A DNA stretch of 64,000 nt from Flectonema sp. DT1601 (GCA_964019425.1 OZ025788.1:682001-746000), one strand, 5' to 3'; positions 1 to 64,000 are shown, numbered from the stretch's first letter. Program-made: numbers and translations. Notes: generated by a model not told the origin, from the letters alone.

Positions 1-147
1 GATAAAAAATACGATTTTTTTCACGCTACTGAGGTGCCTTCAATCGAAGAGAAACTAAGAACAACATCCTCTTCAGAAGTGGAACCTCCGAAAAGTAAAC
101 GGACTCGCAGTTGTGAAGTCTTTTTGGAACACATCACCAAAATCTAA
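1..147 (+). other. Possible 3' end of a plus-strand CDS entering the window (DKKYDFFHATEVPSIEEKLRTTSSSEVEPPKSKRTRSCEVFLEHITKI*)
   Basis: Frame 1 is open from base 1 to TAA at 145-147 and has a basic NLS-like stretch. No recognisable domain; could be a chance ORF. Confidence 0.2.
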
Positions 148-474
148 CATTCTTGTCATGCTAACACACAACGGAGCAGAGCGAAGATGTGCAATAATAG
201 TGTTACAAAATCCACAACAGAATGCAAGCAAATGGAGGAAAATCTTGATTTTACAAAACGCTCTTACCTGGAGAGTCGGACTACATTAGTAGAAGCATCA
301 CTTTGTACGTAACACTATCCCAGTTCAGTCGCTTTTGATCGACGGAGTAGAAAAATAAAACACGGAACACATTGGAATATATGAAACCGAAAACACATAA
401 AAGAGATGATTTAATTCTGGCAATACATCGATGAAATCAGAAGACTTCGTGCGGTTGTATTATAAACTGCCTAC

Positions 475-869
475 TCAGTTGAGGGTCTCCAAGAAGGTGA
501 TAAGGTCCGCTCTGTCCTTTTCCTTCTTCAAACCAGCGAAAGCCATCTTGTTTCCCGGCATGAACTTCTTTGGGTTAGTGATGTACTCGTCAAGAACCTC
601 CTGGGTCCATGTCACAGCAGCATCCTGGTTAGCCTTCGAGTATCCGAATCCAGGAACGGTTCCAGAAGTACGTCCGACAATTCCGAACAAGTTTGGTCCT
701 ACTCCGTTTGCTCCTCCCTGTTGTATTTTTATAAGATGAACTTCACAATTTACAACATTAGATTCCTACTACAAACTGAACTACATACCTCGGCAAAGGT
801 GTGGCACTGTCCGGCACGGGTCTCAGCGAGCTTCTTTCCTTTCTTGAGGTCTCCTCCCTTGAATGGCAT
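475..869 (-). CDS. CYC: Mitochondrial cytochrome c, euglenozoan single-cysteine type (exons 869-789 and 717-475; 107 aa)
   Basis: Spliced product [43 protein letters not shown]...[18 protein letters not shown]. It has the AxxCH motif, GPNL and the axial Met. A 71-nt GTATGT...CAG intron (718-788) joins the exons in frame. Confidence 0.97.
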
Positions 870-1175
870 TGTTAGTGAAGTGATAGCTGGCAAAAAGAAT
901 AAAACAAATTTCTCAGGTAGCTTTCGACATCAAATTTTCAAGTGCAGAATTTAACAAAAAGTTTATTCATTCTTTCGACAATTGCTAGGGCAAGAATGAA
1001 GCAAAAGACTAACTAACTTCCGACAAACCAATTCCAAGTTCAGGGCGTTTCGTCTCGAATACACAGACAGACTTGCAATCAAGAACACCACACAGCGAAC
1101 ATAAATAAGGTAAGTTTTCCGAATATTTGAAACAACTTATAAGACATCAGTATCCTATCGTCTCTATGAATGTTT

Positions 1176-1507
1176 TTAAGATGCCTTACCTGAGGTTGGA
1201 GGCTTAAACGTAAGCAGATCTTCATCGTCCAAATCATCATCAAACTCTGTTGTGTTTTGTGTTGATATTTCTAACCGACGGGACAAAAGGCGGGACAGAA
1301 GCAGCAATACAACATACCGTTGAAGAATCCTGCGTCAGATAAATTTGCTTTCTCATATTCCTTTCCCTCAGTATGAAGGGCGAGAAAGTCATTATCGAGA
1401 TCCATCTCATCCCACACATTCATCATCGAATCTTGAGTCTGAATTTCTTCTCCAACTTCTGCACCAGTAGCTGTAGAAGGCCTACTGCCTCCGAGAATGC
1501 CGCTCAT
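1176..1507 (-). CDS. COPS9: COP9 signalosome subunit 9 / CSNAP (MYEOV2)-like small acidic protein (exons 1507-1318 and 1246-1176)
   Basis: Splicing the GTATGT...CAG intron 1247-1317 gives EKANLSDAGFFN-EFDDDLDDEDL, which resembles the CSNAP C-terminal F/D-rich motif. The 3' end is uncertain because another GTAAG donor lies at 1189. Confidence 0.65.
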
Positions 1508-1662
1508 TTTGCGTTGTGTCTGAGCAAAAAGGTAATTTGTAATACTTTACAGATCTTCATCTGTCGTACATTTCTAAAACTCTAGTTGAGAAAAAATTCC
1601 CATTGCAGCTTTCGTTACGAGTTAATTACAAATAGATAGTCCACGTGTGAGTTGGTGATACG

Positions 1663-2217
1663 TCAGTAGAGAGAATACTTAAGTGTGTGTCGTGCGATAA
1701 TAATAACAATATAAAACAACAATCCACTATTGATGACAGCAACATACAGACCCCACAACCACTTGAGAGTGAGATTATTAAAAACACACCAAGTAGTAGG
1801 AGTAGCAAAGATAACAATTAACCAGTAGAACGAAGCCACGAACGACACAAAAGATGAGACCGATAGCGTGAGTGATGGTCGAGGTATGGAAGCTGGAAGG
1901 AAAAATTCAATGAGCGACAAGACAAAAGTAAAGAAATTAAATGAAAGTGAGATCACAACCATCGATTGAACTGCTTCAAACGAACTGCTACTGGCAACGC
2001 AAGAATCTTTTCCCAGCATCCCACTCCACGAATATTCATTCGAGGTGCACTCATACTCGAACAGTCCTCCAGTACATACGATACCAACTGCAGTGGCTTC
2101 CATGACCTTCTGACTTGAGCTTATTGCAACACTCAATACAAATACAAATATTGAAATCCCTCCGCACCAAATTAGAATCGGAGTCCCAACAACTGATCTC
2201 TTACGCAATCGAGTCAT
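1663..2217 (-). CDS. Four-TM claudin/amastin-like membrane protein
   Basis: 184-aa ORF with four hydrophobic segments. The first loop carries C..GLF...C...C....F..vQ, resembling the amastin/claudin superfamily. Confidence 0.6.
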   Translation of the reverse strand: MTRLRKRSVVGTPILIWCGGISIFVFVLSVAISSSQKVMEATAVGIVCTGGLFEYECTSNEYSWSGMLGKDSCVASSSSFEAVQSMVVISLSFNFFTFVLSLIEFFLPASIPRPSLTLSVSSFVSFVASFYWLIVIFATPTTWCVFNNLTLKWLWGLYVAVINSGLLFYIVIIIARHTLKYSLY

Positions 2218-2570
2218 AATGGTCTTGTCGTGAGAAGTGGAAGTAAAAATAAATTAAAAAATCCAACAGATAGTCGAAACCTGGCAATGGATAACATCTT
2301 CTCAATAATTCACTACATATCAAGGGAACCTACTTGAGGAAAGTTAATATTTCATTGAGAAGCTCAGAGTGTAACCGAAGAGCACAAGTTAAGATTTAAT
2401 TCGTGCTGCATTCGAAGCTTAAGGAAATCAGCGGGTACGACACCGTTGGAGCCCAACAAGATGAGATAAGGGACTACAGTAAGAGGTCGATGCGATTAAT
2501 TACACAAGCTGTTCCCCAATAAATTAGAAGCCAACTTCCAGATACAAATGACTCTGATCAATGAAGTCCA

Positions 2571-3709
2571 TTAGTCGGTGTCTTCAGATTCGCTGTCGGA
2601 GTGCGAGTATTCTACGAAATGCTGTTTTGTTTTTCTTTTTTCCTATTCCCTTAAACTCTACTAAAACTGATAGCTTTCCATCCACACGCGCCGACTCATA
2701 CCTGTGGTGCTGTTCTAAAGCAACTTGATCCGTATTCGCATCGCTTTCGACCTTTCGCCGTTGGTGTTGGTGGAGGTAGATCTGTCTTTGGCTTTTTTAT
2801 TGCAGGAGAGTCTGTTGTCGGAGGAGATTTGTTCTTTTCCCTTGTGGGGTGGTTCCAATCGCGGAGATGTTCCGGATTTGTTCGATAGCAGTTGGCGCCG
2901 TACTTGCAGTCGCCTTTCTTTGAAGCAGCAGCATCATTGTCATCATCTTCGTCCGAATCTGCAGCCGGAGGAGGAGGTGGTGGAGGAGATGGCGGTGGTG
3001 GTAAAGCATCAGAATCGCTATCACTATCTGCAGCAGCTGAGCCTTTGTTTTCGTATTTCTTCAATGCTGTTTCGTATCTCTTCTTATCTTCTCTCGCTAA
3101 GTCTCGGTAAGGCTTTCCCTTTTCATCTTCCAGCTCATCCCACAGTTTTGCCACCATTTTCCTGACGTCTTTAACGGGAACCCCCGGATTGTCTGATTTT
3201 GCTTCTGGCAGTTTCTCTTTTTGGAAGTACATGAATGCTGAAACCGGGCGTTTTGGAGCGTTTGGATCTTTTTTCTTCTTCTTTGGAGATGGTTTAGGAG
3301 CTGCAAAAGGCGGGTCAGTATCTTCATCGCTACTGACACCAAATTCGTCAGCTCTGCTATTTTTAATATTTTGTTTCTTTGTTGGTGATTTCGAGCCAGT
3401 AATTCGTCCCACAGCTCCCTTCAACTCAGCTTTGTCGATGAGCTGCCCTTTTATCAACTTCAACATCAGTTTTTGATCGCCTTCATCCAAATCATCAAAT
3501 CCTTCCAGTTGATCGACGGTGGATACAGCACTCAGTTGCCTTTTCGTAAAACAACAAAGATGCCTCCACTTGTAACTGAAATCTTCTGCGCCAGGCATCA
3601 TGTTCCCAGTCCCAATACGAAGCTCTCCTTGCTCCAGAACCTCCTGACAGGCTTTCAATGCGCACTTACTGCGACCACTCTTCGCATATTCAACTTTTAG
3701 CGGAGGCAT
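2571..3709 (-). CDS. PARP-type zinc finger + HMG box + two PBZ (poly-ADP-ribose-binding) zinc fingers (exons 3709-2702 and 2621-2571)
   Basis: VEYAKSGRSKC...C...WRHLCC (zf-PARP), KDPNAPKRPVSAFMYF...W (HMG box), CKYGANCYRTNPEHLRDWNH and CEYGSSCFRTAPQ|HFVEYSH (PBZ). The second PBZ is completed only by splicing intron 2622-2701. Confidence 0.9.
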
Positions 3710-3902
3710 TGTCCGACCTATTTCAAAAGAATACGACTTTAGAGTTATCTCCAAAAAAAGGATCAAGTGAGAAGTCTATACTTATATTAATTTTTTGTTC
3801 TTTATGTTTATATAAATCAGTGAGGGTTACGGCAAAAGAAATGTCAGCATTCTATTCAACTCTCTTCGATATTAAGCAGCAACTAAAGTAGTATTCTACA
3901 TA

Positions 3903-5432
3903 TTAATTGGAATCTAACTGTTCTGTTGCCCACCTCTCGGCTTCCAACCAGTCTTTATCGAGGTTAATATAACACCCATATTTGCAATGCTCTTTATGTT
4001 GAAGATTAGAACTCGCTTGTTTTATAAAATTCATTTGAATTGGAGGAGGGACAAACACCGAGCACCGCTTCCAAGAATACAAAGGATCTCCCGCAAAGAT
4101 TTCAGATGAGTTTGACGGGCAGCGAGTCATGTTATCAGAAGCAATCCAACTGATGTGATGAGCTCCTGAGTATCGAACTAACATTCCATATCCCTCCATA
4201 CCGTCAGTTGACATAATGAGCTTCCCTTTAGTTTTAACTTTTGGTAAGCCGACACTATTAACGCTGATGACTGGTGATTTGGCAGACCCAACAACTTTAC
4301 GAGAACCATGAGGAGCAACTTCTATCCAAACCGTACCATTTTGGCAGACCAGAGACCACGCCATAGCACTGCCGTGAACGGACTCAACAACGTCCGCCAT
4401 AATGATCGCTTTGTACTGTTCAAGAGTTGTCATCCTTTCCATTTCAACAACAGTAATATCCCAATCTTCTTGTGGTGTTGCAGATATCATCGATTTGATG
4501 TTTAAAAACTTTCTTGTGGAACCTCTCTGAATAATCAGAAGACGTTTCTTACGTTCGTGCGGTGAGTTAAGAGCACTTAACTGAAGCGGGAAGACTCTCA
4601 TCGCGTTACGAAATACAAAACGACGAATGTCTTCGATGAATGTTGTCAGAGCTTTTCCGGGATTTAATACTCGACAGCCTCTTGCAGAGCAGCGAAGCTT
4701 TCGAAACCATTTTCCGTACGGAACATCATAACGCCCACCCAAAACACTAAAAGACGTTGCCACAGTGTAGCCTTTCTTATAACAAGTTGGCATTGTCGTT
4801 TTAGCAGGTCGCTTTCCTTCAAATATTGAAAACAGTGCATCCCTCCTGTCTATATTGTTTAGTGACATACAACCACCTTCTTGTTTTACAATTGATCGCA
4901 TCTTATGAAGGGTAGAGTTACCCAAATACTGAAGCGCAGAAAAACTCTCCTCTGTCGGACAACGGTTGAATACTAACACTGCCTTGTCTGTCGGAACTAA
5001 CTTGTCGTCACCAACAACAGATAAGTAACTGTGCACTGCTGCTATGTAGGGCCACATGAAATGGTAAAGAGGATACTCAGAAAGTAGTGACTGTGGTTCA
5101 GCCGGATAGAAGTTGACGGGAATGTCTCCCGACTTCCAATTTATCTTCTCTGGTGGTGTTTGATAATGTTGCACTGGTCTCATTTCTCGTTTATTCTCTG
5201 TCCTGCTCACAAGGTATGGTGGGTTTGTACCGATCCAAATCCATTCCCCTTCTCCATTAACACAAAATGGGGTGATCTCCATAATTCTAACCTTCTGCCC
5301 CGGAAGTCGTTTATTCATTACTTCGCGCCATTCGCAGAAATTTGAATCTATTATATGCGAGACAGTTATCCAATGCATTAATGTCATCGACACAGACATC
5401 AAGAAGAGAATTAACATCCATCTTTTCCTCAT
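3903..5432 (-). CDS. Glycosyltransferase family 61-like type II membrane protein
   Basis: N-terminal TM anchor, YHF motif, IIQR...RKFLN and MTTLEQ...ADVVESVHGSAMAW...WIEV typical of GT61/DUF563. Confidence 0.8.
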   Translation of the reverse strand: MRKRWMLILFLMSVSMTLMHWITVSHIIDSNFCEWREVMNKRLPGQKVRIMEITPFCVNGEGEWIWIGTNPPYLVSRTENKREMRPVQHYQTPPEKINWKSGDIPVNFYPAEPQSLLSEYPLYHFMWPYIAAVHSYLSVVGDDKLVPTDKAVLVFNRCPTEESFSALQYLGNSTLHKMRSIVKQEGGCMSLNNIDRRDALFSIFEGKRPAKTTMPTCYKKGYTVATSFSVLGGRYDVPYGKWFRKLRCSARGCRVLNPGKALTTFIEDIRRFVFRNAMRVFPLQLSALNSPHERKKRLLIIQRGSTRKFLNIKSMISATPQEDWDITVVEMERMTTLEQYKAIIMADVVESVHGSAMAWSLVCQNGTVWIEVAPHGSRKVVGSAKSPVISVNSVGLPKVKTKGKLIMSTDGMEGYGMLVRYSGAHHISWIASDNMTRCPSNSSEIFAGDPLYSWKRCSVFVPPPIQMNFIKQASSNLQHKEHCKYGCYINLDKDWLEAERWATEQLDSN

Positions 5433-5780
5433 TCCGCTGACTAGAAATTTATCAACTTAAGAGACAAAGCTTCATTAGTTAGGTTAGGTTTCCCTCTATT
5501 TTTGAGCAAATAAATTAGTAAGAGAAGGATTGCTTGTGTAAATATTAGCGATCGAGTAGATCATTATCACAACTGTCTCATAATTGAATTGCTGGCAGGC
5601 TGTTTAATAAATTGAAATTAATTTAATTCTCATTAAAAGAATATTCCACCTACTCTGATCCAACGTGTTAATACAAAGTAACCAGATGAGTAGTTTAAGA
5701 CCTGTATATATCAGATTCTAGAAAGCTACGAAATTATCACAAGAACTAACGGAGGCAATTCGAATTTCGTTATCAGCAAA

Positions 5781-5939
5781 CTATTTCCTTGACACTAAAC
5801 TGGAGATCTCAAAGCTCAAAGTTCGCTTGAATTCCGTTCCTCCAGGTAAGTGAAAGCTATATTCTATCAAGTCACCAGGTAATATGTCACAATTATCTGC
5901 GACGATGAAAGGACTTGTTTCAAATGGGCAGGTAAACAA
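5781..5939 (-). other. Possible terminal exon of an unresolved small spliced gene
   Basis: A TTTCTGTGCAG acceptor is followed by 52 open codons (LFTCPFETSPFIVADNCDILPGDLIEYSFHLPGG...). A possible GTAAGT donor lies near 6190. No start or homology could be resolved. Confidence 0.25.
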
Positions 5940-6655
5940 CTGCACAGAAAAAAGAAAACATAATTAAAAAATAAAAAAACATTAGATAGTTAATTAATAA
6001 AATTAAAGACAAACATTCATTAGTCTGTCAAACAGTTATTTCGAGCTTCCGAGCAGAAGGAACAGAAAAGAGTTGCTCAGAACATCAGACTGCGTTATCC
6101 AAACCACGTTGAGGAACAGGAGAAACTATTTGGTAGAAGAAATGTGTAAAATTGTTCCTTAAAATTAAGTGGTAAACGTAACGATGACTTACTCATCGCA
6201 GAAATGATAACCAACCTCAGCTAATGAGCGATTCCTGTCGGGTTAATTTGAAGAAGACGAGCGGCAAAACCAAACAAAATAAAAACATAAAATAAGAACG
6301 CAACGTTAATTACAAAGAAGGAACAGTGAGAAGACTGCTCCCCTTCCTAAGTGTTGGCTGATAGGAGTAGCCAAGGAGTGATTTGTATCAAAAGTCTTAT
6401 CAGAAATAAGATCAGATTTAATGAATCATTTCAATCGTACCCAGTCTAGCAACACTACTTCACTCACAAACTGATTAGATGTTCCTTAACGTGAACCGAT
6501 CATGGTAAAAAGGAGGTTCACGTTCTACAACTTGTAAAATGTAAAACAAAAAAAGTAAGTAGGTGATAACCATAAAAAAGAAAATTTTACGCAATCGGAG
6601 AGGAAACCGACAAAAGGGATCATTCACAATAACTGCTTTCCCAAATAAGAAAGCA

Positions 6656-8446
6656 CTAAGCAGGGCACATCGGATTGGACTCTCCCCGCTGACGAACCTC
6701 AATAACATCCGGCAACTGCGGTGACTTCTGTGCGAGTCTTATTGGAGAGGTGAGTGGCTTCTCCATTAACCCAAGATCAGTAGTATCAGCTGTGACATCA
6801 AGTTCAACATTCTCTTTACTGTGAGTGCTGAAGACGCTGACTATTATCGAACTACACAGTATTAGGCATCCTCCTAAGAGTGTGTAAGATTTTGGAATCC
6901 CTTCTCCCAACAACAACATAGCGAACAGAGTAGCAGTCACTGGTTCTGTAGTCATACAAACAGAAACAACAACGGGATTTAAATATCTCAGAGCTCCAAT
7001 ATAACCGGCCTGACCTATGCCAGTTATGATGTTGATGACCATCCAAAGTCCGAAGTGTTCCCAAGTACACCATCCGAATATTCCAGTTATCGGATTGTTA
7101 TCAAATGTTAATCCTCCAGGTGTGAGGATATGTGCAACAATACTCTGAGATAAGGCTGAAAAGAATGTTACGAATGTCAAGTTCAACATCAGAGGCAAGT
7201 GACTCCGCGCCTTCTTAGAAGCTAAGAGGTAGAAACAGAGTGAAACTGATGATATAAAAGCGAGGAGATCTCCCAGAGCAACGTTATCACCACCTCCTCC
7301 GTCGAGAACAGACATAGCAGCCCCTCCCAGTCCCAGCAGCACCCCAAATTGTTCCTGTCGCATTACATGTCTATTACACATCATTCTCCATGCAATTATT
7401 AACGTCGGGTGAAATGAGTTAAATAAATAGGATTGCGGAACAGATGTGTGTATAAACGAAAGCGTCCACGCACCGGAACCCAGTCCGCTAATAACACCCG
7501 CCATCGTTAGAAGTAGAAACCCAGATGATGACTTCAGGTAAGCAATTTCTCGGGGACCCAATTCTCCTTGTGCTAAAGTAGAAAGTCCAAATAGCATGAA
7601 TAGCCCTTGAGCATTCCATGACCCAACTATGAAACCTGAGACTTGCTCGCGGCTCATCATTTTAATTAGCGGCCCTACAGCTGCCATACAGGTCACGCCA
7701 GTTAGTAGAATCAGCCAACCGATTAGAGGCCGAGCAAATTCCAAAACGAGATATAGTCGTGGCTGATGAGCTTCGTCTTCTCGAATACGAACTTCAATCG
7801 ATTTGATCTCATCCGGCATCACCATCGGTGCGAGTCTAGCTGATACAAGTGGAGTAGATTCCTCTATGACTGCCATCATTGTTCTCCCCTCCTCGAGGGG
7901 CATTAAATAAGCAGTAATTGGATGTGGTTGTGATACACTGAAATGTGGAGTAGCTGTCTTGAACTGATGTGTCCATCTTTTTAACAAAGGTGTTTCTTCT
8001 TCTGCTTCCCTCGAACTGAACCTCCCCGACCCCCTCCTCATCCCAACAACTTCTTCTCTGGTTCTTTCGATTACAATTCCATGACATTCAACTTGTGATT
8101 CTTTGTGGTGTTTGATTTCTGGTAACCACCAACGGGTGAGTTTTCTTGCTGGTTGGTGCTGAGGTGTCAACGGCCCCCAAGTGCTGGTATGGAAAGGAGA
8201 TCGCGTTGGTCTTATTTGTTCGGTGCTGGGATGTGCTAATGTTGGAGCGTGATATTCATAACCTTCAGAAGTATCTGATGTTGGTTCGACAACAGCGCTG
8301 AGGGCTTCGAGATCTAGCGGTACGCTGGTTCCACCAACTGGCTCATGTAACTTTCTAGCTAAGGCCCTCGCGTCTACGTGCAACCGCTCAGAGACTGTCT
8401 CCAAGTCTACTGCAGTTATGTGCGGAGTTCCAGTTTGCGACTGCAT
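6656..8446 (-). CDS. EamA/DMT-superfamily transporter with long soluble N-terminal extension
   Basis: About 10 TM helices in the C-terminal 60%, with GDLLAF and EPVTATLFAMLLLGE motifs typical of EamA repeats. Confidence 0.85.
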   Translation of the reverse strand: MQSQTGTPHITAVDLETVSERLHVDARALARKLHEPVGGTSVPLDLEALSAVVEPTSDTSEGYEYHAPTLAHPSTEQIRPTRSPFHTSTWGPLTPQHQPARKLTRWWLPEIKHHKESQVECHGIVIERTREEVVGMRRGSGRFSSREAEEETPLLKRWTHQFKTATPHFSVSQPHPITAYLMPLEEGRTMMAVIEESTPLVSARLAPMVMPDEIKSIEVRIREDEAHQPRLYLVLEFARPLIGWLILLTGVTCMAAVGPLIKMMSREQVSGFIVGSWNAQGLFMLFGLSTLAQGELGPREIAYLKSSSGFLLLTMAGVISGLGSGAWTLSFIHTSVPQSYLFNSFHPTLIIAWRMMCNRHVMRQEQFGVLLGLGGAAMSVLDGGGGDNVALGDLLAFISSVSLCFYLLASKKARSHLPLMLNLTFVTFFSALSQSIVAHILTPGGLTFDNNPITGIFGWCTWEHFGLWMVINIITGIGQAGYIGALRYLNPVVVSVCMTTEPVTATLFAMLLLGEGIPKSYTLLGGCLILCSSIIVSVFSTHSKENVELDVTADTTDLGLMEKPLTSPIRLAQKSPQLPDVIEVRQRGESNPMCPA

Positions 8447-8768
8447 TTCAAAGACTCACAGCTTGTGAAAGTATGTAACTGAAGAGGGGAAATGAAATTA
8501 AATCTTAACCTTCTGAACTTCCTAAAGTTGATTTAGTGTAAATGCTCTTCAGAATAAATAGAACTCGTTGTCAAACGAATGAATAAAAAGATAAACATCT
8601 TTTTCTCATCACTTTTTAATTGGATAATATTTTTCTTTTTATTTACTCAACACAAAAACGTCACGCATAACTTGTGATTAAAGTCGAAAGTATTAAACTA
8701 AACTGGGCAGGGGTTTTAGAGAACTTTTTGAGCATAGCTTGTGAACAACACGAGCAAATATAATTATT

Positions 8769-10928
8769 TCATCCTTTAGACTTATTGACTTCACTCCTAT
8801 CCGCATGGTAATGCATCATTCCCAACGTTACTGTGTGAGTAAAACCATTCGGCAGAACTCGACATTTCTCAGCAAGTCTTTCAATTAGTAATTGCAGTTC
8901 AGTGTTATTCATATGTTTTAATTCCTCGGGAAGACAAAAAGGCTGCTTTTCTAATATGCATTGTTTCCAAAGTAAGTTATAGGGTTGCAACATCCTATCA
9001 TCATTATTCGCAAGGAAATACATCCATTCTTCATTTTGTTGCTCACAAACTGACATCGGGACATACAAGACTCCTATACTTCTATGAGGAGGCACACATA
9101 CGATACAAGTAGTTTGGTAGTAAACTAGGTCTATGGGAGCACAAACAACTCGTCCTTCAGCAAAAACCTTTGCTCTCTCACAAATAATCCCACGACCAAT
9201 AGTGAGGCTTGCTGCGTACCTCGCTAGCAAGTGAGCTTCTTCAACAGCACGCCCACAAATAACAAACGACATCATAGCCGAAGAACCTAAAATACCGCAA
9301 GACAGTCTCCCTACCGATACCCCAGCTCTGTAAGCCAAACTGGCACTAGTTACTTCCTGCAACAACGAGACTGATGACAGTGCATGAGAAGCAACTGGTT
9401 TCGAGCAGTTGAATTCCACTGTTATTAAACCCCCAGTGACTGAGTAGATTTTTCCATTTCGGTGCTGCTTCAGGGAGTCCAGGACTACTTGCATGAATTT
9501 AAAATGTTCATTTTCGAGATTTTCGTCGCGCATAAACATGTGATCAACAGCTTCAATAACAACGATACTCCCATCCTTAGCGAACAGTCCGCAAGAAAAG
9601 GCAAGAGTTGACGTGCGACTTCGATTCTCGCTGTTGGACTCTATGCTTTTGAAAGCGGACATCGTTGCAGCTTGCTCAGAGGAATTATCTTGATTCTTTC
9701 GTTCGCTATTAGTCTTCGTTTCTTCACTTTCTTGAGTGTCACAAGCAGTAATTGACTGCGGTAAGAAACTTCGATAGACCACAAGTGCATCGAGCATTTG
9801 CTGCATACGATAAACAAACTCTGATGGCGAGTCGTTAGGGAGACGCTGATCGACACTTTGGATGTTCATTTCCATAATCTCCTCAAAGATCTCTATTAAG
9901 ACTGAGTAAAGTCGATTTCTAGCAATGTATGGACCCCAATACACAGAAGACACGATTATTGCTCCTATCATCGAAATTGCGACACAAATTATAAGTTTGA
10001 AATCCCTGTTGTTATCAGAAGACGATTTACGTAACCAAAGATTCCACTGTCTCCCTCCAGGAAGGTCAATTGGTACGATTTCAAATTTTTGTGACTGCAA
10101 CGCATTCCTGAGAGATATCCCTCCAGTATTCGCTAAAGTTACGTTGAGAGCATTCGTTTGTGAATGAACAACAACAACAGACTTTGTATTTAGATTAAAG
10201 TATTCCAAACAATAATCAATTTCTCCTTCCTTCAGTACTTCTGTAATTTTAATCTGTTCGTGGATCAGAACTTCGACCAATACGAGAGAAGCAGTCATAC
10301 CCCACCAATATTGAAGACTCTCTTCTAACGACATATTAACAAATTGTGAGATTGGGATCTCAGGTGGAACTTTAAAGACAGGATATCGTGAAAGAAGACC
10401 AATACCTCCTTGAACTAAAGGAAAGGGACCAGCAACCATAAGAGAACGAGCTGTGATCCCAGCAATGATATCTTGTCTGCGATCCACGTCATTATACAAG
10501 TCATGACCCCAAGGAGGTACACCAGGTGTCAGAGGAGGGTACGCCTGAGTAACAACTGCTGAGGGCTGGATCTGAAGTGATCCGACTGACGGAAATCTTT
10601 CTGTCAACAACGTCCCTAACTTATATAATTTATCACCGTCAACTGGAATCATTCTGTCTTCTTTACGAGCTGCTGTATGATTAATAACTGGCGTGTCTTC
10701 TCCAATTACAAACCCCGCCAGAGTCCAAGCAGTATTTAACGAGCCGCTCATCGCAGTGGCTAATTCTTTTGAAACTAACTGACCTGTTGTTAGTATGTGT
10801 TCCTTTTCACTCTGAACAGAATTATCGATACCCTGGTCAATCAGAATAATACCAACAAAGATTCCCAGCGCAATTAAGCACAATGGCAATATGACCCCAC
10901 ATAATAAATTACGAAATACGACAGCCAT
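8769..10928 (-). CDS. TM-CHASE-TM receptor with degenerate class III nucleotidyl cyclase-like domain
   Basis: CHASE motifs (LQIQP...GHDL...AGPFPLVQGG.GL..RYPVF...WWG), YRSFLP linker and cyclase-like AGVSVGRLSCGILG. The canonical metal-binding Asp and N..aR motifs are absent. Confidence 0.8.
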   Translation of the reverse strand: MAVVFRNLLCGVILPLCLIALGIFVGIILIDQGIDNSVQSEKEHILTTGQLVSKELATAMSGSLNTAWTLAGFVIGEDTPVINHTAARKEDRMIPVDGDKLYKLGTLLTERFPSVGSLQIQPSAVVTQAYPPLTPGVPPWGHDLYNDVDRRQDIIAGITARSLMVAGPFPLVQGGIGLLSRYPVFKVPPEIPISQFVNMSLEESLQYWWGMTASLVLVEVLIHEQIKITEVLKEGEIDYCLEYFNLNTKSVVVVHSQTNALNVTLANTGGISLRNALQSQKFEIVPIDLPGGRQWNLWLRKSSSDNNRDFKLIICVAISMIGAIIVSSVYWGPYIARNRLYSVLIEIFEEIMEMNIQSVDQRLPNDSPSEFVYRMQQMLDALVVYRSFLPQSITACDTQESEETKTNSERKNQDNSSEQAATMSAFKSIESNSENRSRTSTLAFSCGLFAKDGSIVVIEAVDHMFMRDENLENEHFKFMQVVLDSLKQHRNGKIYSVTGGLITVEFNCSKPVASHALSSVSLLQEVTSASLAYRAGVSVGRLSCGILGSSAMMSFVICGRAVEEAHLLARYAASLTIGRGIICERAKVFAEGRVVCAPIDLVYYQTTCIVCVPPHRSIGVLYVPMSVCEQQNEEWMYFLANNDDRMLQPYNLLWKQCILEKQPFCLPEELKHMNNTELQLLIERLAEKCRVLPNGFTHTVTLGMMHYHADRSEVNKSKG

Positions 10929-11531
10929 TTATTGCTATACTAATCCATCCTGAAACAGTTATAATAATAATCCGATGATAGAAAGGAGGAAATGACAACA
11001 AAGAAAACAAGCGCAATTCAACTGTTCAGCTTCATTATTATAGCTGCGTCAAAATAATATTTAAATCGCAAGCAACCTTTTTTTTATGAAAGGCTCCGTT
11101 CCACTCGAATGGGAAGCAACTGGAAGTATGAATTCCAAAAGAGAGCACATTAAATGTAACATCAGAAAGATAGAATAGACACAGACACGTAAAGATACAA
11201 ACACTTCTTATTATAACCATGTTTCGGATAGTGTGCGAAGCAAAGTAAATTCATTTTATTCACTCAAGGAAATGTCTCCCTAGTTATTCCATGTTGAGCC
11301 TTGCTAATATAAACAAACCTCAAGAGACTAGTAGCTCTGAAGAGTTCCAATGCAAACTGAAAATAAATTAAGTTCGTACAAGACAGGAACTCAATCCAGC
11401 CGCTGGTGTTCTGCAGCAATTGTAGTTACTGCCGTCAATTAATTAGTTTCTATCTGAGTCATGACAATCTACTCAGATTATCGATTTACGAGAAACGGTT
11501 CTGAAAAAGATCACTTTCACGTTGCGAAGCA

Positions 11532-14500
11532 CTACCAGAATTTACAAGAATCACTCTCAGGGTCTTCAATGAGTCCATTTGTGTCTTCTCCATTACTCAA
11601 CTCATTATATATGAAATGTCCTACTCTCGAAACAAGAGCTTCAGAAGTCCCTTTTCGCCACGTTGCGTTGGCTGATGGCGAATTAAATAAATACTTCAAG
11701 TGATCGTCATGTACGGCAGCTGGTTCACATTGTGTTATCGAGGAAATACCATTCCTAAAGCAGAAGTACCCGGGGTAATCATAAGAAGGCTTAGGGGCAG
11801 CAGACAAGTAAGAACATGAGTTGTACCAATTATGAGAGAACAACCAATTAGTAAGACAAGGATGATCTACTGCAGAGTCCAACGCATTAATTTGAATTAC
11901 TTTCGACTGCATCCTTCCTCGAACTATCTTCGCTGCCTGACAAGCGTAGTACTTGTCAGTCAGCGCGCTGGCAATGCGATCAAACCAACTGGTGTTCACT
12001 TTCTCCATGTAATGTTGTTTTAGAGTACCAGACCCGACTAAGTTATCGAACGCTATTTCATTTCCAGGAGGTTGCACGACATAAAATAATTCACGCTGGA
12101 GAGCCTCCCACGTACTGAAGATCACAAGAAGAGGTTTGCTTAGATTTGTGTAAGAGTTATCATAAGAAGGTTTGAAATTCATTCCATTAGATAAACCGAT
12201 TAGTTCACTCACTGAAAGCTTCCAAAGAGAAGGACATCGAGTAATGTCGGGATTGCTGCAGTTGAGAGAAGTTAGTAATTGCGAGTCCGCACGCATTGCT
12301 TCTGATGGCGAAAGTAATGAAGTAGGCCGCAGTGAAATAATTTTCGACACTAACGGGTTGTTCTGATGTAGCAGAGCAGACTCATCTCCCATCACAACTA
12401 ACGTATTGCTCCCACCAATATTACCCGCATTCTCCGCTATCCACTTGATGGCAAGCAGTTGATCTTCGTAGCCATTGCGACCTCCAAAATAACCTAATAC
12501 TCCAATACGATGTCGAACATTAATTAAAATGAAGGCATTATTTGATTGCTTCTGAGAAGTACTAACGATAGCCGAGTGATCGATGTAGACTCCGGGGATT
12601 GCTTCATCGAATGAGATGATGATCGGTAGGTTCGTAGTTTGAATTCTTGGTCTAAAGATGTCTAATGTGAAACACGAAGACTCGTTATTCCAACACTGAG
12701 GACCCTCACTGGCTGCCCTTTGAGCTCCAGAGTTACTCTCGTTGAGTGGTCGTGGTGGTGAAAAGCGGGTCGAATTGGCATATTGAATTCCTTTAAAGGA
12801 ACGAACATCAGTCAACACGTTTCCAATGTACTGACCAGTTGAAGTAATTATTGAGTTCTTATAAACCGTTGACGAGAGGGGATCTGGATTCGGATCTGAT
12901 TGAACTACTCCAACGAAACATAAAAATAAAATTATAAAAACAGAAACAAATACCCCTTGCCAGTAGTTTAGAATATTAGCCGACATGTTTACCACTTCTG
13001 CAAGAGGTTTCTCTAAGAGAAGCCACGTCACGTAGGAACAAAAGTAGCTGCTGCATGTGGTTGCTATGAACAACATGACACCCTGAAAGTCTGAATAACT
13101 GTTAGGGGCCGTTAGTGTTGATTGCCAAACAATTAATACGAGCGGATGGATGAGGTAAGCACCAAACGTTAACTTTCCCATCGTAGACCAAACTTTACTA
13201 CTCATCAATCCCTTAATTAGACCCCCATGACCGAGTGCCATCGGTATAGACAACAGAGACAGTCCAAGTCCCCAACAAGAAGTATCTAAAAGAGCGTGAG
13301 CTTTTCTTTGTTCTAAAGACCAGGACTTCCCAAGTCCTACGGAATCGAAATACAGTCTACGGTGACGATAAATAACAAACGACAGTAAGAATGCGGCCAA
13401 CGAATACATCAAAACCCGAACCCAAGTTTTCGAAAAGGTTTTAGTTGTGGGAAGGCGCAATCGAAGGAACTCGCGTGTGGTTGTGTTGCAGCTAGCTGAT
13501 TGAGCTCTAGTGGGTTCCGACACCTTGTCTTTGATGATGTCATTAGAAGAAACCAATTTATCTTCATCTTCATCAACAGGAACAGGAGTGGGACTGTTGT
13601 CAGTCTCATTCACAATATCATCATCTTCTATAAACGCCATTTCCAATGCTCCATCTTCTTCTCTATTAATATTCTCATCGATAACGTCAGTTGAAACCTC
13701 TTCTGATAACAACCAACTCCAGTTCCCCTGAACAGAAAAAACGAAAAATTTACAGAGAATGCCGTGCAATAGCGGGGCGAAGCGAAACTGCGTCTTCTTG
13801 TAGGAAATGTCACTCAAATTAGTACTCAGAGGAGTGGTGGCTGCTACGTAAATTGCAACACCTAAGAAGACCACCAGGCTAAGAAATGTAACAACAGACA
13901 CAAATCGATTATAAGCAACAAGAGGTATCACTACAACAGGAGTTAAGATGGCGAATTGGAAGTCAACCGTTAGATACCAGGCCCAACCTAGGCAATTCTC
14001 AATGATGGGATCATAGAGATTGTTGATGTAAAGAAAGTTTGTCCACCACCACTTTTCACAATTTGGTTTTCTACCCGACATGGAAGCCCATTTGTTCAAA
14101 TTCCTGAAGTAGTGATTCCAAAAAGGACCAGATCCCATGTGTGGAATAACCAAGAAAGCCATCATTATTATAAACGCGAGTAGCGGAGTTAACCGAAACC
14201 ATCTCAAAAGGTAACTTTTTAAAGTCGTGCTCACCACATAAAGAGGCTTTTGGTATTGTTCACGAGCACTGGTAACTGACTTTATGACAGATGTGGTGCA
14301 TAAAAAGCCGCCCATCCAAAGGAAGGTATCAACTCCTAATGTGTAAGTTCTATTTAAAATACTTTCTGGTGCAATTAATCGAAGGTTAAGATATTCGTAG
14401 TTTTTGTACCCACCAACCCAATTAAAACTTTCCATGTGTCCTAAAATAATCCAAAGCATTGTAAGTGATCGAATTGCATCAAAGAAGGCTGTCGAACCTC

Positions 14501-15017
14501 CACGAAAGCTGAGCAAGTTCTTTGAATTCTCAATCGGGTCAAAGCATCGAAGGACTCCTGACAACCAATCTGCCTTAGCGACTATTCTATTGATGGTTTC
14601 ATTCTTTGAACTATCTTTTAGCATCGAATACGCGAGTGACATGAAAACTAACAAAACTAACGAAATCAAAACAGCTATCGCCATGACTGATGCCCAAGAC
14701 AAGGGATAGCCGTCCCCTTCACACCACACTGCGAGATGTTCCCTCGCTCCATTCTTCTCTAAAAACCAATCAGCAATATCTTCATTCGGACACTTGTTCG
14801 GAAAGCACTGATGCCAACTTTCACCTGATGGAGCAGTAATTTCACAGAATTTTGTGCGAGTCAAACCATAAAGGTTGTGTTCACTGTACCAGTTCATCTT
14901 CCAACAGGTGTCGTAGTCAGCATTCTCTAATTCGTAATAAATATTCTCATTGACGCAGTTCATGTGAAATCCTACAAAATGAAATAGCCTCGTGAAATAC
15001 AACAACAACACAAACAA
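11532..15017 (-). CDS. NRF-6-like O-acyltransferase (acyltransferase-3) fused to a degenerate type-B carboxylesterase domain; 5' end uncertain
   Basis: NRF-type CFPNKC..EDI. AT3 motifs FDAIRS..MLWIILGH, GVDTF, RWFRLTP, WYLTVDFQ and LLEKP. Then carboxylesterase motifs FKGIQYA..RFSPP, CFTLDIFRP, RIGVLGY and DQLLAIKWI.EN...IGG in the same frame. Confidence 0.85.
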   Translation of the reverse strand: MFVLLLYFTRLFHFVGFHMNCVNENIYYELENADYDTCWKMNWYSEHNLYGLTRTKFCEITAPSGESWHQCFPNKCPNEDIADWFLEKNGAREHLAVWCEGDGYPLSWASVMAIAVLISLVLLVFMSLAYSMLKDSSKNETINRIVAKADWLSGVLRCFDPIENSKNLLSFRGGSTAFFDAIRSLTMLWIILGHMESFNWVGGYKNYEYLNLRLIAPESILNRTYTLGVDTFLWMGGFLCTTSVIKSVTSAREQYQKPLYVVSTTLKSYLLRWFRLTPLLAFIIMMAFLVIPHMGSGPFWNHYFRNLNKWASMSGRKPNCEKWWWTNFLYINNLYDPIIENCLGWAWYLTVDFQFAILTPVVVIPLVAYNRFVSVVTFLSLVVFLGVAIYVAATTPLSTNLSDISYKKTQFRFAPLLHGILCKFFVFSVQGNWSWLLSEEVSTDVIDENINREEDGALEMAFIEDDDIVNETDNSPTPVPVDEDEDKLVSSNDIIKDKVSEPTRAQSASCNTTTREFLRLRLPTTKTFSKTWVRVLMYSLAAFLLSFVIYRHRRLYFDSVGLGKSWSLEQRKAHALLDTSCWGLGLSLLSIPMALGHGGLIKGLMSSKVWSTMGKLTFGAYLIHPLVLIVWQSTLTAPNSYSDFQGVMLFIATTCSSYFCSYVTWLLLEKPLAEVVNMSANILNYWQGVFVSVFIILFLCFVGVVQSDPNPDPLSSTVYKNSIITSTGQYIGNVLTDVRSFKGIQYANSTRFSPPRPLNESNSGAQRAASEGPQCWNNESSCFTLDIFRPRIQTTNLPIIISFDEAIPGVYIDHSAIVSTSQKQSNNAFILINVRHRIGVLGYFGGRNGYEDQLLAIKWIAENAGNIGGSNTLVVMGDESALLHQNNPLVSKIISLRPTSLLSPSEAMRADSQLLTSLNCSNPDITRCPSLWKLSVSELIGLSNGMNFKPSYDNSYTNLSKPLLVIFSTWEALQRELFYVVQPPGNEIAFDNLVGSGTLKQHYMEKVNTSWFDRIASALTDKYYACQAAKIVRGRMQSKVIQINALDSAVDHPCLTNWLFSHNWYNSCSYLSAAPKPSYDYPGYFCFRNGISSITQCEPAAVHDDHLKYLFNSPSANATWRKGTSEALVSRVGHFIYNELSNGEDTNGLIEDPESDSCKFW

Positions 15018-15184
15018 GTGTCAAGTATAATTATTTGCAAGTAGCATAGCTCTGACAAGACGAGGTGTCAAGCTGATAATTTCTTTGGGGGGCATTAAAT
15101 ACCATTTCATCTTACGGGTAGAAGCAAACTACAACCGATGATGCTACTTAGATATAACTACTAACAGCCGTAGTTGTTTCATTT

Positions 15185-16025
15185 TTACTCCGCCTTCGCA
15201 ATGAATTGAACTCCCAGTTTGTCCAGCGGAGCTGCAAAACGTAATTCTCGCATTTTTTTAAGTAGCTTATTTACCAAATAATTCTTTGTATGACTTACGT
15301 GGATTACTCGTTGCTTCAGTACAGCTATGCGCATGTTTTGAAATCGATAAGAGTTCCTGACGATGATCCTCCTGTTCTCTTGCTGTTTGTTGTTTTAGAA
15401 TTTGAATGGTCTCATTAGTTGAAAGACAATTAACAATTCTTCCTGTTCCACTACTTGCAATACTTGGTGTTGGGACCTTCATAACAGATCTCTCAATAAA
15501 CCCCTGCTGGTCTGCGGTGCTGCCTTTAGGAAGTGCTTGAGCACATAAAACATTCAACGCTTTCGTCAATGTATCGGCAGTCTTTATTTCTCCACTCTGT
15601 CTTATTGATTGGATCTGAACGAGCATAGGAGCGCTGTTCTCATCAACGTTACCTCTTGTGATCCCCCATTTCTGAAGTATCGCTTCTGCTTCTTTGATTT
15701 CCTCACTAGTCGGTCCTGATTTCTCATTGATTGTTACCTTCTTCGACGCGTCACTTTTTAAGTTACACTTTGCAACTGACTCACCAACAACTTCACTCGT
15801 TTTCGGCCTTGTCTGTCCTTCTCTTATTATAATATTTGATTCTTGAACCTTCTGAGGAGGTGGAGATTCCGCCAAACTCAGCGCAGCAATCTTCTTCCTA
15901 ATCGACTCAATGCTCACTTCAATTCTCTTTCCCTTGTCAGGTAGTCTGGCAAGTAGTTGTTTGTCATTCAGAAGGGAGAGACCCCCAGCAAGGTCTGCCT
16001 CAAGCTCAGCTATACTTGTAGACAT
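15185..16025 (-). CDS. POLR2M: Gdown1 / POLR2M (GRINL1A)-like protein (probable 43-nt intron 15232-15274)
   Basis: N-terminal LLNDKQLLARLPDKGKRI...I carries the LPDKG hallmark. C-terminal LSTNETIQILKQQ resembles the second conserved Gdown1 block. Confidence 0.55.
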
Positions 16026-17156
16026 TTTGATGAACCTAATTTAGGGAAGAAAACCGTAAACAAAACAACAGTAAACTCAAAACATAACTGCACAGCAATT
16101 AACCAGCTGATGATAGCTCATCGTGAGGTGACAACAAAGCAGCTCACAAATATATCTTCTTTACGAAGGTGGATGGTTTTGCCAGGTACTACTTCGTTTG
16201 GTTGCAGTGAAAGAAATACGAATCGGATGATTGCAGACGATCGATGCATTATTTCAATTTATTGGTTCCCAATTGTTTGATAACATAATAAAGTAGTTAT
16301 ATAAGAATAAATAGAAAAAAAACCAGAGAACAAACAAAATAAATGATCCGAAATAATCCCGTGTGGAAACGCAATTCGAATAGATTACTACGATGTAATA
16401 AAAACGGCTTCTATTCGTTCGTAGCTATCAATCTAATCCTTTTTAAAGAATGAGGCACTTCCTCTGATCGATATTTCCGCGATACGTAATAAACACAATA
16501 GATGAGAGGGACTTTACTACTTAGTATTTCTGTAGCAGTTGTTTTCAGGAAAGATGAAAAAGATTACGATTGGGTCAGATGATGCAAATAAAAAAAAAAT
16601 AATAATAATAAATAAGTTCGAAAAGAACGTTTTGAATAAAATAAAAATAAAAATTTCTCGCAGACGTGGGCTGTAACGTGGTTGGAATAAGAGTGCTGTC
16701 TATTAAGAGAGTACTGGAAGATTCTTGAAGCACTCTGACAAATCAGAGGGATCTAATTTGGGGAATTGACGAAGACATCTGAACTAGAAAACAAAACATG
16801 AAAAACAGATTTTTTTTTTTTTTTTTTTCTCGAAACAACAGTCTTCAGACAGCGAGACAATCGTTCACGTATCTTTCCCCTGCTGAATGAGACGACACAA
16901 TTGCCAGAAAGATGCTCAAAGTAGCTATATGACTTCTTGTAGGAATCAATAAACCAACTTAGACAATAACCGGGGATCAGGGAAAGATAAAGAACTAAAA
17001 CTGAAAAAAGAAAAAGAAAATAGGATTATTTATGTTTTTTTTGAGAAAAATAAAAAACAATTTTTAAAAAAATCGGACGATCCTTCGGACGACGGCTATG
17101 TACTTTTGCTTAAATGAGAACCAGGGGAGAGCATAACCAGATGGACAAATGGTTCG

Positions 17157-17202
17157 AAACTACAAAGAGACCATGAGTATCAACATGATCTCTTTATAGT
17201 TT
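17157..17202 (-). other. Intergenic hairpin, 19-bp stem with 8-nt loop
   Basis: AAACTACAAAGAGACCATG ... CATGATCTCTTTATAGTTT. The two mismatches become G-U pairs on the minus strand. Confidence 0.7.
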
Positions 17203-19185
17203 GCCGCAGGCAGGACAAGCAGCCAAGGGAAACAGAAATGAACTACCGCACTAGAAAGTAATCTTTTAAACTACTTCCCTACTTCCCAGTACAGTAATTA
17301 ACCAAATGCAACACAATGAGATGGAAAGCAGCAGTCACAAAACTGCCTTCCATCAAATTGCAAAAAACTCCCGGCTGCGGGTGGTGACAGGTAACATAAA
17401 GAGGTTAAGAGTAGTGGTATTTAATGATTTCCAGGTAAAGAGATTTCAGTATCGTTATTTTCATTATTTTCGGCTTCACAGTTGCATAAAACAAAACTTC
17501 AAAACGATGTACGCCAGACGGCACTTCACAAAAGAGAGAAAACAGTTAATTAATAACAGAAACTCCAGGAGCTTGGATGAAAAACTTCCTACTTCTTCTT
17601 ACACCCAATGCGTGTAGAGAAGCGAGGATGTCATTAAAAACAGAAAAGGAAATGCATCTAACTAACGGTACAGGTTCATTTTGATATCTGCACTATGAAG
17701 TCTAAATATTTTATTTACTAATGACTAATCTTCTGGGTTAAATACAGGAGGAAATGGTAAATTAATTCGCTGATCGGATTGATAGGGGAATGAGTGTTAA
17801 AGAAGAGCACCATAGTCAGATTATAAAGTCTGGTTATCAGTAGTTGGCTGATTGTGTTGTTGGAAAAAGGGAACGACTACCAATTTCTCTTTCAATAGAT
17901 AGCAAAATCAATTAAGAAGAGAGAGAGAAGAAAAAAAAACAGCCCGTTTGTCTGCTGAACCTGCAAGTAAATTACTAAACACACTTGTTACTCACCTGTA
18001 GAGAACGAGTGCAAAGGGGAAGTACAAACTACAATGGACAGATATGATCCATAAACACAAAGAGGATGTCTGTTAATTTAGAAGTGAACGAAGAGAAGTA
18101 GTCCGATTATCACAAAACCAGTTTCGAAGTACAGACAGAAGAAGACTTGAAATGGGTCATTGTTTTCTGATAATTGGAAAACTTCACAAAAATCAGTTTC
18201 AACAAGGCGATCTGAGATGGGCTCTTGAACTTCATTGGGGAGCGCATCGTAACAAGTCGATCATCAGAAGGGTAGTAACACAGGAAAGGTACTTGACTTC
18301 GCCTAATGCAGTTTGGCCGTAACTTACGTCGCGTTCGGTAAGTAGTCAAAACAGTGTTAAGGAGGCAGAGCTCTTATAACTATTTTACAGTCATTTTGAA
18401 TATTCGCACAATTTTTTTTTTTTTTTTTGTAAAATAAAAAGACTGCCATAGCAGGCGTGTGGAATTTAATGTCATAAGAGAACGGGGTGGCAGAGACGAG
18501 TAACTTATGAATGGCAATCTGTGGGATAATTCTTGCAGTTATTTATGTTTAAGGAAATCAGGGAATGCTCGCAGAGAAAATAGGCGAGACTCTCACTGAT
18601 CATTATTCACTTGCCAAGACCCACCTGATTGCTATTGTAGAAACTGATTGATTGAAAATATGTATCAATACGGAAGAGAAGCTCAAAGATGCTGCATTGT
18701 ACAGGGAAGGCAGTATGACAAAGGGCACTCTAAAGGCAACACGATCAGCTAAGCAGAAGGTAATCTTATACACTTTGACAAAGCGAACCGCAGAAACGCA
18801 GCACCAAACATCGAAAGCCAGATCGGTCCAACATGAACCATGTTTTGCAAAGAAAAAAGAATCGACTTCAAAAGTAATTCGAAACAAACTTTAAAAGTAA
18901 GTTCGTTCACTCAGAAAGACTTCGCCTTTTGTTAATATTATTGAATAATTGAAAAAACAAAAAATAAAAAACTAAAAATTAAAACTTACCTTTTTTTTTT
19001 TTTTTTTTTTTGTTGCTAACTAGTTGATAGCATTCAAATAACATAATTTGTCTCAGCGTAACTTTTTTTAAATTACCTGAGCAGTCAAGTGTATAAGATC
19101 AACAAACTTGTTGTACGAAAAAGGGAACGAAACATAAACCAGAGTACTCTGCTCCAATAACATCGTCACTATAAAATATAATTAA

Positions 19186-20884
19186 CCCTAACACCACCGT
19201 AAGAACCCCCAAAACAACGGGTCCAAAATGTTACTGTTTTTTTCAAAAAGAGAAAAGGTACCCCTCCAGAAAACCTATGTACCAAACCGGACACAACTAC
19301 TACTACGGGTCAATAGAACCTGTCCCGCACACCTAACGGTGCGTACCTTAGTGCGTTGTTGCACATTCAGCAGAACTAATAAAGTTGGCAGTGTCGCACT
19401 AACGCACTCAACGGTTTCCATTCATAGCAGCTGCATGTTATTCCCTTCCCGTATTTTGAAAGGGATGATGTTTCGTCAAAGGGAGCCCAAGTAAAGAGAA
19501 TGCCAAATCACGGCCGAAATTAAATCGAAAAAATCAGATTTCCCCCCTGTTTTTTGAGCTTGTAAAAGCCCTCTGTGGTAGCGGAAAATACACAAACAAC
19601 CCGCATCATGGCACAGCAGGTTCAGACACACGGGAGGATTACCGCATCGGGGTTGATAAACTCGAAAAATATAAATAACATCGATCCCAGATCATGGAAC
19701 TTCATTAGTTACTCGTGCAGCTACTCAGATCAGACCGTGTTGGGCTGGATCTATAAACTTCCACCTCTTTACCCCACCAGCCTGACATGCTGGATTTTTG
19801 GGAAGTTGGCGGTTTAGGAACATCACAAGGAATTTTGTAGTTTTAGAGGGTGTGATACCTTTTGAAACATGAGTAAGCACAAAACGCTTGGTTGCATCGC
19901 TCACAGTAATCCAGTGATTGTGCGCGCTTTGCGCGAACTGCGCACTGACGAGCCTTTTCCATCTTTCCGAGTAGTGTCCCAAAGCTGGCTTGAGGCGATC
20001 AGGGATTGATACTGATTGTGGAGAAGGCGGTACTGATGATGTTCATTAATAGTGTTGGTGCCGCTCTGGTACGTTTAAATGTACCTATAAGCTGCCCAAA
20101 ACAAAGCCAATTTGAAGGATAAGAATCTCTTGCTTCTCCAACTATCCGTCCAAAGTTCACCATGCCCACGTCGCATCAGGATAAAGGAATTCAAGATACA
20201 CGTCTCCACTTCAGATCCTCATGCCCGGGGGCAGGTAATATCGCAGAGAAGTGTAAGTTCCTCTGTATTTCGGCAAAGCGATTACGTGAAAACACTTGCG
20301 GAAAGAACAACAGGGGCATGTCATTCAAACCCCAGGAATCCCCCAGGTTAGATTTTATTGGGAGGTGCGTTAGTAGTGTTGTGCCAACAAAGGCCCTTAG
20401 CTCCTGCGTACTGGTTTTAAATTTTCTTCCCCTCTGTGAGGCATAGGCCTCAGAGTTTTTCTTCATCAGCTGGAAAACTGATTATCCGAAGAAAAACTCA
20501 AAAACCTGCAGCTCCGACTTGCCTGCAACTCTAATCATTAACGTTTCTTGGAAAACGCGTTTTTATTCTTGGTAACCCTTGTTACCTCCCCTCCCCATTT
20601 GGAGATACTTCGTCAAGTGACGAATCGGAGCACACCGACGATGGATTAACAATTACTGTTGCATCCTCATCAGAACTGTGGACCGACATATTTCCCAAGT
20701 TGATTTTGGCCAGCTTTAGCAAATGGAAAAATTACCATTTAATAAAAACTATTGCGGCGCAACATAAAAGACATTGCAACAATACCTCTCCCGTGAAATC
20801 GTTGTACTCAGAAATGCAAAAATTTCACTTAGCAAAAAAAAATTTTTTTTTCAGACTGATATATCAGCTCCGGTATTGTAAGGG
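19186..20884 (-). mobile_element. Internally deleted piggyBac-family DNA transposon (about 1.7 kb)
   Basis: TTAA at 19182-19185 and 20885-20888 flank CCCT...AGGG termini. Imperfect TIRs CCCTAACACCACCG / CCCTTACAATACCG match at 11/14. Transposase fragments lie inside. Confidence 0.9.
19843..20689 (-). pseudogene. piggyBac transposase remnant lacking the DDD catalytic core
   Basis: Fragments VFEFFFG*SVFQLMKKNSEAYA, ELRAFVG, FSRNRFAEIQRNLHF, CILNSFILM and a C-terminal Cys-rich domain CAVR...YCERCNQAFCAYSCFKRYH. In-frame stops and frameshifts are present. Confidence 0.85.
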
Positions 20885-21094
20885 TTAAATATTAATTATA
20901 TTTAACAGCTGTGATTCTTAAAACACGCAGTCAATAAACTTCAATGCAACACCTCAAACACTAAGAACGAATATCCGAACTCAAAAAAAAAAGAAAGTTT
21001 TGCTTAGAAAAAAAGCAACACATGCAAGCAAAAAAGTTGGGGGAAAAAAATAAAAAAATGTCAACATTTTTACTTTGAAGTTATTTCTAAGAGG

Positions 21095-21128
<34 letters not shown>

Positions 21129-21923
21129 AATTCTTTTTTAGGCAATCGTAGACACATATCTAAATCATTAAACAAGAAAGTTGAAAAAAACATCCGCTGA
21201 GCTAAAAAGATGCAGTTGTCGAAATAACATTCTCGCGAAGGAAGGCGATCGGGTCTGTGACTAATTCCACGTGACACAAGTCCTCGACTTCGTGAGACAC
21301 GTTCAATGAGCCATTCAAGTAAGAAAGCTTGTCGTCATGCAGATGAATCCACAAATGCAGCTAATTAACCAAACCATTCGCCTGTATTTCAACACAATAA
21401 CAAAAGAGGTTTTGGGTCTGACGCCCTGTCTCTCGACAGGAATGTAAACAAATATTTGGACAAACCTACCGATAGTACTGTCTACCTTCCCAACATCCTC
21501 TTGTTAAAGAAAAGAGAAAAGTGAAAAAGGGAATATTCCAACGGTGGTTCCAAGATAAAAAAAAAAATGAACCTCCGAAGAGCGCAAGAAACAAGAGCGC
21601 AAGTAAGTGTTTCGGGTTCGCGGGGTTGTATGTGAAAAAATTACTCCAATCTTGAAATGAAGGTTTGAAATGAGCGCGAACAAAAAATATTATAAAATGA
21701 AAAGCACAACTCTGATGTGCAGTTTGAAAAGGATAAGCAACAAGGAAGGATGCTGCTCCAACCAATAAGACGTTTTATACAGAACAGAAATATTCAGTCT
21801 GTAGAGAGAAAGTGTTCACAAAAATAAGACTCTAACAGATATCCCGACTATGAAGCAGTCCATCAGCAGTTTATCCGCGAGAATTGTGTATCCGAGTGAA
21901 GAGCAGCCAACTTCATTTTTGGT

Positions 21924-24900
21924 TTAGACGACAACGCGATTGTTTTCAGAAGCACCTCGGCGTCTGGATGGAGCTTCCTGTTCAGCAGGAGGCAGTTTCA
22001 CAAGCGACCCCATCAAACTCGACTGTGATTTGGTACTCGACGGTGATTTGATACTCGAATGTGATTTAAGGGACGCCTGAGACATACCTCGTCTTCTAGC
22101 AGAAGACGGCCTTGGAGCAGACAGTGTATTCGCAGAGAGGAGCGAAGTACTCAAAGGGCGATTGGTTTTACGATAAACACGCGAAGTGGTTGTCTGAGAT
22201 CTCGATCTCATCATAACAACACTATGTTCTGGTGATGTTATGCTATCCGATACAACTGGTGAATGAAATGAATTACCAGCTGATGAATTTCTAAAAGATT
22301 GATTAGACTCAACGTCAAGAAGATACTCATCATCAGTCTCAAGTACTCCCAATTCTACTCCTGGATTTAACTTCTCAGCGCTCTTTTGACGTCTGCAAAC
22401 TGCTAGTCCCCAAGTAAACCCATCGTATAGAGCTCTAATAAAACACGCTAACATACCACCCATAATAAAGAAAGTACCAATTGTTATAACAGGAGAGGTG
22501 GCTGTTTCCATACAAAATCCTATTCCCCACAATATAAGTCCGGTTGCGGGTAGAATGTTTACCACAAAGAGTAAGTGACTGAGAAACTTTGTAATACCTG
22601 GCTTCCATACGAGACACGTGATTGCCATTATTAGAAATACAACTGAAAGAGTGAAAGCCTTAAGAGCACAATGCCACCAAGTAGTTGCTTTTATTACTGT
22701 TATTAATGTGAGTGGGAGGATGCTGCCAACATCAAGAAGAAGGTATCTACCACGGGTCCAGGGACGTGCACAGAAATTGTCAAATAGCACACCCATTCTT
22801 TCACAGTGTTTATCATCAGATGTAGAAACCCACTCAATAGATCCCAGGATGTATTTTGAGAGACCAGCTCGATGGATTTCGACTGGCATTATTTCCGAAT
22901 TAAAAGCAGTATCAGACAATATATTAAAACATATCCAGTATATTCCAAAACAACAAATCACTCCAGTGACACCAATCAAGATCTTTGAAGCATCAGCTGT
23001 GTATCCGATGCACGCAAAACTACTTTCCAAGCAACCCGGTGACAGGAACAACGGAACCAACAGCGTAACTGTTGGGTAGCGAAATCGCGCCATAGCGTCT
23101 GTCAAAGAAACTTTGAAAATGTATTTGTACGCATACACTGCTGCTGTAAATAATAAATAGACACCAGTTGCGACTATCAAAAACCCAACAACGCAACCTG
23201 CTTCTTGTGAATCTCGAACACTGAAGCCTAGAGGATGGATTAACTTCGGGAGATCTACTTCACCGTCACTGCTCTCAATTAAACATTCCATGTTATCAAT
23301 TATTAAGGCTAATCGGGAAGCCAAGGAACTTGCAGGCGAGCCTCCAGCCACTAAGGTGATCGCCGAAGCCACCGCTACGGAATTACCAATTCCTACCACA
23401 GTTTTTAATGCTGACTTAGTTACAGCAGGAAGTTCGATGTTGAGACCTACTTGTTCTACAATGTCAGTTATCGAAATTGAACTGACGGTGTTAGGAACAG
23501 TTGCATTCGGCAGAGCAGTTGGAATTGATGTTGTATTGATTGGAAGAGAGGTTGGAAGCGCAGTCGGCACGGCAGTTGGAACGGCTGTTGCACGCACTGT
23601 GGTTGGAATCGCAGTCGGAATAGCTGTTGGTACCGCAGTTGGCACAGCAGTCTGAGTGGCTGGTACTGCAGTTGGTACAACGGTCGGCACAGTAGTTGGA
23701 ATGGCTGTTGGGACTGCTGTTGGCACCGCAGTTGGCACAGCAGTCTGAGTGGCTGGTACTGCAGTTGGTACAACGGTCGGCACAGTAGTTGGAATGGCTG
23801 TTGGGACTGCTGTTGGCACCGCAGTTGGCACAGCAGTTGGAATGGCCGTTGACACTGCAGTCGGAACAGCAGTAGGTACAGCAGTCGGAATAGCTGTCGG
23901 CACCGCAGTTGGAATGGCTGTTGGCACAGTAGTAGGTACCGCAGTCGGAACAGCAGTCGGTACCGCAGTTGGCACTGCAGTTGGAATGGCTGTTGGCACA
24001 GCAGTAGGTACCGCAGTTGGCACCGCAGTTGGAATGGCTGTTGGCACAGCAGTAGGTACCGCAGTTGGCACAGCAGTTGGTACAGCAGTAGGCACCGCAG
24101 TAGGTACCGCAGTTGGCACCGCAGTAGGTACCGCAGTAGGGACCGCAGTAGGGACCGCAGTTGGCAATGCAGTTGGAATGGCTGTTGGCACAGTAGTTGG
24201 TACAGCAGTAGGTACCGCAGTTGGCACTGCAGTTGGAATGGCTGTTGGCACTGCAGTTGGCACAGCAGTTGGCACTGCAGTTGGAATGGCTGTTGGCACT
24301 GCAGTTGGCACAGCAGTTGGCACTGCAGTTGGAATGGCTGTTGGCACAGCAGTTGGCACAGCAGTTGGCACAGCAGTTGGCACTGCAGTTGGCACTGCAG
24401 TTGGCACTGCAGTTGGAATGGCTGTTGGCACAGCAGTTGGTACAGCAGTAGGTACCGCAGTTGGCACTGCAGTTGGAATGGCTGTTGGCACAGCAGTTGG
24501 TACAGCAGTAGGTACCGCAGTTGGCACAGCAGTTGGCACAGCAGTTGGCACTGCAGTTGGAATGGCTGTTGGCACAGCAGTTGGTACAGCAGTAGGTACC
24601 GCAGTTGGCACTGCAGTTGGAATGGCTGTTGGCACAGCAGTTGGTACAGCAGTAGGTACCGCAGTTGGCACAGCAGTAGGTACCGCAGTTGGCACTGCAG
24701 TTGGCACTGCAGTTGGCACTGCAGTTGGCACTGCAGTTGGAATGGCTGTTGGCACAGCAGTTGGTACAGCAGTAGGTACCGCAGTTGGCACTGCAGTTGG
24801 AATGGCTGTTGGCACAGCAGTTGGTACAGCAGTAGGTACCGCAGTTGGCACAGCAGTTGGTACAGCAGTAGGTACCGCAGTTGGAATGGCTGTTGGCACA

Positions 24901-26210
24901 GCAGTTGGTACAGCAGTAGGTACCGCAGTTGGTACAGCAGTAGGTACCGCAGTTGGCACAGCAGTTGGCACTGCAGTTGGAATGGCTGTTGGCACAGCAG
25001 TTGGTACAGCAGTAGGTACCGCAGTTGGTACAGCAGTAGGTACCGCAGTTGGCACAGCAGTTGGCACTGCAGTTGGAATGGCCGTTGGCACAGCAGTAGG
25101 TACCGCAGTTGGCACTACAGTTGGCACTGCAGTTGGAATGGCTGTTGGCACAGCAGTTGGTACAGCAGTAGGTACCGCAGTTGGCACTGCAGTTGGTACA
25201 GCAGTTGGCACCGCGGTTGGTACAGCAGTTGGCACCGCGGTTGGTACAGCAGTTGGAATGGCTGTCGGAACTGCAGTTGAACCAGTGCTATATATTTTAA
25301 ATGAAGATCCACAAGAGGCATAAATGTAGTTACCATTGGCAGTTAGTCCAAGACCCTCGTCACAAGTCTGATCTGAGTAAAGTAAGGTAGGAGTAGAAGG
25401 ATTTGGAGACGTAATTTCATAGACACTAAATCCAGGATTACCTTTGTCACCAACAACTAAAAGGTTTCCAACAACGAGGATGTCTTGTATATCAACGAAT
25501 CCTCCAATTGTTGCGGACTCAGGAGGAGGAGTAGCACCTCCCGACATGTCGTAGATTCGAATAGTTGTCTTATCAGCAATATAAAGAGGACCTGGTGAAT
25601 CTTCGATAAAGACCGCCTGAGCTCTGTCTGATGCGCTGATCTTAAATAGTTTTGTAGGCCCTGCGAAGTCAATCGCAAAAGTGTCGTCAGAACAGGCAAT
25701 ATAAGCGACTGTTCCACTAATTGCGACATCTCTTCCCTCACCACTATTTGTTATATCGAAATTGTCTTGAAAATTCATGTTACCATTTGCAGCGACGTAA
25801 AATTGGCGTAGGTCACAAGTTTCATGCAGCGCAAAGAGTGCATCATTTCCAAGATACGAGGTGGTCGCCAGTGCGAGTACGTCAGTTGATGACGTTTTCA
25901 CCTTGGCAGGAGATCCGGTTAAATCTACTGAGCGAAGCTTCTTATCGTCTCCATAGAATACGAAGCTTCCGAATGCCGCGACGTCTACTGTGTCGGTTGC
26001 GAAATTTAAATTGTTACTTGTCGCCATCGCAATATTTGAAGGATTTGATATATCAACAGTAATCGCCCTAGCTCCCGAGAGAAAAGCTAACGATCCAACC
26101 ACCGTCACAGCATTCGTTTGCTGGACAAATGTATCTCTTGAACCTTCTAAGGTAATTGTGACTGAGTTCGTGACCCCTAATGCAATTAAGAAAATTACCT
26201 CCCGCAGCAT
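21924..26210 (-). CDS. Large surface protein: signal peptide, LVIVD-like beta-propeller, TAVP mucin-like stalk, multi-TM domain and Ser-rich cytoplasmic tail
   Basis: 1428-aa ORF with ITVDISNPSNI, DVAISGTVAYIA and VYEITSPNPSTP repeats, about 570 aa of (TAVP/TAIP)n, and roughly 8-9 hydrophobic segments. Confidence 0.9.
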   Translation of the reverse strand: MLREVIFLIALGVTNSVTITLEGSRDTFVQQTNAVTVVGSLAFLSGARAITVDISNPSNIAMATSNNLNFATDTVDVAAFGSFVFYGDDKKLRSVDLTGSPAKVKTSSTDVLALATTSYLGNDALFALHETCDLRQFYVAANGNMNFQDNFDITNSGEGRDVAISGTVAYIACSDDTFAIDFAGPTKLFKISASDRAQAVFIEDSPGPLYIADKTTIRIYDMSGGATPPPESATIGGFVDIQDILVVGNLLVVGDKGNPGFSVYEITSPNPSTPTLLYSDQTCDEGLGLTANGNYIYASCGSSFKIYSTGSTAVPTAIPTAVPTAVPTAVPTAVPTAVPTAVPTAVPTAVPTAVPTAIPTAVPTVVPTAVPTAVPTAIPTAVPTAVPTAVPTAVPTAVPTAVPTAVPTAIPTAVPTAVPTAVPTAVPTAVPTAVPTAVPTAIPTAVPTAVPTAVPTAVPTAVPTAVPTAIPTAVPTAVPTAVPTAVPTAIPTAVPTAVPTAVPTAVPTAVPTAVPTAVPTAVPTAVPTAIPTAVPTAVPTAVPTAVPTAIPTAVPTAVPTAVPTAVPTAVPTAVPTAIPTAVPTAVPTAVPTAVPTAIPTAVPTAVPTAVPTAVPTAVPTAVPTAIPTAVPTAVPTAVPTAIPTAVPTAVPTAVPTAIPTAVPTAVPTAVPTTVPTAIPTALPTAVPTAVPTAVPTAVPTAVPTAVPTAVPTAVPTAVPTAVPTAIPTAVPTAVPTAVPTAIPTAVPTAVPTAVPTAVPTTVPTAIPTAVPTAIPTAVPTAVPTAVSTAIPTAVPTAVPTAVPTAIPTTVPTVVPTAVPATQTAVPTAVPTAVPTAIPTTVPTVVPTAVPATQTAVPTAVPTAIPTAIPTTVRATAVPTAVPTALPTSLPINTTSIPTALPNATVPNTVSSISITDIVEQVGLNIELPAVTKSALKTVVGIGNSVAVASAITLVAGGSPASSLASRLALIIDNMECLIESSDGEVDLPKLIHPLGFSVRDSQEAGCVVGFLIVATGVYLLFTAAVYAYKYIFKVSLTDAMARFRYPTVTLLVPLFLSPGCLESSFACIGYTADASKILIGVTGVICCFGIYWICFNILSDTAFNSEIMPVEIHRAGLSKYILGSIEWVSTSDDKHCERMGVLFDNFCARPWTRGRYLLLDVGSILPLTLITVIKATTWWHCALKAFTLSVVFLIMAITCLVWKPGITKFLSHLLFVVNILPATGLILWGIGFCMETATSPVITIGTFFIMGGMLACFIRALYDGFTWGLAVCRRQKSAEKLNPGVELGVLETDDEYLLDVESNQSFRNSSAGNSFHSPVVSDSITSPEHSVVMMRSRSQTTTSRVYRKTNRPLSTSLLSANTLSAPRPSSARRRGMSQASLKSHSSIKSPSSTKSQSSLMGSLVKLPPAEQEAPSRRRGASENNRVVV
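23545..25277. repeat. 12-bp coding minisatellite (Thr-Ala-Val/Ile-Pro)n with higher-order structure
   Basis: Tandem units such as GGCACAGCAGTT, GGTACCGCAGTT and GGAATGGCTGTT, including an exact 93-bp tandem duplication around 23641-23826. Confidence 0.97.
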
Positions 26211-26778
26211 CTCTGTTGGGAAACTGTGGAAAGAAAAACTAGCTTAAACCTTGAAAGAGGGGAATAGATTTCGGCTCTCAACTGGTCCCAACTGGAACTT
26301 CATATAATAAACTCCACGAAGCTGCTGAATAATAATTGTTAAAAAGAATACTCAAACAGCTAGATCGCTATCTGTAGCAGAGTAATATCGACCACCGGGT
26401 GTAACTAAATGATTATTCCAGTTGGGTAATTTAATACTAGAATTAATTATAAAGGTAAAAATTAAAAACGCAATTTCGCCAACTAACTCCTCGAAGTTGA
26501 TGGCAAAACTGACTTCAGTACAGTCATTAAAAAAATCGCATTCACGCTGCTTAAACGGAAATTAACGGTGCGATTTTTTTTTTTTTTTTTTTTTTTTTTT
26601 TCCTTTTGGTGTATTAGTAGACAACTAAGATGGAAATTTGAACGAAGTCAGATTTTATAATCACCGACCCTGTTGTCAGATTGTTTGTCGAAGACGAGTC
26701 GGATGAGAAGGACACTTCCGATAGCATCCCCACACTCGTGTAGATAGAATACCTTCCAGTGTTTGGTTTTTATTTACT

Positions 26779-27483
26779 TTAGGCTTCCTCTTCTTCTGTT
26801 TTTTGCTGTGGTGGAAGTTCAGGTTCTTCCTTAACGTTTTCTACTGGTCTTGGGTAGGCCGCAGGATCGTCTTTATCACGAGGTCCATTAAGAACATGCA
26901 TACAATAAATATTAAAGAAAAATCCTCCTATTCTTGTAAATGGAACTCTGTGTCTTAGAGGGATTACTGTAAAGGTAAGAGTATCCATTATGAGCCAAAG
27001 AGGGAGACCTACAAGGAACATTTCCATGAATTTTGTGGGCCACTCATCGCATAAACGGTCAAAGTTACCATCTCGTAAACCCATATTCATTATAATACCT
27101 CCAGTATATATGAGTGGAGTTACTACAAAGTTATCAATCAGAACTTGTTGCCACCACGGAAGGCCCATTTGAAGTAAGTAAAAGTAACCATACTCTAAAG
27201 GACCATAAACAGATCCTATTATGCATACCCTTCCTACTCTAATCCATTCCCATCCCTGTTCTTCCACTTCTTCTTCCTCAGAGTCGAGATCTTCTTCTCT
27301 TTGTCTCTTCTCTTCAATCTTTTTCAGGGCGATCTTATTTACGGTAATCTCGCCACTCTGCGAAATCATGTCCGTGATACCCGCCGTCACAGACACCACT
27401 AAAGAAGCTTCCAAGATAGCACCGTGAACACCAGTAAATAACCAATTCATCGTACTCCCTCCCATTAGGAATGGAACAGGCAT
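26779..27483 (-). CDS. Mpv17/PMP22 family membrane protein
   Basis: TDMISQ, WIRVGR, QVLIDNFVVTP, and W...DTLTFTVIPLRHRV motifs of the Mpv17/PMP22 family. Confidence 0.85.
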   Translation of the reverse strand: MPVPFLMGGSTMNWLFTGVHGAILEASLVVSVTAGITDMISQSGEITVNKIALKKIEEKRQREEDLDSEEEEVEEQGWEWIRVGRVCIIGSVYGPLEYGYFYLLQMGLPWWQQVLIDNFVVTPLIYTGGIIMNMGLRDGNFDRLCDEWPTKFMEMFLVGLPLWLIMDTLTFTVIPLRHRVPFTRIGGFFFNIYCMHVLNGPRDKDDPAAYPRPVENVKEEPELPPQQKTEEEEA

Positions 27484-27731
27484 GGTTTGTGTGAAACTGT
27501 TTGAAAGAAAGATCCTTACAGAGTAGAAGAGAACATATTAAGATTGTAGTTAGTGGCAAGAATCAAGTTTCGAACCATCGCATCGTTGACGACGCGTCAC
27601 AAAGATTGTATTCATAAATTGTGAAGGCCACAATAATATAACAACAGAAACAATTAGTAAAAACAAGTAGCTGCGACGACTATCGGGTTAGTTTCTCAGC
27701 CGTGACGCATTACGTAGTTTGAAGTAATTGA

Positions 27732-28628
27732 TTACAAAGTGAGTTGTATTTCCATTCCGTCATATGCAAGTTCAGTTGGAGGGTTGTGAGACTCAAGAGA
27801 TTTGTTGACCGTCTCGTGATCTATTTCACAACACATTCCTGTAATGAGAGCCCTTTTAGGATTCAACGCCTTGATGACTTCAAGAGCTTCCTCCAGACAG
27901 TAATGAGAATAGTTTTTAACTTTCAGACGAAGGGAGTCAATTACTAAAACTTCAATCGAAAGGGTTTTGAGATACTCAAAAGTGTCGTCGGGAATGCTGT
28001 TGACGTCAGAGAGGTAACAAAACGATCCTTTCTTCCCAAATGCGAACCCAAGAGAAACATAACTACCTCCGTGTAATACCGGCAGTAAATGAACTGGCAT
28101 GCCATCAATTTCTGTTAACTGCAGACTGCATGGGATTTCCTGGTGGAATAAATTACCAACAACTCGTCCACCAGACTCTTCTTCATCTCTAAACATGTAT
28201 CCATAAACTTTCTTTAAATAAGAATATGTTATTCCAGTACAAAATATTGGAGTCGGGACCTGAAGTGTCCAATCGTTAATGGGCTGACTTGAGAGTTGAA
28301 CCTCTCGAAGATTATCAAAACCCCCAATAGCATCCATGTGATCATGAGTTAGTAAAACAGAACTAATTTTCATGTTTGTTGATCGATGCTCTTCCTGAGA
28401 CAACACTCGGCAAATGGAATCGTAGAAAGACTTACCGCAATCTACTAATAATCCTTTTTCTGGTTCCGTTTGCACCCAAAGTGACGGAGTTCCTCTTCGA
28501 TTCTTAGAAGTTGGATCCCGAAGTGCCGACGTGCAGACTTCACAGTTCGCTTCCTTTTGAATTACGTGCCGCAAATTTGGAAGCGCATTTGAGCAGCCTG
28601 TGCCGAGAAACACAAATTTAGCTTCCAT
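27732..28628 (-). CDS. Metallo-beta-lactamase-fold hydrolase, PhnP/YcfH-adjacent-like phosphodiesterase
   Basis: FLGTGCS, VDCG, THDHMDAIGG (HxHxD), PVLHG, YLSD, SHY and LAYDG motifs. Confidence 0.9.
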   Translation of the reverse strand: MEAKFVFLGTGCSNALPNLRHVIQKEANCEVCTSALRDPTSKNRRGTPSLWVQTEPEKGLLVDCGKSFYDSICRVLSQEEHRSTNMKISSVLLTHDHMDAIGGFDNLREVQLSSQPINDWTLQVPTPIFCTGITYSYLKKVYGYMFRDEEESGGRVVGNLFHQEIPCSLQLTEIDGMPVHLLPVLHGGSYVSLGFAFGKKGSFCYLSDVNSIPDDTFEYLKTLSIEVLVIDSLRLKVKNYSHYCLEEALEVIKALNPKRALITGMCCEIDHETVNKSLESHNPPTELAYDGMEIQLTL

Positions 28629-29264
28629 CTTATCTCAGGCTGGGGAATGAATTGAAATAAAATCCTCATTAATCATCAAACACACACAAATAATATCCAA
28701 CACGTAGGTGTATCCATAGGCCATACAGTTGGCAGGTTTGGCAACTTTGAGAGCTGCTACAAAATAAAATAAAGCAGCTGATGAAATAAGAATAGTCTCA
28801 TGCAGATCAGCGCGTACTTTCAAAGTGGTCACTAACCACATTGAGGGCTCACGGTACAAGTTAGTTAGCCGAGATGATCAGTTACCAAATAGCAGCGATT
28901 AGAAGTTACTTTTAAAGCAACTCCTCAACTTAGTAAAGATTATGAAATAATTTACTTCCCTGACAGAAGATCATTTAGGCAGCGAGTAGCTGGACGTTTC
29001 CTGCCCAATGCCTAAATGAGTCAGTAAAGGTAATTTCCAGAGACGATGTTTCGTCTTCCGAGGAAGTTAGAATCAAATTGTTAAACGAATCGTGTTCTCC
29101 GCCGAGAATCATTCTCAAGGCGATTGTTTAACAAGAAGGTTTTCTGTGTATTCGTGAGTTGAGCGATGAGATAATTATCGGAACGGAACAAAGAAATACA
29201 GCGCACTTCAAAAACACAAACAGATGCTGTTAGAGATTAGAGTAACTTTATTACTTTAATCTTT

Positions 29265-32195
29265 TTACTCTTCGAGTGGTTCTTCTCCACACGCAGTTAG
29301 CTCAACCACCTCAACTTCTTCTTCTCGGAGTTCAATTATCTCTTCTCTGGGAGAACCGCCGCTGAGTTCATTCAACGTTTCTCCTTTTTCCCCGTTCTTC
29401 AACTTTTCGATTAAGTTCCCTCTCTTTGTGTACTTCCAGTAGAGCTTCAAGAGGACGAGAAGTATGATAACAACGAAGAGTACAGAAATTATGAATCCCA
29501 TTTGGTAGCTGTCCTCATGACTAATAACAGGTGCATTAGAAGGAATAGCTGTTGGGGTTGTGGTTGGAGGCTGTGTCGGTATGGCTGTCGGAGTCGGTGT
29601 CGGCAACGGTGTCGGCATCGAAGTTTGAGGTCCACTTGTGCTAGGAATCAGAGATGGTGTTGCAGTTGGATACGGCGAAGGTTGATTAGTTTCTTGAGTG
29701 TCTGGCTCTACTACAAGTGCCTGATCATGACACTCATCACCCTCATGAAATACTACTCTGTGAGACATTAATAAACACTCATCGTGAGTCATATTTGGAA
29801 ACGCTTTTGAGTTCGCAACACAACAACCTCTCGGAGAAGTCGACAGCCAGTACGATTTTCGGTTTGGCTGTCGAGACCAAAGCTGACTAACTTGATTAGG
29901 ATAAATATCTTTAAAGCTTTCTGTGAACACCTGACAGGTAGATCCGCTGTAGGAGAAACCAACGCACTCGACTTTCTTAATAAAATGATAATCGTTGCAC
30001 CAGTCTAGACACCAGCCGAGTGAAACAAAGTCGCGAGATTCAGCTGGTTGTTGATAAACAGCAGCGAAGTAGGTTGGGCTGAAAGGAATATCTGACCGAA
30101 AGGTTTGCTGGTCTCCAACCTTTCCAGTAATATCTTCGTGTATAATGTTATCCGATAAACAACATGTTCGTGCCTGCTCGTTGAAAGTAAAAGACTTGCA
30201 TGTAGCAAGTACGCTTTCTTGAAGTAGAGTCGGTTGAGCTGCTTCACAAGACAATGCGCACGACTCCAAGTTCCCATAAGTTACATACATACACGTTGTA
30301 CTTATCACCCCGCCTATTGGAGCGTAGTAGAAATTCTCAACGTTTTTCGGAGTTACCTTCCCTTTCATCAAGTGACACGTCGTCTGAGAGCTATTCGGAT
30401 CATCGACAGTAAAAGAGAAACACTCTGGATGAGAATCACACTCTTCCGCACATTTAGTTACGTTTACTTCTCCGATTTGCTTTAATGCGAGAGACGGATT
30501 ATGAGGAAATGAATTCGATCCCGAATGCCAATATTTTCCTTCAAGACAAGGTTTGAAGTAGGTACGGAGAGGGACGCTTTCGTAATCCTTTGATAGTGTT
30601 TCCGAAACAAGGATGTCAGAGGGGAAGATGCAACGAGGCTTTAAATAACATTTAAAGGTTCCGGAAATGGTAGCGGCAAAGTTATTACAGTTCGGTATGC
30701 TATCACATTCTCTCATACAATCTTCAATTGTTCCTCCAGAGATTCCAATAACACCATCAGTCTGACCTCTAAAGGTAATTCTACTGTGAATGTAGTACTC
30801 AGATTCCCCTGCTCTATAAACAGCGTACGGCTTTTGACTATTTGGATCCGGACATTCGACATCTTCACAAGTGACGGGACAGTTTGCTACTAACATATCC
30901 CTACCAATGCTTGTGTAGTCCCACTGCTCAACTGCATCAGTACAGTTGTATCCTTTCCATCCACTACAGTCAGCTCCTCCTTCGTCAACAAACCCTCCCT
31001 GGTCTGAGCAACCGATTGTAGTGACAGAGTCACAGTCGCTACCACAAATATTCTGAACAACTAATTTATAGATGTCAGTGTGTAGAGTTCCCAAATGCCA
31101 TCCAGCAGCGGACTCCATGTTACTGGCTACCACTAGTGAGAAATCCAACTTCTTATTGTAACCAACAGACGTTTCAAATCCGTACGTCTCACCACCGTGA
31201 CCGTAGTAGCTCCCACTTTCTGGAGTTCCTTGTGGTAGTACCTGAACACCAAGACCGTATTCTCCCTGCCATGTTGCACTGCTTTCGAGAAACTGAAACT
31301 CGAGCATACTATCGATGCTTTCAGGGGAGAGAATAGACTGGCTGGCATTTCCCAGAAGGTCGTAGAAAAAGCCAGCCTGTGTTGGAGCGTCAGTAATCAA
31401 ATTACCGCAAGTCCAACCAGCTAGGGCACTCGTATTATAGACATCAATCCAATGATTTTGTTGTTGATATCCGTGGATTACTGGATTGGTAGGATCTCCG
31501 AAAGTTCTCGCAGGACCGTGTCTTGGAAATACCAGTTTCTCGTATTCAGGAAACGCAGATGACTGATCGTAAGCATCCCAGGTCTCTGCTCCTGCAACTC
31601 TTGCCAATACGAATCCTAATATCGTAAAGTGAATTGAAGAGTAAGCTCCACATGTTCCTGGATCACAACGAAGAGACTTGTTTGGAATGTAATGTAAAAT
31701 ATCAATCGGTGTGAAGTCGAGATTCGGATTAGCATTTTGCCAAACTCTTAATTGATAGTTGTCGTATTCACGTAAACCAGCTCTCATTTGTAAAAGATGT
31801 CTGACAGTAATGTTAACAGCTCTACTTCCGAATAATTGTACAAGGGAAGTACCATTCTTACTCAAATAATAATCAACATAAGGATAAACTGGTTCATCAA
31901 GTTGAAGTTTCTTACTCTCAACGAGTCTCATTATTGCAACAGACGTGTATAACTTTGTTATTGATCCGAATAGGAATCTGTGGTCTATAGTAGCAGGTAT
32001 GGACTTTTCTCCAACAAAATCAGAATATCCGACTTCTAAGTCGAACTTGTGTGTGCTGTTTACGAAACTAACTACAACCGCGTGATCATAAAAATGAGAT
32101 GAAAATGAACCAATTTTCTCTGTGATGTCTTCAACCAGTCCACCACTGCTGCCGACTACCAGAGACGCTACGAAAAGCCAAATGAATGGCTTCAT
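29265..32195 (-). CDS. Type I membrane serine hydrolase (beta-lactamase/D-peptidase family) with ShKT-like and PAN/apple domains
   Basis: Signal peptide, SITK (SxxK), ITVRHLL.MRAG, YSS and YGHGG motifs. Followed by Cys-rich C...C..C.F repeats, a Thr/Pro stalk and a C-terminal TM helix. Confidence 0.85.
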   Translation of the reverse strand: MKPFIWLFVASLVVGSSGGLVEDITEKIGSFSSHFYDHAVVVSFVNSTHKFDLEVGYSDFVGEKSIPATIDHRFLFGSITKLYTSVAIMRLVESKKLQLDEPVYPYVDYYLSKNGTSLVQLFGSRAVNITVRHLLQMRAGLREYDNYQLRVWQNANPNLDFTPIDILHYIPNKSLRCDPGTCGAYSSIHFTILGFVLARVAGAETWDAYDQSSAFPEYEKLVFPRHGPARTFGDPTNPVIHGYQQQNHWIDVYNTSALAGWTCGNLITDAPTQAGFFYDLLGNASQSILSPESIDSMLEFQFLESSATWQGEYGLGVQVLPQGTPESGSYYGHGGETYGFETSVGYNKKLDFSLVVASNMESAAGWHLGTLHTDIYKLVVQNICGSDCDSVTTIGCSDQGGFVDEGGADCSGWKGYNCTDAVEQWDYTSIGRDMLVANCPVTCEDVECPDPNSQKPYAVYRAGESEYYIHSRITFRGQTDGVIGISGGTIEDCMRECDSIPNCNNFAATISGTFKCYLKPRCIFPSDILVSETLSKDYESVPLRTYFKPCLEGKYWHSGSNSFPHNPSLALKQIGEVNVTKCAEECDSHPECFSFTVDDPNSSQTTCHLMKGKVTPKNVENFYYAPIGGVISTTCMYVTYGNLESCALSCEAAQPTLLQESVLATCKSFTFNEQARTCCLSDNIIHEDITGKVGDQQTFRSDIPFSPTYFAAVYQQPAESRDFVSLGWCLDWCNDYHFIKKVECVGFSYSGSTCQVFTESFKDIYPNQVSQLWSRQPNRKSYWLSTSPRGCCVANSKAFPNMTHDECLLMSHRVVFHEGDECHDQALVVEPDTQETNQPSPYPTATPSLIPSTSGPQTSMPTPLPTPTPTAIPTQPPTTTPTAIPSNAPVISHEDSYQMGFIISVLFVVIILLVLLKLYWKYTKRGNLIEKLKNGEKGETLNELSGGSPREEIIELREEEVEVVELTACGEEPLEE

Positions 32196-32612
32196 AGTGG
32201 TATTTTTAGCACCTGAGAGAAAGTTATTTAATACATCCAACTCAGAAAGGAGTTAGTAATGTTGTTGTTTTATTTCAATCTTCCCAAATGATAATTTCTT
32301 TTGTTTTCTTGCGTACATGATGTGTACAGCCTCTTCCTGTAAAATAATTAGTGTGAATTTCGTTAATAAAAGGATCTCTTATCCAACTGACAATGACAAA
32401 TGACAATACGTAAATATGATGGGCTCCTCTGCTGCGACTGATAACTCGATTTTGCTACTTTCCAAAAAAAGAAATAGCAACCTCCTTTCCTTCCTTCGGT
32501 TTCGTTGTTGTTCTTTGTTGCGACAACCTCAACCTGCTTCGCATGATAGCTGGTTTGAGAATCGCATCCCGACGGCAATATCAACATCCACCTTCAGCGT
32601 CTTTTAAGACGC

Positions 32613-33464
32613 TTATTTTTTCTTGTGACGCACCTTCTTTATTGGCTGTTCAGCAAGTGCTTTTTCTTTTGCTGCAGTGTCTTCGGTTTTCTGTTTGTTG
32701 TGTATTTACAAGTTGCTCCTGCACCAGATGAAGCTTACGAATAGAGTTCACAATCTCCCGTTAGCGAACAAGTTATTAAAGTACACTAAAAGAATTCATA
32801 CCTGAACGTGCTTGCTGTCACTTCCCTTCTTCAGCATTTCAAGGAACTTCGATCTGGTGACAGCTTCCTTTGGTGGACCGCTTGATGTTTCAGACTTCTT
32901 CGCGTCGGATTTAGGAGCTGCAGGTTTATTTTGGGCACCAGCGACAGCATTAAAGAGACGAACGACACCATTTGTTGCGACCCTACGGAGACGCTTCTCG
33001 TAGTCGGGGGCAACAAGTGAAGGAATTTCGCGATTGTGAGATTGGCTCAAAATGTGCTTACGAAGAATTTTACGGTCAGAAGCTTTACGTCTCTTCACCG
33101 CCTCGTCTTCTGAAGCTTCAGATTCACTGGACTCGCTGACGTAACCAACTCCTCCTTCAACTTCAAAGCCACGTTTGCGTTTTACTCTTTTTTTATCAAG
33201 TCTGCGTTTTGCCCTGGCTTCCGCTTTTTGGTCCTTTAGACTGTAGCCTCCTAAGAACCCTCCTTCTTCAGCTTCTTTCCCATCGTTAAGAACCTTTGAT
33301 ACAATTGATCCAAAAACATCTTTTCTATCTTTTGGTTGTTGTTTCTTATTTGATGTATCGATAGTTGTTGCTGTCGGTATTTCTTCTTCAGCCTTGTCGT
33401 ATGGACCAACCCTTCCAGTCTTTTTCAGATCACTTATTCTCTTTCTGAACTTTTTAACGACCAT
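32613..33464 (-). CDS. RRP15: Ribosome biogenesis protein RRP15 (exon 1 33464-32802; probable exon 2 32690-32613)
   Basis: EKRLRRVATNGVVRLFNAV and SKFLEMLK are Rrp15 signatures. A GTATGA donor lies at 32801 and an AAACAG acceptor at 32691. Confidence 0.85.
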
Positions 33465-33638
33465 AGTATTGCTACCCTACAATAGAATTCCTGTAAGATA
33501 ATAATACAAACATTACTCAACAAACGTCAATACCTTTAAAACATTACTAGTAATCTATCTCATCAAACATGTGTTGTACTTGTTGAGAAATGTTTTATGA
33601 AAAGTTAATTAAATTACAATGCAAATGCCAAACTGCAG

Positions 33639-34733
33639 CTACAGTTCTTTGCCAAGTAGGGCAGTAGAAGGTAACAGAACAGCTACTAAAGCTGCAGCAA
33701 CCCAACTAGTTGAGTGAGTATTCCAATCGTTAATACATTTATCACAGCTACAGGTGAAGTTATATGGAAGTAGTTGATCTCTACGGCTGACAGGTTTCCC
33801 ACTAAACAGAACTTCATCGATGTAACTAATTGTGAGCTCATCGTTTGGTTTTATTGATTTAGTCGCAACAACAGAAATAGAATTGATGTTGTTTGGAGTC
33901 ACTCGACAGTTTGGATCGCAGTTGTGATTCATGCAGGCTGCTTCTTTGAAAAGACCAACTCCAAAAGAATGTAAATCTTCAAAATTTATAATATTTATGA
34001 GCAAGTCTAAACTAGCTTCCAACTTAATACTTTCCTCCAAACATCCCAACTGTGAGATCATCCGCAAGTGTTTTCGTAGGCTGAATAGCGGAGACAATAT
34101 ACACGTCGTGTGGCAGTTGACGTTGTAAATATTTAAATAATTCAAAATCTCCTGTGTAGTAACTCTACTTGTCTCCTCAGGTATTAAAATATTCAATAAT
34201 CGCACTGCTTCTCGTAACAGTTTTCGAAGATCAGAAGTAACTTTAATACTTCCCTGGTCATAGTCTGACAGGTCAGGACGATTCTTAAGCATACAATGAT
34301 GTAATAATAAAGTAAACCTCTCATTGCAACTAAAGGTCTTATTGTACTCCCTCAGAGCTTTTGTTCTTTCATCGGACAGTCGAAAGGCGCACAAACGAAA
34401 GTGATTTCCGATAGTTTTGCATTCCTCTGAACAAAATATCACTCCGCATTCGCATGTTACTTTTTGATTTCCGAATAGAAGTTCCCAAGGTTGAAGGTAA
34501 GGGATTGTTGATTTCAGAAGCGTCTTATCACCAGTCGCCTGTCTCACAAGCTCCACTAACGATCCAATAATTTGGTAACAATTATCGCACGTTTTTAGCT
34601 TCCCAGTAGTTGAGTGGTACATCACATGAGACTTCTCAGATACGACTTTACTTCCTTTTTTTATATTAGTTTTCGCTATTATGTGTCGACCTCTGTCATC
34701 GCTGTTTCGAATTTCAAAAAGTCTGCCAGACAT
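33639..34733 (-). CDS. SET/MYND (SMYD-like) lysine methyltransferase
   Basis: RGRHIIA, split Cys-rich MYND (CDNC...CECGVIFCSEEC), MNHNCDPNC, ELTISY and post-SET CSCDKC. Confidence 0.9.
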   Translation of the reverse strand: MSGRLFEIRNSDDRGRHIIAKTNIKKGSKVVSEKSHVMYHSTTGKLKTCDNCYQIIGSLVELVRQATGDKTLLKSTIPYLQPWELLFGNQKVTCECGVIFCSEECKTIGNHFRLCAFRLSDERTKALREYNKTFSCNERFTLLLHHCMLKNRPDLSDYDQGSIKVTSDLRKLLREAVRLLNILIPEETSRVTTQEILNYLNIYNVNCHTTCILSPLFSLRKHLRMISQLGCLEESIKLEASLDLLINIINFEDLHSFGVGLFKEAACMNHNCDPNCRVTPNNINSISVVATKSIKPNDELTISYIDEVLFSGKPVSRRDQLLPYNFTCSCDKCINDWNTHSTSWVAAALVAVLLPSTALLGKEL

Positions 34734-34961
34734 TTCTGACAAATATTTTTTATACTATTTTGCTCTCTCTCAAATCTAATTATTACAAAGAATTGAATCT
34801 GAATAACAGACCCCTGAGAACATATTATTTGAAGCTGTCGAAATAATATTTCACTTCATCAAAAAAAAACACCAGAAGGTAGACTACCTGAGTAAATGTC
34901 AACAAAGCTCGTAGTCGGCTTTATAATTATGATAACCCGCCGTGTTGGCGATCTTTTCAAT

Positions 34962-36050
34962 TCATCCATTTTTTGAGAGTGCTTCAAGAAGCAGTTTTCG
35001 AGTGTTGTCTTCACTCTCTTGCTGTTGGTTGGTTGGTTGAGTAGCTTTCCAAAAAAGTTAAAAAGTTAAGATAAATAAATCACATACCAATTCAACAGAT
35101 AATGAATAACATCTATGATTATCAGTTAAGTCTTGATCAATTGATACGCATATTGTGATATCAGAATTTGGACAAATCGGATCAGTTGGAAGAAGAATCG
35201 TCGTTTGCTTCCAGTGAGTTGGAGGGGCAGCAGGAGAAGTGCTCAACAAAGTGTTTGGAAAAAAGACGTCAAACCAAATTGTTACAGCTGAAGTGGGTTG
35301 GTTATTTGATTTGAATTTGAGAGTTTCTGAAATTGACACCAAATCAATAAGACGAATCTTTGTAAGATCAAACGATGCGATTGTTTGCGGTGATGATGAA
35401 AGCCTCTCAGCTGAGATGATATCCACCACAGGCTCACTAACAACTCCCTGAAATGATGTTTCCATTAAGTCAGACATATCAAATCCAGCTACACTCTTCC
35501 AAACGTTAACCCGCTCATCTAAATGTGAACTCATATTTGTTGTTGCCGCTAATACATCAGCCCTGTTGGGAAGCATCTGCCAAGGTTCAACTTCTTTTTT
35601 TAGTAGATTATCCCTCGCCCACAATACAGAATTCAACATTGATTCGTGTACTAAATAAAAACCCATCCATTCTGATAAGATGATGTCTGCGTGTTTTCCT
35701 CCGATGTCAGTTAGAGTGAGTTGCTCAACCTTCTTATGAATAATTGTTATTCTGTCTTTGAGCCCGTTTCTTTCAACGATTGTTGGGAGCAGCCTAGCCA
35801 TTGGACTGGCCTCAATTAAATAAACGTGCGATGCCCCACACCTCGCTGCCATCATTCCCAAAACGCCGGTTCCAGCTCCGACATCTACAACTACCTTCCC
35901 AGCACACGTAGCAGCTGCGGTTTGGTAAGCTTCCATTCTTGGTTTATCATTTATCATTGTAGCATGAACACTAACATCACCATAACCTTCAAAATACTCA
36001 TCATCAACACCCTCTGCTGTTAGTCCTTCGTTGTAGGCTTCTTGATACAT
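34962..36050 (-). CDS. Type I protein arginine methyltransferase (intron 35022-35087)
   Basis: YFEGY, VVDVGAGTG, double-E loop SEWMGFYLVHE and THW loop. Confidence 0.92.
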
Positions 36051-36926
36051 ATTATTATTGAGTACTTTAATAAAATGGTTTGTCTTTTTTCGAAGTCAAG
36101 GAAGTCAAAACCTGGGAAGCTCACGGGGTGTAACAGTAATTCGATACCACAACCGTGAGACTCTCACAGGCGATATACGTTAACTGAGTTTACTTATATA
36201 CTTCCAGATTTTAGTAAAATTACGCTTATGCTCTCCAAAAATACATTTATAGACAGATTTATAAAGCAAGAACCTCTGAGAGACGTCATATTCTCGCATG
36301 CTGATAGCCTCCTTAGAGTAACATTATAAATAGTGATATCCATCTTGACAAGAACCCCAACAGCTACTACTACGTCAAATCGATAAACCTGATGAGCTAA
36401 AATAATATTATTATTTAAGTGCCGATACGATACGATAGTGACACTTACTTACGAGACTAACAAAAGAATAAAATACAACCTCCGGTGGTTGGGCAACAAG
36501 TAGCACCCTCAACCCGGGACAGGGTAATCAATACAACTAAACAAAGGTACAAAAGAAAACAGAAACAGAGAGGAATGTAGTTAAGAAACACAATTCATGT
36601 TTTCCTGGTGGGGGGAGTGGCGCTGTATTTTCATTTTTTTACTTTTGAAGCGCTTCAATTAACACAAGTAATAACATCTAACTAGTCCCTCCACCCTAAC
36701 GAGACATGACGTTCGGCTGCGATACCGAAGTTACAAAAAACTAAAAACTACTACTCGTTCTAATAAATCACAATGTGGAGGGACAAGGTACAAGGTTCGC
36801 TAAGATAATCGTCGTAGCTTGCAGTTCGTAACAACACCTGAAGAGTAAATCATATAATTGGTGTTGTTAATTGATGCATGCTACAATAGTGAAACAGATA
36901 ACAAACAACAATCGTAACAAAGATAT

Positions 36927-38322
36927 TTATCTACGCGATGCTGATGTTCTTCTGCGAGTGCTTACTGGACGGGGCTGAGTTTCAGTGGTACGACGAGACC
37001 TTCTACGACTAGTCCTTCTTGGACTGCTTGGTACGTATGTGGTTGTGGTTGTCACAACAGGCTGCGGCTGCGCTACTACTACTGGAAGTCTCTGTGCGTC
37101 AATAGTCCGCTGTTTGTGTTTTTTATATTCGGCATGGTTATCATATCAATTAAAACCGTTCAGATTAGCCTCGTTGAACGCAGACAGAATCCTGTCGCAC
37201 GGGGGAAAATAAATCATAGCCACAAGAAATAACGTCTTTCAATCTGAAAAGTTTCTTCTCCGACCACGTCGGTACAACAAAAAAAGTAAAACAGCCAAGT
37301 AAAAACCTTCCACGCACGTAATGTTCTTAATTACGAAAGATTACGTACCGGGCATCATCTCAATAGATGAAACACTTAAAGAGCTCAGAGATACGATCTT
37401 CAACAAGAAGATATTTAAGCAATTTGAGATCTGAGCACACTAGACAAGGAAGGGTGGCAGAGACTAATATAATAATCAAAACATACTCCAGTACGAACTT
37501 CCATCTCTCTTCGTTGATAGTAGTCATCGTTGACGGTATCCTGTTTGTGTTTGTTCATTACTTGTAACACAAAGGAGATTGCTAAATTAGTTGTCATCAG
37601 TTTAGAAACAGAAGGTGACATACCGGTTTGCTTACTGTGTGACGCTGTCCCGGATAGGCGTTGCCGAAGTGATTTGGAATGTAGCCTCCGTTACCGAACC
37701 CACCACCTCCTACCCCGCATACTTGCCCGCAGCAACCGCTGTTGTTGTTATTGCAGTTAGACATCGCTCCCTGAGGGTTGTTCATAATAGACGCAATCTG
37801 TGGAGGGCCGTAGAATCCGTGCGGGCTTCCCTTCGAGTCATATTGGGGAGAAGCGGAGAATCTGCCTCCCCAGTCAACAATCGTAGTCGTGTTGCTCGTC
37901 TGCATTGGAGCCATCCATCCCGAACCGCAAGCAACTGCACCTCCTCCTCCACATCCTCCACCACACCCTCCTCCTCCTCCTCTCATCATCATCGGGTTCA
38001 TCATAGTTTGGGGAGCACCTAAAGCTGAACAAGGATCACAGTTTGATCGTACTTGTTGCTGTTCACAAGCTGGCATAGGCTCAGGACAAGGACCTCTTTC
38101 CATTACATCTCTTCGCGCACCCCAAACAGCCATTTGATGGGGACTTACGCCTTGTGGGCACGCGGCCTCTCTACAGGCAAGATGGTTAACAACGTGCTGA
38201 TGTTTGTATGCTTCTGCTGACATGCCGCCGAAGTCAGCAGCAGCAGGTGGTGGCGGCGGAGGGGCGCTAAATTGCATTGCCCCCACCGAGCCACTCACAG
38301 GACCAGCACATCCGCACGACAT
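36927..38322 (-). CDS. Multi-exon Gly/Cys/Pro-rich low-complexity protein with Arg/Ser-rich tail (exons 38322-37624, 37540-37487 and 37109-36927; further micro-exons possible)
   Basis: Long ORF, GTATGT donors at 37623 and 37486, AAACAG acceptors at 37541 and 37110, all phase 0. No recognised domain. Confidence 0.6.
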
Positions 38323-38646
38323 TATAATTTCTCCAAACGGAACCTGTCACAAAAGTCAAAAAGTGTTAATAACATCCGCCAACACATCATCACATTATGT
38401 TAGTGAACTGCAGAACAGAAGTTAATTTATTAATCGGCTGGGACAACAAAAGTGTGTTTGTTTGGTAATCGCTACCGATATTACCAGAAAAGAAACAGAC
38501 TCTTCGCCTATTTCCTTTTTTTTTTTTTGCTTTGGAACTGTGACGTTTCAGTGAACGGGTACGGTGCCATTGCGATACGAATCCATCCAATTGGATGACT
38601 GATAAGAGTTAGTCCTCGTTGTGCGTTCATAGGAAAAGTAAACTAT

Positions 38647-39762
38647 TTAACATTGGAACAGACCATTGCAGTGAGGACAGGAATAGGCACCTGGATCTTG
38701 TGCAACACTTACAGCCCTGTTTGTTTATTTGTGATTTGAGTTTTTAATGTGATTATATTAATCTATTTGAAACCCTAATACCAGATCAGATAAATAATAA
38801 AATCAAAACATACACATTACAGAGAGGACACCTTACCCAACGAGTCGGTGAAACTTCCGTTGCAATTGGAGTATTGAGAGGTACGTGAGCTGGTTTTCTA
38901 GGAGCCAACTGGCTTGTTACTGGAACTGAACTCGAAGTAGTATCGCGTTCTATTTCCTGCTCAGTGTGTTGTACCCTTACGTTGGATAAGTTAAATGCAG
39001 TCCTGACAAGTTTCTGAACTAAAGCTTCCTTTCCCTTTGAAAAGAATATCTGCTGCACTCCTATTGCCTTACCGAGTGACTCTAAATCAATTCTATCTCT
39101 TTTCATTAATCCATCAGTACCAAGTCTGTTTGTTATTTAACTAACTTCAGACTACAGGATGAATGCAATCAAAGAAAATTATTAAAAGAGACTTTTCACA
39201 GACTCTCTGAGGGGCAAAGTAAAGATGTGGCATACCTTCCGATTTGTTTTAACGATGAGTCCCTACTTGCGGGAGGTGATCTGTTTACAGTAGGTGAGGA
39301 GCTATTTATTTCGTTCCTTTGCAGTGGTTTTGGTGGAGCTACGCGAATTCTTTCAATATTCGCTCGACGTCGGGGAGGGATGGCAATAATTCGTTGTTTG
39401 TCAACGGGACGCCGTCCTCCCGATGGAGTAACAGGAGCTACGTAGCGAGTAGAAGAGGAACGGGTTGGCGGCTGAGGGTTTCGTGGGCCAGCAACGATAG
39501 GTGCCCGAGGGGTTGGTCTTCTGACTGCAGGTTTCGCAGATCTTCGTTTTGATGGTGACGGAACACTCGATGGAATGTAATTGCGTCCTGAATGCTCTAA
39601 TTCTCTTTCTAACTCATGAGTTGACTTAGAGCTTCCCTGTTGCCTCTTTCGTACTGCATTCGCCCACTTCTCTTCCTCTCTTCTTCTGTCATCATCACCC
39701 CAGCTTCCTAAGTCTTGCTTTTCTTTCCATGCTGACCCGGCAGTCACCCGTGACTTTCCCAT
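38647..39762 (-). CDS. Basic disordered protein with a C-terminal CxxC-x12-CxxC zinc ribbon (exons 39762-39236, 39125-38814 and 38716-38647)
   Basis: Two GT-AG introns keep the frame and assemble CPLCNVAVSVAQDPGAYSCPHCNGLFQC*. Confidence 0.75.
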
Positions 39763-40032
39763 TTATTGTTTAATCTTATATCAAATAACCAGTACCTGGT
39801 CTATAAAAGTGTATTTATAATTATACTACAACACACTCATAGCAGTCACTAGTGTAGAGCGTACAGTCAGCACAAAACAAGATTGTTAATTTAATGGGAT
39901 AACAACGCAATCAAGTTGAGCCTGTCAAGTACCCCTGTTGGCGGTGTTGTTTATTAATTGCAGGGATGAAACTACCGAATAATTATATTTTTAATATAAA
40001 AAAGGGAAAGTTCGAGTAAAGTTCTTGCTGTT

Positions 40033-41901
40033 TTACGTTTTTCCTTTCCAAACAGCATCCACACGAATACCTAAGAATGTTGGGAAACGTGGGATACCTC
40101 CAACAGTGAGTTCCTGGTATTTAACAGTTATTATGGATCCGATCTTTGGTGGGTTGTTCCTCTGTGCGTCAGTAAAACCTGAACCAACATTAAATCTTTT
40201 CCCATTCTCTAACATACACTGCAAGGCACCCATTCTGTTGGTGTTCTTGCCTTTTCCTTTTTCAATACCCTTGACAAGAGCTTCACAGTCAAGGAATCTT
40301 TTTACCTTTAAAAGTGATGACGACCTCGAATGTACGTACATTGAACCAGGTTGACGAAGCATGACTCCCTCACCCTTCAGTGCTATTATTCGATCTAACT
40401 CACTAGTGACGTGATCAGGTCCGGTACACTTTTCTTGCTTGCAGACGTTAATGTGATCTGGAGTTGATGCAAGAAGGGAATTCATTGCTTTCATACGATT
40501 CTCCCAATTCTCTTTTACAGTGGGGATGTCAAATACTTCGTAAGTTGTGTTCTTCCAACCAGCGTGAGCTTCAGATGACTTTACTACGCTGACGGTTGTT
40601 TGAAATTTCCCGCGTCCGCCAAATAGTTCGCCATCCAACTGGACATCCTTCGGAAGACACTTTGTAAACCACTCAGGAGCTCTGAACTCATTCCCGTTTC
40701 TTGACAGAAATGTTGTTCCATTCCAAAAAGCACGTACCCCATCTAACTTTTCACTCATCCAGTATCCTGTAATTGGTTTCTTCTCGTCCCACTTTTCAGC
40801 CAAAAGTACTCCAGGCATAACAAACTTCTTTAATTTTGCAGCTTTCGCTGTCGTTGCTCCTCCTGTTAAGCCACAGCGTTCCTTTTCAAAATCTACACCC
40901 AGATATTCTTTTAAGTGTTTGCAGGTTCTGGCGTTAACTGCTTGGTTTTGATATCTCCAGGCAACACATGTACAGTAGTAGCCGTCATGTGTGAACTTCA
41001 TTTTATACTCCTGACCACCACCTGATACCATAACTAGCTCATCTTCAGGCATGTGTCTGTCAGGAGTGACGCCGTTTATTGTTCGCTTCTTTCGGAGGTT
41101 GATATCCGTCACATCGATCTGATTTATCTCTTCGTCTTTTGCTTTCTTATCTTCAGTTTCTTCCTCTTCGTCATCATCTGCGACAACCACCGCCTGGTCA
41201 ACACTGTCGTCACCGTGAGAGAACTGCTTAAAATGCATCGGGTTCTTCCTCGAACAGTTCGCACCGTACTTACAGACTGGGAGTGGACCAGAATCATCAT
41301 CATTTCCGTGTGAGTATTCGAGGAAATGTGCTGGGTTCTTCCTCGTACAATTGGCTCCGTACTTACAGACAGGAATAGTTTTGATCTTCTTTACTGGCTT
41401 GGTTTCCGAGGCGGCTCGCTTCCCAGAGTCGAGAACCTGCTGAGTGTCATTTTCAACATCATCTGGTCCACTTGACTTATCAACGTCAGATGGCAGTTTC
41501 TTACTGACAGATGATGTCCTACGAAAGACTAATTGATTAGATCCTTCCCTGTCCTCTGGGTCATCAATTGGAGGAGGGAGATCTGTCTTTGAAATCACGT
41601 ACAAATACTGACCGTCAGGAAGCAACGCAATTCGATCTTTCACAGTAATGGCATCCGTCTTCCCGGCACCTAATCGATAAGACATCTCACTACTTCCCAT
41701 TGGGAGAATAATTATGCTATTCGTACCAAGGGATTTTACTTCTAATTCTCCTTCACGAATTCTAAATTGACAATGTTGTCTACTAATCTGAGTATCATAG
41801 AGACCAGTTGACTCACCTCTTCCTACTACGACACCAATATCATCGATATCAATAATCCGATGGCCTCCCTCACCAACAGGAAGGAGTTGAAACTTTGACA
41901 T
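40033..41901 (-). CDS. FHA + 2xPBZ + SWIM-like zinc finger + ATP-dependent DNA ligase (adenylation and OB domains)
   Basis: FHA (VGRG...ISRQHC...GTN), PBZ CKYGANCTRKNPAHFLEYSH and CKYGANCSRKNPMHFKQFSH, YCTCVAW...TCKHL, and ligase motifs SEKLDGVR, LDGELF, FDIP, GEGVMLR, LLKVK, VGSGFTD and PRFP. Confidence 0.95.
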   Translation of the reverse strand: MSKFQLLPVGEGGHRIIDIDDIGVVVGRGESTGLYDTQISRQHCQFRIREGELEVKSLGTNSIIILPMGSSEMSYRLGAGKTDAITVKDRIALLPDGQYLYVISKTDLPPPIDDPEDREGSNQLVFRRTSSVSKKLPSDVDKSSGPDDVENDTQQVLDSGKRAASETKPVKKIKTIPVCKYGANCTRKNPAHFLEYSHGNDDDSGPLPVCKYGANCSRKNPMHFKQFSHGDDSVDQAVVVADDDEEEETEDKKAKDEEINQIDVTDINLRKKRTINGVTPDRHMPEDELVMVSGGGQEYKMKFTHDGYYCTCVAWRYQNQAVNARTCKHLKEYLGVDFEKERCGLTGGATTAKAAKLKKFVMPGVLLAEKWDEKKPITGYWMSEKLDGVRAFWNGTTFLSRNGNEFRAPEWFTKCLPKDVQLDGELFGGRGKFQTTVSVVKSSEAHAGWKNTTYEVFDIPTVKENWENRMKAMNSLLASTPDHINVCKQEKCTGPDHVTSELDRIIALKGEGVMLRQPGSMYVHSRSSSLLKVKRFLDCEALVKGIEKGKGKNTNRMGALQCMLENGKRFNVGSGFTDAQRNNPPKIGSIITVKYQELTVGGIPRFPTFLGIRVDAVWKGKT

Positions 41902-42859
41902 TGAAGTGAAACCTAACAACAGAGAGGAGAGTGAACTACATCCACACACAACATAAAATATATCAAATTACGTCACTCATCTCTTCTTCTGTAGGGAGAA
42001 TTGATTATTTCATACACATCATCGTCTTTATAACTTTTTCAAAAATCGAAGGAGGGATAGAATTAATTGCACAGAAACCAGCAAAATCAGTAATCGGAAA
42101 AAAGCGCACCCTGCGAGTTGGCAAACAGTTGAATAATTAAAACAATGTTTCACTAGAGCTGCTTTAACTTAAGACTACTAACTAGGAAACTCGTGCGTGG
42201 TGTGCACGAAAGGATTTTCAAAAAAAAAAAGAAATACTTGTGTAACCTTCTTCACCAGCGATTAATCACCACAAGAGTAGTTTAAGAATAATCAACACCT
42301 AAACACCCTCTTGATATCTTGTTCTGTGAAAACAGAAACTATGATAAACTTTTATTGATAAGAATACCGAAAGTGATTAGAGAAAGTTGTCTAAATATTT
42401 TTTGTGAAAACAACAAACATAACGAGACAACTATCAATCAAAAAAAAAGATAGCACAAAAATATAAAAACGAAGGGATGCCATAAAATGCCTGAGTTACA
42501 GTTAAACCTAGTCCAGAACTGATGACCCACGCAGGGTTTTTTAACAGCTCAAGTTGAAAGGATACAAATGATTACGTAAACGCGAGTAAAACAAAATCAT
42601 CATTTCCATTCCATAAATAAACCCTATTTTTTTTTTGTTTTTTCCCCTATAAAATAACCACATTGTGTAAAATACCACGAAATAATATAAAAAAACCCCC
42701 CTCAATTGTCCCATTAAGGGGGATTACCGAAGAAACAATAAAAAAGTACCACAAAACAATGATCAACACGGAACACGAATAACAATATCAATCTGTAAGA
42801 AATAGCGAAAAAGCTCAAATGAGACAGTCAGTTTAAGGTCTTTGCCTGTACCGGACTAT

Positions 42860-44605
42860 TCAAGTGACAGTGACACTCTGGGTTGATGACACAGCGCACT
42901 TGTCTGCGATTATTAGTGGATCTGGTGGACCTCCTTTCATAAGAGATCGGAGTCTATCAAAGTGAGGACCGCTGTGTTTATTTAATTCTTTACATCTGTC
43001 TGTTGACTGATCAGTAAGTAGAGCTGTCGCAATATTGTTAAATGTTTCCCATTGATCAGGACTCTCACAAGTATACATCCATTCTTCATTATCATCCCTA
43101 GTCATTACTTCGTATAACACGTGAACTTCATTAAAGTAAAGTATTGTTTGAAGGTGGACACGAATCTCAAAACTGTTTTTAAGTAAATTATACATCCCAG
43201 CTTCTGACAACATTGGGATACCCGCAAGACAAGCTGTTCTTTCAACAACACAAACTAGAAGAGATATTTTACCAATTACACTAAATCTCTTTACGGAATC
43301 ACTACCGAGAACACCGCAGAACAGTTTCCCTGAACCCATTCCAACATGAAGAGTTAAATTACCTGCCTCGGAATAAGGTTCAAGTATCGCTGGGGCTAAG
43401 TTAACAATTCTAGCTGCTGCATTCACACAAGTGGATGCATGTCTCTTCAACGGTCTCGTAGCTCCAAAGTTTGCGAAGACTCGATCTCCGAGAAACAAAT
43501 CGAGTGTTCCTTTATTACGAACTATCACTTCACAAGTTGTAGAAATAAGATCGTGAATTAATGATCGAAAAGACTCTGCTGAAAGTAATAACACCGAATA
43601 AGATGATTTAATATTCGCAACAAATAACGAACCAGTCAACGATTTAAATCCAGTTTTGGCTCTTCTGATGTCGAACATGTTTCGACTGGACTTGGTAGAA
43701 GCTGATCTTTTGTTACGTCTACTTGGGAGTGAAGCGCTGTCTTCCATAATAATACCTTCAAACCCATCTAAAGGAAGACAAGACTGAGGTAAGTAAGGTT
43801 TGTAAGATCGAAGATTACAAAGTATCCTTTCTAAGGCTTCTCGTAGCTCTTCCGGAATCATCGATTCATCGAGCAACTCTGCTGCACTCTCTAAGTCAAA
43901 CCTGGCGAGTGATATCGCAATATGGTTAGCAGTTTCAATGGAGGCTAAGATAGCACTCTTCTCCTCATAAAGCGCAGCTGCGAAAGACCGAGTGCACACA
44001 AAATCTACTACAAAAATACCCAGCTGTGCAGAAAGAGCGGTCAGGGCTTCATTGAACTCTAACTCGCAAGGAAGGTTTTCACATGAGTAATTCTTATGTC
44101 GTTTGCTTTGAGAATACTCTCCCCAGGAGAAGTCCAACAGCCCGTAGCGGAACTTCTTTTCGGTCGTTAAGATGCAGAGCATGACGCAGCAATATGAAAC
44201 AATAGCGATGGAATAATTATTTGGTACCTCACACGATAGTAAAATATCAACAAGAAGAACAAACATTGGCCAAGACGGAACACTCTGCATCGCCGAGCTA
44301 TCAATTTCCGCCAACGTAATTGCAACTACTCCAATTACGGCGATGGAACCAATTAATTTATTTGTTGCTTTCCTTCTGAATCCAATCAAAACGATTAACG
44401 TACTAATTGATAACATAAAAAGTACCAGAGCTGACACAGCAAGTAGGTGTCTCTCTGTTGACACTACGCATGCCAGAAATGAAAAGGGTAGACATATCGT
44501 CGAGACGACTATGAGAAGTTTTTTTCTTTTTATATCAAGCGGGGTATCTATTTCTGTTATTGCTCGGCGAAAGCAGCTGTGGAAACACTTCTTGACTGAG
44601 GCCAT
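42860..44605 (-). CDS. Multi-TM protein with degenerate class III cyclase-like domain
   Basis: About 6 TM helices, LRSYKPYLPQS linker, FLGDRV and VGMGSG..FCGVLG. The first catalytic Asp is replaced by Asn (VANIKSS) and there is no N..aR motif. Confidence 0.8.
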   Translation of the reverse strand: MASVKKCFHSCFRRAITEIDTPLDIKRKKLLIVVSTICLPFSFLACVVSTERHLLAVSALVLFMLSISTLIVLIGFRRKATNKLIGSIAVIGVVAITLAEIDSSAMQSVPSWPMFVLLVDILLSCEVPNNYSIAIVSYCCVMLCILTTEKKFRYGLLDFSWGEYSQSKRHKNYSCENLPCELEFNEALTALSAQLGIFVVDFVCTRSFAAALYEEKSAILASIETANHIAISLARFDLESAAELLDESMIPEELREALERILCNLRSYKPYLPQSCLPLDGFEGIIMEDSASLPSRRNKRSASTKSSRNMFDIRRAKTGFKSLTGSLFVANIKSSYSVLLLSAESFRSLIHDLISTTCEVIVRNKGTLDLFLGDRVFANFGATRPLKRHASTCVNAAARIVNLAPAILEPYSEAGNLTLHVGMGSGKLFCGVLGSDSVKRFSVIGKISLLVCVVERTACLAGIPMLSEAGMYNLLKNSFEIRVHLQTILYFNEVHVLYEVMTRDDNEEWMYTCESPDQWETFNNIATALLTDQSTDRCKELNKHSGPHFDRLRSLMKGGPPDPLIIADKCAVSSTQSVTVT

Positions 44606-45039
44606 AATGCGGCAGCATCTGTTGGGGGAGAATTCATGCGTAAAATGTAATTAAAACACCAACGACAACATCTGTTGTTCTTACAAAAGATCGAATGCAA
44701 TAGTCTGTTAAACCGAAACGAACCGTACTACCGAATGATAACGAAAGGTCATCAAAGTAAATTAAACCAGCAGAGTGTTGGTTCGTTTTTTTAAATAATA
44801 AAATAACGACAGCGTGACCCTCATTCCCTGAACCCATTACGTATTTTAATTATTAATATACAAGTCTCTTGGTTCTTAACAGTACAGTGCACGGTCACAA
44901 AGAAAAGGCAGTGTACTACCTTAAAGAAAAAAAAAAAAAAAAAAGCGTTTTTGCGAAGCATTCTTATAGAGATGTCGCTTTAGAAAAGGACAGAAACGTA
45001 TTTTTGTCTCACTTTTTACTTATTCTATGTGAGAGTTGT

Positions 45040-46650
45040 TTATCTATTCGTTATAACAGATTGGAGGATGTAAATATAATTGATTCCCATACAAGACATT
45101 AATCCTATCCAGTGATGGTAATATCCACAAACAGAAGTGTCCATAAAGATGACGACATGACCAAGACAGACGTCAACAATCCAAGTGATTAGAAGAGCAA
45201 TCAGAGCAATCACAGCTCTCTTTTGAACATCTGGATCACTAGCGACTACTAAATGATCTTGAACCCAGTCAGACACTAGATAGATAGCTGCTGCTGATAT
45301 TATTGTTACTCCGTGTAAGTACAGCCACGCAATGGCAAGGGCAGAGCATTCTAGTTCTCCGAACATTACTGAGAGAGCAATAGCGTATCCTATTACTGCG
45401 ATACCAATGGCTATTATAAATATTCTTCGACAACGGACATTTATCCTCCTCCTGTTTCGATCAGCAATAGCAAACTCCGCATCCTTCTTCAACTCATAAC
45501 ATGACGGGGGAAGCTTAGTTACATATTGCTTTGGTGTGAGGTCGAGACTTCTTAGGAATGTTTTAGTTTCTATCCAAGCATCCATTCCAAAGTCATGACA
45601 GGCAAAGTCGAACAAATGCAGAAACTTCTTATCAGGATCAGAGTTAACCCTCCCGTATAGACGAGTAGCGTGTTCATAAGGGATTATTTCATCCCGTTTA
45701 CCGTGAAGTATTAGAACAGGGAGAGAGATGTTTTCAATCGCCTTCTCAACATTGAAACGCTCGACCATCCAACAACTAACTATTCGAGAGAGAATAGAAA
45801 AACGGCGAGCGTGAAATTCAAGAATTCCTTTCCAAGAAGTATACGGAGACTTTAGTATCAGTCCTCCCAATTTCATTCCTTGCGATTCCAACTCTGCTGC
45901 TACTAAAATAGAAGGAGCTGTTGCTATTGATCTACTGTACAGAACAATCGAAGAGATCGGAAATTTCATTTCCTCATGTAAGAATATTATAACATCCATT
46001 ATTGTATTCGGCAGAGATTCTTCGGTTGGTACTCCTGCAGCGAGTCCGTACCCAGGCCACTCCGGTGCGAGGACAGACATATTAAAAGTATTTCTATAAG
46101 AAGTGACCACAGGTGAATTACTTATATCACAAGCATTGCCATGTGTGAATATTATTACTCCTCGAGATCGTTCTTTTGGAAGCCAAAGTGCTGGGATTTT
46201 GTATTCCGCGTGTCGCATTGGAATGAAGACGAGGTTTGAATACTTGTGATCGTAATCTGAAGGTTTTGGTCTGAAGAATATCTGCGATATGATACTTTCG
46301 GTCTTTAAAAATCTCATGCAAACCCCGTCGTTGATGATTGAACGAAATTTAATTCGTTTCTTTGAGGAGTCCGGACACTGATCAGATATAATTTTTAGTT
46401 GAATATCTCTCTCGAGATCATTTTCATCATGGCTGTAGTAGTTTTCTAATTCCTCTTTCTTATGGATCACTCCACCTTTCTTTATCCCGACAAGCCGTTC
46501 CCATTCTCTTGCTTGTTCTGTTGTTAGCTCCTCACCGCTTCCTCCATAGGCTCTGACTAAACCAGAGATTGATACCTCTATTTCTATTTCTTCAGCATCC
46601 ATGTCTTCAGGTAGTTTTTTTAGTTGTTGTGGATTATCCAGTGTGGTCAT
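45040..46650 (-). CDS. ABHD17/ABHD13-like alpha/beta hydrolase with C-terminal TM helices; 3' end may be spliced
   Basis: FTHGNACD, WPGYG, LYSRSIAT, ILKSPYTS, LHGKRDEIIP and ACHD motifs, followed by three or more hydrophobic segments. Confidence 0.85.
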   Translation of the reverse strand: MTTLDNPQQLKKLPEDMDAEEIEIEVSISGLVRAYGGSGEELTTEQAREWERLVGIKKGGVIHKKEELENYYSHDENDLERDIQLKIISDQCPDSSKKRIKFRSIINDGVCMRFLKTESIISQIFFRPKPSDYDHKYSNLVFIPMRHAEYKIPALWLPKERSRGVIIFTHGNACDISNSPVVTSYRNTFNMSVLAPEWPGYGLAAGVPTEESLPNTIMDVIIFLHEEMKFPISSIVLYSRSIATAPSILVAAELESQGMKLGGLILKSPYTSWKGILEFHARRFSILSRIVSCWMVERFNVEKAIENISLPVLILHGKRDEIIPYEHATRLYGRVNSDPDKKFLHLFDFACHDFGMDAWIETKTFLRSLDLTPKQYVTKLPPSCYELKKDAEFAIADRNRRRINVRCRRIFIIAIGIAVIGYAIALSVMFGELECSALAIAWLYLHGVTIISAAAIYLVSDWVQDHLVVASDPDVQKRAVIALIALLITWIVDVCLGHVVIFMDTSVCGYYHHWIGLMSCMGINYIYILQSVITNR

Positions 46651-48500
46651 CACTCTTTGGTCTATAAGAGTGATTTGTCTCCCCACTGCAACCTGTTTGA
46701 GAAGTAATTTACAGATACAATTGAATAAACCACTATTTATATTTTTTTAAAAAAACCCGAAAAATTATAAAACACAGAAAAAAAAAATAATGCTATATGA
46801 AGAGAAAATTATATTTTATTTATAATTATTTATTAATTTTTTTAGTATAAAGAGAAAATTAAAGAGAAAAAAAAAAAGAGAAAAAAAACAACAACAACAA
46901 CAACAACAAACGGTGCGCAGACACAAGTGATCGCACAGTCGCAATTAGGGGCCAGAACCTGAATATCAGAAGCAAGAGGTTCATTCGTACGTATGTTTTA
47001 GTAGAATAGGAACGCCAAAGACCAAAGGAGAGAGGCAACACGAAGGTCGACAAAATTGAACAGAATCAGAAGGAAGCTCACTCAGAAAACTCTAACGAGA
47101 CACCGATGCGAAAGGCTGAATAAACAGTTAACTAAAGCAGTTACGCTAATCACCAACAGTCACTGTAGAGCTTCTACCACAACAGGAAAGAACAGGAAAG
47201 GTAGTCAAACCTCTATTATGAGTATCTGACTGCGAACTGCCATTGTCACCAAGTAGAGGCTCATATGGTGACTTTTCTGTTTACCCCTTCGGAAAGTACA
47301 GCAGAGAGAAATAAAACAAATAGCGGCAGAAGTAACTACGTCGTACGGCAACAATCAGAATGGGAATTGTTTGTACACAAACAGGTTTCCCAAATCCGGT
47401 TTTCAAAAAGGTTTCGTGGATTGGGATATTTAATCTAACAAATAAAAAGGGAACGACATCAAGAAAAGGATACACGCTGAAGAACTCAAAAAAAAAAAAA
47501 AAAAAAAAAAAAAGTTGGTCGGCGTAACTCACTCTAAATGGTAAGCACCAGAGACGAGACCATTCACTGTACACCTTCTGAACTAAAAGACAAACCTGAA
47601 CCAAAAGAAAAGAACAACTCCTCATAATAGGAACCTGTATTTACAAGGTAATTATATATATTTTATAAGTTAATTCCCTTAGTATTGCACTCAACCAGTC
47701 TTCATTACTGGTAAAGTTAGGGGAAATAAAAGGGGAAAAAAGGTGTTGCTCTTTGATTTGCTGTGAAATCCTATTCCACAGATTAAACACCAAAGAGACT
47801 GACAACAGCTTAGCTTACAAAACGCCATTTGATCGTGCGCAGATCGCAAAATCATTCGTTTGTTTTTTTTTGTTGAATGCGAATTGTGTGCTTGTAGTAA
47901 AAGAGAGAGACAGAGAGATAGAGAGAGAAACGAAGCAGCTTGAATCCAGCTGATATCGTAGAAATCAGGTGAGAAAATAGCTTTTATCACAAGTGGGCAG
48001 GCAACACTTGAATGAAGTTGTCGCAAACCTTACAGTGTCGGGGGTATAATTACCCACCGTTAGAACGGAGAGAACTTAAAGAAGAAAATCTGAACATCAC
48101 CTCTTCCATCTGTAATTGACGACAGACAGTATTAAGGCAAGGAAAAAAATAAAAAAAATATATTTCCTTTTCTTTTTTTTTTTTTTTTTTTTTTTTTGCA
48201 CTGATTTTACAGGGGAAAAAAAGAAAGAAAAAATGAAAAAATTGAACCGTCACGTGTTTTTCGTCTTACTTTGTAATAGTGGACAAAGGACAACACAACA
48301 CAAAACGATAAGTGAATTCAGAAGCTAAAAGAGAGCAAACAATATTAAAATGAATCTCCTGCAGAACAACTGTTGTTTTTACCGAAGTAAATTTCCCTGT
48401 TTCTATACCAGACGATTTCAGAAATGAATATTCAGCTGGCAATAGATTGAGAAGATTTCCTCACTTGATATAGCAATCACTGCATTCTACGATAGAATAC

Positions 48501-50295
48501 TTACAACGCAACCGCTTCCTCTTCGTAATAAGTTGTTGGCTTCATTGACGGAATAGGAATCCCACTACTGTGATTGGAGATATTTGGACAACCACTATTT
48601 TGAGAGAATCCAACCTTTAATAGATGTTGATTATTATTTATAAGAGGAGACGGAACTTGTGGAGAAGACAAGTGAGAAGAAGACTCCGATGACGTACGAG
48701 GTTCATGCAAGACTGCAGGACTCAATTCCATTACAGCAGGAGACTGCTGTACAGGATTAACAACCGGCTTTGATTCTACAGTCTCTTGCTCAGACATAGA
48801 ATCAACTGATGAGACTGTATTAAGCCAATCAGGTTCATCAACGTGAGGTTTTACTTCAGTTCGTTGTTTACCAATTGCTGTTGTTGTGAATGATGCTTTT
48901 ATCATTTCTTGAAGCTTCTCAGATATTCTTCTGGTACCTCCGAGATCAGAATTAGAAGAAGTATCATCTTGATCAATAAAGTTATATAACCAATGGTGAT
49001 TTAATAAGTTGTCGGCACTCCATCGTTTTTCAGAGTCTGGGCTTAGACAGATTTTCAAGAAATCAACAGCTTCTTCAGAAACTGCTGGGCTTTTAGGAGC
49101 GCATGGTGGTAATGGCTCCTTCCAGTTACCAACCGTGTACATTGCTTGCCAAGTTGTGTCAAATCCTTCTGTTGGCCAAGCAGGTTTTCCCTGATTGAGA
49201 AGTTCACAAGTTACGCATCCGACTGACCAAATATCAGCTTTCAGAGTGACTCCTGATGGACTTGTAATCGCTTCTGGTGCCATCCAAAGAGGGGTTCCTG
49301 ATAAAAATGATTTCCTGCTGTCACCGATATCAAGTTTCTTACTTGTTCCAAAGTCTGCTAACTTCAGCTGACCCTCGGATCCCATTAAAATATTATCTGC
49401 TTTCAGATCCCGATGAAGGATCTCATGCTTGTGAAGGTAACCAACTCCGAATAGTATTTGACGAACATACGCAATGGCTGTAGTTTCGTCGAGGGCACGT
49501 TTCAGCTTTCGCACAAATTCACCGAGTGTACCTCCGTGAATACATTCCATAAAGATATTCAATCCCTCGTCATCTATAGATGCTCCGTAGTACTGTTTTA
49601 TAAAAGTGTTTTCTAAATATTGTTTTCTAAAACAAAAAGGATTCATAAATATAAATATAACATACTCTGACAATGTTCGGATGTCTGAGGTCTGACATCA
49701 ACTCAACCTCTCGTCTCAGTTCGATGAGCCGTTCTTTAGGAAGCTCGCTGTGTAGTGACATTGTTTTAACTGCGAAGAGAGTTCCATTTCCTCTGATGCC
49801 GACATGAACAGAACCAAAAGACCCGCTGCCGAGTAGCCTTCCGCGTTGCCATTGTCGAGGAACAGACGAGTCTTTTCTTTTACCGAAACCTTCTGATGGT
49901 GAGAGAGGAGGTTTTGAAAGGTAAGTTGACGACATTAGGTCATCACTTGGTGATTTTGTTGCATGTGGAGTTGGAGGGTTGTATTTGATATCAACTTCTT
50001 CAACAACTTCATTACCGACTTCAATGCTCTCGATAACAACAATCGGTGATGGTTTTGTCTGTTTGTCCAGCAACGGAGACGTAGCTGATGACGTAATTGA
50101 ATTATTTAATTCCCTTCTTATGCTTTGTAACTCTTTGTTATTACCATCAGAAGCCTTCCTTGACATTTGAGACTTCAATTTGTGGTATTTCAGTTTCATC
50201 TTATTCCATTGAACAACAGCTATAACGAAGAATATTCCCAAAACAAGAAGTACTGGGCCCCATATTGGTGCATACCCACTTCCACTTAGAGACAT
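48501..50295 (-). CDS. STE11/MAP3K-like Ser/Thr kinase with N-terminal TM anchor (exons 50295-49666 and 49592-48501)
   Basis: LGSGSFG, FAVK, HPNIVR|YYG joined across a 73-nt intron, HRDLKADN, DFG, GTPLWMAPE and DIWSVGC. Confidence 0.93.
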
Positions 50296-51501
50296 GCCGT
50301 GTGACTAAGCACACATATTTGAGAGTAGTCTGTTGGGGAATTAATTATTGATAATCGAATGAACGTATAACACTGTGGGGAAAACATAGTTTCAGTCCAT
50401 AATTTTATACCACTCGTACCAACCAACAACACCAATTGATATTTATAATCGTTGAGGAGGGGAAGAATGAACATTAAACCTCTTACTGTAATCAGCTGCT
50501 GGAAGTTTAAGCAGGTGCTGCGCTGTACTTTCACAGCGATTTACATCAAATAGATCAATACACAATACTATAAGATTGTATTACTCTCAGTAAGAGATTT
50601 AATTATGGAGTTCCTGACTGTCGACTATGTCATCAGTCATAGCGCAACACAAAGTAAAGTGTTTTGGGAATTCACAAGTAAAGTTCCTTAGACCAAAATG
50701 GGATAACTGTTGCAGTGCAAAAAAAAGAAAGAAATAACCGACTGCTTGCTGAATTCTTTCTTTATATCAAACGAGCGTCCAAAAAAAAACCGGAAGCGAC
50801 AAACCGGAAGAACAAGAAAATGTTGCGACTTAGTCGTCACGGTGGTTGCCAGAATTCTTACGAAAACGCGCTAAAGGGAAAAAAAAAAAAAAAAGAAACT
50901 AAACAGAAAACCAGCGACAAGTGAGCGCCAATTTAATAAACCAATCACAGACAAGGGTACTGTAGATGCCCATCTTCGATCAAAACAAATATTTAACTAC
51001 ACATAAAACTCTTAGCTGTGAGTTTTTGATAAGAGTTTTATTAGTGGTCTAAAACATAACAAACATCAACAAGTAAATGACGAGCTGATTGCTGCGAAAA
51101 CAGAAACGGAAAAGCCAATCTCTTTGAGTTGTTGATTAGCTACAATACAAATAGAACGCTTCAACTATCCACAAAGAACAATAACTACAATAGTTGAAGT
51201 CTCAATAAGATGAAGGAAAGGATAAGAATATTGATTTGAATAGCTGTGACGTAACAGTCATGTGAAGGTTTCTAAAGACACGAGATGTAATTAATAACTG
51301 CCCCACACCTTGACAGATGGTAATACTTTACCGATATCAAGAACAAGAAAACATCAAAAGCCTCCCAACGCAGCAACAACACACATAACCTCATATATAA
51401 CAAGAATAAGATACCGCAGGCTGTGGACCTTTATAATGTGACACGTTAATCTAATGACCATCGTTGTGTACAGTTACTGAGTAATCAGATGACTGCAGGA
51501 A

Positions 51502-54500
51502 TCAGGAAACTAATTTAATATCTTCAGACAGAAGGGAGTCTTCACAATTGTTTTGATTAAACTCAGCTGATTGTTGAGTTACTGTCTGAAGTGTGCTATA
51601 ATCGTATTCCGGTTGTTCTTCTTCTTCTTGTAAAAGGTTTAGTTGTGGTATCGGAACCACACTTTTGCGTCGATTTTCATTTTGCAAAACGGGAACAGCG
51701 ACCCGTTTTTGATAATTCAGTTCCGGAATTGGAATTATACTTTTAATCACTTCTTGTCCTTGTAATGGATTGCTTACTATTCTGTTGTCAAGTGTATCAG
51801 ATTGCATTCGACTGTAACAATATTCAGGAGTTTCAGAATCACACACCTCGTCATGAAGATCAGAGTAGTCGTATTGAAGTTCTTGTTGTTGGGGATTTGA
51901 CTGAATGTTTTCTGAAGAAACATTCAAGTCTAAGTCCGTGTATAAAGAATACACTAATTCATCACCAGTAGCATCATGACCAGTTCCATATTGATTGCCT
52001 GAAGTATAAACATTCGTATCCAGTGATGACATTGAAGAGGTTGTGATCGGTTGTAGAAGTGGTAACGAGTCAATAGAATACTCTTCTCGAATTGTTTTTA
52101 AATTAAATATTATCTGTTCCATTGACAACCTGTTCTTCGGATCTTTTGACCAACACTTTAAGATGACGTTGTCCCAAATAGCTTCTGCTATTGGACTGCA
52201 TGTTGTTGGTCTTTTGGGTAATTCTCCTCTTACAATGGCTAAGCGAATAATAGATAATCGATTGTGTTTAGAACCAGGTTGTTTTGGGATGTGATGAAAT
52301 GGATATTTTCCTGTTAAAATTTCATACAGAAGACACCCGAATCCCCAAACATCATGAAACTGCGTAGCAATACGAACAGATGACAGTGACTCTGGGGGAC
52401 TCCATGCCACAGCAATAGGTTTTGTAATGCAGGTATCTTGTTCGGTCATAAGCCCCATGTCAGCAAGTTTGAATGAAAATCTTTCATTCACGAGAATATT
52501 ACGAGCAGCAACATCACAATGAGCTAGTTTTCTTCCGTGTATGAATGCTAATGCGCTAGCAGTGGAACCCATTGAGAGAGCTATTGATTCCCTTCCGATG
52601 ATGTTTGTCCCAACAAAAGTATCTAAGCAACCTCTTGAACAGAACTCTGTTATCATAAATAACGAATTATCATTTCTTGCCCATCCGTACAACATTAAGA
52701 TATCCTTCTGTACGAGGGAACATAATGTGTTGATTTCACTGATGAAGTGTTCGTCTAGTTTCTTTTTGGATTCCTTCAAAGCGACAGTCTCTTGAGTAAC
52801 TGCATACAATGCTTTGAAAACACAACCAGAGTTACCCTCACCAACTAATAGAAGATTACTAAATTCGTTCCAAGGTATTTCTCTTCCAATCGGATTGATT
52901 GGTGTGATTTCAGTACAATGTTCAGCTTCCAGTAAAGATCCTCGTAGTGGAGATTTGATTTGTCTCTTAGAAATATCTGATCGAAGCTTTACAATACACA
53001 CGACAGCTGATAAAAACATACAAAGCAAACATGAAACTATCACTGGAAGCTTTACGCTCATCTGACTGCTTGAAGTTTTGAGATCTACTTTCTGTTCTGG
53101 TAGAGGAGTGTGAACAAATATTCCCTGATTCTCACCCATGACTGTAATGTCTTGAGTGAATGATGTTTCGTTATGGATTTCACAAGTGAATACTAATCCT
53201 CTGTTTGATGGTCCTCGTAGGGCGGCATACTCCAATACTCCAGGTTTTGAAGTAGTTGAAAAACAATTAAATAACTCCTCAGAATAGTCATCTCGTGTTA
53301 GAGTCACATCCTTAAGCATTGCGATACCTGTTTCTGAATCAGTTATTATAATAGTTGGATGAGATTCATCATGTCGGATTATATTTCCTTCTGTTTTAAT
53401 ATCAGCAACAGTCATAAGAGAATGTGAACCTGTTCGTCTGGATTCAGACGACGACTCAAGAAGCCACGTTTTCTCCTCAAGTTCAAACCCCAAAACCGCA
53501 ATTGGAGTCAGGGCATAGATCCATTGCCTCGTTGTGATCGCATGTTCGACCCATGCAAGTTGTAGTCTCGGCTCGTATGCTGAAATAGCCTCTTGTAGTG
53601 CACTAACACTAATTAGGTTCCCGGTGTTTATTTCTAATAGTAGAAAGTCTCTCTTGTCGTTTACAATAATCAAATCTCTTTCAGAAACTGTTTTAATACT
53701 GTGAACCACTGCATGTGATCCACGAGTTGCAAACCTGTTTGTAATTGGATACCTTCGTGGTGAAATACCGAGTGATACTCTCTGTGTGGCAAAACCACCT
53801 TTTTCTACTTCACTGCTTGCCCACGTGAAGTCAATGAACGAGTCTCCTAAAGACGCGATATTCTCATCCCTCCAAGCGAAGCAAGTGATGTCTTGTATCG
53901 GAACTGTTAAGAGAAGTGTGACATTCGTAGGAATTGTCACGTCAATAAAAAGTATTCCTTTCCCAGGAGAAAGTATTGCTGCGATGTCTCTTCCTTCTAA
54001 ATTATGACGAGTTTCTATTACAGGAATTGAATTAGCTTCATTGATAAACATTTCTTGTGGGAATGTGAGAGTACCCGTTATCACTTTATCATCGCTAGTC
54101 TCAGAGTTGAGATCGATAATTGAAACACCAGACTTGTAGACTGCGATTCCATTCTTTTGTAAAACTGCGAGTGCGATGACAGGTTCGATAATTGGAAGCT
54201 TTCTTCTAAATGAAATGATCTCAGTCGGGATATCAGATGTTCGTTGACGGCAATCTGGAGGTCTAAAACCTTCGTCACAATTACAAACACAGTCATCACT
54301 TCTCTCGGATGGTTCTCCTCTTCCACTGCAGTCATCTTTTCGAGAACACTTTATACAAATATCATTTGGTTGGACTGGTTTCCATCCAGGTTTACATTTA
54401 CTGCAATCACTTTGAACTGAATGTTGATCAAGACATTGATCACACATTTGACCATCCCAGTGATTTCTACAAATACATTTACAGGAATTAAGATCAGAAC

Positions 54501-54825
54501 TTATTTTAGTAGACTGCGCTCCTTGACTACAAAAAGTGCGAACATCACAAACGATGCACTCCGGGTATTGAACTCGACCCATATTACAACTGGCGCAAGT
54601 CTGTTGATCAAATTTATCATCGCAGTGTCCACAATTCTGACCGCTCCACATGTCGTTGCATTTGCAGAGACAAGCGTTGTTTGTTATTGAGACGGACTTA
54701 CCTCTACCGTTACAGTCTTTGTTTACATTACAATTACCGCAATTAGGAGGTACACCCACCTTCCCTTCTGGGCAGCTCTCACCCCACACCAGTACACTAC
54801 TCATTATTAATAACAGAAGTCTCAT
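51502..54825 (-). CDS. Single-pass receptor kinase with laminin/EGF-like Cys-rich ectodomain and tyrosine-kinase-like catalytic domain
   Basis: Signal peptide, C-x-C...W.G..C..C repeats and one TM helix. Kinase motifs GEGNSG, VALK, HCDVAARN, DMG, IAVAWSPPE, DVWGFG and CW..DP..R. Confidence 0.9.
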   Translation of the reverse strand: MRLLLLIMSSVLVWGESCPEGKVGVPPNCGNCNVNKDCNGRGKSVSITNNACLCKCNDMWSGQNCGHCDDKFDQQTCASCNMGRVQYPECIVCDVRTFCSQGAQSTKISSDLNSCKCICRNHWDGQMCDQCLDQHSVQSDCSKCKPGWKPVQPNDICIKCSRKDDCSGRGEPSERSDDCVCNCDEGFRPPDCRQRTSDIPTEIISFRRKLPIIEPVIALAVLQKNGIAVYKSGVSIIDLNSETSDDKVITGTLTFPQEMFINEANSIPVIETRHNLEGRDIAAILSPGKGILFIDVTIPTNVTLLLTVPIQDITCFAWRDENIASLGDSFIDFTWASSEVEKGGFATQRVSLGISPRRYPITNRFATRGSHAVVHSIKTVSERDLIIVNDKRDFLLLEINTGNLISVSALQEAISAYEPRLQLAWVEHAITTRQWIYALTPIAVLGFELEEKTWLLESSSESRRTGSHSLMTVADIKTEGNIIRHDESHPTIIITDSETGIAMLKDVTLTRDDYSEELFNCFSTTSKPGVLEYAALRGPSNRGLVFTCEIHNETSFTQDITVMGENQGIFVHTPLPEQKVDLKTSSSQMSVKLPVIVSCLLCMFLSAVVCIVKLRSDISKRQIKSPLRGSLLEAEHCTEITPINPIGREIPWNEFSNLLLVGEGNSGCVFKALYAVTQETVALKESKKKLDEHFISEINTLCSLVQKDILMLYGWARNDNSLFMITEFCSRGCLDTFVGTNIIGRESIALSMGSTASALAFIHGRKLAHCDVAARNILVNERFSFKLADMGLMTEQDTCITKPIAVAWSPPESLSSVRIATQFHDVWGFGCLLYEILTGKYPFHHIPKQPGSKHNRLSIIRLAIVRGELPKRPTTCSPIAEAIWDNVILKCWSKDPKNRLSMEQIIFNLKTIREEYSIDSLPLLQPITTSSMSSLDTNVYTSGNQYGTGHDATGDELVYSLYTDLDLNVSSENIQSNPQQQELQYDYSDLHDEVCDSETPEYCYSRMQSDTLDNRIVSNPLQGQEVIKSIIPIPELNYQKRVAVPVLQNENRRKSVVPIPQLNLLQEEEEQPEYDYSTLQTVTQQSAEFNQNNCEDSLLSEDIKLVS

Positions 54826-56797
54826 GTTAGTGAAGGGCAGTAATCATTTATAAAGTTTTTTTTTTTTTTTTTTTTTAAAAGGATGTTTGAAATACTGATC
54901 GGGTGGACCTGAGAAAGAATAATATAACCAGTAACTCCCCTCGGTGCAGTATTTTCCGTAAAGAACTTTTCCTTCTTTGTAACATCAACACTGGAAAGTG
55001 TGTAAAACTTTTGTGAAATCTCTTATGTTGGACTTCGCGAGTGCTTAACTTATCATCCAAACTAAAGAATAAAGTGAAGTGATCACAACAAGCACACTAA
55101 CAATCGCAAATAATAATGAAAGCAAATAAGAAAAAGTAAAAAAAGAAAACAGCACAAAAACAAGAAATTGATTCTACCAAGATCTTTCGTGTAAAAAGTT
55201 AAGTTAGTAAGCATCAGGCACGATGCCAGACAAGAGCATGTCTTCGAAGAAGAATAACTATGTTACAGAATGATATGATTATCAACTTAGCTGTCGAAAA
55301 GTTAATTCATACTCAAACTGTACTAACCATTATAAACTAAAAGAATGAAAAAAAAAAAAAAAAAAAAAAAACTATTCGGTTTTCGCAATAATATTGGGAA
55401 AGACGACCAACAGGGTAGTGTTTCTTTGTTTTTTCAATGAGGCGGATTTCTTACACCAAACATTGAAACAAATGAATTCTTGAAATGCAATCTACCTATC
55501 TGATTTAGTTAATCTCGAATCGAGTAACAACATTTAATTAACAACCACATTGTGTGAGGTATAAAGAAAGAATCACTCGACTAAGAGTGTGAAAGAAAAT
55601 AAATCCATTGATTTTCAATTTGATTGGGTCCATCAGCAACAACAGATAAATAATCCTTACTAGAGACGCTGAAAGGTTTTTCTGATCACAGATTATTACA
55701 AATAAAAGGGTGGTCAGACTGATTCGGGAGAAGACTACTAAATTTTCACAACAACGTTATTTAGTCACTTCAATCATCAGATGTTAACAGACAGTTCTCG
55801 CAATAGGTTACTTCAATTTCACGCAAAAAGAAATATAAAAGAAGGGAAAACAAATAATATGGGATGTGTGCTGTATGCGTAGTGCCTGCACTTAAGAAAT
55901 CTCACAACTACCAGGCTGCGAAATAACATCACGGAAGGACACACCAGAAAGGTCTGGAGAATGAACACACCAAGTTGAGCATCAAAGATGGGAAAAGTTG
56001 AAAGGAAACGAAACAGTTTTTGAGAGTGAAGAGGAATAACAAAACAAAATAAGAATTCTCTTGAGCGGACTATTGCACGGATGAAGTCGGACAGAACAGA
56101 TAGATAAATAGAAGTCAATTACATTGCGTATTGTGCAACTAAGAAGCATAGAGCTCGGGGCACGGAGCAACAGCAATGTAAGTAGACCCAATCTTACTAC
56201 TGATTGTAATAGTGTTGCTTAAAGACTTCTGCAAACTAAAAGTGAAAAAGAATATAAATAAAGTACACAAATTGATTTTCCTGAATGGAAACCTTGATCA
56301 GTCAAGTTGTGAAAAGCAAACGAACGACTACATGTATTTCATACAGAAATAGTAGAATCATACGAAAAAGGTTTTTCTGTACAACAGAACAAGAAATGAA
56401 TATCCAGTAACTCATAAAATAGAATAGGAGAGGACTTCAAAGGAGAAACATGAAAAAGATCTCCTCAGTCGACGCAGGTGTGTCACATAGTAATATTAGC
56501 AACTACACACTATGTGAGCATACCGTCACTTGCAATTATTTCTTTGAACAAAAAAAGAGGAAAAGGCAAAATAGAAACCATGGAGGAGAACAAAATACTT
56601 CATCGTTGATTAATAGCAGAGAAATAATACAAAAAAGGTGAAAGGGAAACAGAAAAACAGAACGTACAAAATGACATTTGAACCATGTCGGAATAAATCA
56701 CAATAGTGACAAGTATCAGTGAAGGGAGAGCAGCTGCACAATATGACGAACCTTTTGAAGACTTCACTTACTCAATGGAGTCGCTAATGACGGAATT

Positions 56798-59065
56798 TTA
56801 TTTGAAACTCGGAAAGTCCACTCGAAGTGATTTCCCCGTTCGAGTTAACTCAGTTACCCTTAGAAGAACTCTATCGAATGGCGACATGTTTTGTTGAATA
56901 GCTTCCCAATCCATTTTATCGAATGCCTCTAAGTATTCTTCACTCCATCCCCAGTCGAGGTCTATTTTAGCTTCACTGAGAGTTTGATTTTTTGCCTTTT
57001 GAGTAATCCATTCCTTTAATATATTTACATGAAGTTCATAAATTATCGTAGACTTAGTATTCTGAACCCATCGGTCAACAGGTCGCTTAATTGGGACGTC
57101 GATGGGTGTGTTCGCACAAAGAGCAAATGCTCCAAAGTCAGATGCAGCCTGACAGAGTTGATGAGAACTTCCAACACAGTCACCGTACACAGTGATGAAC
57201 TTCTGTTCTGAAGTTCCAACTCGTCCAGAGTGTACAGAGCTGGAGGACACTCCAATGAAAACTTCATCCAAAGAAGGAAATGTTCCGTACATTAAAGATA
57301 CAAATCGAAGAGCGTTGTGAAAATGAGCTGATAAGTATTTCGATGTATTCCACCCAATTGTTATTGAGGACGCGAGTACCGATACAATCGTTCCGTCAGT
57401 TCGTTCAACGCAGAAGATCGCTTTCCCCAACGCCATGTTGATGAATGTTTGAATGTCTTGATCGTAGTCGGTATCGATTGTTAAATTAGCATTGCATACT
57501 GTGGCAGATTTTCTTTTCATCATATCCAACTCAAGTAATTCGAGTGTTTGACAGGCGCTCACACTTATTCTTGTTGATATGTCAGTACACAAATCAATAA
57601 TGGTAGATGGTAAACTGCGATACATTGAATTTTCATCTTCGGTAAAATGCTTGTGTGTAAGGATTGTAATGTTAGTCGGGGAGTCGTCAATTCCCTTTAA
57701 TGTTTCGCATATTTCTTTGTAGTCCCAGCCTTCGATCATTTCAAATTCATGCTTAAAATCCGAGTCTATAGCTACACCACCAGGAGTACAGACACCTTCT
57801 AGTCGAGCTGCTTTGTTTACACTTCTGCCAAGGTAGTCTGTACGTCCGCTTAGAGGGTTTATTTCGGCCTCTACTTCTCCATAGTGGATTCCTATTCTCA
57901 CCATTAGACCGTTCCAACTGTTCTTTTCAAACACCGGTGGTAACATCAAATCAGACGGCCATATTGCAACAGCAAGCCTTTTTTGAACACTCATCGCAAA
58001 CGAACATCCATCAAACAAACTTTCAAATGCGACCATAAATGAATCTCCGATTGTTTTCACTTCGTATCCACCAAACTCAGCCATACAACCTCTAATGATG
58101 TTGTTGTGGATTTTTAAAGCTCGTTTCATGGCATCGGGGGAAGCTTCCCATATGGCAGTTGACGACTTCAAGTCGGTAAATAAAATAGCTGCTTCGTCTC
58201 CTTGTGGTGGACGAACAGTATCATGAGTACATTCTTCCGATGATGAAAATAAAGAATTCGGTAAGTAAGGACGATACTGATGTAGGTTTCTAAGTAGCTG
58301 ATTGAGAACTTCTGTAAGAGCATTGTTTTCTTCTCTATCAATAATCACCTTGGCTTCCTCCAGATCAAAGCGTACCAATGCTGCAGCTACAGTCTCTGCG
58401 AGAAGGACACTGGCTTCTAGCTTTTGCTGTTCATGTTGCATACCCTTGGCAAAGTTACGAGTACATAAAAAGTCCAGTATCAACAACGCTAGATACGCGC
58501 CAAGGACAATTGTCGCTTCTCTTTGATTTTCCTCGCACGGAGCAGAATTCAATTCTTCAGGTGTCAAGTTGAAACACTGTAAGCTTCTTAGTTCTCGGTC
58601 TCGGATGTCATACAACCCAAATCGGAAAACCTTTTCAAAGGTATCGATGACGAGATATAACGTAGTTGCTGCAACAACGCAGTTGGAAACACTCGGATGT
58701 AATGAACACAACAATATAATGTCGAGAACTAACACTACGAATGGCCATAAGCGTGCCTGCATCTCACCAGCACGACGACTATCAAATATAAGAATTGTAA
58801 AACTCCAAGTGACCATTAGAATCGTGATATCTGTTGTTGTTAATTTCTTAGTTACGAAGTTCTTGATCCCCAAGAGGAAGCTGACTGTGAGACACACTGA
58901 ATTTCCAGAAGCTCCAATGTGCCATTCATCTGTTACGAATGCAGAAAACACTACGACAGCCGTTAGGACCACAACTACAATCGTGGCTGGAATAACAACT
59001 CGTTTCCTTTGTCGATCTATTGGCTGGTCTTGTTCCGAGAAGAACGGAGCTAATATGATTCCCAT
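56798..59065 (-). CDS. Multi-TM adenylate cyclase with one intact and one degenerate class III domain
   Basis: LFTDLKSST, EVKTIGDSFM and DYLGRSVNKAARLE supply all the adenylyl cyclase catalytic and specificity residues. The second cyclase-like copy lacks them. Confidence 0.9.
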   Translation of the reverse strand: MGIILAPFFSEQDQPIDRQRKRVVIPATIVVVVLTAVVVFSAFVTDEWHIGASGNSVCLTVSFLLGIKNFVTKKLTTTDITILMVTWSFTILIFDSRRAGEMQARLWPFVVLVLDIILLCSLHPSVSNCVVAATTLYLVIDTFEKVFRFGLYDIRDRELRSLQCFNLTPEELNSAPCEENQREATIVLGAYLALLILDFLCTRNFAKGMQHEQQKLEASVLLAETVAAALVRFDLEEAKVIIDREENNALTEVLNQLLRNLHQYRPYLPNSLFSSSEECTHDTVRPPQGDEAAILFTDLKSSTAIWEASPDAMKRALKIHNNIIRGCMAEFGGYEVKTIGDSFMVAFESLFDGCSFAMSVQKRLAVAIWPSDLMLPPVFEKNSWNGLMVRIGIHYGEVEAEINPLSGRTDYLGRSVNKAARLEGVCTPGGVAIDSDFKHEFEMIEGWDYKEICETLKGIDDSPTNITILTHKHFTEDENSMYRSLPSTIIDLCTDISTRISVSACQTLELLELDMMKRKSATVCNANLTIDTDYDQDIQTFINMALGKAIFCVERTDGTIVSVLASSITIGWNTSKYLSAHFHNALRFVSLMYGTFPSLDEVFIGVSSSSVHSGRVGTSEQKFITVYGDCVGSSHQLCQAASDFGAFALCANTPIDVPIKRPVDRWVQNTKSTIIYELHVNILKEWITQKAKNQTLSEAKIDLDWGWSEEYLEAFDKMDWEAIQQNMSPFDRVLLRVTELTRTGKSLRVDFPSFK

Positions 59066-59757
59066 CGAAGCAAACCAGGCGCAGTCTGACAACTATGTAT
59101 GTTAGTCTTGCAAGAAGAAATAGAAATTATACAACAAGGAAAAGAAACTAACCACAAATACGCAGCAAAAAAAAAACACTCCCTGTGTCCGCCAGAGCTG
59201 TTCAAGAGGTGTGTGCGTTTAATATGCAAGAAACTAGTGTGACAAGCAATTAGTATGAAGCTAGTAGGACAACAAAAGGGAATACTTCGCGAGATTGAAA
59301 TTTGCTTTTCTCTTTGCCTACGGTGCACCTTGCGAATTTTTAATTATGTTGAATATAATGACAAATGTAGAATACTATTGCTTGTTGGAGGGAGAGCACG
59401 CTACTAGGAGTTTGAAAGGTCAAAAAAAAAAAAAAAAAAAATATTCAGTAATCATCGTAAATCTTTTTTTTTCTTTTTTTTGACGAGGAAAAAAAAAAAA
59501 AAAAAAAAAAAATGGAACAAGAAAAAAAACGAGAAGTAGTCGAATTTGGCATCAAAATACTTCGTTGAAATTTGTTGCCGAAGACAAATTCTGTAAAGGC
59601 AGAACTACTTTTGTATTTGATACAAAAAGAAGACTCTGTGTAAAAGAAACTGGAAGAAATAGGCAACTCACTACTGCTGCGGACTTGAATTAGCCTCGTT
59701 GATACCTTATTAGAAGAGTAATCGTCTATGCTTAAGGGTATCAACGGCAAATTCACC

Positions 59758-59805
59758 TACTACTCAGTGTAAGCCGAGAATGCTCAGTGCTCACACTGAG
59801 TAGTA
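59758..59805 (-). other. Intergenic hairpin with perfect 13-bp outer stem
   Basis: TACTACTCAGTGT ... ACACTGAGTAGTA. On the minus strand the stem extends to 17 bp via a G-U pair, followed by a bulge and a short stem closing a CAUU loop. Confidence 0.7.
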
Positions 59806-61685
59806 CTTGCTGAAATCAGAGGGAGATGTAGGGTAGGATGAGTTGGGAAATTGAAACAACATCCGAGAATGGGTTTGGACACAAATAGAAGGGGCGAAGA
59901 TGAGACAACCTACAATTAACGCTCCGAAAAAATGAGCGCGTGGCACGTGGCCACACCGACAATAAAATATTAAAAGTACATATTAGTGAAACATGAAGAG
60001 AAGACACGGCCTTCCAAACATGAGTGTAACCGACGAGCTCGGTGTTAACTTACCTTTATGGTTCGTTTACACATCACAGCAAGATCGGGTGTAATAAGTC
60101 TCAAGAAAAAGATGAACTAATAAGTAGAAAAAAAAATATATTACGCATTCTTCAAAACACCGGCCCAAACCACTCTGTTTGTTTTCGATTTTGCATCCCT
60201 TGGAAAGTACTAAAAACCTGACAAAGGCACAGTGTAATTTTCATTTTTTTTTTTTTTGAAATACAAAAATGCAAAGTGGGAAGTGTTCCTCCCATCAAAC
60301 TGGGACCATCTTGAGATGAAGAATCTAATTATTATTGGGCTGGTGTTCTGAAGAATTTGTAATTTTTTTTTTTTTTTGTACAATCAGCTCATCCTGAATA
60401 GTTATTTTTGATGTAGTAAAGAAGTCAAATCCTAAGAAAGCTTTCGAAGGGAATGAATAAGGAACCGACTGAATCGCTAGGTACTCTTCCCTAATGGCCT
60501 TGAGCGGGACAGACAACCCTAGAACAAAATAAGAAAAAAAGAGGGAAATCACAAAAAGACACTTCACTGGCGCAAATACGGCCGCGCCAGAGATTTAGGT
60601 CTCAAAGTAACGAATTTATCAAAAGTAATAACAAACATGCGGTAGCGTAAAAAAAATCTTGAATATAATTCCAACGCAGAAAGCAAAAACAGTCACCAGG
60701 GAGTGGGACTAGAATTGGCATCGCTACATGGGACAAATAGCTTCAGCTTGAATTATAAAAAACGACAAATTAATAAAATGAATAAATAAACTAAAATAAC
60801 GGGGTACAAAGCACACCCACAAACCTACAAGATGAAGAACAAAAGCTGAAAACGTCTGTACTGTTTTGACTATAAAGTCGAGTCCACACTACTACAGCTT
60901 TATAATGAAAAAGAATAAAATAATTTGATGGAACACACAAAGTAATTTGTTGGCACCAGCAGTCATTCGCCAATATTTTAATTTTTTATATAAAAATAAT
61001 ATGCGACACCAACATTGATTGTAACCTGTAGATGGTATTTAGAGACAATGAGAGAAAGGCTAAAAGATTCAGTTCGACCACGTCTGTCCTCGCAAACCTT
61101 TAACTGAAGAAATTACGAAAAAAAACAGACGAGCGAAGATAGAGAGTTTACCTTCCTATTCAATAAATCTCAGTTGAGAATAACTAACATAAAAAAAAGT
61201 AAAATAAAATATTCAAACAACGTAAAAATAAAAAAAATAATAAAGCACATAAAAAGATGAACTTTTCAGCATATTGGTGAAGGGACACTTTGCTCTGATT
61301 ATAAATTATGAATATGACAGCTATAATGATGGGTGTCTTCAAAATTAAAAAAGATAATAATAAAGAAAATGTATCGCACAACACTAAGATGAGGCATTGC
61401 ATAAATGTAAAACACCAGTTATAGTGAAGCAGTAAGTATTGTTGAGCAGCCCTGATAATGTTAGGTAGCAACTCATCGAAAATAATAATGCTCGCGTGAT
61501 AGCACCAAGTGCCCAGTATCATGATCGCTGAGAGGTCAGGTCACAGATAAAGTCTGTAATATGGCTCATGAGATATGGTTACGGATACAGGGGTTGGATG
61601 GAAAGAGTAATTCAATTTAATTCTCAAACACATACATCAATTGTTGATAACTGTGCTTTTTAACAGTTCGTATTATAAATAATCA

Positions 61686-62127
61686 AATCAATCAATAAAT
61701 CGTAAAGACATCAAACGAATAATGGCTTTGTTTCGTGGTTAAAATTAAATAATCTTTCTTCAGACCATTCCCCTTACCCGACCCTCTTCAGCGAAGAAGT
61801 AAAGGGAACACTGCGGTGTCAGGCCTGTCCTGCTTATCGTGTCTGCCCTTCTCAGCGAAGGGACCACGTCAACATGGACTACTTCTCTTACCATTTAACA
61901 CAGTCCCTCTATATAAATATCAATGAACGCGGGATACTAACTAATGAGTGGTGCTGAGTTATGTTTAGGGAGGTGAATAATAAGAAAAAATATTTAAAAA
62001 AAAAGTTCCTACTCATTTAGTTAGGCATTTCGGTATTTTAGCTATATTAGCGGGGGAATATCATAAAAAATGAAATAAATAAATAAATAAACAATCAATC
62101 AAGTATATCGTAAGGACATCAAACGAA
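61686..62127. repeat. Pair of about 35-bp imperfect direct repeats (61686-61719 and 62093-62127) bracketing a GC-richer structured segment
   Basis: AATCAATCAA-TAAATCGTAAAGACATCAAACGAA versus AATCAATCAAGTATATCGTAAGGACATCAAACGAA (32/35 identical). Confidence 0.75.
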
Positions 62128-62349
62128 CGTTGCTGTATATTATGAGTGCAAGGCAACTCTCAGCAACAGAGGACCCAATCATTAATTGCGACTACAAGCA
62201 AGTTCATCGACATTAACAAACAACGACAATAACAACTTCAAAAAAGAAAAAAACGACAAACAAACGGTACATAACTGGATATCGTAAAAATTGTGTGGGG
62301 AAAGCACTATGCTAGGATATCTGAGTGGCGCAGCAACAACGATTAAATG

Positions 62350-62386
<37 letters not shown>

Positions 62387-64000
62387 AATCGAATAAAATA
62401 AGTTAAGCTTTTTTTTTTTTTTTTTTTTTTGAACCAATGAGTAGTCATTAAAATAACTAAGAAATAAAACAACCTATTACCGTGTTTTTTTTTTTTTTTT
62501 TTTTTTGTTTTTTTTAAATTTTTTTTTTGTTGTTTTTTTTTTTTTTTTAAATTTTTCTTCGACACAGCAAAAAAAGAATACCAATCTAAATCACATCGTT
62601 TTAGGTTTCAAAAGTTTCTCTATTTTTAAATGAGTAGCTCATTACTTCACCTTGGAGCTGACAACTATGAAACTTCGCCGAAAAATTAAGACTTTCAGGA
62701 AGATAGAAAACATGTGAGTATTTTGATCTGATGGCTGGCTGTTGCTTTGAGTAGATATTTATTAGCTATTTCAATAATCATGGTTGCAGTACCTTATGTG
62801 AGATCTATTAAAGATAAATGACTGAAATCGAAAAAAAAAAGAAAAATATGGGCTCACAAAAAAAAAATATCACTTTTTAGTAGGCGCATTGCTCTACTTT
62901 CCCCCATCCTCGTCATTATTGCGTACGGATTTACATCTTATGCGTTTCTTGTTAGTCAATATTTGAGCTACAATAATCGGGAGTTTTTTTTTTTTTTTTC
63001 TTTTGTTAGAATGTGAGCTTGTTATAAAATACACTAAAATCGTGAATTTTTTTAAAAAAAAAAAAAATAGTGTAAAAAAAACACATTCTGTTTTCTGCTG
63101 TCCCATTTTACGCCGTGAATTGCATAGCTTCATTGGAAATGGTCAATCCTTACAGGTTGAAAACAAAAGCAACGAAGAAATGATCAGGAGGGTAAATTGA
63201 TAACCGTATTATCATTTCAAGCTCAAAGGAACAAGGGGGGGAGTGGAGAAGAGTAAATAAATAAAACACCATTTTTTCTATTCCATTATATGAAACATTT
63301 CTTCATGCATGAAATAATCACGCGCGTCAAATTCCACCACACCACGAAAGAAAATAAAAAACCCGGAACATGACCGGGCGCCTTTCACCCCCTAACTGTC
63401 CCAAGCATTAATATTGAGGGGACTACTGAAGGCATAAAAAGGGAGTCACAAAAGTTAGGCAACATGAATAACTGTACCAATGTGTAAGGAAGAGACTCAA
63501 AAGGAAGCTCAAACGAGACGTGCTGTAGACGTTGTTAAACTTAACAATAAGGGTTAGTTCGGGGCAAAAAAAATATTTCTATGGGCTCCTTAAATGTAAA
63601 GAGACACTTTTAAGAGCTCACATTTTGGGCGCTACACACCGTCGAAAAAAAAAAAAAAAATTGAACAATAATAATAATAATAATTTAACAACTAAAAAAA
63701 ATTAATTCATCTTCTGAGTGATATGCGTAAATCGAAAAGTGGTGATCGACAACAAACACTATCGCACCTTGAGACGTAGATAAGAACGCTCAGATTACCT
63801 TCTTCGGAGCGGCATAAAAAAAGTGTGAAATGTGGGCCAGTAGGCGTTTAATGATACATACAACAGAAATTACTTTTTTTTTTTTTTTTTTTTTTCTTCA
63901 ACAAAAAATTTACCTTAAAACTGTGAAGTCAAAGATTTCTCTGAGGGTTTAAAAAAAAAACAAAACAAAAATGCAAAACTTTTTTTTTTTCGAGAAAATT

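Follow-up and report, generated by a model that had tools for sequence, protein, structure and literature searches.

The gene and its genomic setting

The window analysed here, i.e., the whole stretch of 64,000 nucleotides from Flectonema sp. DT1601, carries on its minus strand, from position 41901 to 40033, an open reading frame of 622 amino acids with no internal stops. This intronless ORF (40033..41901) corresponds to a Lig E-type ligase gene displaying the domain order FHA-PBZ-PBZ-SWIM-like-Lig E. The initial annotation of this DNA had claimed the same order (FHA, two PBZ fingers, a SWIM-like finger and a minimal ligase) within a single ORF, and the claim was confirmed by the intact reading frame, by Pfam and NCBIfam matches, and by motifs. 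A pyrimidine-rich tract (41913..41935, minus strand) ends in AG 12-13 nt ahead of the ATG, and its sequence is likely that of a spliced-leader acceptor, which would back ATG 41901 as the start; an upstream GTG at 41949 was considered and rejected in favour of this ATG, and the closest orthologue begins at the same Met. Regarding the coding strand, 21 of the 22 window ORFs of at least 200 aa are located on the minus strand, and this bias, along with the pyrimidine tract and AG preceding the ATG, is what a trans-splicing euglenozoan should display.

The 622-aa protein is most similar to a transcript product from Flectonema neradi (76% identity), which identifies the window as DNA of a diplonemid, a marine protist. 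The composition of the ORF (GC 0.436, GC3 0.39) falls inside the range of 13 other ORFs of the window. Contamination or a recent bacterial insert was rejected, as the composition is like that of the neighbours and the orthologues track diplonemid relatives in the tree. The neighbouring genes (according to Pfam, an arginine methyltransferase, a cyclase-like protein and a hydrolase) are unrelated to the ligase. A structure model based on a 57-sequence alignment reached a mean pLDDT of 84.2 and a pTM of 0.51, with folded domains connected by disordered linkers; this model was used instead of a single-sequence prediction, which gave a pLDDT of 32.

Elsewhere in the window, a 337-aa ORF (2696-3709, minus strand) combines a PARP-type zinc finger, an HMG box and two PBZ stretches, and likely encodes a second PAR/nick-sensing protein; it ends within the second PBZ, and may continue after an intron. 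A membrane protein of 1428 aa (21924-26210, minus strand) contains a very long PTAV/PTAI tetrapeptide repeat, which also gives rise to an antisense frame of 509 aa (23794-25323). Three membrane-bound cyclase-like ORFs were also noted on the minus strand (8769-10928, 42860-44605 and 56798-59065), the second being just below the Pfam cyclase cut-off and the other two being judged by eye. Finally, a protein kinase (48501-50295, minus strand) is seemingly split, with an intron as the probable cause, into two ORFs that overlap (49627-50295 and 48501-49646).

Ligase core, reader domains and linkers

The C-terminal part of the protein was matched by the Pfam models DNA_ligase_A_M (aa 380-534) and DNA_ligase_OB_2 (aa 548-613), and by NCBIfam PRK09125 with 307.7 bits (cut-off 200), while the NCBIfam LigD, LigB and LIG1 models scored far under their own cut-offs. 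The nucleotidyltransferase (adenylation) domain is encoded at 40294..40821 (minus strand; Pfam, structure match and motifs), and the Lig E-type OB_2 domain (PF14743) at 40057..40293 (minus strand; Pfam and structure match). A complete set of ligase motifs was found, which we take to be motifs I, Ia, III, IIIa, IV, V and VI; motif I contains K385, the KxDG lysine, whose codon lies at 40747-40749 (minus strand), and the intact active site proposed beforehand was hence borne out along with the remaining motifs. When compared with the DNA-bound Lig E structure 6gdr, the model gave a TM of 0.91 by target and an rmsd of 1.9 over 254 columns, Lig E structures being the top matches, and it displays the Lig E fold devoid of a helical DNA-binding domain or latch. 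The suggested kinship of the compact ligase with bacterial minimal ligases was supported by these fold matches as well as by PDB sequence matches, and its catalytic identity as a Lig E-type ATP-dependent DNA ligase is near certain.

Preceding the core, a SWIM-like zinc module (approximately aa 260-345; 40867..41124, minus strand) was recognized by pattern and model, and is common to bacterial and phage relatives. SWIM domains are defined by a CxC-x(n)-CxH pattern located after beta-strands and followed by a helix. The finger of the 622-aa protein is CxC-x14-CxH (aa 310-329), preceded in the model by strands (aa 288-310) and followed by a helix (aa 328-334), and the CxC...CxH pattern was found in 122 of 125 proteins. 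UniRef names label relatives as 'SWIM-type'; the Pfam SWIM model gave no score for the 622-aa protein and an E of ~0.02 in two relatives, the fold search barely covered the finger region, and a PDB sequence search with the SWIM region retrieved no true match, only a chance one to a netrin receptor. Ligases combining the finger with the core are frequent among Planctomycetota and Myxococcota (75 of 80 bacterial ORFs were SWIM-positive, a biased count given that one genome search pattern was the SWIM motif itself), and also occur in some viral contigs, where the finger is present in 14 of the 79 recovered ORFs. Since this SWIM-plus-core arrangement is shared with bacteria and viral contigs, we consider that the SWIM-like finger came with the core. 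The viral contigs bearing such ligases (L081-L084, L086, L090-L094, L103, L118, L131 and L148) are mostly larger than 100 kb; in many smaller ones, the ligase consists of a 250-aa core alone.

At the opposite end, aa 1-107 (41581..41901, minus strand) constitute an FHA domain of the APLF/aprataxin/PNKP type, according to sequence and fold matches. Pfam FHA_2 was matched at aa 11-63 with 25.6 bits (cut-off 23.1), the best PDB sequence match of the region was APLF, and a fold search with residues 1-108 returned APLF (Z 15.2; rmsd 2.0, 104 residues), aprataxin (13.4) and PNKP (13.2), with other FHAs scoring lower. The phosphothreonine-pocket residues reported for APLF, R27, S39, R40 and N60 (PMC4655838), are retained as R28, S40, R41 and N61, and this pocket is intact in all 7 diplonemid-type proteins. 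APLF K36/R37, placed to read the acidic and pSer positions of XRCC1/XRCC4 (PMC4655838), correspond to T/Q, and K or R was found at neither position in any of the 7 diplonemid-type proteins; the APLF P29 equivalent is likewise replaced in the diplonemid-type FHA. An FHA-profile search of the longer proteins yielded 8 matches, among which there was no diplonemid stand-alone APLF, the search being word-limited and having missed 3 of its own inputs.

Two PBZ fingers follow, matched by Pfam with 71.3 bits, and closest to APLF among solved structures. Finger 1 comprises aa 179-198 (41308..41367, minus strand) and finger 2 aa 210-229 (41215..41274, minus strand); according to Pfam and alignment, the tyrosine of the CYR motif is replaced by Thr in the former and by Ser in the latter. 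Matches over the PBZ to conotoxin and CCCH families, below the Pfam cut-off, were rejected. The roles of the C(M/P)Y and CYR motifs of APLF are given in the legend of Fig. 12 of PMC6264785 (second-hand for residues), and the PBZ consensus has a leading K/R (PMC4030884). In the diplonemid PBZ, the zinc ligands and the equivalents of Y381 and R387 (APLF numbering) are retained in all 14 fingers, and the aromatic equivalent to Y386, i.e., the CYR tyrosine, in none of them (T in 13, S in 1), the APLF Y386/Y428 equivalents being replaced in both fingers of the 622-aa protein. The leading K/R is present in 1/14 diplonemid fingers vs 95/113 fingers from 68 other family proteins, which also display Y or F at the CYR position in 109/113, although these counts come from related sequences and do not represent independent events. 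The euglenid-like copies retain the CYR Tyr (3/3), and the PBZ scored in a different gene of the window retains both the K and the Y. A CYR aromatic is also present in only 1 of 9 proteins of the single-PBZ sister group described below.

As the CYR tyrosine is gone from all the diplonemid fingers and the leading K/R from nearly all of them, PAR binding is doubtful and, judging from these substitutions, may be weakened. It could even be that the diplonemid fingers changed their ligand (to single-stranded nucleic acid or mono-ADP-ribose) or are vestigial, and that recruitment proceeds through the FHA and SWIM, independently of PARP; PBZ does resemble RNA-binding tandem zinc fingers (PMC4030884), two PAR-contact positions are altered in nearly all diplonemid fingers with the Thr itself being conserved, and the other PBZ of the window kept K and Y. 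We regard this as unlikely, given the invariance of the Y381 and R387 equivalents, the abolished recruitment reported for APLF Y381A (PMC3627606), the strong avidity attributed to tandem PBZ fingers (PMC4030884), and the tyrosine of the euglenid-like copies. These conserved non-canonical fingers offer a natural way of testing the rules of PAR binding.

Two linker features were overlooked in the initial annotation. The first, an F-x-R-x-x-S motif (aa 126-131; 41509..41526, minus strand), is present in 7/7 FHA-bearing diplonemid-type proteins, was modelled as a strand (block pLDDT 80), and is likely a basophilic-kinase site or a docking strand; a looser version displayed family-wide enrichment, with 33 occurrences vs 9.1 expected in 32 cluster representatives, and 16 vs 12.2 expected in 18 other ORFs of the window. 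The second is a basic patch located just ahead of PBZ1 (aa 169-174; 41380..41397, minus strand), recognized by linker conservation as a P/A-x-K-K/R-x-K/R pattern shared by P0001-P0008 and the euglenid-like proteins, which from its sequence likely functions as a nuclear localisation signal. An acidic stretch lies in the disordered linker following the PBZ fingers (aa 242-257; 41131..41178, minus strand), and reaches 9 D/E per 12 residues; the post-PBZ maxima for P0001-P0007 are 9, 9, 7, 2, 7, 2 and 1, and the segment has no aromatic residue. The stretch that had been pointed out is therefore present in this protein, but its position is not conserved among orthologues, and it does not represent an APLF-type acidic chaperone tract.

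Relatives and ancestry of the ligase core

The same domain order was found in F. neradi, D. ambulator, D. japonicum and Namystynia (4 Trinity transcript ORFs), in D. papillatum (KAJ9441857.1) and in P0006. It is also found in P0138, 37% identical to the 622-aa protein over its full length, whose N-terminal part is 58% identical to the EukProt entry 'EG_transcript_27208', a label that we take to designate Euglena gracilis. This E. gracilis-labelled sequence, P0291, itself stops after PBZ1 without reaching a ligase, and is probably a partial transcript or fragment. The presence of this order in six diplonemid-type orthologues (4 of them transcriptomic) and in a euglenid-like protein shows that the fusion is real, and the transcript-derived orthologues uphold the earlier view that the FHA/PBZ and ligase parts belong to one polypeptide. 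From these sequences, the fusion is probably old in Euglenozoa, its layout predating the diplonemid-euglenid split.

In the 150 best cluster representatives, PBZ was present in 36 and, by profile, FHA in 5, 3 of these FHA matches being weak (20-28 bits, under the Pfam cut-off). The Luapelamoeba protein P0051 displays the order FHA-PBZ-PBZ-BRCT-SWIM-ligase, and other members of the family bear BRCT, WWE, UBA, WGR or PolX. In P0129/P0135, P0206 and P0236 the ligase comes first, followed by PBZ and a C-terminal FHA, i.e., the mirror image of the window layout, which suggests that FHA and PBZ were paired repeatedly with the ligase core. A sister group with a single PBZ (P0009, P0010, P0013, P0014, P0020, P0139, P0143, P0146 and P0161), possibly corresponding to free-living kinetoplastids, has no FHA, the place of which is taken by a long N-terminal region with no Pfam match above cut-off. 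DNA polymerase X is fused to the ligase in P0113, P0162 and P0235, the first two also having the SWIM-like finger, and such fusions would be expected to combine gap-filling and sealing. Lastly, the basidiomycete-type proteins P0011, P0012 and P0015-P0017 carry up to 4 tandem SWIM-like fingers and zero PBZ. Depending on the lineage, the same minimal ligase has thus gathered FHA, PBZ, BRCT, WWE, UBA or PolX modules.

In a quick tree of 87 core rows, all 37 eukaryote-type rows were recovered together (SH-aLRT 89, unstarred), the label of those lacking a source name having been assigned in this analysis, and the sampling having followed likeness to the query. A reduced tree, obtained after removal of 44 rows (all 23 viral, 11 bacterial and 10 eukaryote-type), separated 27 eukaryote-type from 16 bacterial rows with a split support of 97/83; fungi and animals were each grouped, and diplonemids adjoined the single-PBZ sister group and Bigelowiella. 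Approximately unbiased (AU) tests, with hypotheses chosen after the tree was seen, rejected the joining to sampled bacteria of diplonemids alone (p 0.0003) and of diplonemids plus the sister group (p 0.007), the latter result leaning on Bigelowiella. When 16 more distant representatives were added, the support for the eukaryote split went down to 57, and two rows shifted among prokaryotes. In the expanded tree, proteins with the core first and PBZ last formed a separate group (SH-aLRT 98), a group of 21 rows included molluscs and fungi (SH-aLRT 96), and the FHA required 5 changes, at least 3 of them forced. These core trees have no true root, and comprise rows other than AvLigE, ligase k and canonical Lig E.

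Concerning the earlier suggestion of a horizontally acquired ligase, the SWIM-ligase core is clearly related to bacterial ones, but a transfer from the sampled bacteria to diplonemids only is rejected; a bacterial or viral source of the core is plausible but old. A more far-reaching scenario, to which we would give little credence, is that SWIM-Lig E (found in Euglenozoa, Amoebozoa, fungi, lophotrochozoans, hemichordates and Rhizaria) constitutes an ancient and overlooked fourth family of nuclear ligases, which would have existed close to the root of eukaryotes and undergone widespread loss instead of repeated acquisition; the euglenozoan form, with an APLF-like targeting module of its own (FHA and two PBZ), would be the ligase chiefly responsible for PARP-coupled sealing of breaks in diplonemids and euglenids. 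These findings make it testable whether eukaryotic Lig E is ancient or the result of a string of bacterial transfers.

Proposed function and comparison with known systems

Taken as a whole, we lean towards an accessory ligase for nuclear repair that belongs to the PBZ-Lig E family, combines an added APLF-type FHA with modified PBZ fingers, and would be tethered to breaks via a pThr partner and, probably weakly, via ADP-ribose chains; relatives bearing other damage-response modules were counted for this repair role. In the proposed mechanism, the basic patch would drive nuclear import, damage signalling would leave pThr and PAR marks at the break, and the FHA and tandem PBZ, mounted on flexible linkers, would concentrate the ligase there, the reader domains standing in for the DNA-binding domain missing from the minimal core. 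K385 would then be adenylated, and the NT/OB clamp would seal the nick as in Lig E, while the SWIM-like finger, inherited with the core, may aid DNA or partner binding, and the F-x-R-x-x-S site may permit control by a kinase. Recruitment by PAR is the weakest step of this proposed function.

In the strong form of the reading given in the initial annotation, the protein would single-handedly replace the LigIII/XRCC1/APLF complex, having been acquired horizontally and targeting itself to PARylated breaks, a proposal that we find distinctly improbable. Both FHA and PBZ are nearest to APLF among solved structures and planctomycetes and myxobacteria commonly encode the SWIM-ligase core, but the protein has no XRCC1 scaffold features, Ku-binding Trp motif or conserved acidic chaperone tract, and acquisition by diplonemids only, or by diplonemids and their sister group, was rejected (p-AU 0.0003 and 0.007). 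NHEJ genes are also reportedly present in D. papillatum, which counts against a substitute of this kind. The same holds for bdelloids, which retain LIG1/3/4 beside their PBZ-Lig E (PMC10665377). A weak point in favour of the substitute is that D. papillatum is apparently among the species with no Ku detected in a database search (PMC11936186 Table 3).

The nuclear repair reading also has to be weighed against cellular location. The D. papillatum 'DNA ligase' DIPPA_32344 is listed as 'cell membrane' (SVM 0.495, imputed), with DeepLoc assigning it to the nucleus (PMC12697944); for this entry and for DIPPA_09318, the 'DNA ligase' rows considered in PMC12697944, no match to the orthologue KAJ9441857.1 was established. 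DIPPA_09318 matches yeast RFC1, which suggests a BRCT protein unlike the 622-aa ligase. Diplonemids contain very large amounts of circular mitochondrial DNA, a point in favour of a ligase serving mitochondrial DNA or routine replication instead of nuclear damage repair. Despite this, and despite the PF01068+PF14743 core shared with kinetoplastid mitochondrial ligases (PMC10665377), such a role is very improbable, as the N-terminus is an FHA fold and not a basic presequence, the NLS-like patch is conserved, and the listed mitochondrial DNA ligase of D. papillatum is a different, short PF14743 protein, the sole 'DNA ligase' row in the portion of the PMC12699882 supplement that was covered.

The architecture, which the initial annotation did not know from any characterised protein, is less novel than suggested there: the 622-aa protein is a variant within the eukaryotic PBZ-bearing Lig E/'LigK' family, and not a new system. 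PBZ-bearing members were described as 'LigK', consisting of a PF01068+PF14743 core with a usually N-terminal PBZ, in fungi, protists and some animals (PMC6264785); they were later renamed Lig E, with N-terminal PBZ noted in three animals, and AvLigE was characterised, AvLigE-B being nuclear, X-ray-induced and responsible for ~35% of nick ligation in extracts (PMC10665377). The protein studied here has PBZ on a PF01068+PF14743 core, and its core groups with eukaryotic members of the Lottia, Aplysia and Saccoglossus type. FHA or SWIM on a Lig E ligase, Diplonema and Euglena are unnamed in the texts of PMC6264785 and PMC10665377, figures aside; a literature search covering few subscription journals retrieved no publication describing a Lig E with FHA or SWIM, and nothing on DNA ligases or NHEJ was found in PMC7052976.

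A similar layout is that of the uncharacterised Lig E with N-terminal PBZ from molluscs, hemichordates, chytrids and amoebozoans (e.g., Lottia, Aplysia, Saccoglossus, Capitella), which share the PBZ(s)-SWIM-like-NT-OB_2 order and the same tree group, but mostly have no FHA, retain the CYR aromatic, and in some cases add a BRCT. AvLigE-A/B and MvLigE (Mortierella) resemble the 622-aa protein in their PF01068+PF14743 core, 1-2 PBZ, eukaryotic nature and proposed damage role (PMC10665377, PMC6264785), whereas the layout of AvLigE, core first and PBZ/PST repeats last, is the opposite. A leaderless ligase cluster with WGR from deltaproteobacteria and planctomycetes has been described, along with linked fungal enzymes (PMC7470946, PMC8455567); the SWIM(-WGR) ligases of Planctomycetota and Myxococcota (NT-OB_2-WGR cluster, PMC7470946) share the SWIM-like finger and core with 43-50% identity, but they have no FHA/PBZ, often carry WGR, and are separated from the 622-aa protein by the eukaryote/bacteria split of the reduced tree. 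The canonical periplasmic Lig E of Neisseria (8u6x), the Psychromonas type (4d05) and Alteromonas (6gdr) provided the best PDB sequence and fold matches; unlike them, the 622-aa protein has no export signal, aa 1-107 being the FHA fold, and carries ~350 extra N-terminal residues. By composition and fold only, the mitochondrial presequence typical of kinetoplastid ligase k alpha/beta was absent.

With respect to APLF, the analogy holds for the FHA subtype and the tandem PBZ, and fails for the Ku-binding Trp, the conserved acidic tract, and the K36/R37 and Y386 equivalents; the Ku80-binding motif (Arg...Trp; residues in APLF as given in PMC6264785) is absent, with no Trp before residue 315, and APLF itself has no ligase. 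The module acts like the APLF reader module at most, and is not an APLF. It makes testable whether reader domains alone can aim a minimal ligase at breaks, and a family with one characterised branch, in which AvLigE raises the radiation tolerance of human cells, now reaches the genetically tractable D. papillatum.
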